Assembly: GCA_030599585.1 (NCBI GenBank)
Contig: JAUVNS010000011.1
Coordinates: forward strand, 137,061 to 201,060
Length of the DNA: 64,000 nt
Reading direction: 5' to 3'
Source: Promethearchaeota archaeon
Lineage (GTDB): Archaea; Asgardarchaeota; Lokiarchaeia; Sigyniarchaeales; SOKP01
Each line of letters begins with the position of its first letter. Position 1 is the first letter of the stretch. This document shows positions 1-64,000 of this stretch, piece by piece. The translations under genes and the position numbers were made by a program. The notes beneath the pieces are model-generated. The model was not told the DNA's origin. It made no database searches and saw nothing but the letters and a program-made list of their open reading frames with translations.

Positions 1-1513
1 GTATAACTATTCGCGCACCGTAAGCATTGACTAAACTACCTTGACTTGGTTTACTCGCTAAATCCCATTCAATTATTGTGAGATCATCTATACTCGAGTA
101 TTTTTGATCGACATCATAATTATATTCCGTAGGTTTACTTAACAATGAAAAAACATCAACAGCATTAATTTCGTATTTATTTTCTTCACCCCAAAACTTT
201 GTTTTATAGTAGAGAATATCGTGATAATTATGTAAATCGTCTAGAAATAATTCTTTAAATATTAAGTAATTTAAACCTATTTCTGAAGGTTTAATTATGG
301 ATTTATTTACACCGTAGAACCCTAAGTGGTTTATCACATAATTATAAGCGGGATTTTTAAGGTTTTCTTTATCGTGATTAACTTCATAAGCATTACGCTT
401 TTTCCGAAAATCTATTTTTGTTTTTTTGATGTTATATTTCTCCTTAAAATACCTCAAAAAAGCAAATTTCTTTAAATAGACTTTTTTTTCTAATTCTTTT
501 GTTTCATTTTTATAGGTTTTGTATTCTTCGTAATATAGTTTTTTCGGAATTTCGAATACATCGAATTGTCTTCTCATTAACTTTAATGTGTCTAATACAA
601 TAAAGTTATCAATTTCCTCTAAGAAATATTTCAACAGTTTGTATTTAAAAGCTTCGTAATCTTCTGATGTAATAATATCTTTAAATACCGGATTAAACTC
701 AACTAGAATTTTGTATTTTTTCTTAATAAAATAGAATGAAAAATATTTCTCGTTGAATTGGTTGGAGTTTGCCATCTTAATTAAGATAGAAATTAAAGAA
801 ACGACAAATGACTCTTTTTTAAATTCGTAATAATCTAAAATTTTGTCAATAAATTCAATAATTCGAAGTAGATCATAAAAAGTATATATCGAAACTGATT
901 TTAGAAACGATCTGAAGCCATCTTCGATAATAGTATCATAAGCGTTAAGATATAATCCTAAATCGCTGCTATAGGCTGATTGGAGAAATTCAAAAAGTTC
1001 TAAGTAGAGATTGTTTTTTATAGCGGTCTTTAAATATTTTTCAATTATAGGCTCACAATCCTTGTTTTTGAATATGGCTTTATTGAGATAATTCAAACCT
1101 TCGATACAATTATTATTTTCAATGGAAGTATTAGCTAGTTCTAAATAATTTTTACTTTTTTTCTTAGAGCTATAGTCTTCAGATGTAAAGTTGAAATTAT
1201 TAATATTATTTAAGATGTTTTTTGAAATTGATGGTTCTACCATCAATAGAAGAGTAAGTAAGTGAGGACACGCCTTTTTATCAATATCCAGCCCCGAAAA
1301 AAAGACATCACAATCATGAAAGATTTCATTTCTCCTCTCATCGATAATGAGATGATACTCGCGTTCCTCATCAAAAATGATTGCTCTTATCTCTATCGGA
1401 TTTTCTTTCAACGAGATTATGTTAATTTTATTTATTGGAAACTTAACTGATTCTTCATATTTTTCTGCTCCGAATCTTTCAGATATTATTTCAGATATTA
1501 ATTTCTTAGTCAT
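1..1513 (-). CDS. SWIM-type zinc finger protein, partial (runs off the left edge; absent from ORF track)
   Basis: Manual translation from ATG at 1513 (MTKKLISEIISERFG...) is open to the window edge. It contains HDC-x13-CPHL and lies 4 nt downstream of the VWA gene. Confidence 0.75.
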   Translation of the reverse strand, partial: MTKKLISEIISERFGAEKYEESVKFPINKINIISLKENPIEIRAIIFDEEREYHLIIDERRNEIFHDCDVFFSGLDIDKKACPHLLTLLLMVEPSISKNILNNINNFNFTSEDYSSKKKSKNYLELANTSIENNNCIEGLNYLNKAIFKNKDCEPIIEKYLKTAIKNNLYLELFEFLQSAYSSDLGLYLNAYDTIIEDGFRSFLKSVSIYTFYDLLRIIEFIDKILDYYEFKKESFVVSLISILIKMANSNQFNEKYFSFYFIKKKYKILVEFNPVFKDIITSEDYEAFKYKLLKYFLEEIDNFIVLDTLKLMRRQFDVFEIPKKLYYEEYKTYKNETKELEKKVYLKKFAFLRYFKEKYNIKKTKIDFRKKRNAYEVNHDKENLKNPAYNYVINHLGFYGVNKSIIKPSEIGLNYLIFKELFLDDLHNYHDILYYKTKFWGEENKYEINAVDVFSLLSKPTEYNYDVDQKYSSIDDLTIIEWDLASKPSQGSLVNAYGARIVI

Positions 1514-1517
1514 GGTT

Positions 1518-4019
1518 TTAAAATCTCGATTTAATAATCTCTGAGATAAGTTTGGGAAATTCATTCCAATCTTTAATTGTCAAAAGTTGTCCTCCTGCTA
1601 TTTTAACCATTTTTTGTGCTTCTTTTAAATTATAGGATGATTCTGGAGAAATCAGTACGAAATCTACATTTAAAGAACGAAATTTTCTTAATTCTTCGTT
1701 TGCTTGCTGAATATCGTAAATTTCAGCATCAGTAAATAGAACATTTAATTTTTCGCGAGAACTAGAATGTTCTTTGAATTGTTTGTTTGCCCATTCTAAA
1801 GCACTCTGTAGTCGGGTACCTCCCTTAGCAGTAACAGAAAGTAAATCATCTGCTAATTTTTCCAAATCTATTTTTTCCGACAATTTCTTTAATACATGCG
1901 TATCTGATTCGAAAAAAGCAACGCCAATTTCGTCTTTTCTCATGCCATATACTAACATCGTCACACAAATAGCCATATATGCTAGTTTCTCCCCTGTCAT
2001 AGAACCACTGATATCGAGTTCAAAACAAAACGAACGCAATCCCTTCGCAGTCTCGTATACATAAAAATCGTCGTAATTGATGTGATCTAATTTCTTGCCT
2101 TTTTCTAAAAGGTTAAAAATTGTTTCTTCCAAATCTATATTCTCAAAATCATCCCCAATTGAATATGGCCTTACTATATTGATCGGTATTGTCCCCGTTG
2201 TTGCGCTACCTAATCGTGCTCTGGAATAGTAGACACCTAAATCAATTAACATTTTTTTTGCTAATTCTTTTACTTTCACTTTAACTTTTTCAGGTAAACT
2301 ACTCCGATGAATAAACCATTGTTTAAGGAGGTTTTCGCCACTTCCAGCAGATAAACAAGATATTACTTTATCCTGGCCTTCTTTACCAGCAATTTGTTGA
2401 GCTCCTTTTAATGCCTCACCCATGTTGTAATGGCCAATTGCAGCTAAAGCATCACGGTTATCGTTGGCTAATGCACTGCTTAGTAATTCTTTGATCCTAT
2501 CTGTGTTTAGTTGATCTTGGAGTTGGTTAATCATATTACTAATCCTTTGAAAATCGGCAATTTTTTCTTCCACCATTTTTTTTAACAGTTGATAATTAGG
2601 CTCAACAAGTTCAGATATATCCACTTCTGACATGCCTAATTCTTCTCCAATTCTTTTAATGTCATCAGTGTTAGGGTTTAAACCAATTTTCCTTAAGAAT
2701 TCAGTTGCATTTTTTAATTGATCTGGGGTATCGCAAGCCTCTAATGTTTGAGAAATTAAATCGGGCAATTTTTGGGATATTTTCTGACTGCATTGAATAT
2801 TTGGACAACTATTCATTAATTGCTGTATCTGATGTGAAAGCGATTTTAGAGCTTCGAAATTGATGTTCTGATTGTTTGCCTCCTTTATAGCATTTTCAAG
2901 AGCTTGGTTAAATAAATTATTCCATGATTTATTTGCTAAGGCATTTTTTGTAAGAGATTCTAATGATAGATTCATTTGAGAATTTAAAGATTGCTGATCG
3001 AGCTTATTAAGTAATTCTTCTCTTAAGTTGGTTCCAAAATACTGATCTAATGAGTCTGCGAGATTGAAATTGTGCTCAAAGGAAGACTGGTTTAAGGAGT
3101 TGTTTAAGATTTTATCTTGATCAAATTTAGGTGTTTCGCCTAATGTTTTCGCTGCGTTAAATAGCTGATCTAAATTATTAATCTGGTTTTGCAGTTGATT
3201 TTTAATTTGTTTTATCTGTTCCAGTATATCTTGATTATCTGATGTTTCCCCAATAAATTTTAATGATTTTAAAAGATCGTCAAGTTTATTCGCATTAATT
3301 AATTTCGTTAAATCTTCTATAATGCTTTGATCAGTGAGAGCCTTACTTGCGAGTTTTTCCCATTCTCGTAGGGATTCCTGCTGAATCAAATCGTTTAAAC
3401 CTAAATTAGACCCCGCTTTTAAATCTTCCGGACTCAATGAGTTAATTTTTTGCTCCAACCTTTTTTGTGCTTCTTGTATCAACTCTTCTAAAGAAGAAAT
3501 TTCTTCTTTATACAATTCTGAGTCATCATTGAAAAAATTTAAAGCAGATTTATAAGGCTCCTCTTCTCGATTAGCGTTTAATTCTTCTAAAAACTCCTCT
3601 AATTTTTGAATTTTATTCGTATCAAGCATTTTAGTCTTTTCGATTTCATCAATCATTTCTTGAAGCTTATCAAGTTCTGTTAATATATCAGATTCTTCTA
3701 GTTCTTCCCCAAATTCACCCTCTAAGTTATCATCTTCTTGAAAGAATGAATCCATCATATTCTTTTTATAATTAGGAAAGAGAATCTGAAAAGCTATATC
3801 TTTTGCTATTTCTTGATTATCTGGAAAAGAAGTCACTGCGCTTATTTCTATGTAATCGTTAGCAGTTACCACTCCTTTACGATAATATCTTGATAAGAGT
3901 AATTTGGGGATAGATAGAACTTGTCGAGAACTCGGAATCTGAACGATATCACGATGTCTTCTCATCTTACGAATGAAATCTACAGCAAATTCACAAGGAT
4001 TTTCTGGAAAAACGCCCAT
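1518..4019 (-). CDS. VWA domain protein (MoxR partner, CoxE/ViaA-like)
   Basis: C-terminal MIDAS motif DISGSM, GGT and FTDAE; long helical middle; adjacent to a MoxR ATPase. Confidence 0.85.
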   Translation of the reverse strand: MGVFPENPCEFAVDFIRKMRRHRDIVQIPSSRQVLSIPKLLLSRYYRKGVVTANDYIEISAVTSFPDNQEIAKDIAFQILFPNYKKNMMDSFFQEDDNLEGEFGEELEESDILTELDKLQEMIDEIEKTKMLDTNKIQKLEEFLEELNANREEEPYKSALNFFNDDSELYKEEISSLEELIQEAQKRLEQKINSLSPEDLKAGSNLGLNDLIQQESLREWEKLASKALTDQSIIEDLTKLINANKLDDLLKSLKFIGETSDNQDILEQIKQIKNQLQNQINNLDQLFNAAKTLGETPKFDQDKILNNSLNQSSFEHNFNLADSLDQYFGTNLREELLNKLDQQSLNSQMNLSLESLTKNALANKSWNNLFNQALENAIKEANNQNINFEALKSLSHQIQQLMNSCPNIQCSQKISQKLPDLISQTLEACDTPDQLKNATEFLRKIGLNPNTDDIKRIGEELGMSEVDISELVEPNYQLLKKMVEEKIADFQRISNMINQLQDQLNTDRIKELLSSALANDNRDALAAIGHYNMGEALKGAQQIAGKEGQDKVISCLSAGSGENLLKQWFIHRSSLPEKVKVKVKELAKKMLIDLGVYYSRARLGSATTGTIPINIVRPYSIGDDFENIDLEETIFNLLEKGKKLDHINYDDFYVYETAKGLRSFCFELDISGSMTGEKLAYMAICVTMLVYGMRKDEIGVAFFESDTHVLKKLSEKIDLEKLADDLLSVTAKGGTRLQSALEWANKQFKEHSSSREKLNVLFTDAEIYDIQQANEELRKFRSLNVDFVLISPESSYNLKEAQKMVKIAGGQLLTIKDWNEFPKLISEIIKSRF

Positions 4020-4036
4020 AAATTATCAGATACCTC

Positions 4037-4990
4037 CTACGAACCTAAAGTTTTATGTATGATATTTTCAATTATATGTTCAACTTTTGTGCCCGGTTTT
4101 GGTTTGATTGAACCTAATAAAACATGTTGAGTAACTTCTGAAAGATATTCATATACTGACACCTTTTCTTTTAGCTCTCCTCTTTTTTCTAAAGAACGTC
4201 TACGGCCTAAAAGTTTAGCAATAGCAATACCTGCTCTAATGGAGGCTGGTACCTCGATATCTATTTTATTTTTTCTTGTTTCATTTATTATGGAATAAAT
4301 TAATTCTAATTCTGATTCTTCTATTTCGAAATGTTCTGGTAAATTTATTCTGATAATATCGAGCTCAGTCGCCTTATCTGGATATGTTAATTTGATCCAC
4401 ACCTTAATTCTATCCTTCAATGCCTCAGATAATCGATGAGTTCCAGATAATTCTTCAGGGTTCATCGCAGAAATAAAAAAGAAATCTTTATCGGCTTTTA
4501 TTCTTCCGAGGTGAGGAATGCTGATAGACGCTTCTTCTAATGGTTCTAATAACGTATTTTGGGAATATTCTGTAGCCCTATTAATCTCATTTGCTAAAAA
4601 CGTCCCACCCTCTAACATTGCTCTCAAAAGTGGTCCAGGATTGAATGCTTCTAGCACAAATCCTTTTTTTAGTGTAATTGCAGGGTCGAAACTTCCAATG
4701 AAATGGCTTGGCTTAATTGATTCGTCAAGCGTTAACCAATTGAAATTCTTGTTTTTATTTTCTTTTGCTCTTAATTTCGCAAAATAGCGACACAGAATAG
4801 TTTTTCCAACTCCAGGAGGACCTACAAGAGCGGGAAATAATCCCGTTGCCTCTGCATCCCTAAGTAATTCTAATGCTTTTCCATATTGCCCTGATAAGAC
4901 AATATCTATTTGTTCCTCAGAAATATTCTTGATAAGGCGTTCTTTGAATAATTCCTCAAATCTTTGTTTATCAATCATCGTAAAAATCAA
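4037..4990 (-). CDS. MoxR-family AAA+ ATPase
   Basis: Walker A GPPGVGKT, variant Walker B FLANEINRA, AMNP sensor and LSEALKDR arginine finger. Confidence 0.9.
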   Translation of the reverse strand: MIFTMIDKQRFEELFKERLIKNISEEQIDIVLSGQYGKALELLRDAEATGLFPALVGPPGVGKTILCRYFAKLRAKENKNKNFNWLTLDESIKPSHFIGSFDPAITLKKGFVLEAFNPGPLLRAMLEGGTFLANEINRATEYSQNTLLEPLEEASISIPHLGRIKADKDFFFISAMNPEELSGTHRLSEALKDRIKVWIKLTYPDKATELDIIRINLPEHFEIEESELELIYSIINETRKNKIDIEVPASIRAGIAIAKLLGRRRSLEKRGELKEKVSVYEYLSEVTQHVLLGSIKPKPGTKVEHIIENIIHKTLGS

Positions 4991-5068
4991 CTAGTATAGT
5001 TTATGTGTATAGTAATTGTTAATTTTTAATCTATATTTTTATATAGTATAAACAGTACAAAAAATATT

Positions 5069-5911
5069 TTGATCCTTGTTAGAAATTTGACGCAAAAAAC
5101 TCGACCACACCCTTTTTTAAAGTGGGCAGGCGGTAAACGGCAATTACTACCACAAATGGATGAGCATTTCCCTAAACGCTATAATAGATACATTGAGCCC
5201 TTTATTGGTGGCGGAGCTGTTTTTTTCCATTTGCTTCCTGAACATTCAATTGTATCAGATAATAATCCCGATTTAATAAATTGCTACAAGGTCGTAAAAG
5301 AAGATGTAGAGGGTTTAATAAAATCTCTAAAGAAACATAAATACGAAAAGAATTACTATTATGAGATTCGAGCTCTCGACCGGGATTTTAAAAAATTTAC
5401 TGAACTATCAGATGTTGAGAAAGCTTCACGATCCATTTATTTAAATAAAACCGGATACAACGGATTATATCGCGTTAACAGTAAAGGCCTCTTTAACGTT
5501 CCTTTTGGAAGGCATAAAAATCCAAAAATATGTGATGAGATAAATTTAAGAAATGTTAGTCAAGTTTTAAAGAAGGTTGAAATATCTCTGGGTTCTTTCG
5601 AAATCTGCTTAGATTTTGCAGAAAAAGATGATTTTATATACTTTGACCCACCTTATTTTCCACTTTCTGACACTGCTTTATTTACAAGTTATACTAAAAA
5701 TAGTTTTGACAAATCTTCGCAAATAAAATTATTTGAAGTGTTTAAGGAACTTAATAGAAGAGGGTGTAATCTGATGTTGAGTAATTCCTATTCCGAATTC
5801 ATATTAGATTTGTATAAAGATTTTAAAATTATTACATTGAAAGCTAAAAGAAATATAAATAGCAATTCGCAGAAAAGGGGATTAATTAACGAAGTTTTGA
5901 TTCTGAATTAA
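5069..5911 (+). CDS. dam: Dam-family DNA adenine methyltransferase (orphan)
   Basis: LKWAGGK, EPFIGGG, YNGLYRVN, DPPY and SNS motifs. Confidence 0.9.
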   Translation: MILVRNLTQKTRPHPFLKWAGGKRQLLPQMDEHFPKRYNRYIEPFIGGGAVFFHLLPEHSIVSDNNPDLINCYKVVKEDVEGLIKSLKKHKYEKNYYYEIRALDRDFKKFTELSDVEKASRSIYLNKTGYNGLYRVNSKGLFNVPFGRHKNPKICDEINLRNVSQVLKKVEISLGSFEICLDFAEKDDFIYFDPPYFPLSDTALFTSYTKNSFDKSSQIKLFEVFKELNRRGCNLMLSNSYSEFILDLYKDFKIITLKAKRNINSNSQKRGLINEVLILN

Positions 5912-6020
5912 GATATGTAATGTTCAATTATAACAACTTTTATTTAGTTTTATAATTATATTAAAATTTAATACAAAGTGTTTATTCGACACTAATAATT
6001 ACGAATTATGTTGATTTTTT

Positions 6021-8399
6021 ATGCAAGTAGAGCAAATTTCTCCATCTGATTATAAGGATCGCATTTTAAGAATGAAAAAAGATGTTGTTTCCCAACCACA
6101 TGAACTCTGTATAGAAAGAGCTAAACTTTTCACTGAGTCGTATAAAGCTACAAAGAATGAACCCCAAAATATTAGGTTTGCAAAAGCTATGTATCATTTA
6201 TTGACGAATATGGCAATAAAAATACGGGAAGATGAATTCGTTGTTGGGAATCGATGTACTAAATTTGTTGGAACACCCTTATATCCTGAAGTACGCGTTG
6301 ATACAATTGAACAAGACATTAACCTCTATAACAATCGAGAAACTCAACGGCTATTACTTTCAGATGACGATAAACAAATCATAATCGAAGAAATTATACC
6401 ATATTGGAAAAACGAAGAAGAGACTACGAAATCCAGATTTGACTCTTACTTAAATCCCGAATTAACTGATCTCATGCTAAATTTACTTTATGTCGTGGAT
6501 ACAAATATAACTAACGGGACGGGACATTTCTTCCCAGGACATCATAACGTTTTAAAAGCGGGATTTAACGGCTTAATTCAAAAAGTAAGAGAGAAGATGA
6601 AAGAATTTTCAGAAGATCAAAAGAAAATGGACTTTTTGGAGTCAGTTATTATCGTTTTAGATGGTTCTAAAGAGTTTATTCAAAGATTCTCAATATTGGC
6701 AACTGAATTAGCAGAAAAAGAAGACAATCGTAATAGAAAACAAGAGCTTTATGAAATTGCTGAAATTTGTTCTAATATCTCTGGTAACCCACCATCCTCA
6801 TTTAAAGAAGCCTTTCAATTATTGTATTTCACTCACGTAATCGCTGGTCTCGAAGATGGAGGTTTTGCTATTAGTATAGGACGCATTGATCAAGTTCTCT
6901 ATCCTTTTTATTTTGAGGATAAAAAAAAAGGGGTTATAACAGATGAAGTAGTACAATTTTTAATTGAATGTTTTTACTTGAAGCTTACAACGCTATGGAA
7001 TTATGTCCTCCATAAAGGAATTATAGTTGCAGAAGGACCACCCCTTACTGCAAATTTGACCATAGGAGGCGTTGATAAAAATGGAAATGACGCTACAAAT
7101 CAATTGTCTTATCTATTTTTAGATTCGTACAAAAAGTTAAAAACGGTTCAACCTACTTTTTCTGTTCGCGTTCATGATAAATCTCCGGACGATTTACTTG
7201 TAAAAACAGGAGAAGCTATTAAATCAGGTGCTAGTATTGCGTTGTTCAACGATGTTGTCATGATTCCAGGTCTTAATAAGCTTGGCTATACTATAGAAGA
7301 TGCGCGTGGATACGCACCAATAGGGTGTGTAGAACCTACACATACTTATAAGTCATTTGGATGTACAAACGCCACTCAATTAAATATTGTGAAGTGCTTA
7401 GAATTAACCTTGAACAATGGGACAGATATGTTTACAAGAAGGGCATACGGCATTGAAAACACAAAAAAGCTCTCATCATATCAAGATTTATGGGACGAGT
7501 TTTCGAACCAACTTAGTTTTTTTGTTAAAAATTTGGTAAAAACAATGTCTTTCCTTGAAAAAACTATTGCTGAGCTCAATCCACAACCCTTTTTATCCGC
7601 AACTATAGACGATTGCATTGAACGGGGGTGTGATATCACAAGTGGAGGCGCTAAATATGATTTTACTACGACTCAACTAATTGGTTTTTCTACGGTTGCC
7701 GATTCTCTTGCTGTAATTAAAAAACTAGTCTACGAGGAAAAATTATTATCTTTAGAAGATTTAATCAAGATACTATCAAAGAATTACCGGGGTACCTATA
7801 ATGGGAAAAAGGGAGAAGAAATAAGACAAATCTTTATTAATAAAGTCGCTAAATTTGGAAACGATAACGATTTTGTCGACATCATAGCTCGTGACGTAGC
7901 AGAATTGTTCTGTAAGGAAATTCTTAAACATAAAAATTATAGAGGTGGAAAATATCATCCAGGAATTTATTCTACAACTTTTCACATGGCATTTGGAGTT
8001 TTTACAGCAGCCTCTGCTGATGGAAGGAAGGCAAGAGATTATCTTTCAAATGGAGTTGGTCCAACCAACGGAAGGGATAAAAACGGTCCAACAGCGATAC
8101 TTAATTCAATTATGAAGCTGGATAATGAATTAATAACGAATGGAAACTCAGTAATATTAGCTTTTCATCCAAACACACTAAAGATAGAATTGTTCCTTCC
8201 ACTCATTAGAGCCTATTTTGAAGAAAAGGGAGGCTATCACATTCAATTTAATGTAGTTGGAAAAGAAATTCTATGCGATGCTCAAATAAATCCAAAAGAA
8301 TATCAAGGCTTAGTTGTACGGATCGCTGGTTATGCCGTATTGTTTACAGAATTATCTAAATCCGCACAAGACGAGATTATTGGTCGAACGGAGTTTTAA
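6021..8399 (+). CDS. Glycyl radical enzyme (PFL2/eliminase-type)
   Basis: GCVEP Cys loop and C-terminal VVRIAGY glycyl motif; 792 aa. Confidence 0.9.
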   Translation: MQVEQISPSDYKDRILRMKKDVVSQPHELCIERAKLFTESYKATKNEPQNIRFAKAMYHLLTNMAIKIREDEFVVGNRCTKFVGTPLYPEVRVDTIEQDINLYNNRETQRLLLSDDDKQIIIEEIIPYWKNEEETTKSRFDSYLNPELTDLMLNLLYVVDTNITNGTGHFFPGHHNVLKAGFNGLIQKVREKMKEFSEDQKKMDFLESVIIVLDGSKEFIQRFSILATELAEKEDNRNRKQELYEIAEICSNISGNPPSSFKEAFQLLYFTHVIAGLEDGGFAISIGRIDQVLYPFYFEDKKKGVITDEVVQFLIECFYLKLTTLWNYVLHKGIIVAEGPPLTANLTIGGVDKNGNDATNQLSYLFLDSYKKLKTVQPTFSVRVHDKSPDDLLVKTGEAIKSGASIALFNDVVMIPGLNKLGYTIEDARGYAPIGCVEPTHTYKSFGCTNATQLNIVKCLELTLNNGTDMFTRRAYGIENTKKLSSYQDLWDEFSNQLSFFVKNLVKTMSFLEKTIAELNPQPFLSATIDDCIERGCDITSGGAKYDFTTTQLIGFSTVADSLAVIKKLVYEEKLLSLEDLIKILSKNYRGTYNGKKGEEIRQIFINKVAKFGNDNDFVDIIARDVAELFCKEILKHKNYRGGKYHPGIYSTTFHMAFGVFTAASADGRKARDYLSNGVGPTNGRDKNGPTAILNSIMKLDNELITNGNSVILAFHPNTLKIELFLPLIRAYFEEKGGYHIQFNVVGKEILCDAQINPKEYQGLVVRIAGYAVLFTELSKSAQDEIIGRTEF

Positions 8400-8493
8400 T
8401 TGCATTCAAATGTATTTCATATATTTCTCGATTCAAAATCACAAAAATTTTTAGTCTATAATTATTTTTTATTGTATTAAGAATTATAAATAA

Positions 8494-8565
8494 GGGCCTG
8501 TAGATCAGTCGCAGATCGCTTGGTTCGCAATCAAGAGGTCACGGGTTCAATTCCCGTCAGGTCCA
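8494..8565 (+). tRNA. tRNA-Ala(CGC)
   Basis: Acceptor stem GGGCCTG/CAGGTCC with G3:U70; anticodon arm CTTGG-TTCGCAA-TCAAG; T arm ACGGG-TTCAATT-CCCGT. Confidence 0.93.
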
Positions 8566-8586
8566 CTATTACTTTGAAAAAAAAAA

Positions 8587-9459
8587 TTAAATTGTATCTT
8601 CTCCTACTCCTAATTGTGAAATCATCATCCTCTTGAGCTCTTCTTTGTTTTTAGGTAATCCAAACATATCCGCATATTTATCGGTTGTATTTAATTCTGC
8701 TGACCTTCCTTTTTTTACCGCCGTTATTAGATCGTTGTCCAAGAGGTATTTCACATGCTCGTAAGCGCCACTCCCTCTTAATTTAATAACGGTTGATTTT
8801 AAAATTGGCTGTTTCAGAGCAATTACTGTAAGTGTTCTTAAATAGCGCTCAGCAATAGCACCACCTTTAGCGAATTTGGAAACTGTTTCTGTAAGTTCCG
8901 GTCTTAGCTGCATTTGATATTTTTCTCCAATTTGGGCTACAATCAATGCACCTTCACGGTCCAAATAGTCAAAAGCAACTACATTTACAAGTTCTTCGAC
9001 TTCTTTTTTTGGGATTTCTAATTTAGTTGATAATTCTTCTACATCCAGAGGTCTACCAGCCGCGTAAAGAGCACCCTCTATTAAATTTCTCCGTAGAATT
9101 TTTAATTGTAATTCTAATTCTTCCTTCGTGAGTTCTTTAGGTATATGGGATTCAACTATATCCGCTCCTATAACTTCGGTCTCTCGTTTGCTTAAGCTTT
9201 CTTCTGACGGGTCAAGACTTGATAAATTTTCTTCCTCAATACTTAATTCTTCTTCAATAAACTCTTGGCTATCTTCTTCATCAGAATCTTGTTTAAGATA
9301 ATCTTCGATGGTTTCTTTGGTCTCTAATTCGATCTCAATATCCTCTAAATTCCTTTCTTCTTGAGTAATTTCTTCGGCATCGGTCTCATCTAAAGGTTCT
9401 TCTTCATTCGTTTCGTCTTTGAATTGATTTTCCTGTTCTTTTTCATTATTTTCGTTCAG
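8587..9459 (-). CDS. scpB: SMC-ScpAB subunit ScpB with acidic N-terminal extension (CTG start inferred, 290 aa)
   Basis: Frame is open upstream of the track ORF and includes NLIEGALYAAGRPL; also LRTLTVIALKQPI and TTDKYADMFGL. GGTGA SD lies 6 nt before CTG at 9459. Confidence 0.85.
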   Translation of the reverse strand: MNENNEKEQENQFKDETNEEEPLDETDAEEITQEERNLEDIEIELETKETIEDYLKQDSDEEDSQEFIEEELSIEEENLSSLDPSEESLSKRETEVIGADIVESHIPKELTKEELELQLKILRRNLIEGALYAAGRPLDVEELSTKLEIPKKEVEELVNVVAFDYLDREGALIVAQIGEKYQMQLRPELTETVSKFAKGGAIAERYLRTLTVIALKQPILKSTVIKLRGSGAYEHVKYLLDNDLITAVKKGRSAELNTTDKYADMFGLPKNKEELKRMMISQLGVGEDTI

Positions 9460-9488
9460 ATTCTATCACCAAAAATTTGGATTGTAAT

Positions 9489-10499
9489 TTAACTTTTTAA
9501 ATTTATTGAGAAATCTTTAAAATCTTCGTCTTGAAATAGTTCTAACTTATTCCCTGTTGAGAGGAACATTAAAGCCAAAAACATGCGAACAAAAGCGAAC
9601 TTCTTACCAATGTCGCTTTTTTCTTCTATGTTAATAATTTCTGCCATGTCATAAAAGGAGGTTTCTTTATCATCGAGGTTTATTTTAGTTTTTATTCTGT
9701 TAAACCAAGCGTTGTGTAACTCTTCCACAGTTTGCTCCTTCCCGCTAATGTGTTTCAAAAGTTCTTTTGGTAGTTGTGCTTTAGATTTTTTTTGAATTCG
9801 CTGTTCCTTTAATTCATCCCGCCTCATCCTTCGCCTTTTTAGTTTTTCTTTCTTCTGCATAGTCTCAATAATAGCAGATCTCATAGCGTCAAATAATTCG
9901 TCTTTAGTGGAGATTAACATTTTAGGCTGAATAGGTTGTGGTAAAGATTTGGGTATTGATCTACCGTGCCTTGCTCTAAATTGCGCCAATTCCTCCTTTT
10001 TTTGAATTTGTTCTTCGTCCCGTATTATGCTAGAGATTTTGTAATGATGTAATACTGCTGAAGTTTTAAGCGCGATTCCTGAAATTTTATAATTAATTAA
10101 ATCTTCATGAAGCATGTTATTGAAGAATTTGTCAACTAATGCTGCCAGATCGTAAAATGCAACATTTGATTCCTTAGCAACTTCGGGGTCTAGAAGGCTT
10201 GAAAAAGGTGGTTTATGCCAGAACTTTAACTCTAACTTTTCTTTATACAATAAAGCGGGGTCTTCTTCCTCGCCGGCGACTAACTCTTCTTCCAACACTT
10301 CTACATCCACGTTATCTTGAGTTCGATCTACAAATTCTGGATGTGAAGCGATCTTTTCTATGAATTTAATAATTTCATTCTTTTTTGATTTAGACGGTAT
10401 TTTTATGTTGTTTTTACTTGCAAATTCCCTTAATTTCTTTACAGACCATTCACTGAAGTTGTATTTTATCTCTTCACTTTCATTTTCTGGAACGATTAT
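9489..10499 (-). CDS. scpA: Kleisin ScpA with N-terminal HeH/SAP/Rho-N-like domain (start uncertain, 10499-10491)
   Basis: Lies between smc and scpB; SGIALKTSAVL N-domain and FLALMFL...LELFQDEDF C-terminal winged helix. Frame is open about 63 codons upstream of the track start. Confidence 0.8.
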   Translation of the reverse strand: MIVPENESEEIKYNFSEWSVKKLREFASKNNIKIPSKSKKNEIIKFIEKIASHPEFVDRTQDNVDVEVLEEELVAGEEEDPALLYKEKLELKFWHKPPFSSLLDPEVAKESNVAFYDLAALVDKFFNNMLHEDLINYKISGIALKTSAVLHHYKISSIIRDEEQIQKKEELAQFRARHGRSIPKSLPQPIQPKMLISTKDELFDAMRSAIIETMQKKEKLKRRRMRRDELKEQRIQKKSKAQLPKELLKHISGKEQTVEELHNAWFNRIKTKINLDDKETSFYDMAEIINIEEKSDIGKKFAFVRMFLALMFLSTGNKLELFQDEDFKDFSINLKS

Positions 10500-10519
10500 A
10501 CACCTGAAGCTTATAATTT

Positions 10520-13500
10520 TTAATTTTCTTCAATAGTAGGGGGTACATCCGGAAGTTCGAGTAACCTTTTTGCTTCTTCTTCTAAATCGACACTAAAAAT
10601 GTCGGTGATACCGCTTTGTTGCATGGAGACACCGTATATGCGATCTGCGTTAACTATATTCTCTTCACGATGACTTATTACCAAAAATTGCGCTTGTCTG
10701 GCAAATTCTTTGATTACTACACTTACTCTATGAACATTGGGCCCATCTAATGCTGCATCTATCTCATCCATAATATAAAATGGCGCAGGATAAAATTCCT
10801 GAACAGCAAAAATAAATGACAAAGCAACGAGTGTTTTTTCTCCTCCGCTCAGTATTTCTAAACTGGAGATACGCTTCCCACGAGGTCTAGCTTCTATGCT
10901 ACATCCACCTTCAAAAGGTTTATCTGGTCTGTCGAGAATCATTTTTGCAGATCCCCCCGGTGAAAGCTTCTGAAATATGCGAGCAAACTCACGATTAATT
11001 TCGTGGTAAGCCTTCATGAATGTTCGAGTTTTTTCCAATTCGATTTTTTCAATAGCGTCGAGAATTGCTTTTCGTTCACGTTGTATTGTTTGCCTTCTCA
11101 TATCTATTTCGTCAAATCTTTCTTTTACAGTATCATATTGCGTAATAGCTTTTAAGTTAACTGGTTCCAAAGCTTTTTTCTTGTTAGTAGCTGTAGAAAT
11201 ATCTGATTGTAACCCGGATTCTGAAAGCTCGTCAGTCACTACCGGCAATGCGCCGTAATCCTTCGATCTCTGGTAAAGAGTTTCTATTTGATCTGTAGTA
11301 ATAATCTTTTTTGATTCAAAATTGTTTAGTTTTGAATTTTGCATAGAAATATCAGAGCGTAGGTCGTTTATTACTTTCTGATAATTTTTTTGTTTTTGCC
11401 AGGATATATCTTTTCCTTGAATCTGTTTATTAATTTCTTCCTGTTTTACGTTCTTTTTGTCTTCTTCTTGTTTTAATTCAGTTTCAATGTTTTCAATGTC
11501 TTTTACTATTAATTCTATTTGTTTCTCAGTTTCTTTAATGTCTTGGTTAAGAGATATTATTTTTTGTTCTCGTTCTTTATTTTTATTTAATTCGTTTAAT
11601 TTTGCTTGTATTTTTTGAAGATCTTTATTGAATTTATTTAATTCTTTTTGAACTTTCTTTTGAGCTTCCAACTCTTTGTTTTTATCTTCTCTTAAAGCAT
11701 CTATGACTAATTGAATTTCAGTGACTTTCTTTTGTACCTCATCTACTTGAGTATTAAAACCCTCAACATCTAGAGTACAAGTTTTAATATTTGCTTTAGC
11801 TTCCAAGTTTTCCTTAGCTAGTTCTTCAATTGAATTGATAACCATCATAACATTTTCAAGTGCTCTTAGGTTATCCATTGTACTTTCTAATTTTTTATTC
11901 TGATCACCAATGTGTGCCCTTAACTTTTCGGTATTCTCCCAAAACTTATTTTTTTCTAAAATATTAGAATCGATTTTTAATGTTAAAGCTTCTTGTTCTA
12001 AATTGAGATTTTTAATGTTTTCTTCAGTGTTTATTATGGTATTTTTCTTATTTTCTATATTTGAATTTAATTCTTGGACATTTTTCTCAATATCAATAAT
12101 CTTTTCATAAAAATTTTGTATTCCTTGCAATTCTTGAAGTCTTTTTTGCAGATCGTCTAATCCTTGTTGCTTTACTTCTATATTTTTCTTGATGGTAGAA
12201 ACTTTATCCCAGTAATCCTCTTTGAGTTGTTTTAAATTGTTTATTTCTTCATTGAAATTTTCTTTTTGTTTTTCTCTTATTACATTATTCCTCTGTTTAA
12301 CCTCAGCATCAGATTTTTCGATTTTTTCAAGTAATTCAGTGATTCTTTTATTAACTTTTTCTAACCTCTTATTAGTAACTGATAAATCGTCAGAATCATG
12401 TTTTTCTTGAGTATTTATCCGGGTTAAATCTTTCTCAATTTTGTTTAGATCTACATTTTGAGATGCAATATTTTCAGTAATCTCTTCAAGCTGTTTATAC
12501 TGCTCTTGGGATTTTGACATGGTGAGTTTTCGCAATGATAAGTATACATTCTCAAGAATTTCCATTAAATCTTGCACAAAGCTATCAAATGTTGATGTAG
12601 ATTGTTGAATCTCTACATCAGCAGTTTCCTTTACAGAATCAATTAACTGATCTATCGTGGTATCAACATTTTCAGTAAAAAGAGTTAATGTCTGAAGTAT
12701 AGACTTGAGAGTTTCAGACACTTCAGCATCCTCTGGTTTCTGTTCTGCTTCTGCTTCAGCTTCAGAGCTTACGTCTTCAATCGTCGTCATAATATCAATA
12801 ATGTCAAGGACAAATTGTTTAAAGTTGACCGCTGATGTATCAATTGCCTCAGCGTTAGACTGTTGAATGTTACTCTTGATAGATTCAACGGATATATTGA
12901 TATTCTGAGTTAGCATGTTCAGTATTTGGAGGATTCCGGTTATATCTTCAGTATTTCTTTCGTATTCTTTTTCTGTATTTTCTATTTTAGCTAACAAATT
13001 ATTTTTCTCAGTGGTTAGCTCTCCTAACCGTCTTTGAATATTATCTTTTTTTTTATTAAGCCCTTCTGATTCAGAGCTAATTTTAGTTAAATTTGCGTTC
13101 AGAGTTGACGATTTTAATTCTAAATCTTGTTTTTCTCTCTCAAGATTTGTCAATTCTTTTTTTAATAGATTTGACCTCGTATTAATATTATCAATTTTAG
13201 TTTTGTTATCATTAATTTCTGATTCAATAGAATCTTGTTTCATTAACAATAATTCTAAATCTTGTTCATTTTTTCTATAAATAGAATCTTCATCTTTTAA
13301 TTGTTGTCGATAACTGTTTAATTCGTTAGTTAGCGTGTCTTTTTCCTTTAAAAGCTCTTTTAATGCCTCTTCTGTGTCTTTCCCTTTACTTAATTCTTTG
13401 ATTTTTTCTTCAGTTTTAATTTTATCTGAGTTCAATGTCTCTATCCTATCGGTGTTCATCTTAATCTCTGTAGTTAGTGACGATAACATAGATTTAAAAT

Positions 13501-14989
13501 CTGTTGCCTTTGAATTAAGTTTGTTCTTATCTTCTTGTAGGGTTATAATAATTTTCTCTAGATCTTGTTGATTTTCGTTCTCTTTTGAGATTTTTATATT
13601 CAAGTCATTAATTTCTTTTCTTGTGGCTTCAGCTTCATTTTTTGTGTTGGCTATCGCATCTTCAATGCTTTCTGATTCTCCTTTTAATTTGCTAAGATCT
13701 AGTTCTAATTTCTGTTTTTTTCCTTCGTTTTTTTTAATATTTTCTTTCAGAATTTTAATTTGAGCTTTATTCGATGAAATATTTTGCTTTATAATGGAGA
13801 TTTCTCCATTAAATCCTGTTTTTACATCGCTTTGATCTTTAATTTTTGCATCAATATCAGCTTGTTTTTGATGTTTACTTTCTATTTCTGCTTTTGCTGC
13901 TTCAATCTGGCTCTCTGTATCTGCTACAACCTTCCTTTCTGATTCAATTAAAGAATCAAATGTTTGATCTTCATCAAGAACCATCTGTAATTTTTCCAAT
14001 GTATTAATTTCTTGAGAAATTTTTTCAACTGACTTATTTGCGAGGGTTAAAGATGTTTGATTTGAAGATTGTTGTGTTTTAAGATGAGTAATTTTTTCAG
14101 TGATTATTTCCCTTTCTTTTTCTTTTTCAGTTATGGTTTTTTGAATATTTTCCATAACCAATGATTCTTGTTTTATAATGTCATCCTGTCTTGTTAATTT
14201 TTCTTTTAACTCTTCTAAAATTGTATTAGATTCTTCAATACTTTTTTCTAGATCATTTTCTTCCTTCCTTAATTTCTCAATCTTTAATGCTATCAATTGA
14301 GCGTTGTATAAGTCGATTTGTTCATCTAACTCTTTCCATGCCAAAGCATCATTCTTTTCCTTTTCTACTTTCTTTAATTGAGAAGAAACTTCTTTGAAAA
14401 TTGCTTCAAATTGGCCTAGATCTCTTTCAGCCTTCTCTAATTCCTTCATAGTTCCATCTTTCATCTCATCGTATTTCTGTAGGCCAATAAGTTCTTCTAT
14501 AAATATTCTACGGGCTACCGGGTTCATGTGAGTTAATTCTACTATTTTCCCTTGCAGAACGAATTGATTGCTTCCATCAGGATCTACATTTGCTGCTGCA
14601 AGAGCATTAAGAATTTGAGTTCTAGTGGATTTTTTACCGTTCATCTTATAACCTCCACCCCCACCTCGTTGAATTGTTCGAGTAACTTCAAATGTTTCTG
14701 TTCCACCTGGAAAGATTTCCTCTGAGTTATCGAAATATAATGTAACCGAAGCTCTATTTGAAGGGTTTTTTCCTCGGGATCCGGCAAAAATCAAATCTTC
14801 AAGGCTCTTAGCTCTCATAGTTTTTTTGCTTAGCCTACCTAGAGCAAACGTTAAAGCGTCAATAATATTAGATTTTCCTGCACCATTTGGGCCTACTATA
14901 CATGTAAAACCACTCGAAAGTCTAAGAGTAACAGTTCTGTCACCAAATGATTTAAATCCGGTCATAGAAATTTTTTTGATGTAAGTCAA
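10520..14989 (-). CDS. smc: SMC ATPase, elongated, no canonical hinge
   Basis: GFKSF, GPNGAGKSN, Q-loop VLQG, LSGGEK, MDEIDAALD and ISHR motifs; long coiled coils. Confidence 0.93.
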   Translation of the reverse strand: MTYIKKISMTGFKSFGDRTVTLRLSSGFTCIVGPNGAGKSNIIDALTFALGRLSKKTMRAKSLEDLIFAGSRGKNPSNRASVTLYFDNSEEIFPGGTETFEVTRTIQRGGGGGYKMNGKKSTRTQILNALAAANVDPDGSNQFVLQGKIVELTHMNPVARRIFIEELIGLQKYDEMKDGTMKELEKAERDLGQFEAIFKEVSSQLKKVEKEKNDALAWKELDEQIDLYNAQLIALKIEKLRKEENDLEKSIEESNTILEELKEKLTRQDDIIKQESLVMENIQKTITEKEKEREIITEKITHLKTQQSSNQTSLTLANKSVEKISQEINTLEKLQMVLDEDQTFDSLIESERKVVADTESQIEAAKAEIESKHQKQADIDAKIKDQSDVKTGFNGEISIIKQNISSNKAQIKILKENIKKNEGKKQKLELDLSKLKGESESIEDAIANTKNEAEATRKEINDLNIKISKENENQQDLEKIIITLQEDKNKLNSKATDFKSMLSSLTTEIKMNTDRIETLNSDKIKTEEKIKELSKGKDTEEALKELLKEKDTLTNELNSYRQQLKDEDSIYRKNEQDLELLLMKQDSIESEINDNKTKIDNINTRSNLLKKELTNLEREKQDLELKSSTLNANLTKISSESEGLNKKKDNIQRRLGELTTEKNNLLAKIENTEKEYERNTEDITGILQILNMLTQNINISVESIKSNIQQSNAEAIDTSAVNFKQFVLDIIDIMTTIEDVSSEAEAEAEQKPEDAEVSETLKSILQTLTLFTENVDTTIDQLIDSVKETADVEIQQSTSTFDSFVQDLMEILENVYLSLRKLTMSKSQEQYKQLEEITENIASQNVDLNKIEKDLTRINTQEKHDSDDLSVTNKRLEKVNKRITELLEKIEKSDAEVKQRNNVIREKQKENFNEEINNLKQLKEDYWDKVSTIKKNIEVKQQGLDDLQKRLQELQGIQNFYEKIIDIEKNVQELNSNIENKKNTIINTEENIKNLNLEQEALTLKIDSNILEKNKFWENTEKLRAHIGDQNKKLESTMDNLRALENVMMVINSIEELAKENLEAKANIKTCTLDVEGFNTQVDEVQKKVTEIQLVIDALREDKNKELEAQKKVQKELNKFNKDLQKIQAKLNELNKNKEREQKIISLNQDIKETEKQIELIVKDIENIETELKQEEDKKNVKQEEINKQIQGKDISWQKQKNYQKVINDLRSDISMQNSKLNNFESKKIITTDQIETLYQRSKDYGALPVVTDELSESGLQSDISTATNKKKALEPVNLKAITQYDTVKERFDEIDMRRQTIQRERKAILDAIEKIELEKTRTFMKAYHEINREFARIFQKLSPGGSAKMILDRPDKPFEGGCSIEARPRGKRISSLEILSGGEKTLVALSFIFAVQEFYPAPFYIMDEIDAALDGPNVHRVSVVIKEFARQAQFLVISHREENIVNADRIYGVSMQQSGITDIFSVDLEEEAKRLLELPDVPPTIEEN

Positions 14990-15143
14990 ATTTGAATCGC
15001 CATTTCATTCATTCTTTTATAAAATAAAGTATGATTTCATCTATTTATATGCTCGGGATATGAATGTTAGGATTCTTGTTTTTAACATAATTTTGAATCT
15101 ATGCAATTTGAAGCATTATTCAAGTTCTTAAAATTAAAAAAAA

Positions 15144-16328
15144 TTAGTGTTTGGTGAAGATAGCATCCATGATAGGTTTTAGTTGCTTTGGGTTTATGAC
15201 CATAAAGTAATTATCATAGTTCAAGACGTTGTCGTTAAAGTAACGAAAATTATTTACATTATTTTTTTTTGAAGCATTTAATATCCCTATATTGCGCAAA
15301 TTAACGATTAAATGTTTAAATTCCTCTATATTCTTTTCATAATCTATTGATTCACAAGTTACATAGTACAGTTCTCTTAATTCCTGGATAGTTATATAAA
15401 GATTTGCTTTTTTTAGAAAATAATTAGACAAATTATCCAGAAAAATTAAATTTAACAGATCTGACTCTGAGATATAGCTTACCATACTGAATTCATCTGT
15501 AATTTGAAGGGTGTCAAATTGATTTTGAAGAATATCATAAATCTCGAACTTTTTCAAAGTAATTTTTTGATTTAAAACAGGATAAAGCTCTCTTAAAATT
15601 TCGATACCTTTTCCGGGAACAGGTACATGGTGCTCGAAAATTAAATCAGTAATTAAATCTATTAACTCGTTATCTATCTCATTTTTGAAAGCCAATGAAA
15701 TTCTTTGCTTTATAATGTCGTTAAGCTCGGAGAATGAAAAATAATCTAACTTCTTCTTAAAGTCAAATTCACTCATAATTTCTAGGATAGACGATCTTAA
15801 AACTTGATTACCCGTAGATATTACATTAATTTTGTTTTCTTTGCCGTATTTTAAAAATTTTTTAAAAGCCTCTGGTTGTATGTGTTCAATGTTATTAAAC
15901 ACTATGGTGATATTATGGTCTACTTTTCTACATACAAGCTTAAATAAGTTCCATAAATCCAAGATAGATGAATTTAGGAACGATTTATAATCAAAATTGA
16001 TGTTCTTTCTACTTCCAACTTCAGCTATTAACGAAACTAAAATCTCTTCCACACTTTTTTCTGAACAATCAATTTGGATTTTTATAAGTTCAGGATTTAA
16101 AGTAGATATGTCGTTCAAGACCGAATTTACAATGACCTTTTTCCCTATACCTTGGATTCCTTGAAATAATATATTCAGTTGAAATTCATCATGTAATGAA
16201 TCTTTAAGAATTGAATAGAGCGCTTTTTCTTCCGTTTTCCGATGTAATATTTTAGGAGGAATGTAGGTCTGATCAAATAACGCTCTTGGACCTACAAATT
16301 CGTTATTTATCCTTTGTGCAGAAATCAT
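15144..16328 (-). CDS. Orc1/Cdc6-like AAA+ protein (degenerate)
   Basis: FDQTYIPPKILHR N-terminus, degenerate Walker A GIQGIGKK, FSFSELNDIIKQR and a C-terminal winged-helix-like region. Confidence 0.7.
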   Translation of the reverse strand: MISAQRINNEFVGPRALFDQTYIPPKILHRKTEEKALYSILKDSLHDEFQLNILFQGIQGIGKKVIVNSVLNDISTLNPELIKIQIDCSEKSVEEILVSLIAEVGSRKNINFDYKSFLNSSILDLWNLFKLVCRKVDHNITIVFNNIEHIQPEAFKKFLKYGKENKINVISTGNQVLRSSILEIMSEFDFKKKLDYFSFSELNDIIKQRISLAFKNEIDNELIDLITDLIFEHHVPVPGKGIEILRELYPVLNQKITLKKFEIYDILQNQFDTLQITDEFSMVSYISESDLLNLIFLDNLSNYFLKKANLYITIQELRELYYVTCESIDYEKNIEEFKHLIVNLRNIGILNASKKNNVNNFRYFNDNVLNYDNYFMVINPKQLKPIMDAIFTKH

Positions 16329-16497
16329 TTTCTTTTTTATTTTTTATTTTTTATTATTAATTTAAAAATTCATATTTAAACCCCCCGGGAGATAGGTCAT
16401 TGGATCTAAAAATGCTCCTATTTAAAATTGAAAAAAAGTTTACAAATTGATAAAGAATTAGAACCAAAGTTAAGAAAAGTTTATGATTAACCTATTT

Positions 16498-17313
16498 TTA
16501 ATTAGTTTTTCTTACGTTAATTGCATTTTTATCTATAACTTCTTTAAATCTCAATTTTCTCAGCTTTTTTGGAAATGCTAAATCAATCTCATCGTATACA
16601 TATCCACTCGAATCAATGGGGCCTTCAATTACTCTTAGTTTTGAAGGCGATATAAAATCTTTTTCAAACGATATTATTTTACTATTTCCTGGAAACTTCC
16701 TTTTCAAGATCGTCCCAAAAGTGTTACATGCTACAACTGGTATCCTGTTTTCCAGAGCTCGAGTTTTTAAATATGTCTTCCAATTTACCATCCCATCTAC
16801 GCTAATTTGCGTAGGAGAAAATAATATATCCGCCCCGTTTTCTGCAGAGATTCTAGGAGTTTCAAAAAACGCCATGTCAAAACAAATTAAAATTGTAAAA
16901 CTGATTTTTTTAAATGAAAAAATTATTAATTCTTTACCTGGTTCAAAGTTAAGCTGTTCATATGAATAAAGATGTATTTTATCTTGTCTATCTATCTCAT
17001 CTCCATTATTATCAAAGAAATAGCTAGTGATTCTTGGTTTAGCTGAATCTTTTCTTTTTTCCCATAAAGCTCCTGAAATTATTCCTATTCCGTAATCTTT
17101 TGCTAAATTTTTTATAAATTTATAATTGTTTCCCCTTTCTTTTTGTATATTAAGTTCTTTTTTATTAATAGGCGATGTCCATCTTTCTGGTAAACAAATA
17201 ATATCACAATTATTATGGTGCTTAATAAGAGATTTTAATATTTTTTCTACTTCAGAGTAACTTTTATCTGTTTGGGGTAAAATTTCTGGTTGAATACAAG
17301 CAAGATGTATCAT
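16498..17313 (-). CDS. Carbon-nitrogen hydrolase (nitrilase family)
   Basis: Catalytic triad motifs LPE, KIHL and ICFD; RALEN. Confidence 0.9.
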   Translation of the reverse strand: MIHLACIQPEILPQTDKSYSEVEKILKSLIKHHNNCDIICLPERWTSPINKKELNIQKERGNNYKFIKNLAKDYGIGIISGALWEKRKDSAKPRITSYFFDNNGDEIDRQDKIHLYSYEQLNFEPGKELIIFSFKKISFTILICFDMAFFETPRISAENGADILFSPTQISVDGMVNWKTYLKTRALENRIPVVACNTFGTILKRKFPGNSKIISFEKDFISPSKLRVIEGPIDSSGYVYDEIDLAFPKKLRKLRFKEVIDKNAINVRKTN

Positions 17314-18068
17314 TAGACTTTTCCAATATAAAATTTTTGATTGATATCATTGATAATATTGAAAAGTTCATCTAACCTTGAAATTTCATGATCAGGTTTG
17401 TTTTCTTCAGAAATAGTTTCACCTGTAACATTGGTATCATATTTTCCACCACGATGAATGTAAACGCTGTGGATTTTATTAAAATTAGCTGGTATTATAT
17501 CCTTGTAAATATTATCTCCAACATAAATAGTTTCGTGCCCCTTTACCTTAAATTTCTTTAAACAATAAGAAAATAGCTCAGGATTTGGTTTTCTTATCCC
17601 AATTTCATCAGAAATTACAACTAGATCAATCAAATCGTCTATCCCAAGTCGTAGAATCTTCTCATATTGTTTGATAGGAATTCCATCCGTTATAATAGCT
17701 GTTTTAATTGAAGATTTTTTAAGGTTTTCTAAGGTTTTTAAAACATCGTTGTAGAGTTGAATGTGTTTAATTTTTTGACCATGGTAAGCCATTACCGCTG
17801 TTGTAATGTATCTAACTTGCTCGTTAAAACTAATTGCATAATTTTCATATAGGGTTAATCTCCTGATAAAGTAATCATAGTGTTTTGAAGAATTAGAACC
17901 GTATTCATCGACGATTTCTTGGATTAAGATCAAGGCTTTTTGTCTCTCAATTTTTAACCCTATGCTCAACATCGCGTCTATACCTTTAATTCTTGCTCTT
18001 TGAGAGAGACCAGTTGAATCGAAAAGGCAGTCATCGAGGTCAAATCCTACAAGTTTTATAGGGCACAT
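17313..18068 (-). CDS. HAD-superfamily hydrolase
   Basis: FDLDDCL, ITDG, KPNP and VGDNIYKDI motifs. Confidence 0.9.
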   Translation of the reverse strand: MCPIKLVGFDLDDCLFDSTGLSQRARIKGIDAMLSIGLKIERQKALILIQEIVDEYGSNSSKHYDYFIRRLTLYENYAISFNEQVRYITTAVMAYHGQKIKHIQLYNDVLKTLENLKKSSIKTAIITDGIPIKQYEKILRLGIDDLIDLVVISDEIGIRKPNPELFSYCLKKFKVKGHETIYVGDNIYKDIIPANFNKIHSVYIHRGGKYDTNVTGETISEENKPDHEISRLDELFNIINDINQKFYIGKV

Positions 18069-18218
18069 TAGCTCTTAGAAAAAACCTTAAATTAGATTTA
18101 ATTGAAATAAATTTATTTATTTTTACGAATATATAACCTTTAATATTAATTTATTCTATGTAAAACTTAAATTAGTTTGAAGAGATTTTTACAACAATAT
18201 TTAACGGAGATTCATTAA

Positions 18219-19379
18219 TTGAAACCTATTGTCGCTTTATCTTATTTTCATCGAAAGATTGGTCCACTAGTCTTTTATTCATATCCCGAAAATATGCTAG
18301 ATGAACATCTTTCAACAAGAATAGCAAACATAATGGATCAAACAGTAAGCGAAGGATTTTTTACTCATTCTTTTGAACAAAATATTTCAAACAACAACTA
18401 TTTTGAAATTCATTCTGATTGGGCTCGTGGAAATAAGGAAATGTTAATGGTCTCTATAATTTTTGATCAACAAATAAATTTGGAAATAGAGCAAAATGTA
18501 AACATTTTATGCACGGAATTTATTGAAAAATTACTCTCTAACGAGGAAATTTTCACTGCGTTTTATGTAAATGATATAAATAATTTTGAGGAACATGACA
18601 AAGACCTTATCTATAAACACAATTCTTTGATAAAATTATGGGTTAAGGAATTATATTGGGCAGCACTTGAAGATACTCGAGAAAAAAGCGAGGAAGAGAA
18701 GATTGCAACCTTACTAAATAAAAGACACGTCTTTTTGATGTTAAAAAAACTTTCAAAAGGCCCAATTGCTTTAGATGGATTAAGAGAATGGTATAACACT
18801 ACATTTCCAAAATTAGATTTTAAAGAGTTAATCGATACTTTAGTCTCTAAACAGTTTATTTTCATAAATCAAATTGGGATTGTAGAAAAGTACGTGTTAT
18901 TATTGAAGGAAGTTAATGCTGAAAGAATCCCTCCCGATAGTGTAATTGAATATATTGACGAAAACCCCGATTTAATTGAACTTGAATTAATCGAATTATT
19001 ACTCCCAAAAGTACAGGAGTATTTTAGTATTTACGAAAATAAAAATAAAAAAGAATTGGAGGAAGATACATTCGCTTTATTTCAGATTGTTTCTGATCCA
19101 AAAAAATACAGTCTACTATCAGAATTAAGAAATGGGCTAATTTCAAAAGATAAATTACCGAAATTAATCTCAAAAAGAGCACTTGACCACCTCAACTCTT
19201 CGTTGTCCTTCCTAAAGAAATATGATGTAATTGAAGAATTAAAATATAAAGACGAGCGATATATTTTTTTAAAAACTAACATTCAGATCACAACCGCTTT
19301 TCCCGAATACTTGAGAAAATCATTGCCTCAGGAATCTAAACCAGTAATTGCAAAAAAATATAAACCTAAAGGAGATTAA
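18219..19379 (+). CDS. Longin/uDENN-like domain protein with C-terminal winged-helix-like repeats
   Basis: N-terminal VALSYFHRKIGPLVFYSYP resembles the FxxxxGP start of NPR2/DENN-type longin domains. Confidence 0.6.
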   Translation: MKPIVALSYFHRKIGPLVFYSYPENMLDEHLSTRIANIMDQTVSEGFFTHSFEQNISNNNYFEIHSDWARGNKEMLMVSIIFDQQINLEIEQNVNILCTEFIEKLLSNEEIFTAFYVNDINNFEEHDKDLIYKHNSLIKLWVKELYWAALEDTREKSEEEKIATLLNKRHVFLMLKKLSKGPIALDGLREWYNTTFPKLDFKELIDTLVSKQFIFINQIGIVEKYVLLLKEVNAERIPPDSVIEYIDENPDLIELELIELLLPKVQEYFSIYENKNKKELEEDTFALFQIVSDPKKYSLLSELRNGLISKDKLPKLISKRALDHLNSSLSFLKKYDVIEELKYKDERYIFLKTNIQITTAFPEYLRKSLPQESKPVIAKKYKPKGD

Positions 19380-19385
19380 GAATCT

Positions 19386-19637
19386 TTGAGTAAGGGAGAA
19401 GAATCCATTCAGGAGTTAAAATGCTTACTTGGGAATATGGGGGTTGAAATATTTTTCGCAATCGAAAAGGGAGCTAAAGACTATGAGAGTATGAAAATAT
19501 TCTCTGGATTACCAATGGCTTGTATTAAAGGACGGGTACCAGTTCTCCTCGAATTAAAGCTTGTAAAAAAAAATATTGAAGGCTATATTTTAACGGAAAA
19601 GGGTTGGGACTTTAAGGAAAAGATCGAAAACGACTAA
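19386..19637 (+). CDS. Small winged-helix protein
   Basis: LLELKLVKK..GYILTEKG wing motif; 6 nt downstream of the previous gene. Confidence 0.6.
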   Translation: MSKGEESIQELKCLLGNMGVEIFFAIEKGAKDYESMKIFSGLPMACIKGRVPVLLELKLVKKNIEGYILTEKGWDFKEKIEND

Positions 19638-19645
19638 TTAATAAA

Positions 19646-19727
19646 TTTAAATTTCAGTTTGGGGCGACAACGTCATCGCTTTGAGCAAAAGCTCTTTCGA
19701 TTGTCATAAGTTCATCATTAATCTAAA
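19646..19727 (-). ncRNA. Box C/D guide sRNA
   Basis: C box ATGATGA (19718-19712), C'-like GCGATGA, D box CTGA (19657-19654) and terminal stem TTTAGATT/AATTTAAA, in a GC-richer intergenic island. Confidence 0.7.
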
Positions 19728-19738
19728 TTCTTATTGTT

Positions 19739-20233
19739 TTATAATTCTTCGTCAGTTAAATTTTTTTTCCTAAAGAATTTCCTTTCGTAATATCCTGGTG
19801 TTTTTAAACCACCATATTCAAGAATTAGTTCTTTTAATCCCCCCTCTTTTTTTATACGTTTTTTTATTCTGTGATAATCTTGGGGACTTAATTCTTTTTG
19901 TTCTAAAAGAAAATCCAATATTTTTAAAGCATCTTCAGTGTCTATACATCTTCTAAGGAAGTCAACCGTTCCAGGATTTTTTAATTCTTCGTAAAAGGGT
20001 TCTTTTGGATGCTTTACAATCTCTGCTTGTTCATGCTCGATATCATCGTTTACTCCTTCGATCTTGAGAGTTTTTTTTTTAACAGATAATTCATGCATTA
20101 ATCGAGGAAATTGAGCCTCTAAATCGCTTTTATCGTATGAAAGGTTCAATCCTTCTTCATCGTTGATTTCAAGATTTTTCTTCAATTTATTCTCTAAAGT
20201 TTTTTTCACTTTGTTTTTTTCTTCTTCTTTCAT
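19739..20233 (-). CDS. DUF2095-like protein
   Basis: PGTVDFLRRCIDTEDALKILDFL and KTPGYY motifs. Confidence 0.7.
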   Translation of the reverse strand: MKEEEKNKVKKTLENKLKKNLEINDEEGLNLSYDKSDLEAQFPRLMHELSVKKKTLKIEGVNDDIEHEQAEIVKHPKEPFYEELKNPGTVDFLRRCIDTEDALKILDFLLEQKELSPQDYHRIKKRIKKEGGLKELILEYGGLKTPGYYERKFFRKKNLTDEEL

Positions 20234-20435
20234 TTTCTTAATTGCATTTTTATTTCTTCTGATATTTTTCTTATTTTTTATGTTCCAAGTGATAAAACAT
20301 TCTAGGTTCTATTATGTATTATCATAAATTTAAAACTATAAAATTATTAACAATCATATAAAAAGAAGAAATAATAAAATTAATTAATTTTACATTATTT
20401 CAACATTTATAAAACTATTGGAGTTTGCCTAAATC

Positions 20436-21020
20436 TTGAAGTCTGGATATAGTTATGTAAAAGATACTTTCGAAAAACACGAAACTGGATATCAAACAAA
20501 TCACTGGAAAAGAGGAATTGAATACAGAAAAGGAAAATCTATTGAACGAGTTGAAAAACCGACTAAATTGCATAGAGCACGTACTTTAGGCTATAAGGCA
20601 AAACAAGGATATGTCGTTGTTCGAGCTAGAATCCGAAAAGGGGGAATGCATAAAGTTAGACCAAAAAGGGGGAGAAAACCTCGAGCAATGGGTGTTTCTA
20701 AGTACACAACCGGTAAAAATTTACAATGGGTAGCTGAAGAACGCGTACAGCGAAAATACCCAAATTTAGAGGTTCTGAATAGCTATAAAGTATATGCCGA
20801 TGGAAGGAGTTGGTATTACGAAGTTATTATGGTGGACCCAAGTCATCCGGTTATTAAATCAGACCCAAAAATTAATTGGATTTGCGAACCTCAACACACA
20901 AGAAGAGTAGCTCGTGGATTATCTTCTTCTGGAAAGAAAGCACGCGGATTATATAAGAAAGGATGGGGTTCCGAAAAAACTCGACCAAGCTTAGGTGCCA
21001 ATAAGGGGCGTGGAAAGTAA
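20436..21020 (+). CDS. rpl15e: 50S ribosomal protein L15e
   Basis: ARTLGYKAKQGYVVVR, PNLEVLNSY and YEVIMVDP motifs. Confidence 0.97.
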   Translation: MKSGYSYVKDTFEKHETGYQTNHWKRGIEYRKGKSIERVEKPTKLHRARTLGYKAKQGYVVVRARIRKGGMHKVRPKRGRKPRAMGVSKYTTGKNLQWVAEERVQRKYPNLEVLNSYKVYADGRSWYYEVIMVDPSHPVIKSDPKINWICEPQHTRRVARGLSSSGKKARGLYKKGWGSEKTRPSLGANKGRGK

Positions 21021-21136
21021 TTAGAACTACATACTTAACCCTAGTCTTATCTACTTAATAATAAAAGCAATATTTTAATTATTTGCAAATTATTTAATTT
21101 ATATTAAAACAAAATAATACATTTTTTTAGAACTCA

Positions 21137-21271
21137 GGACTCGTAGCCTAGCATGGCTGTTTTTACTCCAGTATAAATGGTGTAAATAGGGCGTCGGACT
21201 TCTAATCCGAATGTCGCAGGTTCGAAATTATGAATTAAAAAATAATTCAAACGAAAATCCTGCCGGGTCCG
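21137..21271 (+). tRNA. tRNA-Arg(TCT) with two non-canonical introns (D-loop ~21157-21185; T-loop 21227-21257)
   Basis: Acceptor stem GGACTCG/CGGGTCC and anticodon arm TCGGA-CTTCTAA-TCCGA. Removing 29+31 nt gives a 75-nt cloverleaf. Confidence 0.88.
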
Positions 21272-21454
21272 CTTAATTTCAAAATAAGAATATTGTGTTT
21301 GGCTTGATTTCATCGTAAGCAGGTGATTTAAGCCTAATGGATAAATCTTTTCTACAAAAATTAATAAATCATTAATAGATGGTTTTTTTTATATTTGACG
21401 TATAATAGTTAATAAATTAATATTTTTGAATCACCTTTATGAACCAAGAATTCC

Positions 21455-22180
21455 ATGCTTAAGAAAAAATTATTTATTCATCAGAATATCCCATATGCCT
21501 TTAACTGGAATATCGCACACCACAAACAAAAAATATCTCCTGAAAACCCTTATCGAGAGGAATTTAAAACTCTGGGTTCTTACTTTAAAAAGATTTACCA
21601 AGGAACCATACCGAATGAGTTATTCAATACACGCAACCTCCCACGCGTCTCGCAATTTAAAATCCGAGGTTTGAGACCCGCTTTCCTAAACAGTTTTAGT
21701 AAAAAATTAATTCGAGAGGGAAAAATTATGCAATATGGTTCAGATTCAAAATTACCGAATTATGCCAATACAGTTTATGAAAATTTTAGAGTTAACAAAA
21801 TTGGTAAAAAGCCTGGGCACGAACCGATTTTAAAGAATATTTTAATCAAAGATAGTAATTCTGTTGCGATTGAAATACCCATATGGAAAAAGATTGATAA
21901 TAAGGTAGTAACCGGACATATTGACCTTATTCAAATCGAAAACTCTCTAGTAAAGGTGATAGATTATAAGCCTGAAGGAAATTTTATGATTTCTCTTCCA
22001 CAAGTTGCCACATACGGACTTTTAGTTAAGTCCATGTTCAATTTACATAAAATTAGATGCGTTTCCTTTAATAAGAAGGAGGCTTGGGAATACGATCCAG
22101 ATATTTTATTGTCTGATGTTAAAAACTACTTAATCTCACAGAGAGTTAACAATAGAACTTGGGAAGACTACTTGATCTAG
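21455..22180 (+). CDS. PD-(D/E)XK nuclease family protein
   Basis: EIPIW...GHIDLIQ...VIDYKP...QVATY. Confidence 0.8.
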   Translation: MLKKKLFIHQNIPYAFNWNIAHHKQKISPENPYREEFKTLGSYFKKIYQGTIPNELFNTRNLPRVSQFKIRGLRPAFLNSFSKKLIREGKIMQYGSDSKLPNYANTVYENFRVNKIGKKPGHEPILKNILIKDSNSVAIEIPIWKKIDNKVVTGHIDLIQIENSLVKVIDYKPEGNFMISLPQVATYGLLVKSMFNLHKIRCVSFNKKEAWEYDPDILLSDVKNYLISQRVNNRTWEDYLI

Positions 22181-22187
22181 GTATAAT

Positions 22188-22460
22188 CTACTTCAATTTT
22201 GTTTTTACTTTTTGGACTGATTTATTACGCCCCTCTTCTTTTGGAATGACATATCTTCGAAGTAAGAAATAACTTATGATAATACCTATAACCTCAACGG
22301 TAATTCCAGCAAAGGCAATTATAGTTCCTTCAAAACCTGCAAATCTTAGGAATATTGCAAAACCTAAACCAGAAATTGTAAGTCCTACAAGAAGTATTCC
22401 AATTAAAATCTGTGAAAACGAAGATTTTATGTATCCTAATTCCTTTTTTAACCAGGGCAT
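22188..22460 (-). CDS. Small membrane protein (2 TM)
   Basis: Two hydrophobic segments and a basic tail. Confidence 0.65.
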   Translation of the reverse strand: MPWLKKELGYIKSSFSQILIGILLVGLTISGLGFAIFLRFAGFEGTIIAFAGITVEVIGIIISYFLLRRYVIPKEEGRNKSVQKVKTKLK

Positions 22461-22561
22461 AAGTAAATCAAATGAATTTAAATAGAGTTTTAGTGTAAAA
22501 TTGTAAGTAAATTAAATTATATTAATTTTAAAATTTTTGTTATTTTTTTTTGAAGTGTTTA

Positions 22562-24973
22562 CTATTTTTTAGGTTTCTTCTTAAATTTAATGTAGAGCGC
22601 TTTATCGAATAAATTTCCAATTTTTAAGGCAATTTTGTTTGAAATTTTGTATCGTTCTCCTTCTAACATCCCTTTAATTTCTTCGGGATTCGGAGAGCGA
22701 TGTAGTCTCTCAGAGAGAATTTCATTAATAAATGTTGCTACTTCATGTTTTATTCTTTCTATATCGGGTAATTTCATATCTGGAACGAAAGATTTAATTT
22801 TTTCGACCGCAAACAAATAAAACTCGCAGAATCTAGAAAAAATATCGCCCTTTAATCCACAATGTAATTGAATTTGTTCAGTTAGTGTTTTTGTATCTTT
22901 TTTGCTCCAATAAAATTGTTGTGGATTCACCCCACGACGGCTAATTCCCATTAAATTTGATGTAATTTTACGTTCAATCCAATTAAATGTGCTTTCTTGA
23001 CGCAACTTAATGATTTCTTTTTTCTTATCATCTTCTTTTTTTTTTTTTTCTACATTCACACTTTCAATTCTAACTTTTTCAAATTCTACTAATTCTTCAA
23101 ACCTTTTTATTAGATCGTAAGCGATACAATACGATACAGGAGATACAAGGTCCGCTTTTAGTTTTAAGGGTGATATCCCTTTATAAACAAAACTTTCTTG
23201 GTTCTTTAACTCTGTCATACTATCTTTGAGAGATTTTATTTTCAAACGTGATAATATAAATCCATTTATAAGAAAAACCTGATTAACTGCATTAAAAACT
23301 ACTACAAGTTCTTTTTGCCTTTTCATGGTTCTCTCGATACTTAACTCCTCCAATTTAACTTGAACCCAATCTTCAAAACCCTTGTTTTCTGTAACCACCA
23401 TTAAAGCCCGGGAGTAAATTGCCTTATCATTTGAAATTATACCATATAACTCTATTATCCTGCTTAATTGCCTTAGAATTTTCGATAATAAATTGTAAAA
23501 TAAATCTGTTACTATATTACTTATTATCTCATCATAGTCAAGAAGAAGTAGTATTTGGGAGTAATTGCTTAAATTCAAACCTTGAAAGAAAATCTTGTCA
23601 ACGGTTTGTTTTTTCCTTACAAACTCTCTCAGATCATTTATATTAATCTCTGTCTTATCCTCTAAAATATCCCATAACTCGATATATTCGGTTTCATTTC
23701 TATAGAGAATTTTAAATAAATCAAATTCAACATTATCAGCAACTTTTGTAATAAATTTCTCAAGATACGGAAATTTCATGCTACATAAGGCTTTTTTTGC
23801 CACATTTATCAAGTTTTTTTGATTGTCATTTAATAAGATTAAATCTTGTTTTTTTATATTATATCTTATCATGCTTTTCTGTACATTTTCAGCTAACTCA
23901 TAATCAACATTCATTAAATGTAAAGTATCCTTAATTCCCCTCTTATTAAGTAAAAAAATAGCATCCTCAAAACTTGATTCATTTAAACTTTGAAGGAAGT
24001 AGATAAAATCATTTGGATTCTTTTTTAACTGCTTAATTAGGGCGATTTTTAATTCTGAAAGAATTATCTTTTCAAATTCATCATAATTAAGATCTTCCTT
24101 AAAGGCGTTTTCAATTGACTTGATAGTTTCTTTTTTTAAATTATTCCCTTCAATAAAAGTTTTTAAGCCTGATATAGATATAGGAAATTTATTTAATTCA
24201 TATTCCATTATACGTTTCTTTATCATCCGGATAGACATTGTTTGGATTTGTAATTCCTTATAGGATTTGAATTCAAATTGGTTTTGCATCCTCTCGATTA
24301 TTCTATTTAGAGTAAAAACCTCAATGAATTTATCTTCTTTCTCTTCCTTCTTCAATTGTTCTTCAATTGGAAGCGAGACGCCTTTAAACGCAGCGCTTTC
24401 TTCTAAAATTTCATTTTTTACGATTTCATTTAAACCAATGATGTCTCCTATAAAATCGTAAAAATAATAGGATGGTGATTTGGATATAATATTTAACAGT
24501 TCTCGTTCGATTTGATTTTCGATTTCCTCTATTCTTTTTCTTCTTTGAGATTGTTGTAGGCGACCTAGCCTTTCGTCTATTAACAATGATAAGAACATAT
24601 TTTCTAAATTAATAATTTCATCGAATAGAGCTCTTTCTAATTCAAAAGAATTTTTTAAAAAAATCTCAACTTCTTCCATTAGAATATGTTTCTCGTCCAT
24701 TTCAAGCTGTTTAGTCGAATCAACTGTCAACTTGTTTGTATCTAAAGATTCTTCTACTTTTATACCCATGTAATGGTACAAATGAACTGCTGCTGTAGCG
24801 ATTAGGAGAGATCGTAATGTAGGTTCTTTACGAATCAATTCGAAAATTTTTTCTTTATCTGCTTCTCTTTTCAAATGGGAAATTATTAAATCTACGGTCT
24901 GAAAAAACCTTGAAGCACTTTCAGTTGCTGTTGATTTTCTTTTTACTCCGCTTATCATAATTTTTTTATCCAC
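22562..24973 (-). CDS. Hypothetical helical protein (803 aa)
   Basis: Long ORF with no recognised motif; overlaps the upstream gene by 19 nt. Confidence 0.8.
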   Translation of the reverse strand: MDKKIMISGVKRKSTATESASRFFQTVDLIISHLKREADKEKIFELIRKEPTLRSLLIATAAVHLYHYMGIKVEESLDTNKLTVDSTKQLEMDEKHILMEEVEIFLKNSFELERALFDEIINLENMFLSLLIDERLGRLQQSQRRKRIEEIENQIERELLNIISKSPSYYFYDFIGDIIGLNEIVKNEILEESAAFKGVSLPIEEQLKKEEKEDKFIEVFTLNRIIERMQNQFEFKSYKELQIQTMSIRMIKKRIMEYELNKFPISISGLKTFIEGNNLKKETIKSIENAFKEDLNYDEFEKIILSELKIALIKQLKKNPNDFIYFLQSLNESSFEDAIFLLNKRGIKDTLHLMNVDYELAENVQKSMIRYNIKKQDLILLNDNQKNLINVAKKALCSMKFPYLEKFITKVADNVEFDLFKILYRNETEYIELWDILEDKTEININDLREFVRKKQTVDKIFFQGLNLSNYSQILLLLDYDEIISNIVTDLFYNLLSKILRQLSRIIELYGIISNDKAIYSRALMVVTENKGFEDWVQVKLEELSIERTMKRQKELVVVFNAVNQVFLINGFILSRLKIKSLKDSMTELKNQESFVYKGISPLKLKADLVSPVSYCIAYDLIKRFEELVEFEKVRIESVNVEKKKKEDDKKKEIIKLRQESTFNWIERKITSNLMGISRRGVNPQQFYWSKKDTKTLTEQIQLHCGLKGDIFSRFCEFYLFAVEKIKSFVPDMKLPDIERIKHEVATFINEILSERLHRSPNPEEIKGMLEGERYKISNKIALKIGNLFDKALYIKFKKKPKK

Positions 24974-27282
24974 TCTCTATATACTTCCTTAAAATTATCT
25001 GCAATATCATATTTTGCTTTATTGTGCCAGTATTTAAACTCAAAAACATGAAATAAGTCAGCGCTGAATAAATCAACTTCTTCCGCAGTTAATTCTTGTT
25101 TTAAAATTAAAGAAACTGGCCGAGGTATTAATTTTGAGAAATATCTGAGCTCATTTTTTTTCAAGTAATTATAAAATGTGTTCTGTTCATCAATACTAAG
25201 ATAATTTTTAGGGATAACTTTTTCTGGCTCAATTTTAAATAAGTTAATCTCTTTTTCAACTTTATTTTGGATATATTTTGGAAATTCAGTTTTTATACCA
25301 ATACAAAATTCATACTGTTTATAGAAATCTATCAAAATTTCTTTTTCTACATCATTTGAAATTCTTAAAATGTATTTGTCTAAAAATTTGAGGAATGCTT
25401 CTGGTTCCTGCTCGTTTGATTCACGTTCTTCTAAATATTTTATAAATTCAAATAATGTTTCGTCTAAAGACCACTTCCGTATTTCTTCAATACTAAAAAA
25501 TTTCTTAGCATAATCCTTTATCCATTCTAATATATATGTTTTCCAAGTTAAATTTATCGCTCCTATTCGTTTTTCTAGGAAGCGATGGAATCTATTTGCA
25601 AAAGTTACTGGATCACTAATTTCTCCATCTGGTTCTTCTTTAAGAAATCGATTAATAGTAGTATATCTCAGAATGTAGCTTAATAAATATTTTAATTCAT
25701 CTGAGAACCGTTCAAATTTCTTTACATGCGAGTCTATTATTTTTGAATCTTTTTCCATTTGGATTTCGGCGAATGCAATTAAGTCACTAATGTTTAAGTT
25801 AATATTACCATAGAACGATTTGATGTTGTCATTTATTAACTTTTTAAATTCTTTATTTAATATTTCTTCGTTAAAAACACCAACTTTTAATAATACAAAT
25901 GGATTTATCTCTATCTGCGATATTAAATGTTGCTCGAATTTACCCAAAATATTTTGCCCTAAATTTTTAGAAGGTTTTTGTTCATTTTCAAATTTTTCAT
26001 GTAAAATTCTAGTAAAGTGAGAGATCAAAGTATTCAATCTACGGTGTGATAAATATCGCGGAAACGAGTTTCTAATACAACTAATGCTATTTTTAAGGAC
26101 TTCAGCAAAATAATTTATTACAGAACCTAATTCACTTGCCCTCAGCTTTTCTTCACTAATAATTGAAAGAGTCATTGAATTTATAGCTAATTCGCTGATA
26201 GTTCGATAAAAATCAATACTTTCTTCAGAATTTTCAATTATAAATGAGTTATATTTTTCTAACAACTCCGAGATATTACCTATTTCGCCGGTTGTTAGGA
26301 ATTTCTTAGAAATTTTTAAAAAATTATCAACTTTGACATTAAAATCAGTTAACATTTTTTCCATATAGGAAATAATTTCGACACCAGAGAAGAGTTTTTG
26401 ATTTTTACCAAAACTTTCCTCTATTTTAGCTATAAAAAATGATATAACTTTTTCTTGGATTTCATCAGTTGTCCCAGTATTAGCTAATTTAAGTAAATTG
26501 GTTCCTAGAATTAACGTTTTTTCTATAATAAAATTTGCACTCGGCTCTGAAATAGCATATTTAAGGTGATCTATGGTTGACTTTCCAATATATGGTGATT
26601 TAAGCCGATCATATTTTTGATTTGTAAACTTAATCTCAATAGGGCTTTTATTCCAGAGATAATCTACATCCGTTCTTATCGATCCATAAGTGGACAACAT
26701 TTCTTTTTCAGTTGGTAAAGAAACGCTTAAGCCTATTAATTTTTTATTCCATTTATCCTCAATCAAATCCCCATAAAGTTTTTTGCTAAATCGAGTAGCG
26801 AATTTATTATATACCTGAATTTTTTTTTGATGTTCTAATCCGGGATGATTAGAAAACTCTTCTACTTCGTAAAATAATTTACTTATATTGTTAATTGATT
26901 CTCTTGATTTGTGTGGATCTAGATATCCCGTTTCTGGTTTTAAAGCAAGTAATAAACTTTCACACTCCTTATATTTGCCGGGAATGAGTACCATTGATTT
27001 TGGGTAAATGTTTATTTGAGCGTCTTTTTGATCGAAATTGTACAACTCGAATTCTATTGAAAATACTTCAGAACCAGCAAAATCCCTCAACATAGCATTA
27101 TACATTCGAAGGAATGTTATTACTTCCTTAGAAAGCTCGTTAACCATTTCTTTAGTTAGTTTTCCTGGTCCTATTACATCTCCCGCTATTAAATCTGTAG
27201 GGCTAGAGTACCCAAAGATTAATGAAAATTGAAAATTAATAGACTCACGTGTAGTTATCATAATTTCGTTTTTTTTTTTCAA
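24955..27282 (-). CDS. Hypothetical protein (775 aa)
   Basis: Long ORF with no recognised motif. Confidence 0.8.
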   Translation of the reverse strand: MKKKNEIMITTRESINFQFSLIFGYSSPTDLIAGDVIGPGKLTKEMVNELSKEVITFLRMYNAMLRDFAGSEVFSIEFELYNFDQKDAQINIYPKSMVLIPGKYKECESLLLALKPETGYLDPHKSRESINNISKLFYEVEEFSNHPGLEHQKKIQVYNKFATRFSKKLYGDLIEDKWNKKLIGLSVSLPTEKEMLSTYGSIRTDVDYLWNKSPIEIKFTNQKYDRLKSPYIGKSTIDHLKYAISEPSANFIIEKTLILGTNLLKLANTGTTDEIQEKVISFFIAKIEESFGKNQKLFSGVEIISYMEKMLTDFNVKVDNFLKISKKFLTTGEIGNISELLEKYNSFIIENSEESIDFYRTISELAINSMTLSIISEEKLRASELGSVINYFAEVLKNSISCIRNSFPRYLSHRRLNTLISHFTRILHEKFENEQKPSKNLGQNILGKFEQHLISQIEINPFVLLKVGVFNEEILNKEFKKLINDNIKSFYGNINLNISDLIAFAEIQMEKDSKIIDSHVKKFERFSDELKYLLSYILRYTTINRFLKEEPDGEISDPVTFANRFHRFLEKRIGAINLTWKTYILEWIKDYAKKFFSIEEIRKWSLDETLFEFIKYLEERESNEQEPEAFLKFLDKYILRISNDVEKEILIDFYKQYEFCIGIKTEFPKYIQNKVEKEINLFKIEPEKVIPKNYLSIDEQNTFYNYLKKNELRYFSKLIPRPVSLILKQELTAEEVDLFSADLFHVFEFKYWHNKAKYDIADNFKEVYREWIKKL

Positions 27283-27498
27283 ATCTATTTTTATAAAAGA
27301 TAAAAATCATACATTTTAACTTTTAGCAATAGATTTTTTTTGCATTTTGTGTATTACTGTTTATCATTATTTTTCTATGTATTAATTAATAATTATAGAG
27401 AAGAAAAAATAAAGAAATAAAAAGTATCAATATTATATTAATAATAGTTAAGTGAAGTAAAACCTCAAATAGCAATCTACCGTGGATGGTGATACGAA

Positions 27499-27903
27499 TT
27501 GGAGTTTGGTACAGATCTTGGAATTGGGCCCGATGAAATCGAAAAAATAAGTCCTCAAATTACTTTTATCACTTCGAACGCAGATATAGAAGCCATCGCA
27601 CTTGTGAGCTTGGAAGGCTATCAGATCGCTTTTTCAGCGCTTCCGCAATATGAGGTTGATGGCGACCAGTTTTGTGGACTAGCTAGCGCACTTTTAATGA
27701 CTGGAAGTTCAACAATTAAAACACTCTTTCAAGAAGATTTAAGCGAAATAATTGTGAGAGCTGAGAATGGTTATGTTATTGTTAGTAACGCAGGTCGTCT
27801 CGTAATCGTATGTGCAGGAACTATTATTGATACATTGATGAAAACTGTTAAAGTAATGAGAGTTGCTGCAAAGAATTTAGCTATGGTTTTTGAACAAAAA
27901 TAA
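27499..27903 (+). CDS. Roadblock/LC7 (MglB-like) domain protein
   Basis: IEAIALVSLEGYQI...IIVRAENGYVIV pattern; GGTGA SD before TTG. Confidence 0.85.
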   Translation: MEFGTDLGIGPDEIEKISPQITFITSNADIEAIALVSLEGYQIAFSALPQYEVDGDQFCGLASALLMTGSSTIKTLFQEDLSEIIVRAENGYVIVSNAGRLVIVCAGTIIDTLMKTVKVMRVAAKNLAMVFEQK

Positions 27904-27990
27904 TAAAAATTAATTTTTTTATTGAAGAATAAGTTTATATTGCTTCGATAATAATTTTATCAATACAAATACATTTTATGGTTAATATTG

Positions 27991-28062
27991 ATGTTCGCTA
28001 AAATAAACCTCCTTAAATGTTGGCGAGGACTATGGCGTTTTAAAACGCTTTTTCAATGGTAA
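27991..28062 (+). promoter_or_regulatory. Putative Trp leader peptide ORF (MFAKINLLKCWRGLWRFKTLFQW*)
   Basis: Three in-frame TGG codons within 13 codons, ending 151 nt before trpB2; overlapping inverted repeats. Confidence 0.6.
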
Positions 28063-28213
28063 AACCATAAATTTTGCTCTGACTAGTTTTTAACATCATT
28101 TTTTAATAACAAGTATTGCATCTGCAATCAAGCATTATTATTATTGATTTCCAATTTTAAGATGAGACATCATTTAAATTTGATGATGGAAAAATAGTTA
28201 AAAGGAAATAAAT

Positions 28214-29614
28214 ATGACAGATTTTTATAATACAAGAATTTTACTTGAACCGAATGAAATACCAAAAGAGTGGGTTAACATTGTACCAGATTTACCTGCT
28301 CCCATGACGCCCTTAATAAATCCAATGGATGGAAAACCTGCACCTCCTGAACTTGCATTTGCAATATTTCCAAAGGAATGTGTACTTCAGGAAATATCTC
28401 AAGAACCTACAATTCAAATTCCTAAGGAATTAAGGGAGCTTTACGCTAGATCTTATAGGCCTACACCGCTTCATAGAGCATATGGTTTAGAGAAAGAACT
28501 TGGAATTGAAAGCGAAAATATCAAAATTTTCTATAAAAATGAGTCGGTTTCTCCTACGGGATCTCACAAACCAAACACAGCTCTAGCTCAAGCTTACTAT
28601 TCTAAAAGAGATGGAGTCGAGGAATTGATAACTGAAACAGGAGCAGGTCAATGGGGTTCTGCCTTATCTTACGGATGTAATTTATTTGACATAAAGTGTA
28701 CTGTTTACATGGTGAGAGCTAGCTTTATCCAAAAACCGGGAAGAAAAATATTGATGAGAGCTTTTAATGGTCAAGTTCATGCAAGCCCTTCAAAATTAAC
28801 AGAATCTGGAAAATCTTATTATGAAAAAGACCCAGATCACCCAGGAAGTTTAGGAATTGCTATATCTGAAGCGGTTGAACATAGTTTGAGAAGTGAGAAA
28901 TCGAGATATTCTTTAGGGAGCGTTGTGAATTTCGTTCTTTTACATCAAACGATCATAGGACAAGAGGTTAAAGCACAACTACAAAAAGCTAACGTGGAGC
29001 CTGATGTTCTGATTGGATGTATGGGAGGGGGGTCTAATTTAGGAGGTCTAATGATTCCTTTCGCAAAGGAAAAATTACACGGAAAATATCCTGATTTAGA
29101 GATCGTGGGAGTAGAACCCAGAGCGTGCCCAAGTGTAAACAAAGGAGAATATAGATGGGACTTTGGAGATTCTGCCAAAAAAGCTCCAATTTTAAAAATG
29201 TATACATTAGGTCATAATTTTATTCCAAGCCCAATTCATGCAGGAGGATTAAGATATCACGGAATGGCTCCAATAATATCTATATTAGCAAAGAAAAAGA
29301 TAATTTCCTCAGTTATGCATCACCAAACTGAAGTTATTGGAGCAGGTTTGCTTTTTGCTAAGACAGAAGGAATTCTGCCTGCGCCTGAAGCGGCTCATGC
29401 TGTGAAAGAAGCGATTGATCAAGCCTTGAGAGCTAAAGAGAACTCCGAAAAGAAAACAATCGTTTTCTGCTTAAGTGGACATGGATTTTTTGATTTATTA
29501 GCTTATAAAGAATATATGGTTGGTAATTTGATAGATTATGAACTACCAAGCGATGATATCCAAAAAGCTTTAAACGCTCCTGATATGCCTAATATTGATG
29601 ATACGCAGTTTTAA
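28214..29614 (+). CDS. trpB2: Tryptophan synthase beta chain 2 (TrpB2)
   Basis: SPTGSHKPNTA, ETGAGQWG, GGGSN, IHAGGLRYHG and LSGHG motifs. Confidence 0.95.
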   Translation: MTDFYNTRILLEPNEIPKEWVNIVPDLPAPMTPLINPMDGKPAPPELAFAIFPKECVLQEISQEPTIQIPKELRELYARSYRPTPLHRAYGLEKELGIESENIKIFYKNESVSPTGSHKPNTALAQAYYSKRDGVEELITETGAGQWGSALSYGCNLFDIKCTVYMVRASFIQKPGRKILMRAFNGQVHASPSKLTESGKSYYEKDPDHPGSLGIAISEAVEHSLRSEKSRYSLGSVVNFVLLHQTIIGQEVKAQLQKANVEPDVLIGCMGGGSNLGGLMIPFAKEKLHGKYPDLEIVGVEPRACPSVNKGEYRWDFGDSAKKAPILKMYTLGHNFIPSPIHAGGLRYHGMAPIISILAKKKIISSVMHHQTEVIGAGLLFAKTEGILPAPEAAHAVKEAIDQALRAKENSEKKTIVFCLSGHGFFDLLAYKEYMVGNLIDYELPSDDIQKALNAPDMPNIDDTQF

Positions 29615-29706
29615 ATACAATTAAGGACTTTTTACACACTTTTTTTTCATTTTTAATAAAGATTTTAAAATTTCTCAGATAATATCTAGAAGAAAACATA
29701 AAGAGA

Positions 29707-30801
29707 TTGTTATTTTTGGATGCACTATCTATAATAATTATTTGTATTCTGTATATTTATGGCTTAATTTCTCTTTATACTGCTTTTTTGGCGAAAAAAA
29801 GAAATGAAAAAGGGGCTTTCATTAATAACCTTGTAAATTCATTAATCCTCATTGTTAGCATTACAATTAATTTATCAATAAATCTTCTAAATATTTCCGT
29901 TATTGGGTTCATAGTATTTCCTTTTGACATATTTATGATAATTTTTATAATATTTTTCTTACCTCATTTTTTATTATCCGTAAATAGAGAAAAAAGAAAG
30001 GTTAGATTAAAAGAGAAACAAACAGAAGAAGAAAATTTTAATTTGGCTGAAGAATTACCTTTTAAATACGAACTTTACAGAAAAATAACACATTTAGTAG
30101 TCTTAGGAATCGCTTTTTTCTATTTTACGCTTGGATTTTTGGTTCAAAATATTTTTATTTATATTCTAGAGCTTTTCCCAGATATTGTTTCTGAGTTCTT
30201 CTTCTCAATCTATAATATTGAAGCAAATAAAATGATCTTTACTCAATACTTGGTAGTTTTTTTAGTTGGAGTATCCTTAATTGGGTTACTTACAGCAGAT
30301 TTTATTAGAATTTTAAAACCAAACATTTACCCGTTAAAATCAATTAATAGAATTCTTAGGAAAAAGGAACGGCACATGAGATTAGGTCCACATATTTCTA
30401 TGGGAATTGGTTGTTTTTCAATTATAATAATGTATGGCCCTTTCCAGCCTGTTGGGCCAATTATTATATGTATATCGATGACTATGTCTATTTTTGGAGA
30501 TATGGCTGCTAATTTGGTGGGAAGAAAATTCGGGCATTACAACATTCGAAAAACTAAAAAGACTTACGAGGGGTTAATTGCTGGAATGAGCATAGCATAC
30601 ATCTCAGGTATTATTACATTACTATTTATAAATCAATTATATCCAATTAACCCCTTTAGTATGATAATCCTTCCCTCTATTGGTACTCTTGTGATAGGAT
30701 TTATAGACTATTTAGATTTAGATGTTGACGATAATTTGTCATTTAATTTCATACTTTCAACTACTCTTTTCGTTATTTCATTATTCATTTTGCGTTTATA
30801 A
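29707..30801 (+). CDS. CTP-dependent polyprenol/diacylglycerol kinase family membrane protein
   Basis: RKITH, GDMAANLVGRKFG, KKTYEG and DDNL motifs; multiple TM segments. Confidence 0.85.
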   Translation: MLFLDALSIIIICILYIYGLISLYTAFLAKKRNEKGAFINNLVNSLILIVSITINLSINLLNISVIGFIVFPFDIFMIIFIIFFLPHFLLSVNREKRKVRLKEKQTEEENFNLAEELPFKYELYRKITHLVVLGIAFFYFTLGFLVQNIFIYILELFPDIVSEFFFSIYNIEANKMIFTQYLVVFLVGVSLIGLLTADFIRILKPNIYPLKSINRILRKKERHMRLGPHISMGIGCFSIIIMYGPFQPVGPIIICISMTMSIFGDMAANLVGRKFGHYNIRKTKKTYEGLIAGMSIAYISGIITLLFINQLYPINPFSMIILPSIGTLVIGFIDYLDLDVDDNLSFNFILSTTLFVISLFILRL

Positions 30802-30856
30802 TTTAAGAGATGTTATTAGCAAAATTTTTCAATCACAAAATTTTATTTAAAAGAAC

Positions 30857-31360
30857 ATGAGCGAAGAAAAATTAAAAATAGATAAAATAAAGAAGGGGAC
30901 AGTTATCGACCATATTGATGGCGGTTACGCTTTAACTATTCTGAACTTAACTGGACTTGGAGAATCTCCTAATCTAATGACAATTGGTGTTAATGTTTCT
31001 TCAATGAAATACAATAAAAAGGATATTATTAAGATAGAGGGTGTTTTTCTCAATCAGATTCAACTTCAGCAAATTTCAATCCTTTCGCCAAATTCAAAGA
31101 TATCCTTGATTGAAGATTATAAAGTAATCGAGAAAAAGAAGGTAAAACTCCCAGATAATATCAAAAGTCTAATTTTATGTCGAAGTAATACGTGTATTTC
31201 AAATTCTGGTGAACCTATTGATACAGAATTTAATGTTCTAGAAGAAAAGCCATTAAAAATTCAATGTGTATATTGCAATAGGATATATAAATTGGATGAA
31301 ATTGTTTTCAGTTCTAAAGAAAAAATTGAAAAAAGAGTAAAACAATCAATCGAATTATAA
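30857..31360 (+). CDS. pyrI: Aspartate carbamoyltransferase regulatory chain
   Basis: IKKGTVIDHI, KKDIIKIE and zinc motif C-x4-C...CVYC. Confidence 0.95.
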   Translation: MSEEKLKIDKIKKGTVIDHIDGGYALTILNLTGLGESPNLMTIGVNVSSMKYNKKDIIKIEGVFLNQIQLQQISILSPNSKISLIEDYKVIEKKKVKLPDNIKSLILCRSNTCISNSGEPIDTEFNVLEEKPLKIQCVYCNRIYKLDEIVFSSKEKIEKRVKQSIEL

Positions 31361-31366
31361 AAAATT

Positions 31367-31801
31367 TTAGATAAAAGCTAAGAATGTATGAGTAACTACT
31401 GTAACGATCATAAATAACAAGAAAAATATGCCTATACCTGGTTTAATTATATTTTTCCAATTCCATTCTTCTTTATCGTATTGATATTTTAAGATAATGA
31501 AACTAACAAAAAACGGTGTTAGGAACCAAAAACACAACATCCAAATAAACAATCCTAAACCCGAATAGCTCGGTAGAATGCCGAAAAATAATCTTCCTAA
31601 TAAACCACTTAGCACTGCAGTAATTGCCCTAATCCAATAAAGCTTTGTTTCCTTTTCAAGCCGGATATCAATCTTTTTTGTAGATTTTTTATCAATATTA
31701 ATTTCTTGTTCAGGATGTGATTTTCTCTTCTCTTTTATAAGTTTTTGGCGTTCTTTTTTAATGTTAACTCTTTTTGATTTCCGTTTATCTTTATTGGGCA
31801 T
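31367..31801 (-). CDS. EMC6/Rab5ip-like membrane protein
   Basis: LYWIRAITAVLSGLLG followed by three TM segments. Confidence 0.55.
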   Translation of the reverse strand: MPNKDKRKSKRVNIKKERQKLIKEKRKSHPEQEINIDKKSTKKIDIRLEKETKLYWIRAITAVLSGLLGRLFFGILPSYSGLGLFIWMLCFWFLTPFFVSFIILKYQYDKEEWNWKNIIKPGIGIFFLLFMIVTVVTHTFLAFI

Positions 31802-31946
31802 AATTAGTACTATTAATATTATTTTTTTTATTAAAATTTTGAAATTTATATTACCTATAAATTATCGTTTCATTTGTGAAAAATGGAAAAATAGAAAAAA
31901 ATGAATGCATGACTAATAAGTAAGATAACAATAATTTTAAACGATA

Positions 31947-34013
31947 ATGCAAATGAAGAAAAATATTAAATTTTCAAATTTTGATGTATTTGCAATCGCT
32001 AAAGAATTAGGAACTATTCTCCCCCATGGAAAAATTGACAATGTTTATGAAATCGATGGAGAACTATTGATTTTAAAAATCAAAACAAAATTAAATGGGA
32101 AAAAGAATTTAATTGTTAAAAACGATTCTCGTTTAAATTTTACTGACTTTAACTATCCTATCCCAAAATATCCTTCTCAATATATAATGTCTCTAAGAAA
32201 GTACCTAAAAAATAGGAGAATTTTATCTGTTATTCAACATAATTTTGATAGAATTATTATTTTCGAAATAAGCAATATGGAGGGAAACTCATGGAAATTT
32301 ATTGTTGAACTATTTAACAAAGGTAATTATATTCTACTTGATGAAAATAACATTGTAAAAATCGCAAAAAGTTATAGTAAATATAGAGATAGGGATATTC
32401 TAGCTAATAGACAATATAATTTTCCTAGTTCTCGTGGCAAAGATTTTCTTAACCTTTCTCAAGTCGATTTTAATGAAACAGTTAGTAATTTAGAAGATGA
32501 AATCGTAAGAATCCTAGCAAGAAATATTAATATCTCAGGAACGATTTCAGAAGAAATATGCCTTATGGCGGGAGTTGATAAAAAGCGATCAGGAAGTGAT
32601 CTTACTCCTATAGAACTAGAGGCTCTATTTAATTCCTTCAAAACATTAAGAAATAAATTACTTTTTGGGGAAATTAAGGCACAGATTGTATTCAACGAAC
32701 AGGATGAACAAGCATCTGTTATCCCTTTTGATTTAGAGCTTTACAAGAATAGTAAAGTTCAGCATTTCAATTCTTTTAATGAAGCCGTGGATGTGTTCTT
32801 CTCTAAACTAGATTCTAATAAATTAATTTCACCACAAGATCAAGCCGTTAACCAAAGAATAAAGTCTCAAGAAAAAATACTAAAAAACCAACTAGAATAT
32901 CTGGAAGAGCTAAAAGCAAAAAAAAAATTGTACTACGATCATGGCGGTTTTATGTATGATAATTTCAACACTTTTAATAAATTATTTAACGGAATTAAAG
33001 AAGCAAAAGAAAAAGGCTATTCTCTAGAAGAAATAAACACCAAACTAACTAGTGCTAAAAACGAAAATTTCGAAGATTTAGATATATTTGGAAGGATTCT
33101 ATCTGCAACAAAACAGATAGTAATTTTAATTGATAAAAATGAAGTTTATTTAGATTTAAGCAAAACTGTTGGAGAAAACGCAAATTTAATATATTCAAAA
33201 GGCAAAAAGGCAGAGAGAAAATTAAAGGGAACCCTTCCAGCTATTCAAAAAACAGAAGAAAAGATTAGAAAGCTAAAAATTGAGAGAGAATCTATCGAAT
33301 TAGATATTGATTTTCTAGTAAGGAAACCACAAAAGAAATGGTATGAAAAATTTAGATGGTTTAATTCTTCCGATGGATTTTTAATTATAGGTGGACGAGA
33401 CGCTAGCTCAAACGAAACGATATTTAAAAAATATATTGACCCCAACGATATAATTTTTCACACAAACTTTCCGGGATCCCCTCTTACTGTAATAAAAAAT
33501 CCAGAAAATAAACAGATTCCTGAGACATCAATTAAAGAAGCCGCAAACTTTGTAGCTAGCTATTCTGTAGCGTGGAAAGAGAATTGGGGCATTGTCGATG
33601 TTTTTTATGTGTTTGCCGATCAAATTTCTAAAACTCCACCTACAGGTGAATATTTACCTAAAGGTAGTTTCATGATTTTAGGAAAAAAAAATGTAATTAA
33701 GGGAGCAAAAACCGAAATTGCGCTGAGATTAAATTTCCTTGAAATAAAAAATCAAAGCGTTTCTGATTCTAAATTATTCTATCCCCAAGTAACATACGAA
33801 TCTCTTAATGCCTTTACTAACAATGCGAACAAATTTATAATCGTTAAACCTTCAAAATCGGGGAAAACAAAGGGACAGTTAGCAAAGGAGATCAAAACAT
33901 ATTTTCTTAACAATTCAGAAGCAGAGATGAAAAAATGGGTTAAAATTTTACCTATAGACGATATTATCCTTGTCCTTCCTACGGGTAAATCTGAATTTAT
34001 TATTCCCAGTTAA
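31947..34013 (+). CDS. rqcH: Ribosome rescue protein RqcH/Rqc2 (NEMF/NFACT)
   Basis: QHNFDRII, VELFNKGNYIL, WYEKFRWF, GGRDA and GEYLPKGSFMI motifs. Confidence 0.93.
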   Translation: MQMKKNIKFSNFDVFAIAKELGTILPHGKIDNVYEIDGELLILKIKTKLNGKKNLIVKNDSRLNFTDFNYPIPKYPSQYIMSLRKYLKNRRILSVIQHNFDRIIIFEISNMEGNSWKFIVELFNKGNYILLDENNIVKIAKSYSKYRDRDILANRQYNFPSSRGKDFLNLSQVDFNETVSNLEDEIVRILARNINISGTISEEICLMAGVDKKRSGSDLTPIELEALFNSFKTLRNKLLFGEIKAQIVFNEQDEQASVIPFDLELYKNSKVQHFNSFNEAVDVFFSKLDSNKLISPQDQAVNQRIKSQEKILKNQLEYLEELKAKKKLYYDHGGFMYDNFNTFNKLFNGIKEAKEKGYSLEEINTKLTSAKNENFEDLDIFGRILSATKQIVILIDKNEVYLDLSKTVGENANLIYSKGKKAERKLKGTLPAIQKTEEKIRKLKIERESIELDIDFLVRKPQKKWYEKFRWFNSSDGFLIIGGRDASSNETIFKKYIDPNDIIFHTNFPGSPLTVIKNPENKQIPETSIKEAANFVASYSVAWKENWGIVDVFYVFADQISKTPPTGEYLPKGSFMILGKKNVIKGAKTEIALRLNFLEIKNQSVSDSKLFYPQVTYESLNAFTNNANKFIIVKPSKSGKTKGQLAKEIKTYFLNNSEAEMKKWVKILPIDDIILVLPTGKSEFIIPS

Positions 34014-34741
34014 TTTCCTCTTATTATCCTAAGGTTATGATAATCATCAAATAATATGCCGTTTATCTGGTTATTAATTAGACTGTTTATTACTTGTAAA
34101 GGTTGTTCATAACCTATAAAGCCCCAAGCAAGTGATTTAATATCGTTAACATGGCATACTTCTATAAATTGATTCGAAATTAAATCTGATCGAATGCTTA
34201 TCATATCCGGAAAATTCTTTAGTTTTTTTCTATGTCCTTTTTCTATAAATTCCTTTAAATTTAGCCCTCTACCTTTAGTCATGTTAAAACATGTTCTTAT
34301 CGGTTTAAATGTTTTCTTATATCTTTTTAATTTATTGATATCTCTTCCGCTTACTATACAATTCTTTAGAACTCCTTTTTTATTAATTAAACCAAATAAT
34401 TCTTTTTCAATTCCTTCATCTTTCAAGTGTATAATAGCTTGTGTTTTATCTGTTATGTAATCCATAAATTCTTCTAAAAGGGGGATAGTTTGGTTTCTTT
34501 TTTCGGTTTTAAGATTTTTAACATCGTTGTAATTTAAATTTTTTAATACTCCTTTACCATTAGTGGTCCTGGTTAATGTATTATCGTGAAAAACGATTAA
34601 CTTTCTGTCTTTTGTTCTTCTAACATCAAGTTCTATGCAATTTGCCCCTGATTTAATTGCAATTTCGAACGCTTCTAATGTGTTTTCATCGTAATCTACT
34701 AAAGTGCCTCTATGGCCGATAAAAAGTGTAATTTTTTTCAT
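34010..34741 (-). CDS. Glycerophosphodiester phosphodiesterase
   Basis: GHRG, ENTLEAF, ELDV and FHD motifs. Confidence 0.9.
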   Translation of the reverse strand: MKKITLFIGHRGTLVDYDENTLEAFEIAIKSGANCIELDVRRTKDRKLIVFHDNTLTRTTNGKGVLKNLNYNDVKNLKTEKRNQTIPLLEEFMDYITDKTQAIIHLKDEGIEKELFGLINKKGVLKNCIVSGRDINKLKRYKKTFKPIRTCFNMTKGRGLNLKEFIEKGHRKKLKNFPDMISIRSDLISNQFIEVCHVNDIKSLAWGFIGYEQPLQVINSLINNQINGILFDDYHNLRIIRGN

Positions 34742-34774
34742 TAAAAGAAATAAATTTTAGATGCATAAATTTAG

Positions 34775-35191
34775 TTAGTTTTCCTGAACTAAAAACAAGT
34801 AAACCATTATTATCAATAAACCTATTAAACTGAATGAAAAAACTATAGAATCTCTAAAAGCTTGGATTAAGGAAAAGATAAAAATAAGCACAATTAACTT
34901 TAAATCTAATGGTTTACCTGTCAATTCCTTATAATTTCCGATACTTATTGTCATAAAAATGAAGAAAAATAGGATTACTAGAACCTTAATAGTGATATCT
35001 ACAGTTTGCAGAAAAAGGTCTTCGCTTGCAAACAGAGATAGATAACCCCCGTTTAATAGAATCGATATTACTAATAGTATTCCCCCAATAACGGCTGATA
35101 ATATAACTGAACGATAAGCAGACTTTTCTTTTAATTTTGGTTTCCTATTGGCCGTTCCTGATTTTAAATGTTCATTTTTTACTTTTGACAT
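34775..35191 (-). CDS. Hypothetical membrane protein
   Basis: About four hydrophobic segments. Confidence 0.7.
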   Translation of the reverse strand: MSKVKNEHLKSGTANRKPKLKEKSAYRSVILSAVIGGILLVISILLNGGYLSLFASEDLFLQTVDITIKVLVILFFFIFMTISIGNYKELTGKPLDLKLIVLIFIFSLIQAFRDSIVFSFSLIGLLIIMVYLFLVQEN

Positions 35192-35200
35192 GTTAGTATC

Positions 35201-36022
35201 TTATCTCCTTATTCTTTCGATTTGTTTCTTGAGTTGGGTAATTCGATATACATAATAAGCAAAAAATGCTCCAATCGTAGAAAAAATGACAATTGTAGAG
35301 ATTGACATCAGAAGTTCTCCAAAGGATACATCCGGGGTTCTAGGGGGGTATTGTAATTCCATAGAAAAGATATTAGAAATAATAATTTCACTGGGACCGA
35401 CTGCAGTTTTACCGAATATAATCATAAAATTAAATTGAACCCCATAGGCTAATTCTACGTCCTCGATTCCACCTTCTTTATTTTTAATAGGCATGGAAAA
35501 TTCGTACACTATCTGATTCCCATCTAATTTCGCAGCACAATCACCATTAGAATCTACGTCTTCATAATAAACCGTATCGTTAATGTAATAATCTAAATAA
35601 GAATAACTGTTCGTTGTCATGTTTGAAAATTGTAAAATTTTAGCATCAGTGAAATTCAATTCTGCGTCCCAATCCGCTATTAAAATCCCAAGAAATTCAT
35701 TATCATATTCATTAGAGTTATGATCGTTTAAATCAAATCTAGCTAAAATATATAAATTAGGTTCAGATTGTAAAACCCATAGTTCAATAGGTAGTCCATC
35801 GCTTTGGTTTGATAAATCAGGAAATAGTTCTATTTCTAACTTTTCTGCTGAAGCCCATTCGCCCGTCACTCCATCAACAACACCGTCTATAACAGGTGCG
35901 GTTCCAAATCCCACATCATATTCAATTGGAGTTCCATAGCTTTTTCCAATGAGGAATGCTGAACTAACCAGTATCTGAGCAATGAAGATGAAAATAATAA
36001 TGCTAGTTGTGTGTTTTTTCAC
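35201..36022 (-). CDS. Surface-anchored protein, DOMON/CBM9-like
   Basis: Signal peptide, APVIDG...EW motif, YEFSMP and a C-terminal TM segment. Confidence 0.65.
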   Translation of the reverse strand: MKKHTTSIIIFIFIAQILVSSAFLIGKSYGTPIEYDVGFGTAPVIDGVVDGVTGEWASAEKLEIELFPDLSNQSDGLPIELWVLQSEPNLYILARFDLNDHNSNEYDNEFLGILIADWDAELNFTDAKILQFSNMTTNSYSYLDYYINDTVYYEDVDSNGDCAAKLDGNQIVYEFSMPIKNKEGGIEDVELAYGVQFNFMIIFGKTAVGPSEIIISNIFSMELQYPPRTPDVSFGELLMSISTIVIFSTIGAFFAYYVYRITQLKKQIERIRR

Positions 36023-36223
36023 TTTTATATAGCCACTTTTTTATCATTAAGCGATAGTTCAATTTTGCTTTTAATTAAAGAAACTCAATAAAGTTGATAA
36101 TTAAAATTGAATTTAATATTTTTTCTTTGTCTTAGCAAATTTTTAGGATTTTCAATCAAAAATTTGTAGTATTTCCTATATATTAAAAAAAAAGCTCTTA
36201 TCATTATTTAAAAGAAATTCATT

Positions 36224-36673
36224 TTATGAAAGATAATTAGGTAAAAGAACGCTGCAATTGAATTTGTTTAAATATGCTACAATATAATTTATCAGGCGTT
36301 TTAAATCGCGCTTAGTTTCAAGCATATTGCTATTATTATATTCTGCGAATTGTTTTGGTCCAATTGCAATTAACAACCCCGATAGATCCTTCTCTCTCTT
36401 AATAAAAAGCCAAAACGGTTTTTTTTTTTCATTATCTTTAATTAGGAGTAGCATCCATGGATTTAAGGTCCATTCTTTAGAATCAGGCCCAATTACTTTT
36501 TCTATCGCATGTCCCGTAGTATATTTTTTAGTTATTTTTACAGCTTTTACTAACCGGTTAAAGTAGGACCGTTTCAATTTTAAATATCCATTGAAATAAG
36601 ATTTAGCGTCGTAGAGTTCTATTTCATTACCCGTTCCGTCTGCGAATTTCAAATTAATTTTCCAAGTGCTCAT
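36224..36673 (-). CDS. Hypothetical protein
   Basis: 149-aa ORF co-oriented with the RNase P genes. Confidence 0.7.
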   Translation of the reverse strand: MSTWKINLKFADGTGNEIELYDAKSYFNGYLKLKRSYFNRLVKAVKITKKYTTGHAIEKVIGPDSKEWTLNPWMLLLIKDNEKKKPFWLFIKREKDLSGLLIAIGPKQFAEYNNSNMLETKRDLKRLINYIVAYLNKFNCSVLLPNYLS

Positions 36674-36695
36674 ATTAAATCCAAATAATTATTCT

Positions 36696-37076
36696 TTAGC
36701 TTATATCCATAATTTGAATATCTTTAATATTCTTTTTATTTTTTTCCAAAAACAAATTTTTAGTAATTTGAATACTACGAATAGTCCCGGATGTTTTTAT
36801 TGGAGAAAAAACGAATTTATTACCAGCTATTTCAGTAATTAAAGTCAAAGCGGAAATCACGATTTCTTTTGTTTGATGAGAGCATCTTATAATTCCAAAA
36901 CCTTCTAAAAAATTAATATCAACCAACCACAATCCTACTCTACTAGCTTCTTTTAAGCCAAAATACTTCCATAATGATGTCCATATCGAATTTAGAATCT
37001 CTTGCTTATTCAAAGGTTTTCTATGTTCCGAAATCACTTTGAATAATATGTATCTATGACGTTCACTTTTTACTAT
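36696..37076 (-). CDS. rnp2: RNase P protein component 2 (Pop5/Rpp14), ATA start inferred
   Basis: Conserved ERHRYILF lies upstream of the track start; GIIRC and TSGTI motifs; in-frame TAA at 37082-37080. Confidence 0.88.
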   Translation of the reverse strand: MVKSERHRYILFKVISEHRKPLNKQEILNSIWTSLWKYFGLKEASRVGLWLVDINFLEGFGIIRCSHQTKEIVISALTLITEIAGNKFVFSPIKTSGTIRSIQITKNLFLEKNKKNIKDIQIMDIS

Positions 37077-37801
37077 TATTTATCACCCCGATTTATCAGT
37101 TTCACACCCAAGTCTATGAAATTTCTATCTTGTCGCATATGTACTCGATTTAGAAGAGAAACTACATTTTTAGAGAAACAATTTTTAGCTCGTAGTAGTG
37201 AAATGTCTAAAAGTGTATGACAAACGCTAATTAAAGCTCTAGGGTGTCGTATTGAATAAAGATCGTCAAAATTCCCACTTATTATATAGTTTGCTTTTAA
37301 ATTATTAGCTAACTGTACGCTTCGGTAGAGATTCCTTAGATTTTTGGACTGTAATGATTTGTTTTTTACCATAATTGACGCGAGCGAAAATTCGATAAAC
37401 GATTGATTTTGTTTTGTAAGCGAAATTACTCCTGGAAAAATTGTTTTGAGCGCAATTTGCTCTGAAAACGAGATCATGTCCACTCTGGAATCTTTAGCTG
37501 CTTGGATTTGAATTTTTTTATCGGCAGATTCAACCACTATAATGTCAGATGATTGTCCAATTCCTTTGAGTTTCTTAATTAAGCTTTCTATATTTTTTGG
37601 ATTAATAATAGTGCGATATTTTACATTTATATTTGTGATCTCTTCTATTCTTTTTTTTAAATCTGGCTGCCTTTTTTCTCGATTATTTTCAAGCTCAACT
37701 ATCACATTTTGAATCCCTAATAATTTACAAAAACGTAATTTTTGTTCAATTTCCTTGAAGTTGTTAGTATTTACCCTTAACCTTGACTCAAAATATGGCA
37801 A
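37076..37801 (-). CDS. rnp3: RNase P protein component 3 (Rpp30)
   Basis: RVDMIS, FIEFSL and SIRHPRAL motifs; adjacent to Pop5. Confidence 0.85.
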   Translation of the reverse strand: MPYFESRLRVNTNNFKEIEQKLRFCKLLGIQNVIVELENNREKRQPDLKKRIEEITNINVKYRTIINPKNIESLIKKLKGIGQSSDIIVVESADKKIQIQAAKDSRVDMISFSEQIALKTIFPGVISLTKQNQSFIEFSLASIMVKNKSLQSKNLRNLYRSVQLANNLKANYIISGNFDDLYSIRHPRALISVCHTLLDISLLRAKNCFSKNVVSLLNRVHMRQDRNFIDLGVKLINRGDK

Positions 37802-37921
37802 TCAGATCTTAACCTCTAATTTCAGATCGGGATTTATCTGTAACGTTTTCGATGTTTAAAGTGTTCTTAAATAAAAAAAAATTTATTAGAATAAATATTT
37901 TACATGTTATATATGTTATAA

Positions 37922-39220
37922 GTGGTTCTATTGGCTAATAAACGAAAGCTTTCTGATATAAAGAAAAAAATTCATAACGGCAACGCAAAGGTCCTTACCG
38001 CTCAGGAATTTATCAGTCGCGTTGAAAAGGGAGAAAATTTTAAGTTTGAAGACATTGACGTGATTACTACCGCCACTAAAGGTCTAATGAGTGGAATTAT
38101 GGGCCTATTTTCTTTTAGATTAACGCCCCCAAAAACATTAAGAAAATTCACTGAAATCACCCTTAACGGAATCCCTGCTTTTCCTGGACCGTGCCCCAAT
38201 GAATATTTAGGAATTGCCGATCTGATTGTTTACGGTACTGCTCAAAGTCATTCAAGAGAAAATTATTGTGGAGGCTCCTTGTTTAGGGAGCTAGTGGAAG
38301 GAAAACCAATCTCCATCCATGCTAAAAGCAGTGAAGGTAATATGGTTGATATGGATTTAACATTAAAGGAAATGCAATATGCAAAACTGATGGGAACTCG
38401 TCAAGCAATAAAAAATTATAATGCAATGCTTAATTGCGAAACATACCAAGTAGATACGATATTTTCATGTCTTCCTTTTAAACCTAATAAATCAGAATTG
38501 ACATATTCTGGCTGTGGCGCTCTAAATCCTTTCCAAAACGATCCGAATTTCCGAACTTTCGGAGTGGGATCACCGCTTCTAGTCAATGGAGCTCTTGGGT
38601 ATTTAATGGGTCCAGGAACGCGTAATTATATCGCAAAACCTAATATGATGACAATAGCCCCCATGGATCAAATGAAACCAGAATATTTAGGAGCTTTTAA
38701 AACTTCTTATGGATTAGAACCCATTTGCTCGATAGCTGTGCCAATACCTATCTTAACCGACAAAATTTTTAATGATATTGTCAAATCAGACAGAGATGTT
38801 AAATTAACTATTTTAAGTCTCGTAGGACGTGAAAAAGTTGGGGAAATCACTTACGCAGATGTATGGGATAATAATTTCGTAATGAAATTTAACCCTGAAG
38901 CATGTAGTAAGGGATATAAATGTAAAGTAATAGACAACTGCCCAACAAGCGCTTTTATTATAAGAAACGGGTTAATCTCAGCAATTGATAGGTCTAAATG
39001 CTTCAATTGCGGAAATTGCGTAAGATTATGTCCTGAGGCATTTAATATGGACCTAAAATCAATTCAATATGAGGGAAGTGAAATTCCTGTAGTCTTAAGG
39101 CAATCTGATAGGGCAGGAGCTATTATGTTAGCTGATGATCTTAAACAACAGATTCTAAAAGAGGAATTTCAGTTAAAAAAACCAACTGGAAGGCTAGATT
39201 TTGCTGAAAAATTAAAATAG
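37922..39220 (+). CDS. DUF39/homocysteine-biosynthesis family protein with C-terminal 4Fe-4S domain (methanogenesis marker 16-like)
   Basis: DVITTAT, GPCPNE, SGCGALNPFQNDP and CFNCGNCVRLCP motifs. Confidence 0.8.
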   Translation: MVLLANKRKLSDIKKKIHNGNAKVLTAQEFISRVEKGENFKFEDIDVITTATKGLMSGIMGLFSFRLTPPKTLRKFTEITLNGIPAFPGPCPNEYLGIADLIVYGTAQSHSRENYCGGSLFRELVEGKPISIHAKSSEGNMVDMDLTLKEMQYAKLMGTRQAIKNYNAMLNCETYQVDTIFSCLPFKPNKSELTYSGCGALNPFQNDPNFRTFGVGSPLLVNGALGYLMGPGTRNYIAKPNMMTIAPMDQMKPEYLGAFKTSYGLEPICSIAVPIPILTDKIFNDIVKSDRDVKLTILSLVGREKVGEITYADVWDNNFVMKFNPEACSKGYKCKVIDNCPTSAFIIRNGLISAIDRSKCFNCGNCVRLCPEAFNMDLKSIQYEGSEIPVVLRQSDRAGAIMLADDLKQQILKEEFQLKKPTGRLDFAEKLK

Positions 39221-39395
39221 GATTACAATTGAGGGTGAATTCTAAACGACCGATATCAAATTTGATCAGATTAGGATTACTTAGATACCTAAAATATCTA
39301 GGACTTTACATCGAAATCCTTGAGTTTTGACGGTAAACCTTTGGTTTCTGTTCTTATGTAATAAAGTTTATTTTTCATTTATACTACTTCATTTT

Positions 39396-49239: not shown

Positions 49240-50127
49240 GTGGTAATAAAATCAGAAATTAGTAACATATCAAATTCATGTCCAGAATGTAAAGGTAAGA
49301 CAATATCAATTCAGGAAAAAGGAGAAATTGTATGTCGTCAATGTGGTTTGGTTGTAAGTGAAAGAATATTAGATATATCCCATAGTGGTAAACGAGCTTT
49401 CACAAAACAGGAGAAAGAAAGAAGAGAGAGAACGGGATCTCCTATTTCAATTCTATTACCTGATATGGGGTTAAGTACTATTATTGACAAAAATAATATA
49501 AGAAATCCTGATTTAAAAAGAGCTGCTAAATGGAATTCTCGCATGACATGGGATAAAAGAAACATGTTAATTGCTACTACTGAACTAAAAAGAATTGCAA
49601 GCAATTTAAATTTGCCAACTCATATAAAAAAAGCAGCTATTAAATTGTATATTGAAGCATTTAAGAAAAAATTACTTCGCGGTAGATCAATCAACGGTAT
49701 GGTCGCTGCTTGCTTGTATTTTGCTTGTAGAGAACGAAAAATCCCTAGAACACTTCAAGAAATATTAGATCAAACATCTGTTAATGCAAAAAATGTTAGA
49801 AGGTGTTATAGAACAATAATAAGAGAGCTAAATTTAAAAGCACCGTCCACTAACCCTATTTCTCTCATACCCAGATTTGTGGCAGAACTGGGATTAGATG
49901 CTGAAACTGAACAAATCACGATCAAGATTTTACAATCTTTTATCTCAAAATATTCAACAAGTGGTAAAGATCCGAAGGGATTATGCGCAGGAGCATTATA
50001 TTTAGTATGCAAAAAGAGAGACAAGAGGATTTCTCAAAAAGATATAGCAAATGTAGTAGGAGTAACAGAAGTTACTTTACGTTCTAGGTATAAAGAATTG
50101 ATTGATAAATTAAATATTGAAATATAA
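49240..50127 (+). CDS. tfb: Transcription initiation factor IIB
   Basis: Zn ribbon CPEC/CRQC, RGRS, PRTL, GKDP and VTEVTLRSRYKEL motifs. Confidence 0.95.
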   Translation: MVIKSEISNISNSCPECKGKTISIQEKGEIVCRQCGLVVSERILDISHSGKRAFTKQEKERRERTGSPISILLPDMGLSTIIDKNNIRNPDLKRAAKWNSRMTWDKRNMLIATTELKRIASNLNLPTHIKKAAIKLYIEAFKKKLLRGRSINGMVAACLYFACRERKIPRTLQEILDQTSVNAKNVRRCYRTIIRELNLKAPSTNPISLIPRFVAELGLDAETEQITIKILQSFISKYSTSGKDPKGLCAGALYLVCKKRDKRISQKDIANVVGVTEVTLRSRYKELIDKLNIEI

Positions 50128-50133
50128 TTTTTT

Positions 50134-50715
50134 TTAATTTTCTTTTTGTAAAAGTAGTTTAATAAAGTCAGGAAGCGTTAAGAGATAACTTTGTGCATTG
50201 GGGAGTTGTTCTTTAATTTTCATAAAGAGTTGAGAATAATGTTCTGCTCGATCTTTTTGTTTTAATACTTCATTTCTCGATTGTTCCCTTATAGGCTCAA
50301 CCGGAATTCCCCGCAATACTGATCTAGCGGGAATTGTTAAACCTGGAGGTATCTGACTATTTTTTATAATGATAGAACCTTCCCCAATTGAACTTTCTTC
50401 ATAAATAAGACTCCCCTCCATAATTTGTATGTAATCTTCCATAAAGCACCCTAATATCGTTACTCCCGATTCAATTATGCAATAACGCCCAATATTAATT
50501 GAACTTTTTTGAGATCTCGTAAACATCATCACACCGTTAAAAACGGTAGTATACTCCCCGATATTAATTTTTGAGTTTTCAGCTCGAATTATTGAGCCAG
50601 GCCAAATAATTGCATTATCTTTTACAGTAACATCGCCAATTAGAGTTGCTAGTGGAGATACATAACAATTATCACTAATATTAGGGCTTCTTCCGTTATA
50701 TTCAAGTATTACCAT
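50134..50715 (-). CDS. Gamma-carbonic-anhydrase-like left-handed beta-helix protein (His ligands absent)
   Basis: ATLIGDV, IWPGSIIRAE and G.P motifs; hexapeptide repeats. Confidence 0.8.
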   Translation of the reverse strand: MVILEYNGRSPNISDNCYVSPLATLIGDVTVKDNAIIWPGSIIRAENSKINIGEYTTVFNGVMMFTRSQKSSINIGRYCIIESGVTILGCFMEDYIQIMEGSLIYEESSIGEGSIIIKNSQIPPGLTIPARSVLRGIPVEPIREQSRNEVLKQKDRAEHYSQLFMKIKEQLPNAQSYLLTLPDFIKLLLQKEN

Positions 50716-50865
50716 TGTTCTTCAACTATGTTTTTATTATTTAAACTGAAAAAAAGGTAAAATTCAAACCATTTAAATTTAATTAAATTACCAAGTTAAA
50801 TAATCTCTTTTCTTAATAATGAAATTCTACAACTTCATAAATTCTAGATACTTTAGAATTTCAAG

Positions 50866-51681
50866 TTAATTAAAAACATTTATAGGATTTCTTGATTCAA
50901 AAAAATAAAAATCATCGCGAGGAAATTCTAAACTCAGAATATTATGCATTTTTTTCAAAGCTACGATGTTACAGTTATAGAGAGATATTCCTATTAAGTT
51001 TAGACGGGATTCTTTAGCGTAATTAGCAATTTGATGATCAAAATAACCAGAAATATAACAATCACATCCGTATTTTAATGCCTTCCGGAGATAACTTCTA
51101 TTTAATTTATCGCTCCCTACAATACAAATTTTCTTAACTTCTGAATTTAATTCACCTACGAATAAAATGTCTTCAACTTCTAGATTAGACTTAGTTCTTC
51201 TAAGTAAATTGTCTAAAGTCATAATTTTGTTGTTCTCTGTATAAAAATTTGGGACACAAATTCTACCTAACGGAATAGATACGCCCCTATTGTTTTTAAC
51301 ATTAAATATTTGATCCAATTTTAAATAGAGCGATTCCATAATAGTATCCGAAACACCTCCCTCAGCGGCTATAAAAGTTGAGTTTAAAATAAAAATCAAC
51401 AAGGGATATCTAGATAATAAATTTAATTTGTTAATCAATATTTGGTTAAAATGAGTGATAGGGTTATTACTCAAGTTGTAGAGAGAGATAATGAGGTTTA
51501 TTTTATTCTTTATTGCATAATGAATTGATTCCAGGCTTAAATCAACCGTAAACAATATTTTTTTAATATATTTCTTACTGTTGATTTGTCCGTAATATAA
51601 TCCGTAATATTCAGAATCAATCCTATAATTTTTAGGAGATAATTTGTTTTCAATTATTAATTCAATCTCATCAAAAAACAT
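50866..51681 (-). CDS. Nif3-like protein (degenerate metal site)
   Basis: KILFTVDL, LGRI, VKKICIVGS and CDCYISG motifs. Confidence 0.75.
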   Translation of the reverse strand: MFFDEIELIIENKLSPKNYRIDSEYYGLYYGQINSKKYIKKILFTVDLSLESIHYAIKNKINLIISLYNLSNNPITHFNQILINKLNLLSRYPLLIFILNSTFIAAEGGVSDTIMESLYLKLDQIFNVKNNRGVSIPLGRICVPNFYTENNKIMTLDNLLRRTKSNLEVEDILFVGELNSEVKKICIVGSDKLNRSYLRKALKYGCDCYISGYFDHQIANYAKESRLNLIGISLYNCNIVALKKMHNILSLEFPRDDFYFFESRNPINVFN

Positions 51682-51801
51682 TCAAATCATACCCTACTAT
51701 GTAATCTTTAAGATTTAAATAAACCAAAAAAATTAAAAGGCTGTGAAGGTTTTTTAAAGTTTATAATTTTTAATCATTATTAATATAATTATGGTGAATG
51801 A

Positions 51802-52236
51802 GTGGAGTTATTGTTGAGTAACGATGATTGCTTATTTTGTAAAATAATAGCAAAAAAAATTCCTTCCAAAATTTTGTATGAAAATAATGATACGATCGCA
51901 TTTCTAGATATTTTTCCAATATCTCAGGGTCATACTATTGTAATTCCTAAAAAGCATTATACTAATCTAGAAACCATCCCGATAAAGGAATTATATGAAG
52001 TTATGGGGACTGTCAAAATTGTATCTAATTTGATTTATAATAATTTGGATATTGATGGTTACAACATATTGCAAAATAACTATAAGGCTGCTGGCCAAGT
52101 AATTAATCACTTTCATATTCATATAATTCCTAGGAGTGATGCTGATGGAAAATTCAAATTATTAATCCCTAGAGAACAAGCAACTGAAGAAGAACTCAGT
52201 TTAACGCTAAAAATTATTAGCGATTCATATATGTAG
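51802..52236 (+). CDS. HIT family hydrolase
   Basis: CLFCKI, GHTIVIPK and HFHIHIIPR motifs. Confidence 0.93.
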   Translation: MELLLSNDDCLFCKIIAKKIPSKILYENNDTIAFLDIFPISQGHTIVIPKKHYTNLETIPIKELYEVMGTVKIVSNLIYNNLDIDGYNILQNNYKAAGQVINHFHIHIIPRSDADGKFKLLIPREQATEEELSLTLKIISDSYM

Positions 52237-52291
52237 CTTTTTAGTTTAGTTTAAAAAGCTATTTTGGTATTGTAATGCAAATAAGGTTCTT

Positions 52292-52519
52292 TTGAGTATG
52301 AAAAAGAAGAAATTCATTAAAAAGAAAATCACTTTAAGTAAAATAAAAGATTTCTTCTCAGACGAGTATGGTGGTAATCTAATAGAATATGCTCTTTTAA
52401 TTGGATTAGCTTTATTTATTTTCTTTATAATTGTCGGAGTTATGACATCTTTGCTAGATTGGCCTTTAGACTTAGTAAATAATTTTTGGGAAGATTTTGG
52501 TGCGATACTTAAAAACTGA
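52292..52519 (+). CDS. Flp/Tad-like pilin
   Basis: Basic leader, FFSDEYG|GNLIEYALL with E+5/Y+6, then a hydrophobic helix. Confidence 0.7.
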   Translation: MSMKKKKFIKKKITLSKIKDFFSDEYGGNLIEYALLIGLALFIFFIIVGVMTSLLDWPLDLVNNFWEDFGAILKN

Positions 52520-52581
52520 TTTCTTTAAATCATAAGATTTTTGTTATTAAATTGCGCAAACTAAAGAAGAATAAATAGATT

Positions 52582-52956
52582 TTATTCCAGATCTTTTATA
52601 ACAAGGTTTTCTATGATTTTAATATTATATTTTTCCGTCCATATATGAATATTCTCCATAACCAACTTTTTATCGACTTGAAGAAAATTTATAAAGTCAG
52701 TAAAAGGTATTTTATCAGCACCTTTAAATAAATTCTTTATTTTTTCGTTAATTATTGCGTCATTAGGAGGGAATAATTCTCTTTTTTTTGCTTTCATTTT
52801 TTCTATAACATCGTCAAATCTACCGTAATCAAAAAAATGATCCACAATTCTGCTAATCACTGAAGCAGGAGTACTTCCAAAAACCCCTACTAATCCTTTT
52901 ACTTCATTCATACTTATTTTACTTAAAGTTACCGTTGTCCGTGTAGTTTCAGTCAT
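52582..52956 (-). CDS. Putative ribbon-helix-helix DNA-binding protein
   Basis: N-terminal RTTVTLS strand followed by two helices. Confidence 0.55.
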   Translation of the reverse strand: MTETTRTTVTLSKISMNEVKGLVGVFGSTPASVISRIVDHFFDYGRFDDVIEKMKAKKRELFPPNDAIINEKIKNLFKGADKIPFTDFINFLQVDKKLVMENIHIWTEKYNIKIIENLVIKDLE

Positions 52957-53179
52957 TTTAATGTTGGTTTAGCTTTGTTTCATAAATATAAAATAATTTT
53001 GTCGTTTTTAAGTTTATGTTTATTGATGATAATAATGCATAAATAAGCATCTTTATATAAAACTCGGTACTATAATATATTATAACAACAGGCACTGTCG
53101 TATGTGTTAAAATGTCGAAAAATTGTCGAATACATTAATGAAATAGAGTAAAATAAAATAAAAAATGGAGGAATAAATT

Positions 53180-53434
53180 ATGGTAAACACCGTTATAAAC
53201 AATAGCGATTTTAATTCAAAAGAGTATTTAACTCCAATTCAGAGTAATTTGATTAATAAATTACGAAATTTTGGACCTACTACGCGTAAGGATTTAGTTA
53301 AAATACTAAATAGCCCCAGAACCACTATTTACGATAATCTTTTAAAGCTACAAAAAAGAAAACTTATCGAAAAGTTCACAAGAAACAATGGGATGAGAGG
53401 TAGACCATTAGTTTTTTGGAAAGTTAAGGAATAA
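53180..53434 (+). CDS. Winged-helix transcriptional regulator (TrmB-like)
   Basis: PRTTIYDNLLKL...RGRP; GGAGG SD. Confidence 0.8.
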   Translation: MVNTVINNSDFNSKEYLTPIQSNLINKLRNFGPTTRKDLVKILNSPRTTIYDNLLKLQKRKLIEKFTRNNGMRGRPLVFWKVKE

Positions 53435-53701
53435 AAAAAAAAAACTTCTTCTTATTAATGACATTAACTTTTTAATAAAAGACAATAACCCCAATATTTC
53501 CACTGCAAAAACAGAAACTAAACAAAAAAAGAAAAAATTTCTATATTATAACTAAACAAGCCCCAGCTTTAAATTATTTATTAATATTTAAATTCTATTA
53601 TTAACAATTTTAGTTTAACTTATAAAATTTTAAGTTATTAATAATTTCCAATGGAAAAATAGGAGTAAATAGCTTTAAGGAATATTAAAATTCCAATTTA
53701 T

Positions 53702-55510
53702 TTATTGAGGAATGTAGTAGTATTCGTTTATTCTTTTTTGATAAGTATCTTTTGTACTTCCTATCTTATTAACTCGAGGTCTTTTTGTTTCTTTTTCTCT
53801 TCTAAAGGTGATTCCCATCATTTTCAAAAATAAATTAAACCCATCTCTCAAATTTAATGGAGCTAGGGCTCTTCCTTCTATACCTGGAGTTCCTTCAAAT
53901 ACTAAGATCGAGTCTGCTATAAAATCTTGTGTGATGATGTCATGTTCTACAACGAATGCTGATTTTTTTAAATCTTCTATTGATTTTCGTAATAATTGTG
54001 CAACTGTTAATCTCATTTCTATATCTAAAAAAGCAGATGGTTCATCCAATAAATAAATATCAGCTTCGGTAGACAGGCAATCGGCAATTGTTACTCGCTG
54101 TAATTCGCCACCACTTAATTCAGACATCTTTCTATCTTTAATATTGTCGAGTTTAAGGCTATTTATTAATCGTTTTTTATACGGTTGGCTAAGATAAGGA
54201 GCTGATCTAATTTTAGTTAATGTGTCAGAAACTAATTTAGATTCATCTATTTTAATGTATTGAGGTTTTAAAGAAATTTTAAGATTTTTTTCATCAAAAC
54301 TATTAATTTTTTCATCAGATATGATTTTCTTAGCAATTAAATCGATAAATGTTGACTTTCCAATTCCGTTAGGCCCTAAAATTCCTAGAATTTCACCAGC
54401 ATGGACTTCACTCCCCGTTACTGTCAAGTGAAAGTCTCCAAGAGTTTTTTCTAAATTTTCATAAGAAAAAATACTTGCGCCAGTATCAAATAAAGAATCA
54501 ATTGGGGGTCTTTCGTGAAATTTAATTGGTTCATCTCTAATTCTTACATTTTCATCTTTAATATATCCATTCAAATAGATGTTAATTCCTACTCTTACAC
54601 CTTGCGGATGGGAAATAATACCATACGCTCCAGGAACTCCATAAAATAAGGATATGTAATCGCTTAAATAATCTAATATCGCTAAATCATGCTCTACAAC
54701 TACAACAGTTTTGTTGTCGTCAGAAAGACTTCTGATCAATTTAGCCATATTTATTCTTTCACTAACATCTAAGTAAGAACTAGGCTCGTCAATAAGGTAT
54801 ACATCAGCATCTTTCAAGTAAGCAGCAGCAATTGCTACCCTTTGAACCTCTCCTCCAGAAAGAACTGATAGTTTTCTATCAAGAATGCCATTGAGATTTA
54901 GATCTTGAACGATATTATCTAAAAGATCATTTACATCATTTTTTTTAAGGAGATCATAGACTTTACCAACTACATGTTTAGGAATAAGGTTAATATTTTG
55001 AGGTTTATGAACAACTTTCAATTTTTGATCAAATAAGTCTAAGAAATATTGTTGTAGTTCTGAACCTTTAAAAAAATTAACTACGGCGTCATTATTTGGA
55101 ATATCTTCATTAAATTTACCCAAATTTATTTTCAGATCTCCTGAAAGAATCGATAACATCGTACTTTTTCCAATTCCATTTTGACCAATTAGTCCTAAAA
55201 CTTTTCCTTTCTTAGGAATTGCCATTCGAAATAAAGAGAATTGATCTGGACCATATCGATAAGTTATCTGATTTTTCAAAGGATCTGGTAAGTTAATAAT
55301 GCTTATCGCATTGAATGGGCATTTTTTTATACAGATACCGCATCCAGTGCAAAGACTCTCAGTAATTTCAACATACTTCCCATTAGGGCTTAATACTATT
55401 GTTTCATCTCCTGTTCTTACTTTTGGACAGTATTTAATGCATGGTTTTACACCAAATGGACTACATTTATCAGGCTTGCAGCGATCTTTACTAAGTACGG
55501 CGATTCTCAA
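53702..55510 (-). CDS. rli: Ribosome recycling ATPase ABCE1/RLI
   Basis: N-terminal Fe-S Cys motifs, two ABC cassettes, GITFRR and RPRVNK. Confidence 0.96.
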   Translation of the reverse strand: MRIAVLSKDRCKPDKCSPFGVKPCIKYCPKVRTGDETIVLSPNGKYVEITESLCTGCGICIKKCPFNAISIINLPDPLKNQITYRYGPDQFSLFRMAIPKKGKVLGLIGQNGIGKSTMLSILSGDLKINLGKFNEDIPNNDAVVNFFKGSELQQYFLDLFDQKLKVVHKPQNINLIPKHVVGKVYDLLKKNDVNDLLDNIVQDLNLNGILDRKLSVLSGGEVQRVAIAAAYLKDADVYLIDEPSSYLDVSERINMAKLIRSLSDDNKTVVVVEHDLAILDYLSDYISLFYGVPGAYGIISHPQGVRVGINIYLNGYIKDENVRIRDEPIKFHERPPIDSLFDTGASIFSYENLEKTLGDFHLTVTGSEVHAGEILGILGPNGIGKSTFIDLIAKKIISDEKINSFDEKNLKISLKPQYIKIDESKLVSDTLTKIRSAPYLSQPYKKRLINSLKLDNIKDRKMSELSGGELQRVTIADCLSTEADIYLLDEPSAFLDIEMRLTVAQLLRKSIEDLKKSAFVVEHDIITQDFIADSILVFEGTPGIEGRALAPLNLRDGFNLFLKMMGITFRREKETKRPRVNKIGSTKDTYQKRINEYYYIPQ

Positions 55511-55596
55511 GACTATTTCACCACTAATAAAAATGAAAAATGATAAATAATTTTTATGCTTTACTCAGTTAAAGTTTTGTTAAGTAGTGAAAATAA

Positions 55597-57309
55597 TTGA
55601 TAAATAAAGTGCCTGCTCACTGGCTTGAAGAAACAGTGGAAAAAATATCTAAAAGAAATTTAACAGAATTTACTTTTTCCACCGGTAAAACACCCTCAGG
55701 ACACGTACACATAGGAATCTTAAGAGAGATAATCATTTGCGATGCTTTAAAGAGAATTTTTGAGAAAAGAGGAGCTAAAGTCTTATTTTATTTATTCATG
55801 GACGATTTTGATGCTGCTAAAAGATTTCCGGATTACATAGATACAAAATATCAAGAGAATTATTTAGGTAAACCATTTGCACTTATACCCTGTCCTTTCG
55901 AAGATTGTGGATGTGAAAGCTACGCTCGTCATTTTGGAAATGAATTAATTTCAACATTCGAAAACTTTGGGATAAAAAATAAAATTATCTGGACATATGA
56001 TTTATATCAAAAAAGAGAAATGCAAGAAAAAATAAGAATTGCTCTTGAGAATACTGATAAAATTAAAGAAATATTAAAAAAATATATATATCCAACACTG
56101 GATAACGATCGAAAACAGTTATTTATTGATATGCAAAAAACTTGGATACCTGCCATGGTTATCTGTGATGAATGCAATAAAATACAGTATAAAGCCACGG
56201 ACGGAACCATTCAGCCAAATAGGGTTATCAAGTATCTAAACGAAGAACGAAAAGTTTTGTACGAATGCCCTGGATGCGGTTATAAAGGAAAAAATTCTAT
56301 TTATAGCGGTAAATTAAAACTTAATTGGAGAGTCGATTGGCCTGCAAAATGGGCTTTATTTAATGCAACATGTGAACCTGCTGGTAAAGATCATAGCGTA
56401 AAAGGAGGAGCATATGACACGGGGATAGAAATATGTCAAAAAGTTTATGATTATGAAGGTCCAATTAAACTTCCCTATGAATGGTTAAGATTAGGAAATA
56501 AAGATATGAAGACATCTAAAGGTATTGTTTTTACTCCTAAACAGTACATGGAATTAGCCGATCCAGAAATTTACCGAATGTTGATATTGAGAACAAATCC
56601 AATGAAACATATTTCTCTGAGGATGGAAGAAATCCCTCAATATCAAGACTACTACGAAAAAATGGAAAATATTTTTTATGGGGTAGAGGAACCTGAATCC
56701 AAGGAAGAATACGATTTTTACAAATATCTATATCCTTTGACCAAGGTAATTAATGTTCCAGAGATTAAACCAATCAGAATTCCTTTAAAACTATTAACTT
56801 TCCTTTCTCAAATGCAGAATATTTTGAGTTTAGATAAATTATATGAAAAAGTAATTTCATCTTTAAAGGTTAATAATAACGAAAAAACGATTTCAATAGA
56901 TGAGTTTAAAGTTTTATTAAAAAGAACAGAAAAATGGATTAAAGAAATCAAAAATGAATTAACTAAAATAACGGATCACAAAATAAAAAGAAATATCCAG
57001 AACAAAATCGAAATCTTTACAATTCCTAAAACAATTGACAAAAAACTCATCAATAATTTATCCGATGATCAAATTAACGGCTTAAAAAAATTCCGAGAAT
57101 ATTTAGCTGATAACGACGATCTCGATGCTGATTCAATACAAAATAAAATATTTACTATTGCCAAAAAGGAATTAGAAATTCCGCCTAGAAAATTATTTGA
57201 AGCTTTTTATCTCGTCCTTTTAGGTTCGAAATCTGGGCCAAGATTAGGACCTTTTATTCAAATGTTAGACAAAACATGGTTGATGGATAGACTAAATCAA
57301 TTATTATAA
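55597..57309 (+). CDS. lysS: Lysyl-tRNA synthetase, class I
   Basis: TPSGHVHIG, WRVDWPAKW, GKDH, MKTSKG and GPRLG motifs. Confidence 0.96.
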   Translation: MINKVPAHWLEETVEKISKRNLTEFTFSTGKTPSGHVHIGILREIIICDALKRIFEKRGAKVLFYLFMDDFDAAKRFPDYIDTKYQENYLGKPFALIPCPFEDCGCESYARHFGNELISTFENFGIKNKIIWTYDLYQKREMQEKIRIALENTDKIKEILKKYIYPTLDNDRKQLFIDMQKTWIPAMVICDECNKIQYKATDGTIQPNRVIKYLNEERKVLYECPGCGYKGKNSIYSGKLKLNWRVDWPAKWALFNATCEPAGKDHSVKGGAYDTGIEICQKVYDYEGPIKLPYEWLRLGNKDMKTSKGIVFTPKQYMELADPEIYRMLILRTNPMKHISLRMEEIPQYQDYYEKMENIFYGVEEPESKEEYDFYKYLYPLTKVINVPEIKPIRIPLKLLTFLSQMQNILSLDKLYEKVISSLKVNNNEKTISIDEFKVLLKRTEKWIKEIKNELTKITDHKIKRNIQNKIEIFTIPKTIDKKLINNLSDDQINGLKKFREYLADNDDLDADSIQNKIFTIAKKELEIPPRKLFEAFYLVLLGSKSGPRLGPFIQMLDKTWLMDRLNQLL

Positions 57310-57330
57310 TAACTAGCTAGAAAGAATTCT

Positions 57331-57516
57331 TCAATCAGATTCTTCTTTCCTCTTTCTAAATTTGAACCATTTCTTTCTTTTCTTTTCTTGCAGAGTAGTA
57401 TAGCATTCAGAACAATAAGTGAGACCCTCTTCAATCATTTTATCACATTTCTTACAGTGTTTATGAGGATCAATATATTTAACTGATTGTTTTTTGTATC
57501 TTTCGTATTTACTCAA
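57331..57516 (-). CDS. DUF2116-like Zn-ribbon protein
   Basis: PHKHCKKC...YCSEC. Confidence 0.7.
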   Translation of the reverse strand: MSKYERYKKQSVKYIDPHKHCKKCDKMIEEGLTYCSECYTTLQEKKRKKWFKFRKRKEESD

Positions 57517-57560
57517 TATAAATCTCCAATGTTGTAATAATTATTTATATAGTCGATAAA

Positions 57561-58820
57561 TTATAACTTTTTCACTCCGGGAACTATTTTAATTTTAAAA
57601 AATTGAGCATTCTTTAATTGATCCCTCGCTTCTAAGTGACACTCTGGAAAGAGAGACCGGTAATATTCCTCACTATTAATAATTTTATTCAATTCTTCTT
57701 TCCAGCTCAATAAAACAGTATCGATCTGATCTGGTTTTACAAGAGCAAATATCGATCCACCACCACCCGCTCCTGTTAATTTTGCGGCAAAAACATCTGA
57801 GTTGTGCTCAATTAGACGTATCAAAATATTATTAAATAACCCAATTCCATGCAAAAATCCAACATGTCTCATCAAATTATTCATAATAGCTGTGTTTTCC
57901 TTGAAATAATCTCCTAATTGTTTCCAATCATGTCTCATCAAAGCAAAACGTGATTTCCATGAAATTTCTGCAAGATTTTGGTAACCCTTTATGATTATGG
58001 GGTCCTCATCCAAATAATATCTCCTTAATTTTTCATGAACAACTCCACTTTCATGCCCTACCCCTGAAAAACAAATAATTATTGGTAAAGTTTTTATATT
58101 GTATGTTAAATCGATCCTATCGTATATTGCTAAAGGTTCCAACGAAATTTTCTTATGAAAAACTTTTCCAAAGTAGGAGCAAAATCCTAACCCCCCCCTC
58201 GCTATTACATATCGATCCCCATACCCCGCAGTTATTTTAAGATCCTGGTCTTCTACCTTTGTCGCGATTTCTGCTAAAATATCTCTGTTTATTGGAAACT
58301 CTCCCTTTTTTAGACTTATAAAGTTATTATATAAACCAAAATATTTTGCCAAGCCATACATAATCCCAATTACTATAGCTGCGCTCCCGCCCAAACCACT
58401 TTTTAGAGGGATAGTTGTAATTATTCCAATTTCAAAATTCTCTTTTTCAAATTTCTCCCTAAAAGCGAAATTTGTTTTGATTAACCGATAAATACTGGCA
58501 TAGAAGAGCTTAAATTCCCCATTTAATTTCTTCATTGAGTCATTTAAGTTCTTTTCGATCTTTTCTTCTTTTGAAACATAAATATTTAATTTACCACCAC
58601 CATCTAAATTTGAATAAAATTTTACTGAACTGAACATTTCCCTCTTTTTTATATAAACAAAAACAGATAGTGGGTTATCTAAACCATTGATTGCAGCTGA
58701 GGGCATCCAAAAATCGCCTTCAACAGCATCTAAAGGATTTATTAAGTTGATTCTTGCTGGGGCTTGAATTAAAATATCAGGGTTTAATCTTTTTATGAAA
58801 TCTAAAATCTGTTGTAACAT
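57561..58820 (-). CDS. GHMP kinase family (sugar kinase-like)
   Basis: APARI, PLKSGLGGSAA and AKLTGAGGGG motifs. Confidence 0.9.
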   Translation of the reverse strand: MLQQILDFIKRLNPDILIQAPARINLINPLDAVEGDFWMPSAAINGLDNPLSVFVYIKKREMFSSVKFYSNLDGGGKLNIYVSKEEKIEKNLNDSMKKLNGEFKLFYASIYRLIKTNFAFREKFEKENFEIGIITTIPLKSGLGGSAAIVIGIMYGLAKYFGLYNNFISLKKGEFPINRDILAEIATKVEDQDLKITAGYGDRYVIARGGLGFCSYFGKVFHKKISLEPLAIYDRIDLTYNIKTLPIIICFSGVGHESGVVHEKLRRYYLDEDPIIIKGYQNLAEISWKSRFALMRHDWKQLGDYFKENTAIMNNLMRHVGFLHGIGLFNNILIRLIEHNSDVFAAKLTGAGGGGSIFALVKPDQIDTVLLSWKEELNKIINSEEYYRSLFPECHLEARDQLKNAQFFKIKIVPGVKKL

Positions 58821-59032
58821 ATAATATCAACATGTTTTCTTGAGCATTAAAGATGATAACAAGCGATTTTAATTAAATATATTTTAAAAAGGGTCACTAA
58901 TAGTTTTTTCTACATTTCAAATCACCTAACTATTTTCAATACCATTTATGGTTAGTTATCCTGAAAGCGATCATTCCAGTCTACTAAACAAATATAATAA
59001 GTTTTTATAATTATATTAAAAAAAATATTGAA

Positions 59033-60169
59033 ATGGTTAAGAAGGGTAAATTTAAACTGTTTTCATTTTTGTTAGAAAATTATTTAATTTATTACAAAAG
59101 CATCAACAAGAGTAATAAGCTTATTGCTTTCTCTATTATCGAATGTGATAATTTTCTTAGAATTATTAAACCCCTCAATGAATTTTTGTTAAATAAATAT
59201 CTATTCTATTATTCTATTCAGCTTAATATTCCACAAAAAAGAAAAACTTTAATCATCATATCCCTTGTCGGTGAAAAAAGAAGCAATATTGATAAATTCT
59301 TTAATTTGATAAAAGAGCAAATAGATAATATTGACAAATCTGTCTCGTTTTTAAAAAATCGCAAATTAAAAAGGCATTTTTTAAATGTCCTATCAAATGA
59401 TATAAATGAAGGAGCAAATTCAATGAATCAACCGAATTCTTTAGTTTTGAAGTGTGGTAATAATTTAAAATTTATTCAAATTCATCAAATAGATTGTGAT
59501 AACTTAAAAAACCAAACGATTCCCTTACAAAGTTTACTGAAGGCTCTTAAAAATTTAAACCAAAAAGGGTATATGATTTTTAATGTAAGAACCAATAATC
59601 GCGAAGAAATTGAAACTAACGCATACTTTTTAGACATAAAATACGATTTAGACTCAAATGTTATTAACATAGATAAAGAAATAAACCAACTTTATGATTG
59701 TGAACTATTCAAGAAATCAAGTCCTAATATATCAAATCTATACCGTATATTATGGCGAGTAAATATTTCAGATAATTTTTATGCAATAAACAATGACTCT
59801 GACATCTTTTTTTCATTAAGTCATTTTAATTTTCAGGATATCTCTAAGTTTAACACTCAATTTGTTAGAAGCCTGCAATTGAACAAAATAGATTATTATC
59901 GACTAAAACCAAATCTTTTCTTTATTGAAGAGAAAATTTTATTTTTAATATTAGAGGATAATAATTTAAAAGAAATCAAAAAACTACTCGAAAATTTTTT
60001 CTCGCAATATTTCATATTTATTTTAATTTTAAATCAAAAAGAACATAGAAAACTAATTGAATCTAATGAAGTAGGTTTGTTGGATAATTTAAAAATTCTT
60101 AACTTTAAAGATTTTGCTATGCTTGATTTCTTGGAGCTACACAAAGAAAATTTATTAAAAAATACCTAA
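59033..60169 (+). CDS. Hypothetical protein
   Basis: 378-aa ORF; 3' end overlaps rpl23 convergently. Confidence 0.7.

Positions 60170-64000: not shown

Follow-up and report, generated by a model that had tools for sequence, protein, structure and literature searches.

The window, by which we mean the whole stretch of 64,000 nucleotides that was analysed, carries a short open reading frame (ORF) with three Trp codons, followed downstream by trpB2. We propose, with a probability of roughly two in three, that this ORF is translated into a leader peptide that reports the Trp supply to trpB2 in cis, probably through premature termination of transcription, this output being inferred. The leader ORF alone is not beyond chance, and the case rests on its conservation and on the comparison of relatives. 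A scan of the 4.85-Mb genome for Trp-rich short ORFs returned 27, nearly all within genes, and a 23-codon ORF with three TGG codons can arise by chance somewhere in a genome of this size.

The Trp-codon ORF upstream of trpB2 and its conservation

The first-pass annotation had described a Trp-rich leader ORF with trpB2 next downstream, and both were confirmed, from the sequence and from the NCBIfam match of the gene product. The features of the region are as follows, with those of the ORF and the Shine-Dalgarno-like site read directly from the sequence.

27934..27941, + strand: TATA-like box, putative promoter of the leader, ~50 nt 5' of the leader ATG; the transcription start is unmapped
27975-27983 and 28063-28071, + strand: complementary 9-mers flanking the leader ORF, read from the sequence
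27978..27985, + strand: element A, the 5' strand of a long-range helix around the leader ORF; pairs with 28061-28068 and lies 5 nt 5' of the start codon
27991..28062, + strand: leader ORF of 23 codons plus stop (ATG at 27991, TAA at 28060-28062)
28021-23, 28033-35 and 28057-59, + strand: Trp codons (TGG) of the leader ORF
28034..28049, + strand: hairpin P2, with a 6-bp stem and a 4-nt loop; its 5' arm begins in the second Trp codon
28034-28039 with 28044-28049, + strand: usable stem of P2, around a 14-nt palindrome (28035-28048)
28049..28053, + strand: T5 run immediately 3' of P2, giving a hairpin plus T-run pattern in the terminator-like scan
28054..28059, + strand: element B, the nearly invariant motif CA-W-N-GG that follows P2; shared by trpB2 leaders and operon leaders, with no assigned role
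28056-28068, + strand: small inverted repeat spanning the leader stop, read from the sequence
28060..28068, + strand: element C, the 3' strand of the enclosing helix; in the window variant the leader stop codon lies inside it
28072..28104, + strand: T-rich stretch with T4, T5 and T6 runs (28072-28075, 28087-28091, 28099-28104), candidate archaeal termination sites
28115..28128, + strand: P3, a 14-nt palindrome kept mainly in the genus; 60% paired, weak support
28131..28185, + strand: module 2, a conserved block with P4 and P5, from the comparison of relatives
28143-28155, + strand: P4, a small hairpin or palindrome within module 2
28168-28172 with 28181-28185, + strand: P5 hairpin within module 2
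28203..28206, + strand: Shine-Dalgarno-like AGGA, 7 nt 5' of the trpB2 start
28214..29614, + strand: trpB2, a stand-alone TrpB-like PLP enzyme (PF00291; NCBIfam NF009057, E 9.5e-193; TIGR01415)

The window has a base composition of ~30% G+C, and 151 nt separate the stop of the leader ORF from trpB2. The TATA box that had been placed near 27934 was confirmed. A TTTATAAG-type box is kept in genus relatives at the aligned position, and relatives carry GGTGA- or GGAGG-type sites at the Shine-Dalgarno position of trpB2. The gene preceding the leader and trpB2 encodes a Roadblock/LC7 protein. Its start, apparently a TTG at 27499, is overlapped in another frame by a 16-codon ATG ORF with three Trp codons (27486-27536, + strand), which probably reflects chance or a mis-set gene start. 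Further upstream of the Roadblock gene, two large ORFs of 803 and 775 aa on the - strand (22562-27282) have no Pfam match, and the 775-aa ORF has no NCBIfam match either.

In the DNA upstream of trpB2 from 30 relatives, a short Trp-codon ORF was found 150-220 nt 5' of the gene in almost all cases, its 3' end consisting of alternating Trp codons, typically W-Q-W-P-W-R, and then a stop within two codons. With GTG and TTG starts allowed, the leader ORF is present in 22 of 22 genus relatives; it also occurs in other families of the order, and in a phylum-wide sample ORFs of this type turned up in no fewer than eight additional Asgard families, including contigs named Thorarchaeota and Ca. Borrarchaeum. 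The leaders of the relatives have 2-6 Trp codons each, mostly among the last 8 codons, and between families their sequences are almost entirely different except for these codons. Under a strict rule (an ORF of at most 70 codons with at least two Trp within the last eight), a leader was found upstream of trpB2 at 69 of 106 Asgard loci, compared to 3 of 106 when the opposite strand was searched and 3.6% of dinucleotide shuffles, with the caveat that related genomes are non-independent samples. The proposal of Trp-responsive control would have been refuted if orthologous leaders lacked Trp-codon ORFs, which is not the case by these counts, and it is supported by the in-frame TGG codons upstream of orthologous trpB2 across the genus, the family, the order and other Asgard families. 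The requirement that a leader-peptide attenuator has at least two cognate codons near the 3' end of its ORF is met, with three TGG among 23 codons in the window.

At one locus of the same order (L030, from a single-contig 4.4-Mb genome), two TGG spaced 5 nt and not 6 lie ~490 nt 5' of trpB2. The leader ORF looks frameshifted there, with the TGGs in different frames, and a long hairpin downstream is retained.

The reading frame itself is constrained. The ATG-started frame holds the TGG-NNN-TGG motif in 64 of 73 loci versus 18 of 146 control frames (the other two frames), and the last Trp has a stop no more than two codons behind it in 57 of 73 loci versus 5 of 146 control frames. Such constraints would be expected for a translated sensor and not for a bare RNA motif. 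It has to be considered that the spaced UGG triplets might be recognised, as an RNA motif, by a protein or a tRNA, in a TRAP-like or T-box-like manner, with the open frame being incidental, and the triplets are indeed 3 nt apart and embedded in structure. We regard this as very improbable, because the frame is so strongly constrained, by an ATG upstream and by a stop no more than two codons away. A TRAP-binding leader has 9-11 (G/U)AG triplets spaced 2-3 nt and is under no coding constraint, whereas the Asgard leaders have only 2-6 UGG triplets under frame and stop constraints and so do not qualify. Moreover, Rfam gave no T-box or other relevant match, either at the gathering threshold for the window or at E up to 10 for 27880-28260, and RF00513 (Trp_leader) gave no hit in either search.

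Occurrence of the leader at Trp genes

In the window's genome, which is 100% complete by markers, trpB2 is the sole TrpB-like gene, and TrpA, TrpC (IGPS), TrpE and TrpB1 are absent, which leaves trpB2 as the only Trp-forming gene. The TrpB2 route to Trp presumably runs from indole and serine, and the switch would hence govern indole salvage. TrpE is present in only 43 of 301 Asgard genomes.

A leader sequence model built from 53 leaders matches 117 of the 135 genomes of the window's family, with ~20 genomes having 2-4 copies; a genome-wide search found no further copies in the window's genome. Behind the extra copies that were checked, the first gene is trpD (12), trpA (2), trpE (2) or a second trpB2 (2), and in the trpD (anthranilate phosphoribosyltransferase) cases this gene heads a trpD-C-F-B-A operon. 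The position of the leader follows the presence of the pathway: in family genomes without TrpE it is found at trpB2 in 49 of 50, whereas 8 of the 10 with TrpE have no leader at trpB2 and instead have one before the trp operon. A search of the 900 nt before trpE had found none, and the leader was found once the search reached the first gene of the operon, trpD. As such, the leader is co-oriented and directly 5' of cognate biosynthesis genes (trpB2, trpD operons, trpA and trpE) in many genomes, as an attenuator should be, and its presence before trpD, trpA and trpE units matches the prediction for a Trp-responsive cis element.

Several loci deviate from this pattern. A second leader class, before trpE, trpA and some trpD (L238-L240, L243, L244, L228), ends in T-W-F-W-x-W-R-W-H-A, has its own P2 arms and lacks module 2; some of its copies, for example L244, have an inverted repeat of ~10 bp ahead of a T6-T10 run. 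At three trp operon loci of another genus (L211, L212, L216), the leader cassette is separated from trpD by a conserved ORF of ~80 codons, possibly the operon's first gene. In three genomes of a sister genus (L152-L154), the region ~250 to 100 nt before trpB2 has lost the leader ORF, along with the 5' arm of P2, by deletion, but the TATA box upstream is still there, as are the 3' arm of P2, elements B and C, and module 2; two of these three genomes have TrpE, and one of the two has a leader before trpD.

Three weak matches of the model adjoin non-Trp genes, namely those for a CxxCxxCC-domain protein, an unnamed protein and a LuxE-like protein. A Trp-rich ORF is missing from most of them, and we did not accept them as true leaders but treated them as noise or decayed copies. 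With these set aside, the cassette is confined to Trp-synthesis genes. At locus L229 (G311:C17), a weaker leader-like match (E 4e-9) has a 17-codon, Phe-rich ORF with two Trp 5' of the gene for a 347-aa CxxCxxCC-domain protein; it is perhaps a degenerate copy, or else a leader that serves another target.

Among 80 named trpB2 loci, ~a dozen of them archaeal, no clear leader was found in non-Asgard archaea. Four bacterial loci of that set (L095, L123, L128 and L145, from Smithella, Bacteroidales, Desulfovibrio and another MAG) have upstream short ORFs with 3-4 consecutive or nearly consecutive Trp, which are classical bacterial-type Trp leaders.

RNA structure, possible outputs and the derived copy of the window

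The palindrome that had been noticed overlapping the ORF is the core of hairpin P2, which covaries. Across the family, P2 has 23 arm variants with compensatory changes, the two-strand variants including GGCGTT/AACGCY, GGCAT/ATGCC, GTCTTG/TAAGAC and GTTGGC/GCCAAC, and 82% of cells are paired. The 5' arm begins -4 to +2 nt from the last TGG, and the loop or the 3' arm contains the leader stop codon. Regulatory codons that overlap or abut a helix, which a stalled ribosome could block, are a further mark of an attenuator that is met via P2. Distant families have unrelated hairpins at the P2 position, as judged by eye, and in one of them the peptide tail G-P-R-G-P is an imprint of the stem and changes as the stem covaries. 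RNAalifold recovered P2 as the only helix from the genus alignment and no pair from a wider alignment, because the register of P2 shifts among subgroups.

Covariation also supports the suggested pairing between the 9-mers on either side of the ORF: the A:C helix is 74% paired over 56 sequences (alignment A3), and one of its pairs switches from GC (20 sequences) to AU (15) or GU (6). P4 is 92% paired, with GC changed to AU on both sides in 4 sequences and with U-G wobbles. A blind search for covarying helices returned only A:C and P4 and no covarying partner for element B; the other high-scoring column pairs, including the UUGG of the Trp codons versus CCAA in module 2, were rejected as conserved short words without covariation. 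Of the alternative folds that had been envisaged, P2 and the covarying A:C helix are thus supported, but no mutually exclusive antiterminator/terminator helix pair was found with RNAalifold or the blind covariation scan. Similarly, the hairpin postulated at the stop codon exists in the window as an inverted repeat but is not conserved as such. Fold stability was dropped as evidence, since the leader fold is unexceptional against shuffles (z -1.09) and the region 3' of the last Trp codon is not clearly more stable than they are (median z -0.7).

The U-rich tracts expected after the ORF are present, but at a frequency near chance for AT-rich DNA: a run of at least four T within 30 nt 3' of element B occurs in 43 of 50 family leaders, which such DNA would nearly provide by itself. 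A scan for terminator-like sites (hairpin plus T-run) gave 2 sites in 1.3 kb versus 0.5 expected, and the T5 adjoining P2 is not kept in more distant relatives.

How such a leader would work is inferred as follows. When charged tRNA-Trp is scarce, the ribosome would stall at the UGG codons, where it may cover or melt P2 and keep A:C from closing; with P2 and A:C unfolded, RNA polymerase would pass the U-rich stretch and trpB2 would be expressed. When Trp is plentiful, the ribosome would finish and depart, the leader RNA would fold into P2 and A:C, and transcription might stop prematurely at the U tracts, be it by intrinsic termination or aided by FttA/aCPSF1. A point against this is that hairpins are not known to be required for intrinsic termination in archaea. 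An output via the U tracts or via FttA termination is plausible but not shown. Whether Asgard archaea use genuine leader-peptide attenuation, in which a ribosome stalled at UGG decides termination by a Pol II-like polymerase, is a question on which we see the balance as even.

Equally, the leader could act on the stability of the mRNA or on the accessibility of the ribosome-binding site. As a separate reading, in which the leader senses Trp by stalling but acts on either of these through RNA folding and not on termination, this appears unlikely to us, and the evidence is divided. In several distant families (L045, L053) a C-rich tract soon after the leader can pair with the trpB2 Shine-Dalgarno, module 2 with the covarying P4 and P5 sits between the leader and the ribosome-binding site, and the T tracts are statistically unremarkable. 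However, no conserved pairing between leader and ribosome-binding site is present in the window's family, and a distance of 130-170 nt from stop to start is long for direct coupling.

Module 2 is a single copy in the window's genome and accompanies the leader at trpD operons too; it could be either a 5' leader RNA structure or a proximal promoter with an operator. In the absence of transcript data, the start of trpB2 transcription may lie downstream of the leader, and a proximal promoter inside module 2 cannot be excluded. The corresponding scenario, that the leader is a short transcription unit of its own and trpB2 is transcribed from a proximal promoter at 28100-28160, with P3 and P4 as operators for a TrpY-like Trp-responsive repressor, is in our view rather unlikely. 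An AT-rich TATA-like sequence and two palindromes (28115-28128 and 28143-28155) do lie 60-100 nt 5' of trpB2, some genomes with a deleted leader ORF retain module 2 (L152-L154), and promoter-level control is the only established archaeal mode according to the abstract of PMC8448881. On the other hand, a proximal promoter leaves unexplained why a Trp-codon ORF and a covarying hairpin precede four kinds of trp unit, and the deletion variants still have the upstream TATA box. The operator reading is also at odds with the changes in P4, which are consistent with pairing in RNA (AU in place of GC on both sides, U-G wobbles), and with the fact that module 2 is found nowhere else in the genome.

The preferred reading of a translated, Trp-reporting leader has to accommodate the state of the window's own copy. 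Its variant is common to five genomes (the window's and four others), whose TrpB2 are 92-94% identical. The three Trp codons that had been counted in the ORF are present, but only the first two are conserved among the five; the third (28057-59) occurs in the window's genome only. The window copy has lost the middle TGG and has acquired five or six substitutions within 9 nt of the Trp cluster. The ancestral stop disappeared with a 2-nt deletion in the loop, so that the ORF is eight codons longer and stops 24 nt downstream, in element C. The ribosome must therefore translate through P2 to reach the stop, and the simple ancestral geometry fails in this variant. These losses, together with the failure of the copy to pass the strict leader rule, are what would be expected if the family were functional and the window's copy were a decaying remnant that no longer regulates. 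We nevertheless consider this doubtful, as all five variant genomes keep an open frame, both Trp codons, P2, elements A, B and C and module 2 in spite of amino-acid changes elsewhere, and two Trp codons suffice in E. coli trpL. Because the codons, the frame and the RNA elements are kept in all five, we think that the window copy is derived yet still working, its regulation being inferred from sequence alone; it could be weakened.

If Asgard archaea indeed use leader-peptide attenuation, they would provide the first example from Archaea. In these closest prokaryotic relatives of eukaryotes, transcription and translation would then have to be tightly coupled and termination sensitive to structure, and the cassette would have moved among trpB2, trpD, trpA and trpE units in the course of the loss or splitting of the pathway. 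If the cassette functions in the way its appearance suggests, bacteria are not alone in sensing amino acids through the ribosome, and the cassette may represent a compact natural test object for archaeal transcription-translation coupling and termination control, be it at U tracts or by FttA. It would also mark TrpB2 indole salvage as the Trp source of a Trp-auxotrophic Asgard archaeon, which bears on its syntrophic lifestyle.

The leader in comparison with known systems

A full-text literature search found no report of leader-peptide attenuation in archaea, and almost all known archaeal gene regulation is placed at the promoter in the abstract of PMC8448881. TrpY of Methanothermobacter shares with the leader the Trp-responsive control of trp genes in an archaeon, but it is a DNA-binding protein that acts at the promoter, and no leader ORF is involved. 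The TnaC peptide of the tna operon is similar in being a short Trp-containing leader peptide that controls downstream termination. However, TnaC responds to free Trp by way of conserved Trp, Asp and Pro residues, and the operon that it induces is catabolic, whereas the Asgard leaders share only the alternating Trp positions and their targets are biosynthetic; the criteria for a TnaC-type arrest peptide (Trp/Asp/Pro positions, arrest at the stop, a catabolic target) are thus not met.

Attenuation of the pyrBI type and the mycobacterial cysteine-rich leaderless short ORFs (bioRxiv 10.1101/834739) are closer in that the position of the ribosome decides a single downstream structure. Such a simple design fits the Asgard leaders, since only the codons, the adjacent hairpin and the stop are universal among them. 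The differences lie in the signal (UTP-dependent coupling or Cys codons), in the domain of life and in the experimental proof, which exists for those systems.

The nearest counterparts in layout are trpL (RF00513) and other bacterial Trp leaders. The Asgard host differs in being an archaeon, whose polymerase resembles Pol II and which has neither Rho nor hairpin termination of the NusG type; the Trp codons of its leaders alternate (W-x-W-x-W), whereas those of trpL are in tandem; and no alternative 2:3 and 3:4 helices were found, the ORF being enclosed in its entirety by a long-range helix. In principle, the leader is nonetheless of the bacterial trpL design: both have a short ORF with Trp codons near the stop, located 5' of Trp-synthesis genes, a hairpin that involves the regulatory codons, a stop codon in or next to this hairpin, and U-rich sequence thereafter.
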